A stretch of 64,000 nt of DNA from Tetramitus jugosus (taxonomy: Eukaryota; Protista; Heterolobosea), in contig OW569345.1 of NCBI GenBank assembly GCA_937625935.1, positions 372,001 through 436,000 on the forward strand, given 5' to 3'. Positions 1-64,000 of this stretch are shown here, one piece after another (the first letter of the stretch is position 1; each line of letters opens with the position of its first letter). Under the pieces are notes generated by a model. The model did not search any database. It saw only the letters and a program-made list of their open reading frames with translations, and was not told the origin of the DNA. A program made the position numbers and the translations under genes.

Positions 1-11
1 CCTAACAATCT

Positions 12-573
12 TTATTTTTCGTATCCTGGGGTGTCTCCCTGTCTATATCTCTCTACCCATGTTAATATCCATCTTCTTTGTTTGGTTGGTATTTCCTTCA
101 ATTTCAGAGTTCTGGATTTGAATGTGAACAATTCTTCCCATGAGGTAAATTTGTCTTTATGTTCAGAACATCCCTTACCAATCTTTTCCAAGAATGTGTC
201 GACCGTGAGTCCTCCTGTAAGTTGCATCAATCGTGATCAAAAAATGTTGTTAGCTTCATGTAAACGAAATTGCAAAAAAAATCAAATGACGATGATTCGC
301 TTAGTGGGGAGATGAAAAAAAAGATGCTCCACACAAAAAATACGCACTTCTTCTTCTTGGAACCATTCCTGGCAATGGGGCAGGTTTGTATAGCTTTGCA
401 AGTTTTTCGCGCTTTGCCTTCTCTTCTTCGTCCTCCTCTTCTTCTTCTCTGTGAATTTGAGTTTGAGAGAATGTTCGTCGTTGTGCAACAATCAATTGTG
501 ATGGCGCAGTCATGAGCGATTGGTTTGTCCGGCCTGCGAGGGCCAATCTGCAAAGGGATGTGCTTCTCAACAT
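12..573 (-). CDS. FYV4: Mitochondrial small-subunit ribosomal protein mS41 (Fyv4/IGR-domain protein), 2 exons
   Basis: Exons 573-348 and 214-12, joined by a phase-1 GTGCGT...CAG intron with a GCTAAC branch point. N-terminus MLRSTSLCRLALAGR resembles a presequence. C-terminal TVDTFLEKIGKGC...WEELFTFKSRTLK...IPTKQRRWILTWVERYRQG matches the IGR domain. Confidence 0.85.
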
Positions 574-892
574 TTTTCTGCGTTTTCTTTTTTTTCTGCG
601 TGATTGTAAAAATGTGAAAATAGTGATAATATTCCGCTCAAGATGGCAAAACAAAAGACCTCTGACATTAAAGAAGATGTCACTCCCTGAACCACAGAGA
701 ATCCTCCTGGAGACCTTGGGTTCAAAGTGTTCTTCAATGTTATGAATCATAGCTGGTTGCACGTATGTCTCAATCTCCGATACAAACGGAGGAATTCTCC
801 AAACCGAGTTTACAGTTTACGGGAGGCCATTTCTGTCGGTTTTGACAATTTCGCAAAGATCTCGTTTGAAAACGAATAAGGAGATTAGAGAC

Positions 893-2591
<1,699 letters not shown>

Positions 2592-2658
2592 CTTATTCAA
2601 ACGAGCTTTTACAGTTTCTTCAAATTACAGCAAAGTTCAAGTAAGAAATGTTATTTAT

Positions 2659-3768
2659 TTACTTTCTGAATTGTCTCAAGATGTTGTGTCTGATCTTCAT
2701 GTCGTCGGCCCTTGTGGATTCGACAGAAGTACCGGCCAAAATCTTTGCCAATCTTGCAAATTCGGTCTCAACGAATTGTTCACCCTTTTCAGCAAACTTC
2801 TTCATGTACTTCAAGTATTGTTCAGCGTGCTTCTTTGACACAGTAGCAACAGAGGAGATTGCCTTCTCAGCTTCAGCTAAAATGGCGTCTCTCTCTTCCT
2901 TGGCAGCAACAATAAACTTCTTGGCACTGGCAGTCATGGTTCCAACCAAACCTGCCTCATCAGTCAAAGAGCCAGATGAAGTTCTGAACAAATTAGCCTT
3001 TCCATTGATAAAGTTGACAATGCCTTCAGCGTCTCTTGCACCATTGTAGTCTTCAGCATTCTTGGCAGAGCCTCTTGGGAAGAACTTGATGGTTGGGAAT
3101 CCCTTGATATCATATCTGCTTGGAATATCCTTGTGCTTGTCGGCATCCATCTTTGCAATGACAACATTCTTGTCAGCCTTGAATGCAGCAGCAGCCTTCT
3201 CATACTCTGGTGTCAACTTCTTGCAGTGACCACACCATGGAGCATAGAATTCAACCAAGACATCCTTGTCAGAGTCCATTACAATCTTGTCAAAGTTGGA
3301 TGGTGTCAAATCAGTCACAAATGTGGCAGCCTTTGGAATTCTAATGTTAGTGCCTGCCTTGTCATTCAAAAAGTTGGCAATATCTTCAGCAGATCTACCA
3401 GAGTTGTAATCTTCAGGGGTAGTGGCTTCAAATGGGAAAAACTTGATGGTTGGGTATCCCTTGACATCAAACTTGCTACAAACGTTTCTGTGATCATCAC
3501 AGTTGACCTTTGCGACTTGAACAGACTCAGTTCTTGCCTTAGTGAGGGCATCACCTAGGATCGCCATCTCTGGAGCAAGGTTCTTACAGTGACCACACCA
3601 TGGTGCATAGAATTCGACCAATGTTGGCTTCTTGCCATTCAAGTATTGTTCAAAATTGTCATTTGTGAGGTCAATGATACCAGGAACAGCATCCTCTGGT
3701 GCGTGAGCAATGGTATACACTGCAATGCACAATAAAACTACAATAAAGAGAACGATTTGTTGTCTCAT
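2659..3768 (-). CDS. Protein disulfide isomerase, a-a'-D (ERp38/TigA/PDI-D) type
   Basis: Signal peptide, two thioredoxin domains each with APWCGHCK, and a C-terminal ERp29-like helical domain ending NILRQFRK with no KDEL. Confidence 0.93.
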   Translation of the reverse strand: MRQQIVLFIVVLLCIAVYTIAHAPEDAVPGIIDLTNDNFEQYLNGKKPTLVEFYAPWCGHCKNLAPEMAILGDALTKARTESVQVAKVNCDDHRNVCSKFDVKGYPTIKFFPFEATTPEDYNSGRSAEDIANFLNDKAGTNIRIPKAATFVTDLTPSNFDKIVMDSDKDVLVEFYAPWCGHCKKLTPEYEKAAAAFKADKNVVIAKMDADKHKDIPSRYDIKGFPTIKFFPRGSAKNAEDYNGARDAEGIVNFINGKANLFRTSSGSLTDEAGLVGTMTASAKKFIVAAKEERDAILAEAEKAISSVATVSKKHAEQYLKYMKKFAEKGEQFVETEFARLAKILAGTSVESTRADDMKIRHNILRQFRK

Positions 3769-4084
3769 GATGATGGGTGATGCTTTTTTGTTGTTTGATT
3801 TTGTTGTGTTTTTTCTCGTGTGTAAAAGCTTTTTTGCTTGTTTACGACCTGTGCTGGCGGAGGACCACGTGGCCGCGAAAATCGGTCGGATAATTTGATG
3901 CAGATACGGACAATTAAGTTGCTTGAGGTTTCACCAACCTGGTAAGCTGTAGTGCTCGTGGAATTTGCTCTGGCTTCACTCTAGTGTGCCATCACTGTTC
4001 TTCGTTGTTGTCTTGTTCAACTGCCTTTTAATGGACCAAGATTACATTTTTCTTGCTAATCGAAAAAATGAAACAAAACCAGAG

Positions 4085-5125
4085 ATGAACATGCAAAAGT
4101 ATCAACAGCGATCACCATTGTTCCAACCCAGAGGGATCATTCCATCACTTTTGATGCAAAATGTTCTCCAAATAACTCGATCCCTCATGCATAGTAGCAG
4201 CGATCATCCTCACTCTGGCGAACCCGCGCTTGCAAGTGGCCAAAATAATCTTGGCGCCAACCGCAATCTACGAACAAAGCAGCTGTTGAATGAGCGCGAA
4301 ACAACACTCTTTCTGGATAGGTTGACTGCTTCCAATCAAGACAATGCTGTTTCCACACAAAATTTCATTTCTGCGGGTCATGATGTGACTAATGGACAAT
4401 CGTCCAACAACAAGGGCACACTGGGTCCACGGACCCAAAAAGAATTTGAAGACATGAAGCGAGAGCTAACCATTCTGCTTGATTTGAGTGTGCAGAGCAA
4501 GATGAAGATTGAAAAGGCATTTCCTGAGAAATTAGCAAAGTTTGGTTCTACAAAGGAAGATTGGGACAAATTTGGTCTCAATTGGCACCCAGGTTGGCGG
4601 GAACCACCCAGATATGTTCCAGAAGTGGACTGTGATCCATATAGAGGTGCATGTATGATTCAAGCATGTCCGTGTGATTCTTTTGAAACATGGCCACTTG
4701 ATGAGATTAGTGATTCAGGAGCAGTCAATGACCCAGATCTCATCAGAACCTATGTATACAATCCTCGGCTGTCGAACCCAGAGGCAGAGTTGTGCTATCT
4801 GTGCCATCATCTCAAGAGTGATCACACCTTGTGGACACCGAGTATGGAAGGATCTCGATCCAGGTTGGTAGAGTTCAATCGAGGAAACACAGAGAGATAC
4901 AGCCTCCAGTTGCAAGAGTCGATACCTCCCAAACATCCAATACATATTCCACAATACATGCTCCAGAGATACTATGATGATCATCCTGATGCACCTGGAG
5001 CGAGTGCAAATTCGTCCAAGCTTCGACTGGCAGATATCGAAGAGGACAATCGACCTTCTGGTATGTCATCGATCATGGGTGATGAATCAGATGATTTATT
5101 TGGAGATGATGATCTGTTGTCGTAA
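4085..5125 (+). CDS. Uncharacterised protein with a Cys/His (putative Zn-binding) motif, possibly mitochondrial
   Basis: Long open frame; start could be ATG 4031, 4085 or 4091. N-terminus is basic/hydroxylated. Contains RGACMIQACPCDSF...CYLCHHLKSDH and an acidic tail. Confidence 0.7.
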   Translation: MNMQKYQQRSPLFQPRGIIPSLLMQNVLQITRSLMHSSSDHPHSGEPALASGQNNLGANRNLRTKQLLNERETTLFLDRLTASNQDNAVSTQNFISAGHDVTNGQSSNNKGTLGPRTQKEFEDMKRELTILLDLSVQSKMKIEKAFPEKLAKFGSTKEDWDKFGLNWHPGWREPPRYVPEVDCDPYRGACMIQACPCDSFETWPLDEISDSGAVNDPDLIRTYVYNPRLSNPEAELCYLCHHLKSDHTLWTPSMEGSRSRLVEFNRGNTERYSLQLQESIPPKHPIHIPQYMLQRYYDDHPDAPGASANSSKLRLADIEEDNRPSGMSSIMGDESDDLFGDDDLLS

Positions 5126-5133
5126 AATACACT

Positions 5134-7881
5134 TTATTTGAGCTCGGCAACTTGTTGTTGAAGTTTTCTCACGGAGTCCTGCAATTTTAATATTTCCTTT
5201 TGCATGTTATCATTGGATCCAATTTTCTTTTGTTTCAACGAGTTAATTTGATGCTGGACCCAAGGTCTGTACTGATGAGCAAATAGATTCATGCATGTTT
5301 CTATGTCTCCAATCACACTTAAGTCACCAATGACGACCAGGCCTCGAATGGCACCGTATCTGACATTGTCATCCTCATCTCTCAAATAATCTACAAGTAG
5401 TTGGGTGGCTTGGGTCTTCTCATGACTCGGGAGAGTACTGGCAATGCTTCCAATTGATTTCAATATAGTTCCCAAGCATTCCTGTCTTCTTTCTGCTGTA
5501 ACACGATTCAATAAGTGATGATAGACAGGCATGGAATGTGACAAGTACTTCAACGCTCCATACCCCAACAGCTTTACTACAGGGTAGGCTTCTTGCTTGT
5601 CATTATCAATATGCTTCAGAATGAGATTGGTAGCTTGTTGTTCTTCTTCGCCTGTTAACCATTGAGATGCTAGCACATTCAGAGCATTACCATGAGTGAT
5701 ATATGGTAAAAGTTCAGTATCTGCTAGTTGCAGATATTTCAACACAGCTTGCTTGATATTTTCATCTCTGAAACCAATCATGGCCTTCGTCACTTGCATA
5801 TGGGCCATTGGTTCACTTTCGTTCTCCAACATCCAACAGAGTGCTCTGCTTGAGTGAGCGGACTTTATGTCTGCTAGTGAATGAGCAATTCGCGCTCTCA
5901 CTCCATAGAATGATTCCTTCTTTAAAGCATCAATCAAGTCATCCATCAGTAATCTAGAAGTGGATGCGTGATGCTTAATGAATTGATGGGCTGCAAATAT
6001 TCTATTAAAGATATCAGGTGCGTTGCGGAGAGTATTGAGTAGAATAGTTTGGCCTGGATTGAAGTCATCTCGAATCTTGAACAACACTTCTGTGTTCGGA
6101 TCAAACAAGATCACTGTTGGCTCGGCATCCACATTGAAAGTAATAGAAGCAAAGCCACCATTCTCAAATGTTAGTACACCATTGAGTTCTTCCTTCTCTG
6201 TCACTACTCGAACCTTGAGTTCGAAATCAAAGTATCCGATATTTCTCTTTTGATTCATCTGAGTCTGTTTAGCCAACAGTTTAACTGTCTTTTTCTTCAT
6301 ATCATAAGTATACTTCATATCTAAAATAGGATAGCCACATCCAAAGATCCATTGCTCAAAGAATTTGGTCAAATTTCTGCTGGAAGTACGCTCCAATACT
6401 CTCTGGAAATCAATAGTCTCAACAATATTGGAAGAAAATTGTTCAACGTAGTTCTTAATCGCACTCCAGAACACGTCCTCTCCCAACATGCTCATGAGCA
6501 TGTGCAAGCGCCAACTTCCACCAGGATACAAGTGTCTATCAAATAAGTCCCAGCTCGAATCATACTTGTTGGTGACAATTGGTCTCACATACTCATAATC
6601 GGCTTCATGACTATAAGACACCTTTTGAAGGTAGAATGAATACATGCGTTCATCATGACCATACTCATGACCAGCCCAGGTAGCTTCAAAGAACTTTGCA
6701 AATGACTCCTTGAGCCATGCGTGCTCAAAGTGTCGAATCACTAGTGCATCGCCAAAGTAGGAGTGAGAGCACTCATGCAAAACAACAATATCTGTTTCAA
6801 CTTTCCACTCCTTTGCATAGGTTTGGTCCTGTAGGAACATGTTGTCCCACGATACAAGGGAAATGTTTTCCATGGCGGATGACACTCTGGGTGCAATGAC
6901 CTGGTAGTACTTTTGGAAGTTTGGGAATGGTACTTGAATCTTATTCTCGAGGAACTTGATAATTGATCTAGTCTTGTTGAAAGTGAATCGCAGGTCTTGT
7001 TCATTGGTTCCCTTGGGTGCAATATAGGCAATTGGGAGTTTCTGACCACTCATTGTCACCACATCTTCATCCTTTGCAATCATCAACTCTCCCACAGCAA
7101 AGCAAATGAGATAGGATGGACAAGGATAACTATTGTACCAATGAATCAACTTGAGCTGGTCATTGGCCTCAGACAGAACGCTTTCCTGCTTCAATTCACC
7201 ATTGGCATACGCACTCCACTCGACTGGCACAGTGAAATAAAAGTCGATCGTAGTTCTAATGATTGGATAATCTACACAGGCCAACCAAAAGCGAGCTCTC
7301 TCTGTTTCATGATCTGTCACAGCATATCTTCCCAGGGAGTCACCAGGTTCATTGACTTTTTGATCACCAAGGAATGATTTCCTATAATGAAAGGCGATCG
7401 AGCTCAATGGAGAATCCACAGTGTACATCAACTCAATCAGCCTCTCCTCTCCACGCTTCCAACCACCTTCAAACTGTACACGAATCAATTCTCCATCGTA
7501 CGTCCACTGCAAACCAGAGGACCCTAAAGAAGAGGATTGTGTGACATCCTTGACACTCAAGTGATGGAACTGATGACCATTGAACTCAATCTTTGGATCT
7601 TGATGATCATGGTTGCATCTGACGTGATGAACGACTCTGACTTGAAAGCGGTGATTGTCCAGTGAATCATCATCGAATTTCAGATGAATGTCCATGTGAG
7701 TTGGCTCTAATTGCAAGTCTGGAGCATAGGAAGAAGGAGTCAAATGCTCTCGAAGAGTAAAGGAACGACGTCCGTCATCATCACGATGATGATGATCGTT
7801 ATCACCAAGATCTTGTTGCTTGAGAATGTCTCTCAAGGAATGTTGAGTATTTCTCGTGGTGGAACAACAAGTGTGAGGCAT
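5134..7881 (-). CDS. M1-family zinc aminopeptidase with C-terminal HEAT-like repeats and coiled coil (bacterial PepN-like type)
   Basis: SAMEN (GAMEN variant), HECSH-x18-E (HAWLKESFA), catalytic Tyr region DRHLYPGG, HEAT-like C-terminus. No intron. First ATG at 7881. Confidence 0.92.
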   Translation of the reverse strand: MPHTCCSTTRNTQHSLRDILKQQDLGDNDHHHRDDDGRRSFTLREHLTPSSYAPDLQLEPTHMDIHLKFDDDSLDNHRFQVRVVHHVRCNHDHQDPKIEFNGHQFHHLSVKDVTQSSSLGSSGLQWTYDGELIRVQFEGGWKRGEERLIELMYTVDSPLSSIAFHYRKSFLGDQKVNEPGDSLGRYAVTDHETERARFWLACVDYPIIRTTIDFYFTVPVEWSAYANGELKQESVLSEANDQLKLIHWYNSYPCPSYLICFAVGELMIAKDEDVVTMSGQKLPIAYIAPKGTNEQDLRFTFNKTRSIIKFLENKIQVPFPNFQKYYQVIAPRVSSAMENISLVSWDNMFLQDQTYAKEWKVETDIVVLHECSHSYFGDALVIRHFEHAWLKESFAKFFEATWAGHEYGHDERMYSFYLQKVSYSHEADYEYVRPIVTNKYDSSWDLFDRHLYPGGSWRLHMLMSMLGEDVFWSAIKNYVEQFSSNIVETIDFQRVLERTSSRNLTKFFEQWIFGCGYPILDMKYTYDMKKKTVKLLAKQTQMNQKRNIGYFDFELKVRVVTEKEELNGVLTFENGGFASITFNVDAEPTVILFDPNTEVLFKIRDDFNPGQTILLNTLRNAPDIFNRIFAAHQFIKHHASTSRLLMDDLIDALKKESFYGVRARIAHSLADIKSAHSSRALCWMLENESEPMAHMQVTKAMIGFRDENIKQAVLKYLQLADTELLPYITHGNALNVLASQWLTGEEEQQATNLILKHIDNDKQEAYPVVKLLGYGALKYLSHSMPVYHHLLNRVTAERRQECLGTILKSIGSIASTLPSHEKTQATQLLVDYLRDEDDNVRYGAIRGLVVIGDLSVIGDIETCMNLFAHQYRPWVQHQINSLKQKKIGSNDNMQKEILKLQDSVRKLQQQVAELK

Positions 7882-8173
7882 TGTAATCGACAAAAATGGA
7901 TGATTGTGCTTGATCTTTTGTGTTTTTTTGTCAGGTGAAAAAGATCTGAATTTTTCGCTGCTTCAGATCACACACCATGTTCACAACCATGTTCAAAATT
8001 GCTGTGGTGGTAGCTGAGATTCAACTACAATTGAATCATAAGACAGTCATCCATCACAGGTGAAACCACTTTCGTCACACCTGCTGTTACCTCATTTTGT
8101 GCACAATTTCATTGAACTCTACATAAACTCCGACTTTCACACACAAAAACTCAGAAAGAAAAGAGGAGAGAGC

Positions 8174-8941
8174 ATGAAGAGAACGCGATGGGTCATTTAT
8201 AAGCCAGATGAGAAGGAGACTGACTATCTCGTCAAGGAAGAAAAAGAATTCAAAAGTCATCACACCAACAACCCTACTAGTAATGGCATAATTGCAACAG
8301 CAGAAGACGATGAAGGATTCACATTGCGCTACATATCACGAGAATTCTTCTTCAATGAACAACAGGAGCAACAGGAACAACTTGCACAAAGGGAGAGCAG
8401 TGATGGAAGAGTGAGACATTATGTGAAACCGAGTGTGTTTGAACGATTGTCCAATCAACAGATTGAATCCAAAATTGATCGATTTTTCAAGGATCAATCT
8501 CATGTTGATGCATTTGCGTCGAGCAATAGTAGTAGTAGTAGTAGTAGTAAAAAGGCAGATAACAATAGCAACAACAAAAACAACAACAAAAACAATAATA
8601 ATGTTTGGACGAGTTTCAAGCAACAACCCATTCGATTGACACGAAGGAGCAAGGGTGTTGTTGTCAAACTGTATCCCACAGTGGAAGAAATGGCCGCAGC
8701 AAAGAAATTGGAGGATGCAAACAAGAGTGATCAACAATCAGCAAGCGACACGCTTAGCTTCAAGAGGATCAATGCATCGTTCAGTTCTTCTCTGCGGAAT
8801 CATCGAAGGAAAGTGGCCGATCAGATTGGAAACAAGAGAAAGCGCAATGATAGTGACGATAGTGATTCGGAGGATGATGCTCGATTTGCTTCTTGTGTCG
8901 TGAGTTTTGATGATCTGACCAAAGGAGCCAACAGCAAATAA
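8174..8941 (+). CDS. Hypothetical protein, possibly nuclear
   Basis: 255-codon ORF from ATG 8174 with poly-S/N tracts and a basic NLS-like KRKR. Stop codon is embedded in AATAAA, as in neighbouring genes. Confidence 0.65.
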   Translation: MKRTRWVIYKPDEKETDYLVKEEKEFKSHHTNNPTSNGIIATAEDDEGFTLRYISREFFFNEQQEQQEQLAQRESSDGRVRHYVKPSVFERLSNQQIESKIDRFFKDQSHVDAFASSNSSSSSSSKKADNNSNNKNNNKNNNNVWTSFKQQPIRLTRRSKGVVVKLYPTVEEMAAAKKLEDANKSDQQSASDTLSFKRINASFSSSLRNHRRKVADQIGNKRKRNDSDDSDSEDDARFASCVVSFDDLTKGANSK

Positions 8942-9036
8942 ATTCAATTTTCAAGGCGTGCAATGGAATGCACTCATTTTATTGGGCTGCAACAATATAC
9001 ACCCATTCGTCCTCTATTCTTTGACTCCTACTGGCA

Positions 9037-10898
9037 CTATGACAGCAATTTTCTTGTCCTCTTCGTTACCGAGGTAGTGCCGCCCAAGACGGATGTCTTT
9101 CTTGGTGTAGTGCCATTTTGTGTCACAGGATTCGTCCTAGAGGATGGACCTTGATTCGTGGCAGGAGCATATTGACTGGATAAGTAAGAGCTGGACGGAG
9201 AAGAAGTGTGGAGTCCATTGTTGATGTCGGCCGGTCTTCCATTCGAAGGTACGTAGGACCTGTGTACACCACTTGAGCTTGTGACGCCATACTTTGCTGA
9301 GCTATCACCCACTCTTGCTGTTGGAGTATAGGTGGCCATTCCAGATCGTGAGCCGCTCATGGTAGTTGTAGGTGTTGAGGATGTGTTCGTAATCCGTTGA
9401 CTCGACAGCTGTCTTCTCATTCCTGATGATATCGTATCACCCATCATGGTCGTATTCGATCGAGGATCACTCGATTCATAGGCTCCACTGGATACATAAT
9501 TCTTTCTTCTTGGATCATGTTGTGAATCCAGTGCTTGAACACCACTCGAAGAAGAATAATTAGTCATACCGACTGCTGGAGAGTAAGATGAAGAGCCATA
9601 GACGGCTCCTGAGCTCATTTGTTGTTGGTGTTGTTGACGCTGTCTCATATCATCCTCTTCATTCTGTGAACTCATTGTTGTTGGTCTCTCGGCATTCACA
9701 CCTTCGTTAATCTTTTTAACCGTCCAGTCAAACACGAAATCATTCTGGTATCCTTCCTTGAAGAACAAGTCCCTAAACAACTTTCTCAGATATGCATAGT
9801 CTGGTTTGTCTTCGAATCGAAGGGCACGAACATAGCTCAAATAAGTGGCGAACTCTGTGGGGAATCCCTTGCATAACACTTCCAATGGCGTAGAGAATTT
9901 CTTCTCACTAATTCTTTCGTATTTCTGAACCTTTGTTGTCGCTTTGAGTCCTTGCCATGGCAATGAGCCCCGACAAAAGTACATTAACACATAGCCTAGT
10001 GATTCCAAATCATCTCGACGCGATTGTTCTATTCATACATGTATCATCAACACAATTTGAGTAATCAATCAACAATGAATCGATGAGAGTCAAATGAAAA
10101 AACCTACCTATTCCCACATGGGTATTAATACTGGCATATCTCGCAGTTCCAGTCAAGTTCTTATTGTCCTTATACTGAATATGTACATGGGTCTTGTGAT
10201 CTCTATACTTTTTAGCGAGACCGAAATCAATGAGATACACGTGATGGCCCTTCTTTCCTGTTCCCATTAGGAAATTGTCTGGTTTAATATCTCTGTGAAT
10301 AAAATTCTTGGTGTGTATGTATTCAATGCGAGAAATCTAATGAGATGCATCATTGCACAATATTCAATAAATCATATCAAAGACAATTCGTGTTAAATGT
10401 TGGTATTTGTGCACAAGTAGAGCCATTTGTTGGTTGATGATTTGATTGGTCATACCATTTGATCAGCGAGCATAAGCACTGTTTTTAAACTGAATTTTCT
10501 GCCACAAAAGTTGAACAAATCTTCCAAACTAGGCCCCAACAAGTCCATTACCATCACATTGTAATCACCTTCCACACCATACCATCTGACACTGGGGATA
10601 CCAACGACTGAACCACCAGTCGCTCCAAGATTCAAAAGCTTGTATAAACGTGATTCATAGAGTAATTGAGGATGACGCGATTTCACAGGTTCAAGTTTGA
10701 TGGCCACTTTGTCTCCAGTCTGTATATTCGTGCCTGAAAAAGGAGGATATTGCATGATGAGAAAAAATGGTCCAAGCTTACGCACACAATGGAAAGCAGA
10801 AAAAATATGCAAATGTTCTTACCTTGATAAATTTCGCCAAATGAACCGCTTCCAATTTTTCTGCCCAATCTGTACTTGTTTCCCACACGAAGTTCCAT
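9037..10898 (-). CDS. CK1: Casein kinase I (delta/epsilon-like), 4 exons
   Basis: Exons 10898-10823, 10733-10456, 10336-10108, 10028-9037. Motifs [65 protein letters not shown], then a Ser/Thr-rich tail. Confidence 0.97.
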
Positions 10899-11276
10899 GA
10901 TTTATGTGGAGAGATATTGTTAATTAATTGCGTTGTTGTTGGTGTTTGTGTCTGCTCTAGTTTTTTTTATGACGTCCTAAAGCACGAAAAATTGCGTTTT
11001 TCCCTTGTCGGTGATATGTTCTTTTTTGAGCTCAACTGGGGGCTATGAGGGATACCGACTCTTGATTGTTTGTTGTTGTGTCTCTTGGATTGATTCGTTA
11101 CCAGAGCTCTTACTCTTGAATAGCTGAAGACTCAAACGTTCTCAATTTCTGTTGTTGTTGATCCTCCTGCGAAAATCATGACGCCAGTTACAAAAAGAGC
11201 GGTTTGGGAATCTACGACATCCAAAAAGAAAAAGTCCAAATGCCCATTTCTTGGTAATTCTCCTTCATCATGAGGC

Positions 11277-12983
11277 TCAATCCCAATACTTTATTGTGTT
11301 GTCCCATGAAGCAGTAGCCATTTTACTTGCTTCAATAGGATGCCATGCAACTCCCATAGTGACTGCATTATGACACTTCTTCGTTGCGATGTGTTTACCA
11401 GTTTTCCAATCCCAGAACCAGACATTGCCCTGAGAGTCACCACTGACCACAAATCGACCATCATTTGAGAAGCCACATTGGCAAGCATAACCAGCAACCT
11501 TGTGTCCCTTGAAGAGTTTCTTTTTAAATTGTCTGAAACCATGCTTTCCTTGCTCGTACACATAGATGTGATCATCGAGAGACTGACCGAGGAGCCATCT
11601 ATGATTTGGATGAACTCCTACAAATGGAGTGGCGTGCATGTAGGGATCAGCAATAAACTTTACCTCAACAGGTATTCCATAGTCCCACAATCGCAATGAT
11701 TTATCCTCTGATGTACTGAGGAACTGCTTACCGTTGTCTAGGAATGTGATTGTATTCACAGCACCCATATGTCTATCATATGTCTGTACAATCTTCTTCT
11801 CTCTCACGTCCCACTGTAGAATCTTTTTGTCTTGACAACCGGCGAGCATTTGATAACTCATTGCCTCATTTGGATTAATTTCGACACAATTCGGTACACT
11901 ACCGTTCGAGTATGTACCAATCACTTTGCCTGTCTCAGTATCCCACAGTTTCACTGTTCGATCATAACTGGATGTGGCAAATCGAGTACCATCATAATTG
12001 AAGCTCAATCCTTTCACAGCCTTATCATGACCATAATATGTCCTTATGCACACTCTGTTTCCTTCCTCGGTGCCCCATATTCTTGCTGTTCCATCCATAG
12101 AGGACGACAATAGTAAATGACCATAAGTTGGAAAGAATTTGATTGCAGATATGCCATTCGTGTGACCTGCATACGTATGAATGCACTTCTTTGGCAAATA
12201 GGATCGAATTTCCTTGTATTCCTTTGGTTTCAAATGAGAAGGATGAGCAATAAAGGTTCTTCCCTGATAATCTCTCTCTTGAGCCAAGTGAAACACACTG
12301 TACCCTCCCTGATCACCCTCGATCACCGTCTCTCCATCATCACCTCTAATAATGTTCACCTCTGCTGTTAATTTCGATTTCTTATCTACATGTTGGTCAT
12401 CATCTTGAATCTCAGCCGACTCTACAACTGCTGTGGACTCTGACTCTTCTGATGCTTGTTTGTTCGATGCATCCACTGCTTTGTTTTCTTCGTGTTCTTC
12501 TGTCTTGTTCTTGTTGTTGCTGTCTTCCACCTGTTGTTCATACACGTAGGATGCAAAACCTGGAATCTTACCAATGACAGCAACAGATGAATCATCATCA
12601 TTGTCACCATCATTTCCACCACTCATCTCTCTCAATTGTTTCATCATCATGGCACGTTGTCTCTTTTTTTGTTTCAGAATGGAATTTCTGTCCTGTTGAT
12701 AGTGAGACGATATCTCACCAGAGTAATAAATGGGTTCACATGACACTTTTGTCTGCGCATTCATCACATCCAATGGATTTCTTGCCACACTGTATAATTC
12801 TCCGCCAATGGCATTGCTTTGAGGATCGTTGAGTGGTGCAATAATGTTGGGTGTGAGATTTATTGGTGTTGTTGCTGTGGTGGTGGTGGTGGTGGTCGAC
12901 GTTATTCTTGAAGATGATGTTTGTTGTTGATGCTGATCATTTTCGCTGTCAGAGTCTGCATACAAGCTTTGAATCAGATCCAT
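11277..12983 (-). CDS. PRP17: Pre-mRNA processing factor 17 (WD40 splicing factor)
   Basis: ERDYQGRTF, YLPKKCIHTYAGH, WD40 repeats, FKKKLFKGHKVAGYAC and the C-terminal WDNTIKYWD are characteristic of PRP17/CDC40. Confidence 0.95.
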   Translation of the reverse strand: MDLIQSLYADSDSENDQHQQQTSSSRITSTTTTTTTATTPINLTPNIIAPLNDPQSNAIGGELYSVARNPLDVMNAQTKVSCEPIYYSGEISSHYQQDRNSILKQKKRQRAMMMKQLREMSGGNDGDNDDDSSVAVIGKIPGFASYVYEQQVEDSNNKNKTEEHEENKAVDASNKQASEESESTAVVESAEIQDDDQHVDKKSKLTAEVNIIRGDDGETVIEGDQGGYSVFHLAQERDYQGRTFIAHPSHLKPKEYKEIRSYLPKKCIHTYAGHTNGISAIKFFPTYGHLLLSSSMDGTARIWGTEEGNRVCIRTYYGHDKAVKGLSFNYDGTRFATSSYDRTVKLWDTETGKVIGTYSNGSVPNCVEINPNEAMSYQMLAGCQDKKILQWDVREKKIVQTYDRHMGAVNTITFLDNGKQFLSTSEDKSLRLWDYGIPVEVKFIADPYMHATPFVGVHPNHRWLLGQSLDDHIYVYEQGKHGFRQFKKKLFKGHKVAGYACQCGFSNDGRFVVSGDSQGNVWFWDWKTGKHIATKKCHNAVTMGVAWHPIEASKMATASWDNTIKYWD

Positions 12984-13265
12984 GATCAAAGTTTCGTTTT
13001 TTTTTGTTGTTCAAGTGGTTTTGTGCACGCTTCAAGCACTGCGGTGAAATCAAGGACCTATGGCGACCTTTCAAATCAAGTGTCGAGCAACTTTGGAAAG
13101 TCTCTTCGATTTTTGGACACGGCTGCGGTTCATGTCTCCTCACCTTTTCAACTCCTCACGATGAAAATAGCAAGTTGAATCTTCCACAAGCCAGTGCAGT
13201 CAGCTTAAACACTCCAGCTTGCTCCGTTCCACCTATCCATCGAGTAAAACAATAACAAATAAAAC

Positions 13266-13523
13266 ATGGGCAGCAAACATAGTTCAAACCTTGATAATCA
13301 ATGGACAAATTACTCCAGGAGAGACAGGCGAAAGTCATTCCAACCTCCCAAGCCAACTCGCGATTATGGCAAAGATCGCCCAAAATCGACAATCATATCA
13401 AGCCAAGTCACTCCTTCATCTCATTCATCTGGTGGTGCGAGCCGTTCGGAGATGAGTGTAGTTGGACACAGGCCACGAACGAACAAGATTTGGTCAAACT
13501 GTTGGGACAATCAACTAGGGTAA
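13266..13523 (+). CDS. Candidate small N-myristoylated protein (85 aa)
   Basis: A-rich start context (aataacaaataaaacATGG) like the real genes here. MGSKHS fits MGxxxS. It fills the gap between PRP17 and AFG3. No recognisable homology. Confidence 0.35.
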   Translation: MGSKHSSNLDNQWTNYSRRDRRKSFQPPKPTRDYGKDRPKSTIISSQVTPSSHSSGGASRSEMSVVGHRPRTNKIWSNCWDNQLG

Positions 13524-13586
13524 ATGCAAGAATTCACTTTTTATATAAAATTAGTATCCGGAGCCCACAAGGCACATGTTAAATCT

Positions 13587-16470
13587 TCACTTTTCATTCT
13601 CAGTCTTCTTTTCGCTTGGTTCAAACTCACCTGGTTTGGTTTGACTTGGATTGACAGCTTCCTCTTCCTCGTCCTCCTTCTCCTCAGGGAATGGCCTTGG
13701 ACCAACAATCTCTCTAAACTCATCCATGCCCATACTTTCATTCCTGAGCAAATAAGCGGCAACATTTTCCAAGAGATTTTTGTTTTCTGTTAAGATCTTC
13801 TCGGTTCTAGCATATGCCTCATCAATAATCTTCTTGACTTCAAAGTCAATCGTTTCGGCTGTACTTTCACTGTAAGGCTTCTGTAGCGAAATTGATGGAT
13901 CGCCAGGAATTGGGAAGCTTACAGGACCAACAGCCTTGCTCATACCAAAAGATGAAACAGCGGCATATGCAATTCTTGTAATCTTTTGCAAGTCATCTTG
14001 GGCACCAGTTGACCAATGTCCAAACATAATTCTCTCAGCGACTCTTCCTCCCAATGCTTGAGCAATAAAGTCCAATAAATGCTCATAAGTACGAATGTAT
14101 GTATCTTGTGGCATGTATTGGGCATATCCCAAGGCCTTTCCTCTTGGAATGATAGAAATCTTGAGCAATGGATCAGTGTATCGTAGGAACCAGGAGGTAA
14201 TAGCATGACCGGCTTCGTGATGAGCAATCACAGCCTTTTCGTGATCTGTTATTGGTAGATTCTTTCTTTCGAGACCTCCAATAACTCTTTCAATGGCCAT
14301 CTCTACATCCTTCACATCAACAGCATCCTTTCCAGCACGAGCGGCAAAGATACCGGCTTCATTACAAACATTGGCAATATCAGCACCAGACATACCGGGA
14401 GTCAATTTGGCCAACTTCCCTAGATTGTCCTTCAATTCATCAGACACTTTAATTTTCTTCAAATGAACCGTAAAAATAGCTTCTCTTTCCTTCTTGTCAG
14501 GCTTATCGACTGTAATTTGTCTGTCGAATCTGCCAGGACGAAGCAAGGCTGCATCCAATCCTTCTGCATCCACATTGGTCGAAGCCATCACAACAATATT
14601 TTCGTTTTCTTTGAAACCGTCCATTTCGACCAACAATTGATTCAATGTGTTCTCTCTTTCGTCATTGCCTCCTCCATACATGCTATTCATGCCTCTAGGT
14701 CGACCAATAGCATCAATTTCATCAATGAAGATAATGGCACCTCCCTTCTCGGCTCTTGCTTTACTAAACAAATCTCTGACACGAGCAGGACCAACACCAA
14801 CAAACATTTCCACAAAATCAGAACCAGACATGCTAAAGAACGGCACATCAGTCTCTCCAGCCAATGCCTTTGCCAATAGGGTCTTTCGTATTACAACATT
14901 GTGAGGGTTAGTTTAGTACATCCATGGATGTGAATGGAGACAAGGACAAAAAGAGTTGCTATTCAAAACATACCTTTCCAGTACCTGGTGGTCCCATGAG
15001 GATGGCACCTCTCGGTGTCTTTGCACCCAACTTTAGATATTGTTTTGGATTCTTCAAAATGGACACAAACTCTGAAATTTCGAGCTTTGCTTCCTCCATG
15101 CCGGCAACATCCTTGAATGAGACCTTGCTCTTTGTAGAGACTGATTGCTTCACCTTTGTTGCGCTCAACAGGGGATTGCCACCTCTGCCCATCATTCGAG
15201 GACCCATCATGAGCAGGGAGATTAAGATAATAGGCTCAAGCATCATGCCGACAACACCGGGCCAGTCAATCTTATTGCGATAGATAATCTTTGTGCTTCG
15301 TGATGGTGGAATACCAAGATCAATCTCAGCTTCTTGCAACTTTCTCTCAAAATCCTCTGCACTCATCGTAGTAAAGTAGCATGAGGCACCAGAGGATGGA
15401 CCACCGGGTTGCGTGCTCGCACGGGATGATCGAGAAGACGAAGATGATGATGGATGATCCTTGAAATCATTTTCTCGATTTGCTTCGAATTCATCACGTG
15501 AAGAATATGTGTGTGATCTTTCATTTGAGCTCATGTACACGTACACTCTCTTTTGCTGCATATCAAACTCCAAATGATCCAACTTTGGATTTGTCAAATA
15601 ATCTCTGAGGAAAGCCTGGAATGTGATTTGATTGGATGATGCAGGAGTCGTGAATTGATTGTACAAGTGAGTTGCTCCAAGTGCTGCCAACAAAGCCAAT
15701 GTGACTCTGATCATTGCCTATATTCATTCATTCATTCGTTGCACATGTTGCCCGATACAAATTGATCGAATGCGTGCGCAACAATACGTCATGAGAGAAA
15801 TAGAGTAGTGTGTGAGCCATCAATGGTCGTGCGAAACAAAAATTGTCAATTGCAAAAGGCATACCTTTGGATCGGCTTCGTCCGGCAGCGTTCCTGCGGT
15901 CTGTTTCTTTTTTTGATCCTTTTTCTTCTTCTTGTTGGCTTCTTCTTCTTCTTCTTCATTCTCTTCCTCTTCTTCCTTCTTCTCTTTGTCTTCTTCTTTT
16001 TCTTTCTTGTTCTTTTCTTCTTGCTTTGTTTGTTGTTCATGTTGTTCCTCTTCCTTCTTCTTCTTTTTATCTGATGATTGTGCCTTGTTGTCCGAATCTA
16101 CAGTTGGTGGTGGTGGTGTTGATGATGATGAAGATGATGATGACGCCTTATTTTGTTGTTCTTCTTCAGAAACGAGAGACCATGAGTGAAATTGTTGTTG
16201 ATATTTTACATGATGATTCAAAACACTAATGGGACTACTCCCTCCATAGAATAATCGATTGGTCTTGTGCTGATGGTGAATATTATTGAATAATGAAGGT
16301 TTGCTTATCATTGGATTTGTTGCGATCACAGTAGCACTGCTGCTCATGTGCTTGTTATGATTTAGCTGAAGTTGTTTGGAAGCAGCTGTTGATTGGTGAT
16401 GATTGCTGCTGCGAGTCACAATTGTCTGTAACAATGACCTCTTACAGGACACTGTGTTTATTCGTCGCAT
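13587..16470 (-). CDS. AFG3: Mitochondrial m-AAA protease subunit (AFG3/paraplegin, FtsH family), 3 exons
   Basis: Exons 16470-15865, 15717-14974, 14882-13587. Presequence, two TM segments, Walker A GPPGTGK|T, Walker B IIFIDEID, SRH ALLRPGRFDR, zinc motif HEAGH, STGAQDDL and KPYSE. Confidence 0.93.
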
Positions 16471-16746
16471 TTCTCTCTTTGGTTCAAGTTCGTTTCGATG
16501 ATGCTGGAATTGTTTGGTTAAAAAAAAATTTGTTTTGTTTTGCCACCAGAAAATGCGCATTAGTTTCTCCTCTCTCGTTTTCACAAGTCTATTGATAGAG
16601 AGAATTTGCGATTGGAATTTTGCCGCATAATCCCGATCGCCACGATGCACTCGGACAAAAATCTTTCACAGCATCACGAACCCAAGTGCCAAAACAAACG
16701 CGTGTCCAACACAAATCATCACCACACAACCAACTTTTTTCAAGAA

Positions 16747-17570
16747 ATGAATACCAAGATCATTGTTGCTGCCTTCCTTTTGCTGATTGCTACCTTTGTT
16801 GTCGCTCAACAAAAAGCTCTTATTGAAGATTTCAAATTGGTCGATTTTATCAATGGGTATGGATGAGGATGATCACTTTTTTTTGCTTGTTCTTAAGATG
16901 ATCATCTATATGGGTTGTGACTCACACACAATCTTCTATGATGTACAGTGACTGGAACATTGAAAAGACAACTCGTGTCTACTCCAAGTCTGCTGCTGCT
17001 GACAAGGTTGTGACCACTGGTCAATTGAACTTTACTACAAATGCTGCTCCACTCGAAGAAACAAAGGACGTTGAAGAATCAATTACCTTGTCATCCATCT
17101 TTGTTCAATCAAAGTTTGGTGATCATGGTCAAGTGGATCCATTGTTGGAAGAGAGTGCATCCGAAGAACAAGAAGGCACTGAAGAAACAGAAGAAGAATC
17201 TTCTCAAGATGAAGAAGTCAGAGTAGAGATTTTTGATGCTACAACTGGATCATTGACATTGAACAAGACAACCTATGAATTGAACTTTAGTGCATTGCAA
17301 ACAGGAGCTGTTGCCTCCATCTCTGAGCACTTGAAGTTCTTTATCATCAACAAGAATCAATTCTTTGTTGTTGTTTCTCAAGTTGCTGAAGATGGATCCG
17401 TGACTGAACAAGTCTGGTCTGCTGAAAGAGTGTCCGAAGGTAAGCAATTGAGCTTCTTCCAAAAGTATGGAACAAGTTTGATGCTTGGTGGATTCTTCTT
17501 GGTGAGCAACATTTTCAAGAAGGCTGCCCCTACTCCAGCTGCTGCACCAGCTGCTGCCGCTGCTCAATAA
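16747..17570 (+). CDS. Type I single-pass secretory/ER membrane protein (tail resembles EMC10), 2 exons
   Basis: Exons 16747-16856 and 16949-17570. Signal peptide MNTKIIVAAFLLLIATFVVA, luminal domain, then SFFQKYGTSLMLGGFFLV (TM) and an Ala/Pro tail. Strong codon bias. Confidence 0.75.
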
Positions 17571-17804
17571 ATATATACTCATTCAATGGATATGGAGATG
17601 TTTCTTGTTTGACTGTCGAATTGTAAAGGAATGATGTATGTTGAATTCAACCTCCGACAATTTTGGCGGCAAGAAATGATCGTTACATAGTTTTCTCCAT
17701 GACGCGTAGTGCTCGAGCTTGCTCTGTCAATAAAAACAAAGTAAGCGATCATCTTGGCAAGAGAGAAAGAGAGCTCTACACACAATATTTTATTTATCGA
17801 GCTC

Positions 17805-19709
17805 ATGAGCGAACAATCGTCACCTATTGAATATCAAGCCATTCAAGTTGTTGTTCGAATACGACCCAATATTAACAATAAGGCCAAAGTGAGTAAATTT
17901 ATTGACTCACAGCAACAGGATGCTCGCTTCGTCTGTACCAAAGACTCCATCGAATGCATATCGTCACTCGGTGGAACAACCACTTATCAGTTTAGTGCTG
18001 TTTATGGTGCCAATACGACACAGACCGAATTGTTTAATAATGAATTAAGACCCTATTTGAGTGATTTGAAACGTGGTGTGAATCAATCTGTATTCTGTTA
18101 TGGTATCACGGGCGCAGGAAAGGTATGAATAGTTCATTATTGTTGTATGTGACCTGTTGCATGTACTAACCCTAGTCGATGACTGTCAAAGACTTTTACA
18201 ATGACCGGGGATTATCAAACCGAGACATCAAACGACCGTGGAATCATACCAAGAACGATTCAATATCTCTTGACAAAATACAAGAAGAATGCAATGCAAG
18301 TTTCGATCACCGAGCTCTACAACGAGAAATTGTATGATTTACTGAAGAATGATAGCACAAAGGCGAATAATGATCTACCGATTCGAGAGGATCAATCGGG
18401 AGTGATTGTAGTTCCAGGATTAACACAAAAACCAATCGCATCATTGAGTGAGTTCACTCAACTGTTCAAAGTGGCTTCGAATCGAAGGTCAACTGCTCCT
18501 ACTCTATTGAATAAGGAGTCATCTCGGTCTCATTCCATCTTAACGATATATCTCAATGAACTATGCAAGATTCACTTGATTGATTTAGCTGGATCAGAAG
18601 ATAACCGACAAACGGGAAATACAGGGAAACAATTGTTGGAATCAGTGAACATTAATAAGTCTCTGTTTCAGTTGAGAAAGGTTGTTGATTCGTTGCATAA
18701 TAACTCAACAGGATCAAAGAGACAAGTCCATGTAGCGTATAGAGATTCAAAGTTAACGCGACTTTTGCAGGATTCGCTTGGTGGGTCCAGCAAAACAATT
18801 GTGATAGCAAACATATCTGAGGAAAAGGATTACTTTGTTCAAACATGTAAGACACTTCAGTTCGCAGCCAAAACCAAAACCATTATCAACCGAGTAGCTC
18901 CAACAATGCAAGAGATTTCTCTGCCACAAAAGGTTGTCGATAAGAAGAGTAGTGTGACATGTCCTGCGCCAGCTCCAATTAGCCGCATTCGAAAAGAAAG
19001 CACTACCATCACACCAGTAATTGGAAAAGAGTTTATTGAGAGATTAGAGCGATTGGAAAATGTATTCAAGGAAAGCACAATCAAAAGTGAGTCTGCGCCA
19101 GTTATACCAAAGTCGTTGCCAAAAACGATACTTAAACGTACTGTAGATTTGATTTCATCAGACGAAGAGCTGGATGATCCCCATGACAAAGAAAACTTGC
19201 ACCCAAACAAACGGAAACGAATCAATCCAATGATGAGTGTTCCTTCTGATCTGGACTGCAAGAAACCACAACATCAACTGCAGTCTGCTGCAGATCTCCT
19301 TACTCCTCGTTCAAAACACAAGGAGGCAAAAACACTGCTAAAGAAAGGTAACACATATCTAAGCGAGCGCAATTTCCAGAAAGCATATTATTACTATAAC
19401 CAAGCAAGTATGCTCATACCTGAGAATGATAAACTTCAACAGAAAGTTGATCAGATCCGAAAGAAAGCTCGATTATTTACAAACGAAGAGATTCTACTCA
19501 AGTTTATACGAGAGTGTAAAGCAGGCAGCATATTTGATCTTAATGGCGTTGGAGCTAAGAAAGGTCAAAGGCTTCTTGACCTTCGCGATGCAGGAGGCAT
19601 AACATCAATACCCGATCTTTGTACAGCAGGACTTTGGAGCGAGAAAAACATTGGCCAATTCATTAGCTCTAACATAGATATATGCAAAAAAGAATTAAAT
19701 TTGCTATGA
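17805..19709 (+). CDS. KIF22: Kinesin-10 chromokinesin (KIF22/Kid-like), 2 exons
   Basis: Exons 17805-18122 and 18192-19709. Motor motifs VVVRIRP, YGITGAGK|T, SSRSH, LIDLAGSEDNR, YRDSKLTRLLQDSLGG. C-terminal helix-hairpin-helix DLNGVGAKKG and a KEN box. Confidence 0.88.
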
Positions 19710-19720
19710 GTACATCCTAT

Positions 19721-20683
19721 TTATTGAAGTTGCAATACTATGTATGTTACTTCTTTTTCTCCGGGCTTGCGAATCTCTCGCAACCGCTTTAGATGTCTAA
19801 GTACTTGTATACTTGCTTTACCTGATGAGTCGAAACGATACTTAGAGCTCAACAGTTCCTGTTCTGAGAAAAATTGGTGATTGTTGAAAGATTTACAATC
19901 TCTCCTGAGCTGTCGCACTCTGTTCACTTGATTTGCGTTTAGTTTGGCGTCTGGAACAGTCAGCAAATGATATTTCTTCGCAAGTAATTCGTTCATAATC
20001 CTCACAGATTCATTAATCTTGGCACTGTTCAATCTGGACTTTATGTACTTGGGAACTGTGATCATTTCCTCATCTGATACTTCAGTGATCAAGTGCACAG
20101 AACTGTCACAGTTGTTAATAGGCTCCTCCTTCGTCATTTTTTCGTTGTTGTCCTCGTCACTCCGAGATCTCTTGCTTAGTCTTTGAAGATTTGAAGACGA
20201 TGACTTCACAGATTCTTCTCCGCCATGATCCTCACTGTATGAGCGGTTATTATTCTGATTGTGAAGCTGGAGTGAAGCTTTTGACAGCGTTTCCCGACCA
20301 CTACTTACTGTTGTTGTTGTTGAGGGTGATACATCATGATTAGGAGATGCAGCACACTGTCTTTCCTGAATATTCGGCTCCAATGAATACATTAGATAAT
20401 CTCTTTGCTTCTCTGCCAACAATCTCAACTCTTGCACTTTTGAGATGTACGGTCTCTCTAATTCCAGAGAGTGTTTCATCTGTTTTACCCAGCTTTCTAA
20501 ACGAGTCAACTCAGAGTCCAATTCACACAATAGCCGCACATCGTCATCTGCTGACGTTGCAACTTGTTCTTCTTGTGCAACTGGATCCACAACAGCAGTG
20601 TTTGAAATGTTAATTAGACATTTCAGATTCTCAACCTTGTCAACAATTGGCAACACAAATTCAAAATAGGACATCTGTGACAT
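19721..20683 (-). CDS. SKA1: Spindle and kinetochore-associated protein 1
   Basis: N-terminal coiled coil. The C-terminal microtubule-binding domain VPKYIKSRL...INE...KKY...FFSEQEL...LRHLKRLREIR matches SKA1 (DUF1395). Confidence 0.88.
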   Translation of the reverse strand: MSQMSYFEFVLPIVDKVENLKCLINISNTAVVDPVAQEEQVATSADDDVRLLCELDSELTRLESWVKQMKHSLELERPYISKVQELRLLAEKQRDYLMYSLEPNIQERQCAASPNHDVSPSTTTTVSSGRETLSKASLQLHNQNNNRSYSEDHGGEESVKSSSSNLQRLSKRSRSDEDNNEKMTKEEPINNCDSSVHLITEVSDEEMITVPKYIKSRLNSAKINESVRIMNELLAKKYHLLTVPDAKLNANQVNRVRQLRRDCKSFNNHQFFSEQELLSSKYRFDSSGKASIQVLRHLKRLREIRKPGEKEVTYIVLQLQ

Positions 20684-20786
20684 TTCTATGGGTTTGGGTT
20701 TGGGTCAGTTTGCAGTTATTGTTCTTGTTTTATCGCGCCTTTTTTATTCAATCTTTCGTTACCAAAAATTGGCGGTAAAAATTTCT

Positions 20787-22034
20787 TTAGTGGGCAATGC
20801 TGAGTCGTGTGAGGATGGAGGACAAGATGGCTCTGTTGCCCGTTTTGAGTGAGTTTGCCAGATTGGGTAAGAGTTGAGGTGAGTGCGCATGGAGAGCCAA
20901 TATCTGTTCATCGGACAAGCTCTCATTGACAAGCTTCAACAGGTCGAGTCTACACTTTGGAGAATGTGCAACGAATTGAAGTGCCATCTCTTCTGTAATC
21001 GGAACGCCGAGATCCATACAGTCAAAGAATATCACATCAACCATTTCTGTTTGCGATTCAAATGCCTTCAACATGTGAGCAAATGTCGTTGTGTTTGCCT
21101 TCAACGGTTTCATCAAATTTCCATTCTCATCGATCACATCTCTCTCATCCAACAACATCTTGTCATTGTCTTCTGCTGCATCTTCATCATCGTACACCTC
21201 TTCCTCGACAATTTGTTGAAAGGGAAACTCTTCAGTCAGCTTTTCATACTCTGCCGGTGTCATTGGTGGTTGTTGAATCGGGTCACTCACATCATTGCTG
21301 CTCGCGCTTTCCATTCGATCCGTAAATCTCTTTTCATCCTGTACGAGCTCCGCATAGAGCTGGACCATTGAGTCGTAATCCCCACTCATTGCCAACTGTT
21401 TCATCATGTCATTGTACATGTCCAATGTGAGAAGAACGTGATGATCGGATGCGAGTCGAACAACAGCCTCCATATCTTCAACACGCTTGCAACACAAGAC
21501 AAGCAAGTGAATCAATTGTTCGTCAATTGTAATTGTGGAGAAGTAACGAGTGATAATGGTGAGTGCATTCTCCAAGTCCTTCTTTGGAACACATTGCAAC
21601 AATTGTTTCAACACAATGTCACCACTGTGGCGCAGAGTGGATAGCAACATTTCAGATGTACTTTCATTGGATGACGACAAACCTTTGGTCGTGTTCATGA
21701 ACAGTTGGAGCAGCTGTTGTTGTTCATTGGATGATGATTCATTGGCAGAAACAGCAGATGAGTCACTTGATATCATATCACTTGTAACGACTGTTGATTG
21801 TTGTTGTGTAAAGTGAGTTGAAAAAGATTGAGCCCTCTTGTGCTGATGATGATGATGCAACAGTGTGTGGGTATGGCTTTTGCTATTGTGATGATTTGTC
21901 AAAGTCATCTTGAGAACACTGTTGGGTTGGTGATTCAAAATGGTGTGAATTGATCGAGAATTTGTTGTTGGAGAACATTTGGTGGAGAGATTTTTGACTC
22001 GCAGGAGCACTGAACGACGCAATTGTTGAATCAT
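20787..22034 (-). CDS. Mitochondrion-targeted pentatricopeptide-repeat (PPR)-like protein
   Basis: Presequence MIQQLRRSVLLRVK. PPR-like motifs TLDMYNDMMKQLAMSGDYDSMVQLYAEL and ANTTTFAHMLKAF. Confidence 0.65.
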   Translation of the reverse strand: MIQQLRRSVLLRVKNLSTKCSPTTNSRSIHTILNHQPNSVLKMTLTNHHNSKSHTHTLLHHHHQHKRAQSFSTHFTQQQSTVVTSDMISSDSSAVSANESSSNEQQQLLQLFMNTTKGLSSSNESTSEMLLSTLRHSGDIVLKQLLQCVPKKDLENALTIITRYFSTITIDEQLIHLLVLCCKRVEDMEAVVRLASDHHVLLTLDMYNDMMKQLAMSGDYDSMVQLYAELVQDEKRFTDRMESASSNDVSDPIQQPPMTPAEYEKLTEEFPFQQIVEEEVYDDEDAAEDNDKMLLDERDVIDENGNLMKPLKANTTTFAHMLKAFESQTEMVDVIFFDCMDLGVPITEEMALQFVAHSPKCRLDLLKLVNESLSDEQILALHAHSPQLLPNLANSLKTGNRAILSSILTRLSIAH

Positions 22035-22107
22035 TTTGTGAATTCTTCTTTTTGTTGTTGGTTGTTTTTCCGATGTGTGAAAGGGAGAAATGAGCACTGT
22101 ATTCTCC

Positions 22108-25100
22108 TCACTCGTTGTCGTTCAGTCTCTCCAGTATGTCCTTCTGCAGTCTTTGAATTTTCAGCTCCAAATCATAGGACTCTGATTCAGAGCCACTCAG
22201 TAAATCGCTCTGAAAGGAATCATCCTTTGACAAAGCAAAAAACGACGGATTAGAATCGGTGTTGTCCAAGAGTTCTTTCTTCTTCTCTTCGAACCTTTCT
22301 TGCTCTTCTCTGATTTTTCTTTTGCTTTCCTCTATGAACTCCTTTTCTCTTTGGAACTTCTTTAGATTTTCAGGTTCCTTAACCAAAGAAGTTTGACTGC
22401 TATCTTCACAACTACTTGACATCTCCTCTATGGAGATTGGATAGTAACGATAATCAACAATACTTTTCGTCTCTTCTTCTGAAGGTGTTTCTTTCTCTTG
22501 AAATAGATCAAATTCATACCTGGTCTTTCTGGTTGTTTCCATATCATTCACTCTGTTCTTCAACTTTCCAACGAGATCGAGAAGAGATGTTATTCTGTCG
22601 TCACACTGCCGATTTTCTTTTACTTTCACTTTTTGAAGGTGTTGTAACTCAATGTTCTGCTCTCTATCTTTATCATCGAGTAATCTTCGCAAAGAGTCAC
22701 AAACGCCTAAAGATGAATCTAATTTTTGTTGCAAATTGTCGATGGTTGCCTCATGAACTACTACCAACTTATTCAATCGCTCAATTTCGAGAGTTTTTTC
22801 ATTAACAATTCCTTGGAGTGTTTGAATTGCATACTGAGCGTTTTGAATCTCAATCATCTTCTCAAGTGAAGAGTCGGAATCTTCCACTCTCGAGTTAAGA
22901 AGTGACTTTAACCGAGTAATCTCGATTTCCCCATCTGCAACCTGATTTTTCAAGTATTCTACTTCCCTTTTTAACGATGCTTGAATAGTGTTGTTTTCCT
23001 CCCGAGATTTCATATCAACTGTGAACTTATTTTCTTTTTCAATGATTATTGCTCTTTCTCTCGCCAACTCTGCGGTAAGATCGTGGATTCTTTGTACCAA
23101 AGAAAGATTTTCGACTTCAAGATGGGATATATGAGAATCTTTCTGTAGTCCCTTCTCTGTCTCTGATTGAATATATTCGGTGCAAATCTCAAGCCTCCTC
23201 CTCACCGAGGTTGTTAACCTTGTAATCCAATGGAAGAAACTTTTTCTTAACTTTTGTCGACCAATTCTCTCAACGTGTTGCTCGTACAAACGCTCGATGT
23301 TCGATACTCTCAATACTTCACTTCTCCATTTTGTAAAGCATCTTCTTTTCGCATTTTCTAAACCTTTTCTTTCTCTATATGAGATCAAGGCTTCCATAGA
23401 CTTATCCCAGGTCCTTTTCGCACACTTCAAAGTCCATCTCCTGAACAGAATCTTTGTGTAAAACAATGTGCAAGTAAATGTTTCCTCTCGTTTTTTCTTC
23501 ATTTCCTCCCAATGTATGTGGAGGGATAACAGAACCTTTTGTTTCACTTGAATAAAGTAAAAGTTGATTGCCCTTAAATACGTCAATTTTGTCTGTTTAG
23601 CACTCTTCGCATACAAACTGATGGATGAGAAGGCTTTCTTCAGTATTTTTTGGTAGCCCACATTCACTAGAGCAAGAACTCCTTCTCTCCTATTTACTCG
23701 TTCGCTAGTTTTGGTTCGCCACAATTGAAACCATATCCTCTTTGTGCTATCTCTCTGTTTGATCTGTACGAGATCGAAGCTATGTTTTTCCCCAACCTTC
23801 TTTTTGAAAATGCATTCCCATAACTTGAACTGCCTAACTTTATGCCTATATCTGACATACACTTCTAATGCTCGAGACCTCTCCTCAAAAATCAATTTTC
23901 TCTCTCGAGTGTAAGTAGACAATACAGCGAAGGATTTTCGAATTAAAAGTAAGTTCATTTGATCTTCTCTTTCGATTAGTTTATCTTCCGATAGAAGCAC
24001 TCTCGTTTGATATTGTTGAGTCCATACTTGGAAGAATCTTCTCTTTTGCTTCTCCTCGATGGCTGAATGCAACTTATTTTGAGAGATCTTGAAACAGGAT
24101 TGACACTTCGAATACAACTTCAAACAATTGAATGATTCCTTCAATACGATAGCTCTTCTCTCTTCAGAAATTTTTCTTATTCCCTTTGATTGATTCATAT
24201 AAATCCTTAAGTTTTTCAAACATGTTCGAACAATGAAAAGATCCCTTCTCAACTCAACTCGTTTGGAGAAACAAGCAACTTTAAAACGAGTTTTCCATAC
24301 TTGGAACAATCTCTCTCGAACTGATGAGTTTCTTTTTTCGCGTATCCTATTGGTTGTGTGGGAAAAGAATCTTGCTCGTCTAATGGAAGATAGAAGCCCA
24401 TAAAAGAACTTCTCGACAACTCTCCTCGAATAAAATCTATCCGCAATCTCTTTGTTTCTTTCCTCTCGAATCATATCATTAAGCTGGTGCCCATAATGAC
24501 CTGCCACTTTGTTTAACTTGTCAGCCTCTGAAGAGAACGAGATAATGTCTGATTGGGCTGAAGTCAGAAGATCTTCTAAATTGTTATGAGACGCCTTCAT
24601 TTGCCGCAGTTCGTCGTCTAAGTAATGTTGTTTCTTGATGTAACTGCTTATCAATTCATTCTTCTCCTCAAGCTCTCTGGTGAGGTTGTTCATCTCGAGA
24701 GTTCTTTGATTTTCAATGTGATGCTTCTCTTTTTGAAGACTCTGCATCATCTCTTTAAGTATCCTAGTTTCCTCCAAATATTCTTCGTGTTTCCTCTGTG
24801 CTTTTTGAATATTTCTCTGATTTTGGATTTTGTATTGTTCCAATTTCCCACGCAGCACTGTATTGATCTCAAACAACTCTCCCTCAACAGAATCATTGTA
24901 TCCAAGTTTGGTCTGTTGAACCGAATTATTATCTTGCACCTCAATTTTGGTTGGGGTAGCCGGATCGGACTGTTTAGGAGGCAATGAGTGCACCAGGGTG
25001 GGACCGTAATCCGGTTTAGATTGAGGTATCTCACCAATATACTTGTCTGGTCGATGAATCATTGATCGGCGCTTCTTTTCAGGAGCTTGAAATGAAGAGA

Positions 25101-26295
25101 CAGTTAAACTCGTTCGACTATTGTCTCCAGATGATAGTGGACCTTGTGACCCATTTTTTATCTTGATAACATATTGATCGATTGAAGTTCTAAACTCTTC
25201 AAAGGATCCATTTTTTCCAATTGCATTCTGATCTCGAAGGGACCTCTCTATCATTGAAACAATTTTATCGTTCTGTTCTTTAAACTGAGAAGCAATATTT
25301 GATAACTTGGTTTGTTGGTGATTGAGCACATGGTTGTAGCAGTGCTCCCAAATATCACGATGCTTGATCTTCTCATTTGCACTTACTGTTTCTTGATGCA
25401 CCCGTCTCAGTTCTCTTCTAAATAAATTAAATATATCTTCTTGGTCATCTTCATTGTAGATATCTTCCATCTTCCAAATGTCAGAAATTTCTCTCTCATT
25501 GATAGACTCTAGTTCCATTCTCCTAATCGCTGTGCTAATATTTGATATGACATCAGCTCGATATCGTGTGTTCTCAAGGAAATTGTTCATTGCTCTTTCT
25601 AGCATCGAACATATACTCTCCCGGTTGAACAAAACTGTGAGATATGACTTCTCTCTATCAAGTACACTCTGACTTTTCTCGACCTCAGAAGCATTTACTT
25701 CTCTATTATCGAGGATTTTAAGAGAGGGAAGATGGTAAAGAACGTGATATCGATAGTATGGTAGTTGTACTACGGTGTTCGTCTCTAAACTCAGTACAGC
25801 AAGATTCTTGAGAGACCTCAGATGTTGTAACTCTGCGATTCTACAAATCTGTGATACCATTATTCATTACTATTGTTACCATTGAGAAGATACAAACAAC
25901 CCTAGTTTAATTGAACATACATCATTATTTACAATGGAAAGAACGCGCAATTGTTTAAATTGAGAAAGACCCTTAAGTGTTTGAATACAGTTGTTGCTGA
26001 GGAACAAAGTCTCTATAGAGTGAAATCTAGCTGGTAGATCATCAATATCGGTGACTAATTTTTCTACCACACTAATTTTCTTTGTATCCGCAACAATTCC
26101 AGGAACTTTGCTACAGAGAACTTGGCTCAACTATATGGTGTTTGGTGTTATGAAAATCCATTCTGGTGGTATACTGCTGTGTTAGAAAACTCTTACCTTT
26201 ATGTTTCTTCGAATTATTGGAGCTTGATTTGTTGTTCTAACGACGTTAATTGAGGACAATAGTCTTTCATTCTCTGATCTTCTCTCAGACACCAT
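22108..26295 (-). CDS. LRR + Sfi1-like repeat coiled-coil protein (probable centrin-binding centriole/basal-body protein), 3 exons
   Basis: Exons 26295-26197, 26130-25921, 25848-22108. SDS22-type LRRs (LFLSNNCI, LSLETNTV) and LRRcap YRYHVLYHLPSLKILD. Repeated F-x-x-W motifs (LFQVWK, FFQVWT, WFQLWR, FRRWT, FTKWR, FFHWI) between coiled coils. Confidence 0.75.
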
Positions 26296-26324
26296 GGTAT
26301 GTTTGTAGATTTTACTGGCCATTT

Positions 26325-26332
26325 TTTCCCGC
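26325..26332 (+). promoter_or_regulatory. E2F-like site TTTCCCGC in the 108-bp bidirectional promoter between the LRR/Sfi1-like gene and MAD2
   Basis: Exact match to the TTTSSCGC consensus in an otherwise AT-rich spacer. Function is inferred only. Confidence 0.35.
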
Positions 26333-26403
26333 CCAGTTTTACCCCAAAAAAAAGAACGTTAAATAATTTCGGCAAGAAACAAATTTCAACAAACCAATCG
26401 ACA

Positions 26404-27157
26404 ATGGCCACAGCCCAAGCTACCAAGAATACAATTACCCTCAAGGGTTCGACCGAGATTGTTACTGAATTTTTTGGTGCGTAATGATTGTCTTTCCTGT
26501 TCATGACAAATAATGGAACACTAACACAGAACATTCTGCACAACAGGCTACAGCATCAACAGTATTTTATTTCAAAGAGGCATCTATCCACCCGATAGCT
26601 TCACAAAAGTGAGCAAATATGGACTATCGATGCTTGTTACCTCTGATGAAGGATTGAAAAAGTATTTGGGACAAGTTCTGAATCAACTGTCTGGTAAGTT
26701 ATCAGTCCTGCATTGACTGTCATCATGAATGATCCGAATTGACAACTTTTTATCATAATTTTATGTAGCTTGGTTGATGCAAAAGCTTGTTCATAAACTT
26801 GTGTTGGTTGTGACCAGTGTGTCCAGCAATGAAGTTTTGGAGCGCTGGGAATTTGATATTAATGTTGATACTGAAATTACAGCAGACAGTGGATCAAGAG
26901 AAAAGGACCCAAAGGTAATTCAAGGTGAAATTCAAGCTTTGATCAGACAAATTACTGCCAGTGTAACCTACTTGCCACTCTTGGAAGAGTTGTGCACATT
27001 TGATTTGCTTATGTATACCAACAAGGACACAAACACTCCTCAAACATGGGAAGAATCAGATGCCAAGTTTATTACGAACTCTCAACAAGTCAGACTCCGT
27101 TCATTTACGACCAAGGTTCATCAAGTTGACGCCGTGGTATCGTACAAGGGAAATTAG
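26404..27157 (+). CDS. MAD2: Mitotic spindle checkpoint protein MAD2, 3 exons
   Basis: Exons 26404-26476, 26547-26693, 26769-27157. HORMA motifs ITLKGSTEIVTEFFGYSINSILFQRGIYP, EVLERWEF, IRQITASVTYLP, WEESD, VRLRSFTT. Confidence 0.97.
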
Positions 27158-27321
27158 GGCAAAATGGCGCGCAATTTTCCTCTCTTGTCAAAAAAATGCT
27201 TGAACTTCATTCACACACATGAATAAAAATACAACAACCAATTCTGCTTGTGCTTTATGAGAAAAAAATTTCTTCATCTCGTGCACACCACAAAAAAACA
27301 AGACACACAACATCAACAAAA

Positions 27322-28154
27322 ATGAAACAACAAACAATCCCAAAGGACAGTCTGCCACAAGATGTACAACAAAACTGCACTGAATTTTCATCATCTCTTT
27401 CAACCATTGAACAACTATTAAAGCCACTCGCAAACGGAGAATTCAACAACAAGGAGCTTGCACCAATAGAGAGGGCCAAATTGAACCTGTGCTGTGCCTA
27501 CACTGTCAACACGTTGCTCTACAGTATGTTTCCATCCATCATGACGAGCTTTTTTTTCCATCTCTCCTTTTTTTTTGGGAGAGAAGCTTCTCTTTACCAG
27601 GTGCATTTGCCAACAAACACATGATCATTTTTCTTGCTTTTTTTTCATGCATGAATCTACCATCGTCACATACATTAGTGTACCTAAAGACACAGGGCAT
27701 TGATCCTAATGAACACCCAATGAGAGATGAATTGAAGCGTGTTCAAGAATACATTGAAAAATTGAGACAACACACTGCCAAATTTGATGCATTGATATCC
27801 AACGACAACAATGATGATAACATTCACAACAATAAGAACAACACAAGGACCAACTCTCACACCAAGTTTAACAAAAATCAATCAACCGAAAACAACAACA
27901 ACAACAGCAGCACATTATCAGCAGAAGTGCAAGAAGCTCGGCCAGCTGTGATCACGGTGGATAAGCAAGCTGCGGAACGATTCCTTCAGGATGCCACCAA
28001 CACAACTCACTCCACTGATGAATCATCATCGACAAGTGCTGCTGCTCCAAAATCCAACGACAAGAAGAAACAACAGAAACAAAAGAGACAAACTACTAGC
28101 ACTGAGGAGAAGAGTGGTGAGAGCCCAAAGAAGAGGAGAAGGAAGAACAAATAA
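27322..28154 (+). CDS. C1D: Nuclear exosome cofactor C1D/Rrp47 (Sas10/Utp3/C1D family), 2 exons
   Basis: Exons 27322-27523 and 27679-28154. ERAKLNLCCAYTVNTLLYMYLKTQGIDPNEHPMRDELKRVQEY, later VDKQAAERF, and a basic tail. Confidence 0.9.
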
Positions 28155-28264
28155 ATGCCTTCTGCTGCTTCTAGTTTGAAGTTCCTTGTTTGTGTGTATA
28201 TATCTGGTTCGTTCATTCTAGAGCAATGGATACATGACTTACTGGTTGATTATGTCTGTCTGCT

Positions 28265-29302
28265 TTATTGTTTTTGCATCACGTACTTTTTCAGGTAGTC
28301 CCTGTATTGCTTCTGATGGAAAGTGAATCCATTGTACAGCGCAATGACATAGAAACCAATGATGGCTATCGTGTGCAGATGGAAGGAGAAGAGTAGAGGC
28401 AGACTGAGCAAGCTACTTCCAAAGATGTACATATCGGAATAAATGCTGAACCATGCGAGCTGCCATGTGAGATTCAAATGGCCGTGTTTCTTATCAAAGA
28501 ATGCATACTTTGGCTGGCATCTCTGATAAGTGAAACTGTGCTCTAGTTCGTCCCTGTCTGGTCTCGTGGCCCACAAGTATCGCACACCAAAATTGTAGAG
28601 CACATTGTACGCAACAGTCACAACAAGAGACAATAACCATCCACAGAGTATTGACCACATGTCAATAGAGAGATTCTGATTAATGCTGCTGTGCCATCGC
28701 ATGACCCATGTGACACCAGGAGGCGCCAAATGCAGAAACACACTGGTCAACTTGTCCAAATCATTGAACACAAACGAGTTTCGATAGACATAAACACCGA
28801 GCATCACTGGCCCATTGCAATATTGCCACACGAGTACAAAGAAACTACTTCTAACAGATGCCAGAAAGCCAACTTGATTGCTCTCATTTCCGATATCACT
28901 CCTCACATGATACATCAAGCAATACACGTACAGCAGCGCATTGGCCATGTAACAAAAATCAATGAGATAAAATTGCCACTTTTGTCTCGTGAATGAGACA
29001 CATCGGTGGATATAGAGCATTGGATAGGTGATCAAGTATGCATAGATGAACATTGGTGCTGCCATGAAGAAGCACACATAGAACAAGACACTTGTCATCA
29101 GTAGACTCGTGACATATTGGGCATCACTCAATGTGTTCTTCAACAAGTGCCTGTAAAAGGAGAGTGGTGGCTCAAGTAGAAACTTTTTTGATAGATCCAC
29201 ATTGCTCAGTCGTCGTTCTTGATGATGCTTGAGTTGCTGTTGTTCTTCTCCGGCAGCTGCCACAGTTTTTCTCTTGGTGGTGGAATTTCTCTTTGTGATC
29301 AT
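28265..29302 (-). CDS. GPC1: Glycerophosphocholine acyltransferase (Gpc1/GPCAT, DUF2838)
   Basis: Multi-pass membrane protein with WQFYLIDFCYMAN, NGPV and YRNSFVFNDLDKLTSVFLHLAP signatures. Confidence 0.85.
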   Translation of the reverse strand: MITKRNSTTKRKTVAAAGEEQQQLKHHQERRLSNVDLSKKFLLEPPLSFYRHLLKNTLSDAQYVTSLLMTSVLFYVCFFMAAPMFIYAYLITYPMLYIHRCVSFTRQKWQFYLIDFCYMANALLYVYCLMYHVRSDIGNESNQVGFLASVRSSFFVLVWQYCNGPVMLGVYVYRNSFVFNDLDKLTSVFLHLAPPGVTWVMRWHSSINQNLSIDMWSILCGWLLSLVVTVAYNVLYNFGVRYLWATRPDRDELEHSFTYQRCQPKYAFFDKKHGHLNLTWQLAWFSIYSDMYIFGSSLLSLPLLFSFHLHTIAIIGFYVIALYNGFTFHQKQYRDYLKKYVMQKQ

Positions 29303-29581
29303 CTTGTCACTGATTGAGTTAAATTAGTCGTTCAACAAACTGCTATATGACCACAGACAAGCAACAATGCACTACAGTGTGAGATATCAACCGAACTTGA
29401 CAACTTTTGTTTGGTGGAATGAATGAACCCAGCGGAGATATCGATCCAACTCGAAGTATCCAAATCTCGGTAAAATACAAAGTTTGTCCGAATGAAACAA
29501 CATTGGGAAAAAAGAAGAAACAGCCCTGTTCAATAATTGAAAGCAATAACTAACACCCCACTTGGTTGAACAACAGACGAC

Positions 29582-30436
29582 ATGAAACGATTCCTGCCAA
29601 TTTACCCTCATCAAAACACCCTTTTCAAACTGAATGCATTCATGAACAAGAGTGGCGTTCGTAGTCATTTGATGATGAAAAAATTGAACACGTGTGCTCC
29701 TCTCATGCCTCCCCACAGCAACCAACAACAACACTGCACTTTTACCTCCTCATCATCATCACTAATACAGTCATCATTTGCATCCATCCATCAACATTGT
29801 CACTCCTCTTCCACCAACCGACCACAACAACAAACAACACCATCAACATCATCGACAACAACAAATCATACCCATCTTCTCAATCAACCATCATCATCAT
29901 TATTATTATCTCAATCAACCATACAACAAATACGATCCTACTCTACATCACTCACCCATGACAACAGCAACAATAGCAACAATCATACATTTGCAACAAC
30001 AACAACAACAGCAACCACCACATTGATCCAACAACAACAACAACAGCAACAAGAAAAGGATGCTGACCAACAACAACAACAACAAGAAGGAGAAAACCAA
30101 TTGTACATGACAGATGCATGCAGCAAGAGAATACACTACTTGAATGAAATCAATGGCAACATGAACAGAAGATTAAGAGTATCCGTTCAATATGGAGGAT
30201 GCAGCGGTTACAAAGTTGATTTTGCGTTTGATGATGGTGAAATGGATCCGTTGGATGACGTGTTGTTTGAACATGATGGATCAACCATTGTAGTCGATGT
30301 TGAATCACTAAAGTATGTCAAGGGCAGTACAGTAGACTATGTAGAGACACTCGGATCATCCAAATTTCAAATGCAGAGCAATCCCAATGCCGATTCCAAG
30401 TGTAGCTGTGGCAGTTCATTCAACATTATCATATAA
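29582..30436 (+). CDS. ISCA2: Mitochondrial iron-sulfur cluster assembly protein ISCA2 (HesB/IscA family)
   Basis: LRVSVQYGGCSGY, VVDVESLKYVKGSTVDY and NPNADSKCSCGSSF. Long low-complexity presequence; the start could be a later ATG. Confidence 0.9.
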   Translation: MKRFLPIYPHQNTLFKLNAFMNKSGVRSHLMMKKLNTCAPLMPPHSNQQQHCTFTSSSSSLIQSSFASIHQHCHSSSTNRPQQQTTPSTSSTTTNHTHLLNQPSSSLLLSQSTIQQIRSYSTSLTHDNSNNSNNHTFATTTTTATTTLIQQQQQQQQEKDADQQQQQQEGENQLYMTDACSKRIHYLNEINGNMNRRLRVSVQYGGCSGYKVDFAFDDGEMDPLDDVLFEHDGSTIVVDVESLKYVKGSTVDYVETLGSSKFQMQSNPNADSKCSCGSSFNIII

Positions 30437-30574
30437 TGAGCTCTACGATTGAATAAACATTGCTTTTTTTGGTCAAATGATCTGTGTGATCTCACACAAT
30501 GCATTTTCATTTTGTCTGTGTGTGTTGTTGTTGTTTATTGGAGTTTATTGGAATTTGAATTTGGCTTCTGTTAA

Positions 30575-31036
30575 CTATTGAATCAAGTGTCGCAACTGGA
30601 ATTGATCATTGGGATCTAACGCGTGCAACTCTTGCTTCAAATTGTCCATTTTCGACTGACATTGCTCAATAATGGACTGATAGGGATCCAACTGTTGCTT
30701 CAATTCGTTCCTGTACTGATCCGTGTCGTTTCTCTTGATCATTAAACCACCGAGAGAACATGTCCAAATACCTTCATTTCGACTACTACTACTGCTATTA
30801 TTATTATTATTATTATTACTGTCTTGATTCAAGTGTGCAATCACAAATTCATCTTGTTGCATGCGACTCTGTGTGTTGATGATGGTTTCTTTTTGACTCA
30901 TGAACTCATGCACAATCTTTTCTACTTGATTTTGAAGATTAATGTGTTGACACACTTCGGAGAAGAGAGAGGATGACGGATGGTGGCGGCGCGTACTCTT
31001 GTTGGTTGATGAGGAGGATGATGAAGAATGATGCAT
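30575..31036 (-). CDS. Prefoldin-like protein, PDRG1-like
   Basis: Helix / beta-hairpin (IWTCSLGGLMIK) / helix coiled-coil layout and a size typical of beta-prefoldins and PDRG1. Divergent sequence. Confidence 0.55.
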   Translation of the reverse strand: MHHSSSSSSSTNKSTRRHHPSSSLFSEVCQHINLQNQVEKIVHEFMSQKETIINTQSRMQQDEFVIAHLNQDSNNNNNNNSSSSSRNEGIWTCSLGGLMIKRNDTDQYRNELKQQLDPYQSIIEQCQSKMDNLKQELHALDPNDQFQLRHLIQ

Positions 31037-31124
31037 TTTGTTGGATTTTGGTTGTTGGTTTTTATTGTTTTTGAAGTGCCATTTTTTGCAGGAATTAATT
31101 ATTAGTCATCAAGAAAGAAACAAT

Positions 31125-32174
31125 TCAAAATCTAGCGTTGTGGGTATGAAGAGATGTGTGAGCAAAGAGAAATATCATCAACTGTTGAATGCATACGACT
31201 ACTGTCTGTGTCTGTCTGTAGAATGGACATACATTTTCTGAAACATCTTGAACTTCCAAATCAGACTGGCCCCAATGAGAATAGTAACGCTCATGCACAC
31301 TGCACATGCGCTGACAAAGCGTCCGCAGCAACCTCAGCTGATCTTCATCGTACATGATATTACTCTTATCGTCCTTCTTCTTTTCAATCACTGGCAATAG
31401 TGTTGTGCTTCTCGCATTCAACTCGTCAAACAACTTGTCCTCCAACAACTTTTGAAGGTTGTAGTCGAGAGAGATGGACAGAGGTCGATTCAAACTACCG
31501 ATAATAGAGTCTCTCTTGCTGTTTCTGGTGGGTAGTGACGATGTGACATGCTGTCTCTTCCTATTGATCGAATTTGTGTCCTTTCTGTGATTTCCATTCA
31601 CATATTCATGCTTACTACTATTACTACTACTACTACTATTACTACTATTACTACCAACACCATTATGATGATGATGATGATGACCACTACTATGAACACT
31701 ATCATCGTCATCATCGTCGTCACTGCTCTCTGTGATTATATCTCTAATCATCCGATTGAAACTATCACTATTATTATTATTATTATTATTATTATGGAGA
31801 GTATGATGATAACTACTATCATTAGCATTGTGAACGTCATGAATGGTGGGACTGCGATTCAGTTCAACATTGTCCGATAATACTAATAATAATGATGATG
31901 ACGATGACGATGATGATGATAATGGCTCCACTCTCACAAATCCATCTTCAAATATAAATTGTTTGTTGAATTTGGATTGTTGTTGTTGTTGTTGAGCTGT
32001 AGAGTTGTTTTGTTTGTTCGATTTTTGTTTGTTGTTGAATGCATTGTTAGAGTGATTCATCCCACGGTGATAATCATCATCATCATCATCATCGTCCTTG
32101 TCATTGTTGGGACGATTGTGGTAAATGTCGTTGAGAATGGCTGATAGTATTGAGTCTTGTGCTTCATGGTCTGC

Positions 32175-32210
<36 letters not shown>

Positions 32211-32642
32211 GACCATTCTTGATGTTCGACTGCGCATACCCACTGTTCTCTGTCGATTCAAATACACGAGTGAATTCAAATATTTGCCCTGTGAAGCAAT
32301 CAGATCCAATTTCTCTTCATAGGTCAACTCTTTGGTGTGATGATGAGTATCACTTGTTGTTGTTGTTGTTGTTGTTGTTGTTGATAAAGATTCGTCACTG
32401 ATAACGTGTTGTTGTTGTTGATGAGGATGGTTGGCAATGATGTTCGTATGAGCGGTCGAAGTGAGTTGTTGTTTCTGTTGTTGTTTGGGAGCAATGTTAT
32501 CATTCTCTTCATCACTCGACCAACCAATATCATCAGTGTCATCATCATCGTCATCATGGCTTACTGCGTGAGCGAGGCTGAATGGTGCTTCATTGCTCTC
32601 GCTGTCGCTGATTAGCCAATCATCATCACTTTCAGAGTTCAT
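31125..32642 (-). CDS. Hypothetical low-complexity protein
   Basis: About 505-codon ORF from ATG 32642, open through many trinucleotide repeats (poly-T/D/Q/S/N/H). Ordered-looking C-terminal region with several Cys/His. Confidence 0.7.
31590..32420. repeat. Cluster of coding trinucleotide microsatellites ((GTT)n, (ATT)n, (GAT)n, (ACT)n)
   Basis: Directly visible, e.g. (GTT)n runs near 32176-32209 and 32356-32382. They encode homopolymeric amino-acid tracts. Confidence 0.85.
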
Positions 32643-32713
32643 GTGTTTTTGTTGGGCGGAAAGAAAAAAAAATTGGAGTGACACTAACGTTTTTGATTTA
32701 ATTCAGAAAGAAT

Positions 32714-33538
32714 TTACAAAGACTTTCCGTAGGTCTTCTTGGAAGCATTCTTCAAGTATTCAGTGTGTTCCTCGAATGGAGACTTGACGAATTGAGTTGG
32801 AGCCCACAAATCAGGAGTCAAGAAGCCATAAGTTTGAGAGATAGCATCAAAGGTAGCCTTGACGAAGTTACCAAGGGTCTTGGTGTGACCAATGGAGCTG
32901 GTAAAGACATCTTGATAACCAGCCAAAGACAACAACTTCTTTGGAACAGGAGCAGCAACAATACCAGAACCTCTTGGAGCAGGGGTCAATCTGACAGAGA
33001 CGGAACCACACTTTCCGGTAACCTTTGCAGGGACGGTGTGAGGCTCACCAATCTTGTTACCCCAGTATCCTCTTCTGACAGGGATGATGGACAACTTAGC
33101 CATAGCCAAAGCACCCTTGATAGCGTTAGCAACTTCAGATGCACACTTGACACCAAGACCGCAGTGACCGTTGGAGTCACCAATGACAACGAAGGCCTTG
33201 AATCTGGTTCTTTGACCAGCAGTGGTTTGCTTTTGAACAGGGGAGATTTTGATGACCTCATCCTTCAAGTTACCCTTCAAGAAATAGTCAATGATTGGTG
33301 CCTCCTTAACTGGCATGGAGTGCAAGTAGATCTCTTCCAAGGACTTGATCTTCTTGTCCTTGACCAATCTACCGAGTTTGGTGACTGGAACCCAGTCGCC
33401 GCTACCAGCACCGTCTCTCTTTGGGCCTCCTCTTCTTGGGGCACCACCTCTTCTTCTGTCTCCACCCTCTCTTCTTTCACCACCTTCTCTTCTTCCGAAA
33501 CCTCTGTTTTCTCTTCTTTCTTGTTGTTGCTCAGACAT
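32714..33538 (-). CDS. RPS2: 40S ribosomal protein S2 (uS5)
   Basis: RGG-rich N-terminus, [48 protein letters not shown]. Strong codon bias. Confidence 0.98.
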
Positions 33539-34122
33539 TATGACTTGTGAACTGTTTATGTTTTTGACGAGTTTTTGTTATTTTTTTTTCTAATTTTTCG
33601 ATTTTGAGCAAGTTGACTTCAACGAAGGTTGGGTAGTTTCACCGACAATATTGAAGGATCATCTTTTGTGTTCAGAGCATGAAAACAAGCACTTGAAGCT
33701 TGGAACAAAGAAGAAGAGGTTTTCTCCCTCTTTATCCCAATACACTTTGCTCGCAAACCGTGAACTGATAAACAGTTGGTCCAGGAACTTGTCAATTCAC
33801 TCACGCCACCTCACCAAGAACATAGATACCAGAAGGATGATCTCAAGGTGCAATCACTTCTTTTCACGAGGTTAGTTGGTTTTTGTTCCAGCTCATTACG
33901 TTGCGAACATACCAAGAAACCAATTTTGTAAATGTACGCGTCAGCTTTCATCACGTCGGCGTTCGACTCATGACACCAATCCTTATTTCGCATGGAAAAA
34001 ACAAGAAACCACTCTCGAACAAACCAAAACAACAAATTTTCTCTGTAAGGATAGCAAAAGAAGTGAACTCCATTGCTCTTCAAACACAATACCTCCAATT
34101 CATAAATAATATTAATTGAAAC

Positions 34123-35277
34123 ATGCCTGCAGTGAAAAACTCAAAGTCAAAAACCGCAAAGAAGGACAAAGTCGAAGAAGCCAAGTTGGTTGTTTTTGGA
34201 ACGGGTATGCATGAAATGAACACTAATAATAATAATCATTTGTACAAGGAGCAAGCTGTACAGCAGTTTCGTGCACACCTCGCACACCACGCACACACAA
34301 CAACAACAACGTTCATCATCACAACGACAACACAAACGCAAGGACAAGGAGTAATAGTAGCAATAACACACCATCATTTGTTTGGTCACAAGTTGGCTGC
34401 TGAGTCGTAGGTGCAATCCAGAGTGTGCGTTGAGGAATGGTGCCAAGAACATTTTGTCAATCGTACTAGAAGAGTACGACTCGTCAAATGTATAGTATTC
34501 GCAGTCAATGATTCACTGTTGTTGTTATGTGAGTGTGTCGTGCATGTGTACGTGGTGCATGGCTGTGTGTGTGTGTGTGTGCATGTGACTGCTGTGGTGT
34601 ACATCTTGTTTTTCTGTGCTTGTGCTTGTGTTTGTGTGTTTGTGTGTGTATATATATATTTTTGATCACAAAGCACTCACACTTTGTTTCTTCTACCATC
34701 TGCATCTACTTCATCCAATCGTCAATCACTCATCGATACAGGTGGTGTTGGTAAGTCAGCACTCATTGTACAATTGATACAGTCACAATTCGTGGAGCAA
34801 TATGATCCTACATTGGAAGACTCATACAGAAAGGACACCAACCTCGATGGCAAGGACATTATTATGGACATTTTGGACACAGCAGGACAAGAGGAATTCC
34901 ACAGCTTGAGAGACCAGTACATTCGTCAAGGCGAGGGCTATCTCATCATCTACAGTATCAACAACAGAAACAGTTTTGAGGAAGTAGAGTCGTTTTTGGA
35001 TCAAATTCTGAGTGCAAAGGAAGTCACAGAGGACATGATTGGTGAGGCAGCACAGGAAGTTGCTGCTGTTCTCGTTGGTAACAAGTGTGATCTTGTCGAT
35101 CAGCGTAAAGTCACTAGAGAAGAGGGAGAAGCATTGGCAAAGAAGTATGGTGGTATTTCGTTCTACGAGTCGAGTGCCAAGACACGTCTCAACGTTGAAG
35201 AAGCGTTCCACGACTGTGCACGTCAAGTGTTCCAAAAGGTGAAGAAGGGCAACAAGAAAAAGTGCAAGGTTATGTAA
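34123..35277 (+). CDS. Ras-family small GTPase, 2 exons with a 537-nt intron
   Basis: Exons 34123-34204 and 34742-35277 rebuild KLVVFGTG|GVGKSA. Effector loop YDPTLEDSY, DTAGQEEF, NKCD, ESSAK, and a polybasic + CaaX end (KKKCKVM). Confidence 0.93.
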
Positions 35278-35530
35278 ATCAACTCCCTACTACAACTGCG
35301 ACAACTATTACTATTACTACTAGCGACGTCGGATCCCAATGCTCTGACCATTCCAAACAAACTGTAAAAAACACAAACATTTTTTGTCCCTGTGATTCGC
35401 GCCATTTTCTCCCGCTGTGGTCTGCTGTTGCGCCTTGATTCGAATGGAAGAATTTTTGGTTGCATAACAAACAACAAATCGATTCTCAATCTCCCAACCC
35501 TCTAGTTTGCTCTCTCTATCTATAAAGACA

Positions 35531-37102
35531 ATGTACAGACAAATCATTAACAAACAGCAGTCTCGTAAAGCTCTTGCTTCTGCTCATCATTCCAAGAATG
35601 TTTTGCTGTTGTGTCATCAGAGATTCAACAACATGGCAACCAGCCAGCGCAGCTACACTCACGATAATTTTTATTATGATGAGAGCAGATATTCTTCTGA
35701 TACAACTGCCGAAACAACATTGACAGCGCCATCTACGAGTACACCGATTATGAATGCAGCATCTTCTTCAAGTAGCTCCACAGATGACTCGTCTTCAATT
35801 GCATCACCATCTTCATCATTATCATCTTCAGCCAGCAGCACTCTCTCTCGAGACAAGCATGAACATCAAGTGCGAGAAGTGACTTCACTAGAAGAGTACA
35901 AGTCAGCTGTCAATCACATTTATAAGGAAAAGTGCAAGGTGTCAGTGTTGGGCATTGGTGGTGCAGGTTGTAATGCCGTAGATGGAATGTTCAAGTCCTC
36001 AAGAAATGTGCAAGGTATTCACTTGTTTGCTGTCAATACGGATGCACAGGCACTGAAGAAGACTCTGTGCAATTCTAGGATACAGATTGGTGTTGAGACA
36101 ACAAGGGGACTCGGTGCTGGTTCCGTTCCACAAATCGGTAGAAAATCGGCTGAAGAAAATTTGAAAACTGTGATGGACCATGTAAAAGATTCACAAATGC
36201 TGTTTCTGGCTGCGGGAATGGGTGGCGGCACAGGTACGGGTGCCGCTCCTATCATTGGTTCCGAGGCTCGCAAAATGGGCATCTTGACGGTGGGTGTAAT
36301 TACTACGCCGTTTGCATTCGAAGGAACAAGAAGACAAAAGATTGCTGGTGAGGGGTTGAGAGAACTTGAGAAGGCTGTTGATACTCTAATCGTTGTTCCA
36401 AATGAGAATATTTTAAATATTTCAACAAAGGCTACAACTGTCAATGAAGCATTTAAGGTTGCTGATGATGTTTTGGTAGAAGGTGTCAAGAGCATTACAG
36501 ACTTGATTTTGGAGCCAGGTTTGATTAATTTGGACTTCGCAGATGTAAGGGCAATTATGAAGGATGGTGGTGTTGCTTTCATGGGGACTGGATATGGTTT
36601 CCGTGACTCTTCTTCGAGCATTTCCAGAGATATGCTGCTGACACAAGCAGTATTGAATCAAGTTGGAAACAGATCTGATGCCATGACATCAATATCGAGA
36701 GGTAGAGCTGCTGTTTCTGCCGCCTTGCAAAATCCACTTTTGGATGTCAAGAGTATTTCTCAGGCTCGCAATGTTCTATTGAGCATTGCTGGTGGCCCAG
36801 ATCTCACACTGCACGAAGTACAGGATATTTCCAACATGATCAAGGGTCATGTGCACGAGGATGCAAACATTATCATCGGAGCAAGTAATGACCAAGAGGT
36901 ACCAGAAGGAGCGATCAAAGTGAGTGTCATCGTCACAGGCATACCTAAAGATTTTGTCGTAGAAAAAGCTGAGACACAACAGACCATCCAGCCAGATATT
37001 GTCATTACGCCTGCAACCAATAGAAGTGATGAGAGTAACCATGTGAAGCAAAGTGAAAAGGAAGTTGGATTCCTGCGACGTCTCTTCCGTAATCATTGGT
37101 AG
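35531..37102 (+). CDS. ftsZ: Nucleus-encoded mitochondrial division protein FtsZ
   Basis: N-terminal presequence, GIGGAGCNAV, NTDAQAL, TRGLGAG, signature GMGGGTGTGAAP, PFAFEG, T7 loop PGLINLDFADV, NPLLD. No intron. Confidence 0.95.
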   Translation: MYRQIINKQQSRKALASAHHSKNVLLLCHQRFNNMATSQRSYTHDNFYYDESRYSSDTTAETTLTAPSTSTPIMNAASSSSSSTDDSSSIASPSSSLSSSASSTLSRDKHEHQVREVTSLEEYKSAVNHIYKEKCKVSVLGIGGAGCNAVDGMFKSSRNVQGIHLFAVNTDAQALKKTLCNSRIQIGVETTRGLGAGSVPQIGRKSAEENLKTVMDHVKDSQMLFLAAGMGGGTGTGAAPIIGSEARKMGILTVGVITTPFAFEGTRRQKIAGEGLRELEKAVDTLIVVPNENILNISTKATTVNEAFKVADDVLVEGVKSITDLILEPGLINLDFADVRAIMKDGGVAFMGTGYGFRDSSSSISRDMLLTQAVLNQVGNRSDAMTSISRGRAAVSAALQNPLLDVKSISQARNVLLSIAGGPDLTLHEVQDISNMIKGHVHEDANIIIGASNDQEVPEGAIKVSVIVTGIPKDFVVEKAETQQTIQPDIVITPATNRSDESNHVKQSEKEVGFLRRLFRNHW

Positions 37103-37217
37103 GAGATTCAAGCAATAAACTTTTCGCGGCAATGATATTTCTACGATGAAACCGGTGTTTTGAGGAACAAACGAGCACAATTGATTAGTTGAAACTCGGA
37201 CGGAATAACTAGGTGTG

Positions 37218-40200
37218 ATGAGCGTTGCATCTCTAAAGAGCCATAGCATAGGAGGAACAAAGCCCTTGTTCTCTCCCAATGTAGATATCATCGAGTTCTC
37301 GGATTATGAACCTTTTGAAAAGTATAGGCAGACAATCACTTTTCGAAACAATGATACTGTAAGTATATGTCAAATTCTTGTTGAATTCATCAAATTAATT
37401 ACTCTAACTTTTTGTACAATAGGTTGCTGGTTGCATGAAGCTATTATCTTCTACTTCTCGTTTCTTCCAAGTGATTCCGACAAGAAAAGATATAAGTAGC
37501 AAAGTAGCCCCAGGTATGTTTTCGTTTACAGCTTTTGATGAGCTTTATTGATATCAACATTGTTATTAGGATTGTCCCTCTCGTATGATGTGATTTTTTC
37601 GCCTGAGGAGGCTGTTGATTACTCAAGTCAACTTACAGTGCAAACTGAGAGAGAAGAGTACACTGTACTGATCAGAGCTATTGGGTATAGAGGTATGATA
37701 TCGCTTGTTTCCTTGAGAAATTGAGATTGTTTGCTAATTTTCGACTTAATACCCAGCAAAAATGGATTTACCCCTTCGCGTAATATTTGCGGATGCACCA
37801 GTTAGACATGAATCTATCCAAGATATATATGTGAGGAACATTGGGAGGTGTTCGGCTTCATTTGTTGTGAACACACAGCATCCATTCTCCATTACACCGA
37901 GTGAGGTTTCCAATTTGGCAGTTGGGGATGGATGCCATTTTTCAGTTTCATTCCATCCTGACAAAGTAGGAGACCATTCATCACAAATTCAAATACTTTA
38001 TACAAATGGAGATGTACAAACCTCTATTATCGAGGCATCAGCACGTAACATCAATGTCAAATTAGAGACATCCACCGTTAAGCTTTCAGATACATTTATA
38101 AGTGAACTATCTCAGACGTCCTTCAAAATTATAAATAAGAGCGATGTTAAGGTTAGTTACAGTTGGAAATTATTCGCATCACCTGAAGACGAAACAAAAC
38201 ATAAGTCACGGAGGATTACTCAGCTACCACATGAGATTGAGGAGGATTCAAAAACACACCGACAGGTGAAGAGAGAAATTGAGGCAGACGATCTACAATA
38301 TTCAAACAAAAATTTTACGATATCTCCTTTGTTGGGTGAAATATGGCCAGGCATGGAAGAGTTTATTACTATACAATTTCATCCCAAAATCGAAGCATAT
38401 TTTGAGAATATAGCCTTCTGCGAAGTGAATGGTCGTGAGAGCAGACTCCCTCTAACAATAATCGGAGAGGGAAAGGGTCCTGATGCTTTCTTTTCATTCA
38501 ATGACTTGAATATTGGAGAAATATTTATCAATTCTCCACATGAGTATGAGGTAAGGAATCTATTTCCTTTTTTATTTTCTTTCATACCTTGACTTCGAAG
38601 TTAACACTCAACAATGAAGATTCAACTCGATAATAGAGGAACAATAGAAGCTGCCTTTTCTCTTATTCCACCCACAACTATTTTTGGAAACAAAATCAAG
38701 TTTTCCCCTAGTGAAGGAGTGCTGGCTCCTTGTTCTTCACAAACAATCAAATTGGCTTTAAACTGTGACATTATTGGGGAATTCACCGAGTTTTTTAGGT
38801 GGAAGGTCGAGGGAAAAGTGGATGAGTTAACTCTATGTGTGATGGGCCAGACGATTGGCCCTCAATTTCATTTTAATGTTGAAAGTATTGACTTTGGAAC
38901 AGTTTCATTTAATTTTTTAAATGTTGCTTTTGTGGAGTTATCTAATACATGTGAGATACCCATGAACTATCGCTTGAGAATACCAGAGGATGGATCATTG
39001 CTTCATCGAGAGTTTGATATTATACCCGCGACTGGTACTCTCCTTCCTGATTCAACGAAAAAGATTAGGATTGAGTTCTTGTCCAATACTTGTAAGAGAT
39101 ATAATTCTCAATTAGTAGTGGACATCATTGATGTGGGTGAAAATCTCTTGTCAATTCCTATCAGGGCAAATTGTATTGTACCCGACGTGATATTGTCATC
39201 AACCAAGATCAATTTTGGAGACTGTTTCATTGACTACACCTACTCTCAAGCATTGGACCTCGGAAATACATCTAATCAGCCAGCGAAATACGAGGTGATT
39301 TTACCACAGGATGATCACAAGGCAATATTCACAGTAGATGAAATTCGAGGAGTGGTCTCTTGTAATAGCACTCACAAAATCAAAGTCTCTATTTGCATGA
39401 GGGAGGTTGGAACATTGTATATGCCCCTCTATGTTAAAATAATAGGTAGCAATCGACCTCCATATGAAGTTAGCATATCTGCTTGTGCGATCGGGCCCAT
39501 AGTCGATTTTGACACACGAGTCATTGATTGGGGTAAGGTGAAAGTCTTGGAATCACACGAGAAACAGTTCAAAATTATCAACAAATCTCCGATCGCTGCT
39601 TCATTTTCTCTTTACTTTTCGAAAGAGAGTGAGTCCAATCTATTTAGTTGTGATATACGAAGTGGACAAGTAGCACCTGGGTCAGAGTGTTCGGTTGTGG
39701 TGAGAGTTTCACCAGATGAGAATATGAGATTTACTGAGGATTTAATTGTTGATATTGACGGTGGAGAGAAAACAGAAATTCAATTACAAGCATATGGTGT
39801 TGGTTCATCGATACGTTCATCAATACCTCTAGATATAATTGACATAGGAAATGTGTTCACGAGCATTCCAGTATCAAAATCATTTACAATGGTGAATTCT
39901 GGGCGTAAAACCCAAGCTCTACAATGGCTTCAAATGAGGAGATCGAGAAGTGATGGTCCAGATGTAGTTTTTAAAATATTACCGGAGAGAATTGCGATTC
40001 AACCAAAATCGAGTCAAGAGTTTACAGTACATGGATGTACTTCAAGGGAGGGATTGATTATCGAAAATTTTATATGTAGAACCACAGGGAAGACTCAAAA
40101 GCAAATATATACGACAAAGATTCAAGGAACTTTTATAGTTCCATTGACCAAATTTTCAACAAACAGACTTTCGTTTGAATACACGCATGGAGAAAAGAGT

Positions 40201-43200
40201 ATTCCCCAAGTGCAGACTCAATCTCTTATCATAGCTAATATAACTGCTCTTCCCTTGTCTATTTTACTGAAGGTATCAAGCCCTTTTTCACTTGAATCCC
40301 CAGAGTGTGTTATCCCCGTGGGTTCATCAAAGGAAGTAGTAATACACTTTGATCCAGACTTCAAGCATGATAAAACATCAGCGAATATCAAGCAAAAATT
40401 GACTGTGGCTTATAAGGACCACCCGCAACGAGATTTCATTGATTTACACGCAATGATTAGCTTTCCCAATATTGAAATTCAATCGACAATTGTTGATTTT
40501 GGTACAACTATGGCTGGCGTTGAAAAGAAAAAGCAAATTATTGTGGCAAACACAGGAACAACGGATGCCTATTTTGACTGGAGTGTATATTTGATGGAAG
40601 AGGATAAGACAAAAGAATATATCTTAAATGTTTTCGATGTTATGCCTATAAAAGGGATGATAAAAGCGGGAGAAAAGTCAGTGGTAGAATTGTTGTTTAA
40701 CAGTAAAGCAGAAGGTGCGTTCAGTTGTAGTGCTATATGCCAAGTTCGAGGGGGGCCGAAGTATGTAATACAATTGAGAGGAGAAACATCTGAGATTGTG
40801 TTTACTGCTGACCCAACTGAGATAGACTTTGGGCTTGTGCCGTTTTTTGCCCAAGAGCAACGCGAGATTCAAATAAGTAACATGGGAAAAGTTGTGTTCC
40901 TTTACGAGTTCGACACGACGAGTTTAAAGGTACCAAATCGGATTGAGCTGATTCCCAACTCGGGAAAGGTAAAACCAGGAGAAAAGCAAAGAATAATGAT
41001 CAAGTTCTCACCAGGAACTCCAGAAGAGATTAGAGAGACATGTACACTTTTTATTGGCCAATGTGAACCTGTTCAAATCACAATTAGTGCTATTGCGGTT
41101 CAACAATCTGTGCAGCTGAGCCTAATTCAAGAAGAGAATAATATTCCTGAAGAAGTATATCAAGAGGCACGATCTCTAGTGAGCCAAAATCAGTCATTGA
41201 ATACACGAGCGATTCAGAAAATGTACCCGAGCCACAAATCCAAACACTTTCCTTCGGTCGATAATGAAATCATGCTCGAGGTTGATCGATTGATGCTCAA
41301 GAATTATCTTCAGAAATATCCAATCGTGTATCGCGGGAAGAGCAGGGGTGGAGCACCAGTGGGAACTGCATCTAGTGATACTCCGTCTTCTCGTGGATCC
41401 ACAATGAGTAGGCCAATCACAAGGATGATCGATGCACAATATGTGATGCATAAGTATTTGTGTGATTTTGGGAATGTGGTCAAGGGCACCACAAGAAAAA
41501 AAACTTTTAGGATTAGCAACCTTGGGGTACTTCCAGTATCGTTCAGATTTGATAAGAAAGAATTCGCGAAGAATGGCATACTAATTGAACCGAGTGAAGT
41601 GAAGAGATTACCTGGTTATCCAAATACAGAATCTCAAACAGTCGAGCTTCATCTCCAAACAAAGCACAAGAGAGTTGTTGTGGGAGAGTATTCAACAGTT
41701 TTATTGATGGAAGTGATCAATGGATATTTAATAGAACTGTGCGTTAAAGCTAACATCATCATACCTGATATCGAAGTATCTGCGACTGATATCGACTTTG
41801 GAAATACATATGTCGGTTTTGCTCAAACATATACATTGCAATTACACAACCAGAAAGAGATTGCTTGTGATTGGATATTGGATTACTCACAGCGATCTCA
41901 ACTGGCAGGAATACCGAAATCAGGGAAGGAGATCCAAATTGAAGAGCGAGTATTTATCTGCAGCAAAGAGAAAGGCACTCTCCTTGCTGGGGAAAGAATG
42001 AACATCGAGATCTCTTTTTTGCCTAATTCACAAAAGAAATATTTGGACTGGATCGTTCTTCGGTGTTCTAGCAATCCCAAGACAAAGAAGATATCATGCA
42101 GTGGAATAGGAAAAGAAATCGATGTTCAGCTCAGTACTTTTGATCTCTATTTGGGTCCATCTCTTCCATATGGAGCTTTTGAAGCCCCCATAACAGTTAC
42201 GAACAATTGCGATTATGCCATGGATTTCATTTCTATTGACTTTGATCAGAAGAATATTCTCGAAAGTGAGCGGTTATTATCATGTACAAATCTAAATGGA
42301 TATATTTTGGTTAATCCTAGAGTTCCTGGAGATGATTTACCTGAGGACTTTTATCAAATTCAAGGACAAACAGCCTTAGATCATCAGGAAGCCTTTAATG
42401 ATGTAACAAATGCAGCATCTATTGACAAAAAGATTTTATTTTTGTACGGACCACCAATGTCTGGTGTCAGTTCATTATCAAGATATCTATCATCATCATT
42501 GCATATACCTTTAATATCGCTCGATGAGATAATGGATCATGTTGAAAATGATGGTATGATAAGTGAGAATATTGAGTCTGTTGAGGAGAACACTACATTT
42601 GATATCAACAACAAGATTGAAACTGTACTCAACAGATTAAGAATGAGAATATCTCATGATGATTGTCGAAAAGGGTTTATCTTTGACGGCTTAGGAATAT
42701 CCTGCTTGTTAACCGATTATCAAAAAACTCAAATCATTCTTCGTGCATGTCACCCCTCTAGTGTTACAACATTGGTGCTCTCTGTTACTGAGTCTCAAAT
42801 TAAGCTCAGAACAATTAATATTTCTGAATTAGAGGTGATAAATGCTTTGCAAGAATCTGTGGTTGATGAGATGACAGATGATGAGTTTGATATGCTTGAT
42901 AATGATAGGAAGCAAGATATCGAAAAGAAATTGCGGGAGCATCGATTAAGAAGAGAGCAACTAGATAATCTTAAACATGAAAAACAACTGAGAATGGAGT
43001 TGGACAAGAACGATTCCATGGATGTTGTTTCATTCATCCACACAAAGATAGAAGATGACAAAATCATTCGATTACAACAAGAGGAGGCGAGGAAGAAGCG
43101 AAAAAAGAAACAAGTCAAGAATGCGCCTCCAACGCCCGAGATAGAAGTACCCCCGACTTTTGAAGAGTTAAACATCATAGCAGATACTGATGACCATATT

Positions 43201-46200
43201 ATTCGGCGATTGAAGCAGTTTAGGACGTCCTACATTGGGATCATTGGCCTTCTTGAAAGTGGTTACAGAACCGACGAAGAATTGGAGTTGGAAAGACTTG
43301 AGTTAGAGAGCGCGAAGAAGAAAAGAACAAAATCAAAAAAGAAAGATACATTGGAGGAGCAGAGTGTACCACCGAAAGTGTATTATTTTGTCAATAATTC
43401 ATCATTTGAAGAGTTGGTGAATAGTATTGAACAAGCTTTACCCGATGGGTTTTTACAAGAAGAACAACAAACTTCTGCAGTAGAAGTTATTCCAGACTTA
43501 TTGATTCCCGATCCATACACACGCCAGAAGATCCACATACCATCGCAAAGGAAAGACAAAGACATTCAACATATCTCACTCTTTTCTGGAGATGAAGAAA
43601 AACAAAAATGTACGAGATGGACTCTTCCCCCTCAATCCAAAGTTAAAATGTTCGTCCGGTTTAGCAGTCCTGTAGTGGGTACTTTCGAATCAGTTCTTCA
43701 TTTCTGTGTGTATGGAAAAAAGTCGAGTTTCAAGGTGAAGTGTAAGGGTGTTGTCAACTACCCAGATATCAGCACTCATGATAGGACACTATTTCCAAGA
43801 AGGATAAAGCAGAGGATAGAAAAACTCGTCGTTGTGAAAAAGTATATTATGAGTGAACGATGCTTTGATTTTGGACCTCTACTGAGACGTGATTCTTACA
43901 CAGAGATCCAAGAAACCCCTAATCATATCACCAGTACTAAGTATTATGAAACATTCACTCTCACGAATAATGGATTATTTGATGTTGAGCTTAATATTTT
44001 CATGAGAGGAAATTCCAACAACTTTTCAGTAGAACCAAAGTCTCTACTGATCAAAAAAGATCAAACTGGGTCCATTAAGCTGTGGGGATTACCAAGAACA
44101 ACTGGTGTAGTTCGTGATTCTGTGATATGCACAATCAAAGATAACCCTATTCCCTTTCAATTTGATGTACAACTCACCGGGGCAGAGCCAAAAGCCACAG
44201 TTGATCGGCTGTCAGTAGATTTCGGTCGAGTACTGCTTAAAAATAATACTTCAGCCGAAGTTATTGTTTTAAAGAATATATGTCCAATTCCCATTTCCTG
44301 GAAACTATCCGAAACACATTCACTAAGCTCAGAATTTGTGATTGAACCCAAACTTGGACGCCTGGAAGTCGGAGAGATTATCGATGTTCGAATTATGTTT
44401 CACCCAAAACAACCAAGTCTCGTTAAAGATTTTCTCATCATCAATGTGACAGATGAGGATGAATTTAAAAAATCTGACCAGATCAAGATAGCTATTCTCG
44501 CAGAATCATTTAATCTCGAAGCAAAGATTGATTCAGATTTGAACTTCGGTACGATCAAAGTGGTCGATGGTGCGACGAAAACAATTCAGCTGAGCAATTC
44601 AGGAAAATATGAAATTCACTACAGCTTTGATATCCCCAAGCACTTACAGAAGCTATTCACATTTACTCCTCTCTCTGGCTCATTAGATCCAAAGGCGAAA
44701 GGAGCGACCACAATCACAATCTACTTTAAGTCTCACACAGAAAAGAAGCTAAAGAATTGTACAGACATTTCCTGTATTCTAACAGATGCCAAAACAAAAG
44801 AACTATTGAGTAATATCAAACTCAATATAAATGTGGAGGCAGTATTTTCCAAGTTTACAGTCTCGCCTTCGCACGGTGTTAACTTTGGACCCATTAACTT
44901 TGACAAGCAGAAGATTAAGCAAATTGAGATTTCTAATGAAGGAGTCTTTCCTTTCACATTTCAGCTGTTCGATCTCAAAACAGGGAAAGTGGAAGAAATC
45001 GACAGACCTCAGTCAAAATCCAAGAAAGTTCCTCAAAAGAAAAAGGATATCAAAAATATCAAAAAAGAGATTACAGTCGGACGATTTCTTATTGAGCCTC
45101 ACTCAGGAGAAGTGCTTCCAGGTACCAAAGAGAAAGTTTGTGTTACTTTTTGTGGAGAAGGATCAAATACATTTAAAGAAGTCTTGGGGATTGACATATC
45201 CGGGAGAGAGATTACGTCTGATCCTCATGGAATTCCATTTGACTTACAAGGTGAATCGTGCATACCTGGAATTATCACCAATGATTTCGATTCGATATTT
45301 GAGGAGCAACAAATTGTTCAAAATATTGACCAAGTCACAGGCAACAAGGGATGCATATTTTGTTCGGATGATCGCGTTTTTCACTTTGGTACAGTTGGAG
45401 CTGGGCGAAAGGTGGCAGAGAAGGTCAAGGTAATCAATCCTAACAAAGTACCCTGTAATGTAGAGTGCTCCGTAAGACCTAGAGATGTATCTGACAGTGC
45501 TAGCTCAGCTGCTTTCGATGTACAGCCTCAGAAGCTCTTTGTCCCTCCTCATGAGCATCGTTATGTCACTGTTTACTTTGAACCCCGCTCATTGTTTTCT
45601 TATTCTGCAATTTTGGACGCAGTTGTCACTGACGGAAAGGATCCCAGTACGAACAACTTAAGGATCGAGATAAGAGGAGATGGCTCTCTTCCTAGGATTG
45701 TAGTGAAACAACCCATAAGTGAGGAATCAGGTCCACACAACTTGCTGTTCCCTCGAACAATGGTCGGTCGAAGAACTGAATTGCCAATCGTGATTCAGAA
45801 TGAAGGAGTATTAAGTGCCACAGTGCGATTTGATCTAAAACCTCAAGAATCGATACTATTCCCTGAGAAATCTCAAGAATTTTTATTGAATAGTGGAGAT
45901 ACGAAGACTTTCACTATTGCTTTTGAACCAAAGAAAGTGGAGAAAATTGACTCACAACTCACAATGGTTGTGTTAAATAACCATTTTGAGAACACTATCT
46001 TTAGAATTCTTGCAGAAGGATTTAAGGAAGACATTACATTTGATGATCTACCCAACAATCAATCTGAAGACTCCTTACATTTTGGATTTTGTGATGTTGG
46101 AAGACCCAAGCAATTTTCATTTAATTTAGTTAATCATAGTCCGGATCATATCAAATACATTTGGAAGAGTTTACCCACTATCACTGTATCTCCTATGTTT

Positions 46201-49200
46201 GGTCACATCCATTCGAAAACATCCCAGGATATTACAGTAACACTACTTTCATCTGAGCCATTGGAATACATTAACCAACTCCTTCCCGTAGAATTCACAA
46301 AAATTCGATATTTAGGAGAAATGAAAGAGTGGAATGAAAGACATAAAACAATTAAGTGGATACAAGTCGACGAAGAAGAAGAGAAACGAAAGATTGAAGA
46401 AGAACAATTGAGAATCGAGGAAGAGAAAAACAAAAAGAAAAAAGGACGACCAAAGTCAAAGAAAGAAAGGGATGTTACAACAAGCACTCAAACACCTTAT
46501 GAGGTCAAATTGGTGTCCAGACGCGTGGAAGAGGTGAATCCCGAACCAGAAATTGATTTTTTGCAGACCATTCCTTCAAAATTCTTAAAGATATCTGCGT
46601 TGGCTGATCATGCATCATTTGAATGCAATTTTCCACCCTCAGTTGTGTTTAAATTGACAAAAATGTTCGAAACACGAAGGATTACTCTCTCCATGAAAAA
46701 TATCGGAAGGGTAGATATGACTTATAATTGGATAGGACACCAATTCGAGGGCAGTCCATTTTCCATTTCCCCAGCTGCTGGTATTTTAACCCCGCATAGT
46801 GAAGAAACATTTACGCTCAAATATTCCCCAATGGATGTCGGAGATCATCGAACGAGGCTGGAATGTATCATTCCAAACACAAAACAAGATTGTCCAAGTA
46901 TAGACCTTTCTGGAACAAGTTTGTGTCCTATTGTCCACTTTGAGTTGCCTCCAAACGATTACTTAACGAGCGGCCGCCGGGTGTCTACTTCCAAAGGTCC
47001 TGGTGGACTCTTTGGAATGATAGAAATAGATACCAAAGTAATGGAGATTAGTTCTTGTGGTATCAGAATTCGAAATACAAGAAGATTCTACGTGTTGAAC
47101 CCGACGGACCTTTCATATGAATTTGAATGGCAAAGGATTTACGAAAACGAAGAAACTGAAGATTCATTTAATTGTACAACTAAACGAGGAATTATACATA
47201 GCGGAAAAAAGGCAGAGATTGTTTTCGAGTATACACCCTTCCATTTACAGACTTGTGAGTCTTATTGGGTGTTCTGTATTCCAAGTAAGAAGATCACTAT
47301 TCCCTTCCTCCTAGTTGGCCATGCTAAGGAGCCAGACATTTATTTAGATACTCCACGTATGAACTTTCAGACAGTTCTCGTGGGAAAACCATCCAAAAAG
47401 ATTCTAACTTTGGTCAACAAAGAAAATATTCCATTTAGTTTCAGCTTTGCTCAAACTTGTTTAGACGGTTCGTTGGGAGAAACAAACTCGGGAAAAGTTC
47501 TCTCTATTCAACCTACTTCTGGTACTATCGCTGCCGGTGAAGAGATGCCGATTACTATCGCTTTCACACCAAAAAATGAAAACCCTTACAATTTCATGCT
47601 TACATGCCAAGTGAAAAAGAAGCCAACACTTCTCACATGTAACATTAAGGGCGAGGGATTTATTGTTCATGAGAGACTGGAGTTCGAAGGAAAATCAATT
47701 CTTGCTCCTCACGTACCAAACAGACTATCTTTTGATAGAACACAGATTAATGAAAAGAAGGTGAAAAAAGTGGTCATCTTCAATGATGGAAATTACAATT
47801 TCGATTTCTCATGGCATCATCCCGCGGACGGTGCAATTCAAATTGAACCTATGAACGGAACTGTTTGTAAGCGAGGTCGTCAGACATGTGATATCATATT
47901 CACACCATCGAGTCAAATCACGCTCGAAAACTACAAGTGCATTTGTAAAGTTACAAATGGAGGAACCTATGTTATCTACATCAACGCAAGTGGTACTAAA
48001 CCTAAAGTTAATTTTAGCTTTACTCAATATGAATTTGGCCCATGTTTCTTGTTTTACAATGGCATGTCTCCAAGGTCAACTTTGTTAGAAATTCGGAATG
48101 ATGACGTGCACGAGCTTGGCTACGAAGTATTTTTCGATAACAAGGTACATTTTGAAGTAGAAGCAACAGCAACTGTGTTAAAACCAGGAGAGACAAAAAA
48201 GGTCCCAATAATATTTAAGCCAAAAGAAATTAAGCATTACAAAGAAGTTGTAACATTCGAAATTAATGGTCTGTTTAAAGTACCTGTGATAGTGTCAGGA
48301 GAAGGAACATCCGCTCGGATTGAACTTTGGAATCCTATTGACAAATTGATAAACTTTGGTCCTCTTCAAGTAGGTGATACGGTTGAGACAACAATCGCGA
48401 TCGTGAACAAGAGCAAAATTAAAGCCGAGATCTCTATTCCATCTGAAGTGTATGCTCAAATGACCAAGCATTACATCACTTTAAGTCTAAAGAAGGGAGC
48501 AACTGTTGTTCTGGAACCCAAGACACAATATCCAATAACAATTCACTATCGCCCCGAAGTTCGATTGTCCACCTGGTCCCATGACTTGCTTATTCACGTA
48601 GCGGGAAGGACAAAGACTCTATCGACCATAACTGGAGCATGTCAAGGAATAGAAGCGAAATTGAATACATCATTGTTATCATTTGGGCCCATCATTAGAG
48701 GGACTCAAGTTGTTCACAAGATTGTTCTTGAAAATTCGGGGGACGTCAGTGTAAAGTTTGCATGGAATACAGAGAAATTAAGTGAGGAATTCAACATTTT
48801 CCCCAAAAAAGGAATAGCTGCAGCAAACGGAGAAGTCAGTATCGATATTACTTATTCTCCAGGAGAAAAGTCAAAACCTGTGATTAACAACAAAGTTCAG
48901 TGCATTGTTAAAGGCCTTTCTCAACCATTGATTCTTGCCTTGAATGGATCTTGCAAGCATAACAACTCTGAAAACTCAGAAAAGCTTCAATTCAAGATTA
49001 ATGTTCGACAAATTCAAAAGAAACTAATCAGACTCACCAACCCAACAAAATCAGATTGGAAATTGAAACCTGAAATCGATAATTCTGTGTTTTATGGAGC
49101 TGAATTGGTTGATCTTCCTGCGGGACAGACACGCGAATATGAAATTAACTACGCACCTGTTCGAATGACTGAAGGAGTACCAGATTTTGGGACGCTCTTC

Positions 49201-50475
49201 CTCCCTCGTCCTGACGGTGATGCGTTCTCATTCCAACTTACTGGAGAAGCAATAGAACCTCTCCCTGTTGATAATATCAGTCGAGAGTTGTTCGCAAAGG
49301 AACAACATCAAGAGAATTTGTTAATCGAGAATTGGTTAGGAAGGGCTCAACGTTTCAGAGTTATGCCTGAGATCACTGTGAATCAACCCAACTATCTTAA
49401 GGCTGTTGAATATATTGATGTACCTCCCCTATCGAAGAGAGAGTACAAATTCTCCTTTTATGCCTATAAGGAGGCTTCCTTCAGCGGAAAAGTCGTGTTC
49501 AGAAACGAGCAAACAAAAGAATTTCTGTTCTATAACATATCTTATAGGATTAACCCTCCTCGGGTCATTCAGACTCTAACATTCGAGTCAATCATTCGAC
49601 AGAAAAGTTGTCAAAGTATAACAATTGAGAATCCTCTGCCCACAGACACAACTCTATCCATCAAATGCGATAGTAGAGATATTGTTGTTCCATCAGATTT
49701 AGTGATACCTGCAACTTCAGTGGCAAAACTTGATGTTTGCTATTTCCCTCTAATGATTGATCCGAGTGGTACAAACTCTAGGACACATGAAGAGAAAGAA
49801 CTCGTTCTCTTCAATTCTGAATTGGGCTCCTTCCCCTATCTACTCAAGTTGAAAGCAGTACCAGCGGGACCAGAGAAAAATATCCACTTTTCAGTTGGTT
49901 TAGGCACTAGTATGACACAAACCGTTCGGTTTACAAACTATTGTGGTGTTGCTACAGAATATATTTGTAAACTTGAGACGACAAATTTTGTGTTGTCTGA
50001 CTCGAAACCAATCAAAACTCATCCCTCAGGTCCGAATGGAAAAGAAGAATCAATCGTTATCACATTTGAGCCAAACCAACTGGGAGATACAAGTGACAAA
50101 CTGATAGTCAGTAGCAAACAAGGTGGAGAATATACATTCCATTTATTTGGTCATTGTTTGCCTCCGAAACCCCAAGGTCCCCTCGATGTCCTCCCGAATG
50201 CCCCAGCTAGTATCTCATTCAAAAATGTATTCGGAAAGAAGATGGATTACAAATTTTCAGTTGACAATGATATGTTTATCGTCAAACCTGAAAGTGTGTC
50301 TATGACGCCCAAGCAAAAGATTCAAGTGCTCGTGTCTCTAAAGATTGGTGGGAAGACCCAGCAAGTGTCTACCTCCACTCAGCGGATATATGGCAAACTC
50401 ACGGCGAGTATCAAGGACAAATCAGTGCTCCTAAACAGTCCGCAATGGGTTTATTATCTATTAGGGAATAAATAA
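37218..50475 (+). CDS. HYDIN: HYDIN, axonemal central-pair protein (~4300 aa), 5 exons
   Basis: Exons 37218-37358, 37423-37513, 37570-37692, 37757-38550, 38620-50475. Many ASH/PapD-like repeats (DFG...N...F...P..G), a central adenylate-kinase-like domain (~42430-42780) and a C-terminal WVYYLLG. Confidence 0.93.
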
Positions 50476-50489
50476 GTTTCTTTCTATGC

Positions 50490-52475
50490 TCACACAATTA
50501 TCCTGAAAAAAGCAAATACGCCAAGTGTCAAAATAGCAGCACCAGGAATGGTTATTAACCAACTGGCAATAATACCTGCAATCAATCGCCACTTTAAATT
50601 CCGATAATCATCAACAATGCCTATTCCATAAATACATCCCACAACGATGTGAGTTGTACTGAGTGGCAAACCAAGCAAGCTCGCAGATAGGGTGATTGTT
50701 GCAGTGCTGAGTTGACTCACGAATGCTCGAGCAGGAGTCAACTTTGTAATTTTAGTACCAATAGTTTGCATGACTTTGTGACCCAGAGTAGCTAAACCAA
50801 ACACCAAACCAACAGCTGTAACCAGAGTGATCCACACCTTAGTATTGGCATTCTCATCAGGAAACTTACCTGTTGAATACGTATAATAAATAGCAGTCAA
50901 GGGTCCAGAAGCGTTTGAAATATCATTCGCTCCATGAGCCACAGCAATACAAGCACTTGTCATGACAACCAAGAATTGGAATACATATTTTTCAGCCACA
51001 TCCATTCTTGTTAGCTTCTCCTCTTGTTCCTCTTGTTGCTGTTGTTCAGAGTCCATGTGTTCCTTACCAGTTTCACCCTTCTGCTCAACTGTATCGACAC
51101 TCTCTTCTTGGTCAAGATCAACCACAACATTGTCATCATCCTGTTTGTTCGATGGTGATGCTGGAGATGCGACGACATTGCTACTACTAATGACATAGGA
51201 TGGTACTTGATCATTGGAAGAATCATCTGCCAGCGTTGGATGAATCTCAATCTCATGATGATTCCTCTTGGTGCTTTCATTCTCATTATCATGATCGTAC
51301 AATTGAAATTGGTTCATTTCTTGAGATGTTGCTTCAGCTGCTGCTACTAATTCTGCAGAGGACGATGAGAAGGACGATGATACTTGATAATCATTCAATT
51401 GCTTCTTGACTCGCGGTACAAGAACAAAGTGAATCACAGCTCCAAACATTGCCGAGAGAGCAACACTGATGGGCAGTGCGATATAGAATGGCACTTGTAG
51501 ATTGAATGGTGTCAATCCCTTGTACACAATAAACAACAACAATACTCCAACAGTGGCAAATGAGAAGAGTGGCAACAGGAATACCATGCGAGCAATGGCA
51601 CGATCCTCCTTTGCTTCCTCTTGCAGTTGTGTCATTTGATTCATTTGATCACCACCGTTGGTCTCAACATCAACATCGACATCATTATCAATCTCACCAC
51701 CACCACCACCACCAGTAGTAGTAGTAGTCGCAGTAGCAGTATTTGTCATCAACATGACAAATCTCTTGACACAATACCACAGAATCATACTCGTGATTCC
51801 TCCAATCAGAGGAGACGTGACCCATGTAATTACAATGTTCAACAAACTCCTCCAATCGACAGACTTCCAACCAGACATGAACACACCGACACCGACCACG
51901 GATCCAATGACACTGTGAGTCGTACTGACTGGCAGTGACAATAGAGTTGCAATGCACAACCATCCACCAGATCCAATCAACACGGACACCATGGATGACA
52001 AGAAGAGAGAAATGGAGGCACTACCACCACCACCACCACTGGAAGGATCATTGGGAATGTGAATGAGCTTGTTACTGACAGTGTTACTGACGAATCCACC
52101 GAGCAACACGGAACCAATCAATTCAAACACAGCTGCCAACAATAGTACCTTGTACAATTTCATGGACTTGCTGCCAATCAGAGGTCCCATGGCTAGAGAT
52201 GAGAGATGATGATCAATGAATGATAGACAGTCAAATTTATATACAAATATATATATATATATACATATAGAGATACGACATATATAAGTATGACATATTG
52301 AAAGAGAACAATGATTTGACAAACAACAGTTAGAAAGAGATGGATAGATGGGTGATATGTGGCAATGAATCAAATCGTTGCACATACCATTGGCAATATC
52401 GTTGGCTCCAATGAAAATGGCCATGAACACTGCAGCACCAATACCAAATGCAAACAAAATATCATTCTCTTTCAT
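50490..52475 (-). CDS. Inorganic phosphate transporter, PiT/SLC20/Pho89 family, 2 exons
   Basis: Exons 52475-52388 and 52192-50490 rebuild GANDIANAMG. Also LPVSTTHS, second repeat HGANDISNASGP, and LPLSTTH. Confidence 0.93.
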   Translation of the reverse strand: MKENDILFAFGIGAAVFMAIFIGANDIANGMCNDLIHCHISPIYPSLSNCCLSNHCSLSICHTYICRISICIYIYIFVYKFDCLSFIDHHLSSLAMGPLIGSKSMKLYKVLLLAAVFELIGSVLLGGFVSNTVSNKLIHIPNDPSSGGGGGSASISLFLSSMVSVLIGSGGWLCIATLLSLPVSTTHSVIGSVVGVGVFMSGWKSVDWRSLLNIVITWVTSPLIGGITSMILWYCVKRFVMLMTNTATATTTTTGGGGGGEIDNDVDVDVETNGGDQMNQMTQLQEEAKEDRAIARMVFLLPLFSFATVGVLLLFIVYKGLTPFNLQVPFYIALPISVALSAMFGAVIHFVLVPRVKKQLNDYQVSSSFSSSSAELVAAAEATSQEMNQFQLYDHDNENESTKRNHHEIEIHPTLADDSSNDQVPSYVISSSNVVASPASPSNKQDDDNVVVDLDQEESVDTVEQKGETGKEHMDSEQQQQEEQEEKLTRMDVAEKYVFQFLVVMTSACIAVAHGANDISNASGPLTAIYYTYSTGKFPDENANTKVWITLVTAVGLVFGLATLGHKVMQTIGTKITKLTPARAFVSQLSTATITLSASLLGLPLSTTHIVVGCIYGIGIVDDYRNLKWRLIAGIIASWLITIPGAAILTLGVFAFFRIIV

Positions 52476-52829
52476 TTTATTTATTCTGTCCGATTCGAAT
52501 TATGTATGTTGTTTTTCTTTTTTTTTCAAAAATGATGATTATACTCCTGTGGGTTGGATGGTGATGATCTGTCGTACTTGTGTGTTGTTGTTGGTGACCC
52601 CGATTCTTCCTCGCACAATTCTCTCTCGACGAAGCTTAAAATAAACAATCGAACCGGATCACGCAAAACACAAATTCCTTTCGCTATTTGATTTTGGAAT
52701 CATCAAACCAGACAACAACAACAACCAAGAAGAAGAAGACACGTGCAACAACACCCCACACTCTTTATTGTCCTCCTTCAACGATACAACAACAAATACA
52801 ACAACACAAATACAACAACATAAAACAAC

Positions 52830-53690
52830 ATGGGATGTGATGGAGGTTCAATTGTCAGTCGCAGAGACATTATTGTCAAGACGAAGAAACAATCAACAAC
52901 AACAGCAACAACAACCAATAACAACAATGCAGATGATCAATCCAATATGGAACAATTGTGGAATACTTGTGCATACAGTGGTGAACCATTGAAAGAACCG
53001 ATTGTCTGTTGCAGGGCAGGTCAACTGTACAACAAGGAATCCATTCTGGAATTGTTGATTCAAAAAAAGATGAATCAATCACTAAAGTCAAGCACATTGA
53101 CTCACCTGACACGACTCAAGCACATTTTCCCCATTCATTTCACCTATCAATCGACTACTACTCCAACCAATACAAAAGACAGTACTAATAACAACGACAA
53201 GAATGACCAACAACAACAACAAAAAATCAAAATATGTGCCGTCACTCGCAAAGAAATGACATCAAGTGGTAAATTCTATGCCATTGTCAAGTGTGGTCAC
53301 GTGTTTCATGAATCAGTCTTTCAACCATCACAACAGCAGCAGCAGCCATCATCGATCAAGAAGAAGCATACAAAAGACAATGATAGTAGTTGTAGCAGTA
53401 GTAGCAGTAGTAGTAGTGATGATTATTGCATGACATGTTCACAAGTGTTTGATAGGGAACAGGATTTGATATGGCTCAATCCACCATTTCACATGATCCA
53501 ACAAGCAATACAAAAGTACAGTACTGTCACAAACGACAAGCACAAGAATGTCAATAGGAACGACAAGCACAAGAACAAGAAACGGACAGAATCAAGTCAC
53601 AACAACAACAACAAGAGAAGACATGAATATGATGATGCAGTGGAACCATCACTCAAGAAATCAAAATTGCTCGACATTCTACACACATAA
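52830..53690 (+). CDS. RTF2: Replication termination factor 2
   Basis: MGCDGGSI start, WNTCAYSGEPLKEPIV, GQLYNKESILELL, ICAVT...CGHVF...CMTC (Rtf2 RING-like). Confidence 0.92.
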   Translation: MGCDGGSIVSRRDIIVKTKKQSTTTATTTNNNNADDQSNMEQLWNTCAYSGEPLKEPIVCCRAGQLYNKESILELLIQKKMNQSLKSSTLTHLTRLKHIFPIHFTYQSTTTPTNTKDSTNNNDKNDQQQQQKIKICAVTRKEMTSSGKFYAIVKCGHVFHESVFQPSQQQQQPSSIKKKHTKDNDSSCSSSSSSSSDDYCMTCSQVFDREQDLIWLNPPFHMIQQAIQKYSTVTNDKHKNVNRNDKHKNKKRTESSHNNNNKRRHEYDDAVEPSLKKSKLLDILHT

Positions 53691-53805
53691 CAAGTCAAAA
53701 ACAACACACACACACATACAATACACAATACAATGGATGACACTCTCATTCCATCATTATCAAATTACTGAAAAAACAAAAACACCTTATTTTTTTTATG
53801 TTGTT

Positions 53806-54267
53806 TTAAATCATTCTGACTTCCTTCATGTTCAACTGATGTTCCATGGTCAAGTGCAAGTCTAATGGTACAGATTCATTGTATTGAGTGCTGTTCATGA
53901 CAAATGGATTGTCTTGCAACCAATCTTCAAATTCAATGGATTCATCCTTGTCATTCAACAGATCCATTGCGAGGGAACTCGATGGAAGACCAGGCAATCT
54001 CAATGGTTGTTGCACGAGCATCTTCTCCATTTCGAAATGAACAGGCATGCTCTGACCATAGACATGACTCATTGTAAAGTACTTGCGCTTCATTTCAAAT
54101 TGATCAAATTTGTTGAGAGATTGATGAAGTGGATGTTGAGCATTGGTATTACTGTTATTGTTATTGTTGTTGTTGTGGAGAGCAGGGTTTCTACTGGCAT
54201 TCACACCATATTTGATTTGATCACCGGGCATTGCCAGTGGGATCATATTATTGTTGTTGGATTCCAT
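53806..54267 (-). CDS. UMP1: Proteasome maturation factor UMP1/POMP
   Basis: HPL, VYGQSMPVHFEME, RLPGLPSSSLAMDLL, DESIEFED, LHLTMEHQL. First plausible ATG at 54267. Confidence 0.88.
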   Translation of the reverse strand: MESNNNNMIPLAMPGDQIKYGVNASRNPALHNNNNNNNSNTNAQHPLHQSLNKFDQFEMKRKYFTMSHVYGQSMPVHFEMEKMLVQQPLRLPGLPSSSLAMDLLNDKDESIEFEDWLQDNPFVMNSTQYNESVPLDLHLTMEHQLNMKEVRMI

Positions 54268-54502
54268 ATTGCTTTTGTTGTTTGTTTGTGGATATGTACA
54301 CGGACGGGTCGTCTTTTTTTGAGTTGTTTTCTTGAGTGGTGGTGTACCCTGTTTCTCTTTGGCCCCAATAATCAATCTATTCTTGGCAAGCATTTACCTG
54401 CCACTTACAACAGAGAACCTTCAATGAGATCTCACAAGCGGGGAAATAGAGAACAAAGAAAAACCAACATCACATTGAACAAGCACGCACACAGACATCA
54501 TC

Positions 54503-57055
54503 ATGGATCTGTCTCAATTACCATCCAATCTCAAGTTGAAGTTGTTGTCTCTGTTGAGTGAACAATCATCATCTACTCCCTCTCCATCATCATCATCAAC
54601 AACTCATGACAAGAATCCATTCAAGAATGAATACAATGCAACACCTGATGAGATCAAGTATGCCAATGATATCATGTCTGCTCTAAAGGAGAATGGTATA
54701 TTCATTCAAGATGATTTCGTTGCAGATCACCATACGATTGATGCATCGTTTCATGAGATTCAATCACTTGTCAGAGAAGGTCAATTGAAGAAGGCAAAAG
54801 TTCACACATCATCATCATCCACTACTACTACTACTACTACTACTACTAATACAACGACTCCATTTGATCAACAACAGCAACAAAAGGCCATTGTATCTGC
54901 AGAACACAGAGGCGACTATCACATGTGGATCAACAATAATGCTCTCAACCTACAATCATCATCATCATCACCACCACCATTATTCCCCAATGAAAATCAT
55001 CAAACATTTCAAATTGTCAAACAATTGACTCATTTGAGACACGTGTTGAACAGTGTGTATGGATTTGAGTTGAATGAAGACAGCATTCAATTGAGCATGT
55101 ACCCAGGCAATGGATCTCAATTTGTCAAACACTCTGATACCAGTTATCACTACTCTTCCAACAGTCAGCAGAATCAGCACATGAATCATCAAATGAGAAG
55201 AATCACATGTCTCTTTTATTACAATCATTCATGCATTGGAGGTCAACTACAATTCTATCCCAATGAATTCAACAGAGAACATGGTCTCTCTCAACTCTAT
55301 CACCATCATCATCATCACCGTCATCACAACAACAACAACAACAACAATAATAATAATCATACGAGTGCAACAGAAACGAGTAGAGGTATTATTGAACCAC
55401 TGTACAATCGAATGGTCCTATTTCCAAGTGAAAACTATCATCAAGTATTACCATGTTTCTCTGATCGATATGCTCTCACGTGTTGGTTCTATGGCAACAA
55501 GGACCTCTATCCTCTCTTTTTATCATCATTATCACAACAACAACAACAACAACAACAGTCACCATCATCATCCATTATTAGTAAGACAGAAACAGCAATA
55601 ACAACAGAGAGTGATGCTGGTGATGCTGATGAATCCATGAACGTAATACATGTGAGTATTTGTTCATACAGAGACACTGAATTGAAGAATACCATTGTTG
55701 ATTTGTATGAGAAGAGTCAGTATCCACATCGCATACGAGTCTATGCATGCATTCAATTGTCTCTCATGGAGAAGAAGAAGAATCAGCAACAACAACAACA
55801 ATCGAGTGAGAATAGTGAAACAATCACGATGATGATTCATGCAAGTGATCATCCCACTCTCCAAAAGTACAGCCACTTGATCACAGTGAGCATGTTGGAT
55901 GAATCATGTGCCAAAGGTCCATGCTACGCTCGTCATCTCATTCAAAATCAAATGATAATGATGACGATTCCCTCTCATTCATCCAGCAATCATAATCATC
56001 AATATAACATGAATGATGATGATGATGATGGCGCGTATTACTTGCAGATTGATTCTCACATGAGATTTGTGAATCATTGGGACACTCTTATGATTCAACA
56101 ATTGAACATGGCTGAACAACAAGAACTACAACAACAACAACAACAACTACCGGTATCAACAAGCAGTTGTACAACAGAAGCAGAGACAAGAGCAACAGCA
56201 ATAGCCAATCATCAGAAGAGGAGGAAAGCAAGAGTAGTGTTGAGTACGTATCCACTGGGATACACTCTACCAAACAATGTTCCATCTGCTAATGAATCAT
56301 TCCCTACGATTCTCATTGCAAAGCACTTTCAATCTACATGCACACCAAATACAAATACCAATACAACAACAGCGGCAGCAGCAGCAGATCATACCATGAA
56401 TAGCAATGTTCATGAGTATTGCATGCTTCGATTAGCGAGTCGATGCATCGTTCGTCACCAGCATCATCCTGACACTTGTACTACTACTACTGCTACTACT
56501 ACTGCTATGGCTCCTCCTCCCATAAAGAGTTTGTTCTGGGCTGCTGGTTTCAGTTTCTCTCGATTATCACTGATTCGACATGCTCCCTACACCAACAATG
56601 ACCTACAATACATTTTCTTTGGTGAAGAAATGATCATGCTCAAGAGAATGGTTGAACAGGGCTATGTCATGTACGCACCCGGTCAATGCCTCATTTATCA
56701 CTTGTGGAGCAGAGAGCACAGACCCAATTTCAGACAACAACAATTGTTGGAGGAGGAGGAGGAGAGCAATACAACAACAAATACAATATCACCGCCATCA
56801 TCAGCAACAGGTTTCAATATCATTGAATTGAGTGAAGAGTTTAAGACTGTGGATGATTCTGACACAATACGCCAAAAGAGAGCACAGAACGAGGACAGGA
56901 TCATGCGAGAACTGGGAATCACAAACAATAGGTCAGAGCCTTTAACTGACTCCCAGCTTGCATTTATGCGTTATTGTGATATCGATTTTGTCAAGAGAAC
57001 AATTGGCAGCAGGGCAAGCACAGGTGACTATCCGTATCCTGATCACTTGGTTTGA
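54503..57055 (+). CDS. Fusion of EGLN/PHD-type prolyl 4-hydroxylase (PhyA-like) and GT60 hydroxyproline alpha-GlcNAc transferase (Gnt1-like)
   Basis: P4H domain (~54900-55490): RGDYHMWI, YPGNGSQFVKHSD, RRITCLFYYN, GGQL, IEPLYNRMVLF..H.V....RYALTCW. GT60 domain (~55640-57050): VSICSYRD, KGPCYAR, LQIDSHMRF, STYP, FWAAGFSF, FFGEE, YHLWSR. One continuous ORF, no signal peptide. Confidence 0.9.
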   Translation: MDLSQLPSNLKLKLLSLLSEQSSSTPSPSSSSTTHDKNPFKNEYNATPDEIKYANDIMSALKENGIFIQDDFVADHHTIDASFHEIQSLVREGQLKKAKVHTSSSSTTTTTTTTTNTTTPFDQQQQQKAIVSAEHRGDYHMWINNNALNLQSSSSSPPPLFPNENHQTFQIVKQLTHLRHVLNSVYGFELNEDSIQLSMYPGNGSQFVKHSDTSYHYSSNSQQNQHMNHQMRRITCLFYYNHSCIGGQLQFYPNEFNREHGLSQLYHHHHHHRHHNNNNNNNNNNHTSATETSRGIIEPLYNRMVLFPSENYHQVLPCFSDRYALTCWFYGNKDLYPLFLSSLSQQQQQQQQSPSSSIISKTETAITTESDAGDADESMNVIHVSICSYRDTELKNTIVDLYEKSQYPHRIRVYACIQLSLMEKKKNQQQQQQSSENSETITMMIHASDHPTLQKYSHLITVSMLDESCAKGPCYARHLIQNQMIMMTIPSHSSSNHNHQYNMNDDDDDGAYYLQIDSHMRFVNHWDTLMIQQLNMAEQQELQQQQQQLPVSTSSCTTEAETRATAIANHQKRRKARVVLSTYPLGYTLPNNVPSANESFPTILIAKHFQSTCTPNTNTNTTTAAAAADHTMNSNVHEYCMLRLASRCIVRHQHHPDTCTTTTATTTAMAPPPIKSLFWAAGFSFSRLSLIRHAPYTNNDLQYIFFGEEMIMLKRMVEQGYVMYAPGQCLIYHLWSREHRPNFRQQQLLEEEEESNTTTNTISPPSSATGFNIIELSEEFKTVDDSDTIRQKRAQNEDRIMRELGITNNRSEPLTDSQLAFMRYCDIDFVKRTIGSRASTGDYPYPDHLV

Positions 57056-57584
57056 ATAATAAACTGCAAGAACACACGTGTTTATCAAACAAACAATTAA
57101 CCAAAACAAAAGTGTCCTGACCACCAACTACACCGCTTGGAGTGAGTTAGTTGCAAGAAAGAATTGTGTTTGCATTTTAGAGTGTTATTAAATGAAGTTC
57201 AGGGTTAGATCCACGGCATGTTCTTGTCTCCATCATCCTCAACTTGGAATCAAACTTCCTTTTGAAGCTATCGGGGAAGAATTGAGGCTCCATCACAATC
57301 CTTGGTCTGTTCTTGAAATGATGATTCTGGCCATTTTAGGCCTCGTTTGAATAATTTGAACTAGTGCGATCGTGATGTGTTTTCCTACCTGTCAAAAACA
57401 CATCACAATAGTGCCCCGTATGCAGCATCAAGAGCACCAAAGGATCCCCATCAACAGAGCTTCCTTCTCATGGATAGCCAAAGCAACAACAACCTGCGAC
57501 ACACAGCAAACAAACAACAAAAACACAAGCAACATTATTACTAACAACCTTGTGAAATAATAATAACAATACTTCAATAATAGA

Positions 57585-59243
57585 ATGCAGTCCAAGATTG
57601 AGCACTTTCTACAGAATCGAAAGGAATATGATTTTCAGTTCGAATTGGTCATGAAGGAACAAGAGTCACGTCAGCTCTTCCGAGACTACTTGGAACAAGT
57701 GGAGAGAAACCATGAGTCCATACTGCTCTTGGATGCCATCTCCCATTTCCGCTCCAAGATCAACACTGTGCACTCTGGTCACACGAGTGTAGACACCATT
57801 TGCAATGAATTTGAAAGGTTGGTGCGTGAGATGATGCAAGAGTACTTTGACGAGTGTTCCATCAAGCAGGTCAACATTGGTTATGATGTGCTAAAGACAC
57901 TGCAGGACAAGATTGCACGCATCCTCAAATACTCTCGCAAATGTTCTACAAAGACACTGTCCATGCAACAAAAGCAGTACCATGTCTTCTCTGATATTGA
58001 AGTGATGATGAACTGCATGTTAAAGATGGATCCGTTCCCAAGGTTTATGAGAAGCAAGCAATGGAATCAATTTTTGAACCAGTGTTGCAGCAGAACAGGA
58101 GGTGGAGGAATGGGAGGTGGAGGAGACTACACGGGTCGATTCAGCATCATTGAAAGAATCAGTGTGCACCATGATCAGCGTTTTGCGAGTTACACACTGG
58201 ATGATATCAAGAGACCTACCGTCTGTGACGAAGATTTTCACTTTGTTAAACTGGTGAGTTCTGATCAGTCGCATTGGATACAGATACCCAATCCGTACAA
58301 TAAGAAACTGGAGCATCCCAATCAGAGAATCGAAGTCTACCAGTCACAGAAGCAATTCATCTTTGCAAATGAGGAAAAGAGTAGTAGTAGCAGTAGTAGC
58401 CATAGTAACGGCAACAGTGGTAATAGTAGTAGTAGGTCACTACATCAACAACAACAACAACAACAAGCATCATTGTCATCAGGCAATAGTTCAGCACCAA
58501 TGACATCCAACGAAAAATACCAAGCCAAGCTCACAAAGAGTCTGATGCGGCTCAAAACACCCATGAAGTTTACCTTTTATCTTCCATTCCATTATGAACA
58601 TGCAGTTGCGGCATTGCAGTCTGAAGAGTTGAGAGAAAATAACAAGGACTTTGCATATCATGTGATTGATCATTCTCACGTGGATCCGGACAGTGGCAAT
58701 CGGTATGCATTCTGTACCGTCTTGCTCGAGATGAGTATGCCAGGCTTCTTCTCCAGACGAGAGGCTTGCTATGTAGTATCGTGTCGCAGAGATCGAATCG
58801 ATGGCAAGGAGGCGTGTCTGCTCATCGTGAGACCCTTCAACGATTTCGAAGTGGGAAAGGCTCGTGAGTCCAACCAGCGATGCCGTCTCATGCAATGTTG
58901 GACGTTTGTCAAGATACACGAGAGACTGACGCGTGTAACCATGGTTTTGTTCATGGAGTTTGGTGGTGCTCTTGCCCCATTCAGTAAGCAGCTGTACGGT
59001 CAACAGATTCGTCTCACCAAAAAGTACAGAGATGACATCGAGCGTGCACTAGAGAAGATGGAAAAGGAGTCATTTCTTCGTCCCAAGAATACACTCAATC
59101 TATTGGAGATGTATGAGGAGAATAATCTCTCGAAAAAGGAGAACGCCTCCATATATTGCCCAGTCACAGTAGTTTCTGAGCCGTCTCTCACACACACGGA
59201 AGATACAGACACCTCCACAGAAACAAGCCAGATCGCCGTGTAG
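57585..59243 (+). CDS. RGS domain + START-like domain protein
   Basis: RGS (~57630-58080): LFRDYL...NHESILL...KQVNIG...DPFPRFMRSKQW. START-like helix-grip fold (~58540-59060): MPGFFSRRE, WTFVKIHERLTRVT, MEFGG. Confidence 0.8.
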   Translation: MQSKIEHFLQNRKEYDFQFELVMKEQESRQLFRDYLEQVERNHESILLLDAISHFRSKINTVHSGHTSVDTICNEFERLVREMMQEYFDECSIKQVNIGYDVLKTLQDKIARILKYSRKCSTKTLSMQQKQYHVFSDIEVMMNCMLKMDPFPRFMRSKQWNQFLNQCCSRTGGGGMGGGGDYTGRFSIIERISVHHDQRFASYTLDDIKRPTVCDEDFHFVKLVSSDQSHWIQIPNPYNKKLEHPNQRIEVYQSQKQFIFANEEKSSSSSSSHSNGNSGNSSSRSLHQQQQQQQASLSSGNSSAPMTSNEKYQAKLTKSLMRLKTPMKFTFYLPFHYEHAVAALQSEELRENNKDFAYHVIDHSHVDPDSGNRYAFCTVLLEMSMPGFFSRREACYVVSCRRDRIDGKEACLLIVRPFNDFEVGKARESNQRCRLMQCWTFVKIHERLTRVTMVLFMEFGGALAPFSKQLYGQQIRLTKKYRDDIERALEKMEKESFLRPKNTLNLLEMYEENNLSKKENASIYCPVTVVSEPSLTHTEDTDTSTETSQIAV

Positions 59244-60770
59244 GATCAGTGCAAAATAACGACCTCCAAGCATGTCTCTTTGCGAATTGAAGACAAGATT
59301 ATGGTTACAAATCCTGAAGTAAAGATATTCGAGAATTGGTTCTTTCGTCGAATAAGCTTGTTAGGCATTTTCTTTCGTTGCTTGTTCTTCTCCGAAGAAA
59401 AGTTAAATGGTTCATTTAGAACCTTTATCGAATATACACACTCTCTTACCGCCACGAGAACTAATTCCTCACACCTTTGTACAGTGATCTAGCCATGTGA
59501 AGTTCCAGAAGATGGACAGTTCGACAACAGGTGTGAATATTTCATGAAACCATAACAATTCTCAATCTTCGGGCGGGAAGAATTCAAATATTGAGTTCTT
59601 GTATGTAGTATTCAGAGCAACGAGCCGAGAGGACATCCAGCGATTAACCTTAAAGAAATATGGATTCGGTTCTCACCTTCCGGTCATTCCACGTCCTCTG
59701 TCGTTAGTTGCTCCGGGGTGGTTGAGAGGGGGTGAACTTTTGGTTCTGGTGTTTAAATGCATTAGACTCACACGAGAGGAAACGGTGGGTAATTTAAATG
59801 ATGGACTGAGAGAAGGGAGAAAACTGAGGCTAGTAGTTTGTTCTTCGAAAACATTTACTGAGTGTTCAGATTCACTCAATATGCATCTTGGCTTGGGAGC
59901 CATTTGTGCGTCTGATGGCAAGCCAGCTTGAAGATCTTCAAGAGCCGCCTGTTGATATAAAAGCGCCTCAATATAATGTCAGACATTACGTGCACATTGT
60001 CGCAAGTCAAAATATCCCAAACGTAAAAGGTCAAACACTTGAGCACAAGCTCGAAACACTTTTTACAAGACCATTCAAGTTCTCAAATGTTTGGCGAGAG
60101 TCAGTTGCCATCTCTGAAAATAACGACTTCATACAGCCTGAACTTCCACGCCACCATTCAATACAACTGAAGTTGACTGCAATACCAATTGTTAGGATTA
60201 ATTAAGAGGCTAAAATTATGACAAGATTTTAGGAATTTAAATTACATAAATTAATATAATTTAATATAATATTGACTGTTAAAGTAATTATGGAAGGAAA
60301 TTGTATGATTAAATAAATATTTAAAGACCGTAAGACATCCGGACAGAAAACATCTTTGTAAGTGAGTGCTGCATGATGAATGATGTGTTCAGTGTCCACC
60401 AACCTTTCTGGCTATGTCGTGTTTTCGCTTAGTTAGGCATGGGCGGAGCAAGTATCAGTATGAGAGCAGTCTTGTGTGAAGGGCAGAATCATGACACATC
60501 ACTCATATAAACATGGTTTAAAGGACCACCACCCTGCTCCTTCATCAAGACCAGCACCTACTCGACCATCATTCAAAAGGTGAGATGACAGTCAAAGAAA
60601 GACATTGTTTGTGTTATGAAGCCACAAGCAATCCGCAAGTTGACCTCCAAACATATCATTGCTGTTGTTGAAAAGTATTGCGTCAGTAACATTTAGGAAT
60701 GGAAGACAGGAACAACGACCACGATCGAGTTCAAAAACGAGTGGATAAGACTCTGGTGCTTGTATTTTAT

Positions 60771-63700
60771 TTATGCTAACTTTCTCCAGGCAGGTGGATT
60801 GACTCTTCTCATGACAAACTTCACGATATAGATTGGGAGGCAACTGGCAGCAACAATCACCAACACTTTCCACCAAAAGTGCAAACTGAGGATAAATGGA
60901 ATATCAAAGTACGATGGAAGCAGGAATATGCTTCCAATATAAATACCAATACTCAAAATCTCTGAAAGAATCATGAGTATGTTCACCTTGTGCACCTCGA
61001 GAACAACCAGACACAACTCTGTCAGAATCAGTGCCGTGAACGATATGCTCTGAATTCTCAAAAAGTTGCTCTCGAATAAGAAGATGGCCAACAGCATAAT
61101 GATACCACCTTGGTACACTGCTTTCCACACCCAGGTCAAGAATGTTCTAAATGATAGGACACGCCCCAATTGAAGATCCGTGTACAGCTCTGGGTAGGTG
61201 AACGCCACTTGTCGTGTCACATCCTCATCAAACACAATGGTCAACACGGGCAACATGGTATAAAAGGTCGAATATCCTACAATGAGCCATCCAGTGAACA
61301 CTGGAATAGCAGCAAAGTAATAAATGGCAGAGAAAACAGCTTGAATAATGGAGATGATGAGCCCTCTGTGGATGACAAACTGGCTGAGACGTGCGGATCG
61401 CTTGTACGAGTTTCTTCCATGCCACAGAATGAGTTGTGTGCAGTATGAGAATTGATTGATGGAAAAGTCGGCGGCGAGTGAAGCGTGTCGACCTTCTTTG
61501 CCCACGATACCCAGTCCGACATCAGCTGCCTGAATCATACTCACATCATTGCCACCGTCACCAATCGCAGCCGTTCGCTTCTTGGTCACATGCTTGATGA
61601 GATCGACAATCGCAGCCTTCTGTGTCGGTGCACAACGGCAGCAAATCACAGCAGGTGCCTGTCTGGCCACGGCAACAAACTTGTCCTTGAGATGATCGAG
61701 ACAAATCTGGAGTGTGTCGCCATCGATAATGAGTGGCACATCGGGATCAGCAGCCGCCTCAAACAACTTGAGCTCGGCTTGAATCTTGTTTGGTGCAATG
61801 AGCTTAAAGATGGGTGCTCGAGAGCTGACGAGACGAGTGCTGCGAGCAATGCAGATGGCAGTCTCTACCTTGTCACCAGTCAACATCCATACCTTGATAC
61901 CGGCATTGCGAATCTCTACCAATGATTTCTGAACGTCCTCCTGCAACAAGTCCTCCACACCAGTCACACCCAAGAGATCCATGCCTTGTTCCAGTGTCAT
62001 TCTTACACTCTCCACCTTGTCTGCACGGTCTTGAAGTGCAGACTTTGCTTCATTGTATCGCTTGTTGAACTGATTAAACTCGTCCCATGTGAGCACCTTC
62101 TTGGCAAACACGAGTGTTCTCAGTCCTTCGAGTGCCAAGTTACCGCACTCCTCTTCGAGCCAATTGCTGCTCTTGACAATCTTTGTCATGACTACATCGG
62201 CCCCCTTGCAATAAAAGGTAATCTCTCCCGTGGATTGACTACGAACAACAATGCCCATTCTCTTGCTCTGTGATGTGAATGGGAAGATGAGCAAGACTTC
62301 AAATGTTTCGATGCGACCCAACGGATTACGAATGGTCATCTGAGTCAATGTTCGATCCTCCAGTGTCAATCCAACACTCTCAGAGAATTTGACCAGTGCA
62401 ATCTCATCGGGACTCGATGCCTGATATTCCTTTTCACTACCACTGATACTAGTGGTGCCACCTTCACTCAACTCGGCTGACACTGGTGTAACATTGTGGC
62501 ACAGTGCCAATGCTTCAATCATTTGTCTCACCATGTCATCTTCCATACTGCTAGAGTATGAACTGCTGCTGCTGCTGCTACCATGATGACCACCACCACT
62601 AATACCACTACTACCACTACTACTACTACTATTGGTGGTACTCATGTTCAACAAGAGTTGCTCCTGTTGTGCACCTCTCTGTTCATAGGCTCTCTTCAAA
62701 TACTGTTCAATCAATGGCAATGAATCCTCACTGAACGAAACAATACCCATGTTCAACTTTTTGAAAATCATTTCATTCTGAGTCAACGTGCCCGTCTTGT
62801 CCGTAAACAAGTACTCAATACGTCCCAACTCTTCAGGAATGGAACTGTTACGTACAATGGTTCCAGGTATAACCTTGTCTCTCATCATGAAGAATGAATA
62901 GACTGATTTGCCAACGTCCAAATTGACACGCAGACTAATGGGAATGATACTGGAGAAGAGGAGAACGAATCGGAAAAAGGTGATGAACCAGAGGCCTTGG
63001 AATCGTTTGAGAGCCACCATGATCAACGATAGAACAATCATGAGAACAAACAGGAATTTGGACAGGGTGTTGAGCTCTCGATCCAGTTTTCCCATCTTTG
63101 ACGAGGGAGAACTCGTGTTCATGACACTCTTTGTCTCATTACCAGTGTAAATGACGAGACCAATGACTGTTCCACTGGCTACGACCGTGTTGGCCCACAT
63201 GGTGTTCTCTAGACTGAGACTCTCCACACCTTCAATCTCACCATTGGCCGAATAGCGAGTAAAATTGCCCACAAAGTCATAAATTTCCTTTCGTGGTGGT
63301 TCAGCATACACGGCACAATAAGGCATCACACTACTGCTATTACTGCTATTATTATTGCTATTACTACTATTATTACTACTATCGTGATCCATCGTGTCAT
63401 CCAGTGATGGAGGACAATAGTGCTGAGAGATCAATGCCTCATCATAGGCCAACTTTTGACACGAGGGAACAGCATGACGCAACTTCCAATCCGTCTCACC
63501 ATCCAACTGATCCGTTCTCAAGAATGAAGCACCACTCTTCTCTGTTGTTCTCAACAGAATACAATCAGCTGGTACTCTCATGTTGGTGTGCATCTGGATC
63601 ATGTCACCTACTTTGATCTTTGAACTGGGAATGGTGATGAAACCGTTGCTTGTCAACTTTTGATACTTTTGACTGTTGGCTTCCACATCACGTCTCCATC

Positions 63701-63994
63701 TCTTGATATCATCAAACGCTTCTTTGGCCATGGTAATACTGAGGACGAATATGAGTGGTGCGACATAGGTGAACAGAAAACCAACCTTGAGCTGAGGAAT
63801 GAACTGTGTGACTGCCACCAACAAAAAGTAGAGATTGAAAAAGAATTTGAATTGTTCGAATAGGACCATGGGCACAAACATGAGAATGCTGTACTTTTGA
63901 TTTCGAACAATGTTGGGTGCATAGCGCTTCTTGTGAGGCAGTGTGAAACCATTGAGATACACTGTTCTGCCATGGTATCTTCTTCTTCTCAACA
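60771..63994 (-). CDS. NEO1: P4-ATPase phospholipid flippase NEO1/ATP9; 5' end lies beyond the window
   Basis: LDGETDWKLR, IIPISLRVNLD, DKTGTLT, ASSPDE, LTGDK, GDGGND. A CAG acceptor at 63997-63995 indicates an upstream exon outside the window. Confidence 0.95.
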
Positions 63995-64000
63995 CTGTAT

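What the first reader, a model, noticed from the sequence alone, without database searches (positions are those of the whole stretch)
37055..37102. Mitochondrial FtsZ ending in a MinD-type membrane-targeting helix: possible natural self-anchoring Z-ring
Seen: FtsZ ends EKEVGFLRRLFRNHW after a short linker (~35 aa) and lacks the D-I-P of the canonical bacterial C-terminal peptide (DIPAFLRK/R). Known: the E. coli MinD membrane-targeting sequence is KKGFLKRLFGG, so GFLRRLF matches at 6 of 7 positions with the same amphipathic spacing. Bacterial FtsZ needs FtsA, ZipA or SepF to reach the membrane, and no such tether is established for mitochondrial FtsZ. An engineered FtsZ fused to the MinD helix forms Z-rings in liposomes unaided. 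Inference: this protein may attach itself to the inner membrane, giving a tether-free mitochondrial division system.
Basis: partly seen in the sequence, partly recalled or inferred. Interest (0 to 1): 0.85.

Follow-up and report, generated by a model that had tools for sequence, protein, structure and literature searches.

The report
Mitochondrial FtsZ with Trp-ended amphipathic tail
A soil amoeboflagellate's only FtsZ ends in a short, positively charged, greasy-sided helix that is conserved in one mitochondrial FtsZ clade across eukaryotes, so it could anchor the division ring to the inner membrane unaided, although this is untested and similar self-anchoring FtsZs are already known elsewhere.

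Summary
An intron-less, expressed nuclear gene (35531-37102, +) encodes a 523-aa FtsZ that ends in EKEVGFLRRLFRNHW. Its GFLRRLF matches the E. coli MinD tail GFLKRLF at 6 of 7 positions.

- The tail is not peculiar to this genome. It is the local form of a C-terminal motif (basic residues, hydrophobic pairs 3-4 apart, then [KR][KR][HN]W-COOH) seen in at least 23 FtsZs. Seventeen of them form one clade on a core-only tree. Named members come from Malawimonas and Pharyngomonas ("mitochondrial FtsZ2"), Percolomonas, Planoprotostelium and Cyanidium.
- The peptide is under purifying selection, and helical periodicity is kept while the charged residues change.
- The genome has a single FtsZ. It has no detectable MinC, MinD, MinE, FtsA, SepF, ZipA or ZapA.
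- The tail also lines up with the alphaproteobacterial C-terminal peptide (D-I-G-F-I-R-R against D-I-P-A-F-L-R-R), so it is probably a remodelled version of that peptide. The likeness to MinD is probably convergent.
- Natural self-anchoring FtsZs are already published for Mycoplasma genitalium, chloroplast FtsZ1 and Odinarchaeota FtsZ1.

Direct membrane binding is my best guess (about 0.5) and is untested. An unknown protein partner remains a serious rival. I rate this a new variant of a known kind, of moderate interest.

The parts
35531..37102 (+). Complete intron-less coding sequence of the only FtsZ in this genome (523 aa plus stop).
   Evidence: ORF and translation. Pfam Tubulin and FtsZ_C. 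TIGR00065 scores above its cut-off only at this place in the genome. Metatranscriptome contigs are colinear, with no joints.
35531..35659 (+). Presequence-like N-terminus (residues 1-43). It has seven K/R, no D/E, and two predicted helices.
   Evidence: Sequence. AF2 helices at 2-16 and 22-36. RNA contigs start upstream of the ATG, at 35499 and 35514. Import into mitochondria is inferred, not shown.
35939..36424 (+). FtsZ/tubulin GTPase domain (residues 137-298).
   Evidence: Pfam PF00091, E 7e-43. pLDDT above 90.
36596..36694 (+). Lineage-specific insertion of about 30 residues before the FtsZ_C domain. The closest relatives share it.
   Evidence: Alignment A1. Low pLDDT at 359-386.
36689..36943 (+). 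FtsZ C-terminal domain (residues 387-471).
   Evidence: Pfam PF12327, E 4e-22.
36944..37066 (+). Disordered linker of about 41 residues (472-512). Its sequence and length are not conserved.
   Evidence: pLDDT below 50 over 475-511. Linkers in relatives are 13-139 residues and cannot be aligned. Strain polymorphisms fall here at 37008, 37025 and 37045.
37067..37099 (+). Tail GFLRRLFRNHW (residues 513-523). It is a cationic amphipathic helix ending in Trp and is the conserved C-terminal motif of this mitochondrial FtsZ clade.
   Evidence: Predicted helix at 513-521. muH is 0.578, the 98.5th percentile. The hydrophobic face spans 100-280 degrees and the Arg/Asn face 300-80 degrees. Against P0003 there are 6 synonymous changes and 1 conservative change in 11 codons.
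37100..37102 (+). Stop codon TAG.

Best explanation
The gene encodes the single, nuclear-encoded, presumably matrix-targeted FtsZ of a heterolobosean-type protist. It has a globular GTPase core, a disordered linker of about 41 residues, and an 11-residue tail, GFLRRLFRNHW.

The tail is the local version of a motif that defines one pan-eukaryotic clade of mitochondrial FtsZ. GenBank records label members of this clade 'mitochondrial FtsZ2'. The motif has basic residues upstream, hydrophobic pairs spaced 3-4 residues apart, then [KR][KR][HN]W at the free C-terminus. It most likely descends from the alphaproteobacterial C-terminal peptide (D/E-I-P-A-F-L-R-R-Q-A-N). That descent would involve loss of the proline, two extra hydrophobic positions and a terminal tryptophan.

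Proposed mechanism (inferred, not shown): the tail folds into a three-turn amphipathic helix. Its face of F514, L515, L518, F519, H522 and W523 inserts into the matrix leaflet of the cardiolipin-rich inner membrane, and R516, R517 and R520 contact anionic head groups. One tail binds weakly. A polymer of many subunits binds strongly, so only assembled filaments attach. That would let one protein form and anchor the ring in a genome with none of the known bacterial tethers or Min proteins.
For: 1. The tail is real and expressed.
2. An exhaustive profile search and a later search found at least 23 FtsZs with presequence-like N-terminal extensions and W-ended basic/aromatic tails. These take the place of the bacterial peptide.
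3. On a tree built from core-domain columns only, all 17 W-tail proteins tested form one clade (SH-aLRT 99). The window lies in a subclade with Pharyngomonas and Percolomonas (98). Named members span Discoba, malawimonads, Amoebozoa and red algae.
4. Thirteen of the 17 tails lie at or above the 97th percentile of helical hydrophobic moment. The C-terminally anchored hydrophobicity profile peaks at 90-100 degrees, and 311 of 10,000 shuffles reach that value. Charged positions vary (RR, EF, ET, KF) while hydrophobic positions hold.
5. Mean hydrophobicity of the tails is 0.53, against 0.27 for 296 bacterial-type C-terminal peptides. Net charge of the window's tail is +3, against 0 for the E. coli FtsZ peptide and +4 for the MinD tail.
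6. Purifying selection: against the 56%-identical P0003, the last 11 codons carry 6 synonymous changes and one L-to-I change. The linker cannot be aligned.
7. AlphaFold2 gives a disordered linker and a helix at 513-521.
8. The genome (26.35 Mb, 56 contigs) has one FtsZ. It has no MinC, MinE, SepF, ZipA or ZapA hit, and only a 19-bit FtsA hit. The best 'MinD' hits are NUBPL/Nbp35-type P-loop NTPases.
9. Experimental precedents exist. The M. genitalium FtsZ C-terminal amphipathic helix binds liposomes and E. coli membranes. The chloroplast FtsZ1 C-terminal RR/KLFF motif, and the last 10 residues of cyanobacterial and red-algal FtsZ, bind membranes. The window's ...RRLF... core with a terminal aromatic residue has the same build.
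Against: - No membrane-binding experiment or simulation was possible here.
- Amphipathicity does not discriminate. The protein-binding E. coli FtsZ peptide has muH 0.527 and bacterial peptides average 0.47.
- Twelve per cent of same-composition shuffles of the window's own tail reach its muH.
- Three of the 17 tails (P0123, P0125, P0127) have weak helical moments.
- The terminal Trp is nearly invariant (15 of 17) and the residue before it is restricted to H/N/Y/W. That is more position-specific than usual for a pure lipid-binding helix and would suit a binding pocket.
- The tail has only 11 residues, and the AF2 confidence of the helix is low (pLDDT about 54).
- The tether searches were six-frame profile searches of one assembly. 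Small or divergent genes such as MinE, and any eukaryote-specific tether, could be missed.
Confidence: 0.5

Rival explanations
1. The tail is a remodelled FtsZ C-terminal peptide that still works as a protein-docking peptide. Its partner would be an unidentified, probably eukaryote-specific, inner-membrane or matrix protein that tethers or regulates the ring. On this reading FtsZ is not self-anchoring.
For: - The tail sits where the bacterial peptide sits, at the extreme C-terminus after a disordered linker. It keeps the FLRR core, and D-I-G-F-I-R-R in P0003 lines up with D-I-P-A-F-L-R-R.
- The terminal W is nearly invariant and the residue before it is restricted.
- Bacterial peptides are themselves amphipathic (muH about 0.47-0.53).
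- In human mitochondria, the localisation of a rickettsial FtsZ to the inner membrane depended on its C-terminus, and many inner-membrane proteins co-purified with it.
Against: - Every known peptide-binding partner searched for is absent from this genome: FtsA, ZipA, SepF and MinC.
- The tail is kept both in species whose FtsZ is labelled FtsZ2 (Malawimonas, Pharyngomonas), a label that implies a paralogue although none was examined here, and in this genome with a single FtsZ and no Min proteins. It therefore does not depend on those proteins.
- Amoebozoan-like members have very short basic/aromatic ends (...GIFRKWW...NFFGKW). These look like interfacial lipid anchors rather than a structured docking peptide.
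- Length and register vary between lineages.
Confidence: 0.32
2. The tail mainly tunes FtsZ polymer behaviour, for example lateral bundling or self-interaction as the basic C-terminal variable region does in Bacillus subtilis FtsZ, or turnover by a matrix protease. On this reading it is not an attachment device.
For: The tail carries a cluster of basic residues next to the C-terminus. It is established knowledge for bacterial FtsZ that C-terminal variable regions affect bundling and that ClpXP recognises the FtsZ C-terminus. This is my own knowledge and was not tested here.
Against: This reading does not explain the conserved hydrophobic periodicity or the terminal Trp. It also leaves the ring without any known way to reach the membrane in this genome.
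Confidence: 0.1
3. The MinD-like tail is a chance or neutral leftover with no function.
For: The 6 of 7 identity to E. coli MinD is limited to the window and P0003 lineage.
Against: The motif is conserved across a clade that spans eukaryotic supergroups. In 11 codons there are 6 synonymous changes and 1 conservative change. The adjacent linker diverges freely.
Confidence: 0.03

Closest known systems
Mitochondrial FtsZ, clade labelled 'mitochondrial FtsZ2' in GenBank/UniRef (Malawimonas californiana AKB90670, Pharyngomonas kirbyi AKB90683; Leger et al. 2015 data set)
   Same: It falls in the same clade on a core-domain tree (SH-aLRT 99). It has the same build: presequence-like N-terminus, alphaproteobacterial-type core, short linker and a W-ended basic/aromatic tail.
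   Different: This genome keeps only this paralogue and no Min system. The tail of its sub-lineage is unusually MinD-like and peptide-like (GFLRRLF). It carries an extra insertion of about 30 residues. I could not read Leger et al. 2015, so I do not know whether the tail motif was described there.
Bacterial FtsZ conserved C-terminal peptide (alphaproteobacterial form D/E-I-P-A-F-L-R-R-Q-A-N), which binds FtsA, ZipA, SepF or MinC
   Same: It occupies the same position after a disordered linker. It shares the F-L-R-R core and is amphipathic.
   Different: It has no proline. It has two more hydrophobic positions and a terminal Trp, about twice the mean hydrophobicity, and a higher net positive charge. 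All known binding partners are absent from the genome.
E. coli MinD membrane-targeting sequence (...KKGFLKRLFGG)
   Same: Six of 7 residues are identical over GFL[K/R]RLF. Both are short C-terminal cationic amphipathic helices.
   Different: It sits on a different protein family. MinD is absent from this genome. Relatives of the window's FtsZ diverge from the MinD sequence while keeping the W-ended motif, so the likeness is probably convergent.
Mycoplasma genitalium and M. pneumoniae FtsZ C-terminal amphipathic helix (bioRxiv 10.1101/2023.08.29.555414)
   Same: An FtsZ that lacks the canonical C-terminal peptide and carries an amphipathic C-terminal helix in its place. For that protein, binding to liposomes and to E. 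coli membranes was shown by experiment.
   Different: The Mycoplasma helix is about 23 residues long, carries a cholesterol-recognition motif and is bacterial. FtsA is still present in those species. The mitochondrial tail has 11 residues, ends in Trp and is untested.
Chloroplast FtsZ1 C-terminal motif (RR/KLFF; Liu et al. 2022; An et al. 2024, PMC11285052)
   Same: It is also an organellar FtsZ paralogue. Its short basic and aromatic C-terminal end binds membranes weakly and no longer binds the ancestral tether. The ...RRLF... core is shared.
   Different: It is of cyanobacterial descent, is described as an amphiphilic beta-strand, and works alongside FtsZ2-ARC6. Here a single FtsZ would have to do everything.
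Engineered FtsZ-YFP-mts (FtsZ fused to the MinD helix; Osawa, Anderson and Erickson 2008, from my own knowledge; constructs of this kind appear in papers listed and are cited)
   Same: FtsZ core, spacer and a MinD-like amphipathic helix at the C-terminus.
   Different: It is an artificial construct. The natural protein's behaviour in vesicles is unknown.

Membership tests
FtsZ (tubulin/FtsZ superfamily) | Tubulin/FtsZ GTPase domain plus FtsZ_C domain, scoring above the curated cut-offs. | tested here: met
   PF00091 scores 147.5 bits (cut-off 33) and PF12327 scores 78.8 bits (cut-off 27). TIGR00065 scores 364 bits summed (cut-off 295).
Mitochondrial FtsZ clade ('mt-FtsZ2') | Groups with named mitochondrial FtsZ2 sequences and away from bacterial FtsZ. 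| tested here: met
   On a core-domain tree, the 17 W-tail sequences, including Malawimonas and Pharyngomonas mt-FtsZ2, form one clade with SH-aLRT 99. This was a quick search without bootstrap.
Mitochondrial FtsZ clade ('mt-FtsZ2') | Nuclear-encoded, with an N-terminal targeting presequence. | tested here: met
   Its neighbours are eukaryotic genes (a Ras GTPase and a HYDIN/CFAP65-like gene). It is present in an oligo-dT RNA library. The first 43 residues are basic with no acidic residue and include two predicted helices. This is sequence-level evidence only.
Mitochondrial FtsZ clade ('mt-FtsZ2') | Localises to the mitochondrial matrix or division site. | not testable with these tools
   This needs microscopy or fractionation.
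Canonical FtsZ C-terminal peptide | Consensus [DE]-[IV]-P-x-[FY]-L-[RK] at the C-terminus. | tested here: not met
   There is no proline in the last 25 residues. A regular expression for [IVL]P.[FWY][LMI][RK] fails on all W-tail proteins but matches 296 bacterial-type FtsZs. Only the F-L-R-R core is retained.
Canonical FtsZ C-terminal peptide | A cognate binding partner (FtsA, ZipA, SepF or MinC) is present. | tested here: not met
   No hit reaches a cut-off in the genome.
MinD-type membrane-targeting sequence | Short C-terminal cationic amphipathic helix. | tested here: met
   muH is 0.578 against 0.414 for the last 11 residues of E. coli MinD. Net charge is +3 against +4. A helix is predicted at 513-521.
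MinD-type membrane-targeting sequence | Homology to the MinD tail (common descent). | tested here: not met
   The sequence is MinD-like only in the window and P0003. The family consensus ends in [KR][KR][HN]W. There is no MinD in the genome.
MinD-type membrane-targeting sequence | Binds anionic membranes. | not testable with these tools
   This needs a liposome or in-cell assay.
Self-anchoring FtsZ (M. genitalium C-terminal helix, chloroplast FtsZ1, OdinFtsZ1) | FtsZ lacks the canonical tether-binding peptide and carries a terminal amphipathic motif. | tested here: met
Self-anchoring FtsZ (M. genitalium C-terminal helix, chloroplast FtsZ1, OdinFtsZ1) | Direct liposome or membrane binding that depends on that motif. 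| not testable with these tools
   This was shown for the precedents but not for any mitochondrial FtsZ in the literature I could search.

The most novel reading that the evidence does not exclude
The W-ended basic/aromatic tail is the long-sought membrane anchor of mitochondrial FtsZ throughout eukaryotes. If so, mitochondria turned the ancestral tether-binding peptide into a built-in lipid anchor, which would explain why FtsA-type tethers were lost. In heteroloboseans such as this one, which have one FtsZ and no Min system, a single bacterial-derived protein would form a self-anchoring inner-membrane division ring.
Probability: 0.4. Interest if true: 0.75.

Novelty: new variant of a known kind. 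Interest (0 to 1): 0.52.

Why it matters
How mitochondrial FtsZ reaches the inner membrane is unresolved. No homologue of FtsA, ZipA or SepF was detected here, and I found no paper that names a tether. This work turns one curious tail into a defined, conserved and selected motif, [KR][KR][HN]W-COOH after hydrophobic pairs, shared by a mitochondrial FtsZ clade from Discoba, malawimonads, Amoebozoa and red algae. That makes the question directly testable with simple fusions and liposome assays. If the motif binds lipid, it would be a third independent case of an FtsZ converting its C-terminal end into a membrane anchor, after Mycoplasma and chloroplast FtsZ1. It would also provide a natural minimal ring-former for synthetic-cell work. 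If the motif binds a protein, it is bait for finding the missing mitochondrial tether.

Tried and rejected
- Leger et al. 2015 (PNAS) could not be read by DOI or PMC id. I therefore cannot say whether the tail motif was noted there.
- A profile search with 17 W-tail proteins in the word-indexed database returned almost only alphaproteobacterial FtsZ and added no new eukaryotic members.
- I looked for mitochondrial 'FtsZ1'-type paralogues with a canonical peptide among hits that have N-terminal extensions. The one checked, P0149, lies in a bacterial dcw cluster (ftsQ-ftsA-ftsZ-lpxC), so its extension is a gene-call artefact.
- I considered that the tail might descend from a second conserved motif inside alphaproteobacterial FtsZ linkers, (S/G)-L-(F/M)-x-R-(M/L)-(T/A)-G, found in 147 of 186 sequences. 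Short-motif similarity cannot separate this from descent from the C-terminal peptide. I favour the peptide because of its position and the D-I-G-F-I-R-R form.
- Weak 'MinD' hits in the genome proved to be NUBPL/Nbp35-type NTPases.
- Paper searches for 'mitochondrial FtsZ1/2' or mt-FtsZ tails found nothing relevant.
- Complex prediction was not used, because no candidate partner exists and I do not claim a protein-protein contact.
Full report
**Observation.** The window encodes an uninterrupted ORF from the first in-frame ATG at 35531 to TAG at 37100-37102 (523 aa). Its last 15 codons, 37055-37099, read EKEVGFLRRLFRNHW. Pfam assigns a Tubulin/FtsZ GTPase domain to residues 137-298 and an FtsZ_C domain to residues 387-471. 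About 41 residues separate FtsZ_C from the 11-residue tail GFLRRLFRNHW. The last 25 residues contain no proline. I translated E. coli K-12 minD from NC_000913 and read its C-terminus as ...EEEKKGFLKRLFGG. The stated 6 of 7 identity over GFL[K/R]RLF is therefore correct.

**The gene is real and expressed.** Contigs from four independent soil metatranscriptome studies, one from an oligo-dT library, lie colinearly on the gene. They start upstream of the ATG (35499 and 35514) and run past the stop (to 37116-37273). There are no joints, hence no introns, and no differences in 37046-37185. A 99%-identical protein from another data set ends identically (P0001). The first 43 residues are basic, lack acidic residues and are predicted helical, as expected for a matrix-targeting presequence. 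Import itself is inferred. The neighbours are a Ras-family GTPase and a HYDIN/CFAP65-like ciliary gene. A 56%-identical orthologue, P0002, lies on a 77-kb eukaryotic contig with the same FtsZ-HYDIN arrangement.

**Relatives.** The nearest proteins are eukaryotic (P0003, P0002, P0006), followed by alphaproteobacterial FtsZ at 44-51% identity.
- An exhaustive profile search of 1.84 billion representatives, read tail by tail, separates two kinds of C-terminus.
- Bacterial-type proteins end in (D/E)-I-P-A-F-L-R-R-Q-A-N.
- Seventeen proteins, including the window's, have N-terminal extensions and end instead in a basic/aromatic peptide. It terminates in Trp in 15 of the 17. Examples are ...GFIRRLFRNHW, ...GGFLEFLTRHW, ...SGLIKFFKKHW, ...ESLWKRLAKHW, ...TLWSVLKKYW and ...GLFRKHW.
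- A further search added six amoebozoan-like members with shorter ends, such as ...GIFRKWW...NFFGKW and ...NFWKKWW.
- Named members are 'mitochondrial FtsZ2' of Malawimonas californiana and Pharyngomonas kirbyi, and FtsZs of Percolomonas cosmopolitus, Planoprotostelium fungivorum and Cyanidium caldarium.
- On a maximum-likelihood tree built from core-domain columns only, with tails and linkers excluded, all 17 form one clade (SH-aLRT 99). The window sits in a 10-member subclade with the heteroloboseans Pharyngomonas and Percolomonas (98).

The tail is thus a shared derived character of one ancient mitochondrial FtsZ lineage. It is not an oddity of this genome.

**Biophysics.** I used the Fauchere-Pliska scale throughout.
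- The window's last 11 residues have a helical hydrophobic moment (muH) of 0.578. That is the 98.5th percentile of about 215,000 11-mers from the collected FtsZs.
- For comparison, the last 11 residues of E. coli MinD give 0.414, E. coli FtsA 0.592, and the E. coli FtsZ peptide 0.527.
- On a helical wheel, F, L, L, F, H and W occupy 100-280 degrees, and R, R, R and N occupy 300-80 degrees.
- Thirteen of the 17 tails are at or above the 97th percentile.
- Anchored at the C-terminus, the family profile is K-rich at -13 to -10, hydrophobic at -8/-7 and -5/-4, K/R at -3/-2, H/N/Y/W at -1 and W at 0. Periodicity peaks at 90-100 degrees, and 311 of 10,000 column shuffles reach that value.
- Mean hydrophobicity is 0.53, against 0.27 for 296 bacterial-type peptides.
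- AlphaFold2, run with the 17-sequence alignment, gives a disordered linker (pLDDT below 50 over 475-511) and a helix at 513-521 with low confidence (pLDDT about 54).

There are caveats. Bacterial peptides are also amphipathic (mean muH 0.47). Twelve per cent of same-composition shuffles of the window's tail reach its muH. Three family members have weak moments.

**Selection.** Between the window and P0003, the last 11 codons differ at seven codons. Six changes are synonymous and one is L to I. The preceding linkers, of 41 and 75 residues, cannot be aligned. In the syntenic orthologue P0002 the arginines are replaced (RR becomes EF), but the hydrophobic spacing and ...RHW are kept.

**Genome inventory.** The assembly (26.35 Mb, 56 contigs) holds a single FtsZ. 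FtsZ_C and TIGR00065 hit only this locus, and the other weak hits are tubulin-sized ORFs. There are no hits to MinE, MinC, SepF, ZipA or ZapA, and only a 19-bit hit to FtsA. The best 'MinD' hits (35 bits against a cut-off of 213) are NUBPL/Nbp35-type P-loop NTPases. These were six-frame profile searches with working positive controls, but absence from one assembly is not proof.

**Relation to known peptides.** The MinD likeness is confined to the window and P0003 sub-lineage, so I read it as convergence on the same physical solution. The same residues also align with the alphaproteobacterial peptide. F-L-R-R is identical, and P0003's D-I-G-F-I-R-R matches D-I-P-A-F-L-R-R with P-A replaced by G. 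Given the identical position after a disordered linker, the most economical history is a remodelled C-terminal peptide: proline lost, Q-A-N replaced by hydrophobic and basic residues, and Trp added at the end. The other half ('lacks amphipathic conservation in orthologues') is not met. An alternative origin is a second conserved motif that I noticed inside alphaproteobacterial linkers. It cannot be excluded.

**Literature.** Natural FtsZs that anchor themselves are already published.
- The M. genitalium FtsZ C-terminal amphipathic helix replaces the canonical peptide and binds liposomes and E. coli membranes.
- The Arabidopsis FtsZ1 C-terminal RR/KLFF motif, and the last 10 residues of cyanobacterial and red-algal FtsZ, bind membranes.
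- Odinarchaeota FtsZ1 uses an N-terminal helix.
- A rickettsial FtsZ expressed in human mitochondria needs its C-terminus for inner-membrane localisation.
- None of the papers I could search describes the mitochondrial W-ended motif or names a tether for mitochondrial FtsZ.

**Mechanism and rivals.** My best explanation, at about 0.5, is direct and avidity-dependent insertion of the tail helix into the matrix leaflet of the inner membrane. The main rival, at about 0.32, is that the tail still docks onto an unidentified protein. The near-invariant terminal Trp and the descent from a docking peptide favour this rival. The absence of every known partner, the retention of the motif whether or not Min proteins and a second FtsZ are present, and the very short aromatic/basic ends in amoebozoan-like members count against it. 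A role mainly in bundling or turnover gets about 0.1. A neutral leftover is effectively excluded by the conservation data.

**Verdict.** The gene belongs to a known family. The tail is a new, apparently undescribed variant of a known kind, namely FtsZ C-terminal peptides that act as membrane anchors. Interest is moderate.

Noticed in passing
Proteins P0004-P0102 and others (alphaproteobacterial FtsZ), 55-115 residues before their C-termini: Most alphaproteobacterial FtsZs (147 of 186 scanned) carry a second short conserved motif inside the 'disordered' linker. Its consensus is roughly [KR]xx(S/G)-L-(F/M/L)-x-R-(M/L/I)-(T/A)-G-x-G-[RK], for example MSLFRRMTSFG, SLMQRLAAVGLGR and GLFSRMTGGGR. 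It looks like a small cationic amphipathic element. I found no description of it in the papers searched, and it resembles the mitochondrial tail about as well as the C-terminal peptide does.
   Followed up: partly
window 36596-36694: An insertion of about 30 residues lies between the FtsZ core strand (...GTGYGF) and the FtsZ_C domain. P0002 shares it, P0003 has a longer version, and P0006 has a much shorter one. AF2 models it with low confidence. The scan also noted it separately (s1-538638).
   Followed up: partly
window 37215-50475 and L016 14173-21236: A very large HYDIN/CFAP65-like ciliary gene, including a 3,953-aa ORF at 38614-50475, lies just downstream of FtsZ. The same FtsZ-HYDIN order is kept on the 77-kb contig that carries the 56%-identical orthologue P0002. 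Synteny is therefore conserved between two heterolobosean-type genomes.
   Followed up: partly
L017 1-434 and P0001: Public gene calls for the close relatives are cut short at the N-terminus. P0003 is called from MLGIGGAG, but the same frame continues upstream with ...THDNFYY..., which matches the window protein. P0001 starts at the internal Met35. The presequence would be missed in those records.
   Followed up: partly
window 34684-35277: A Ras-family small GTPase ORF (197 aa; Pfam Ras, E 2e-52) lies directly upstream of FtsZ on the same strand. It ends in a polybasic stretch followed by CKVM, which looks like a CaaX prenylation box.
   Followed up: no
window 34380-34760: A CA/TG-rich low-complexity stretch yields spurious ORFs rich in C-V and T-H repeats on both strands. 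It lies between the upstream ORF and the Ras gene.
   Followed up: no
window 35582-37045: The soil metatranscriptome contigs differ from the window at about 30 positions across the gene. Two differences change linker residues (T493M at 37008 and S499C at 37025) and none falls in the tail. Several strains of this organism appear to be active in soils sampled by different studies.
   Followed up: partly
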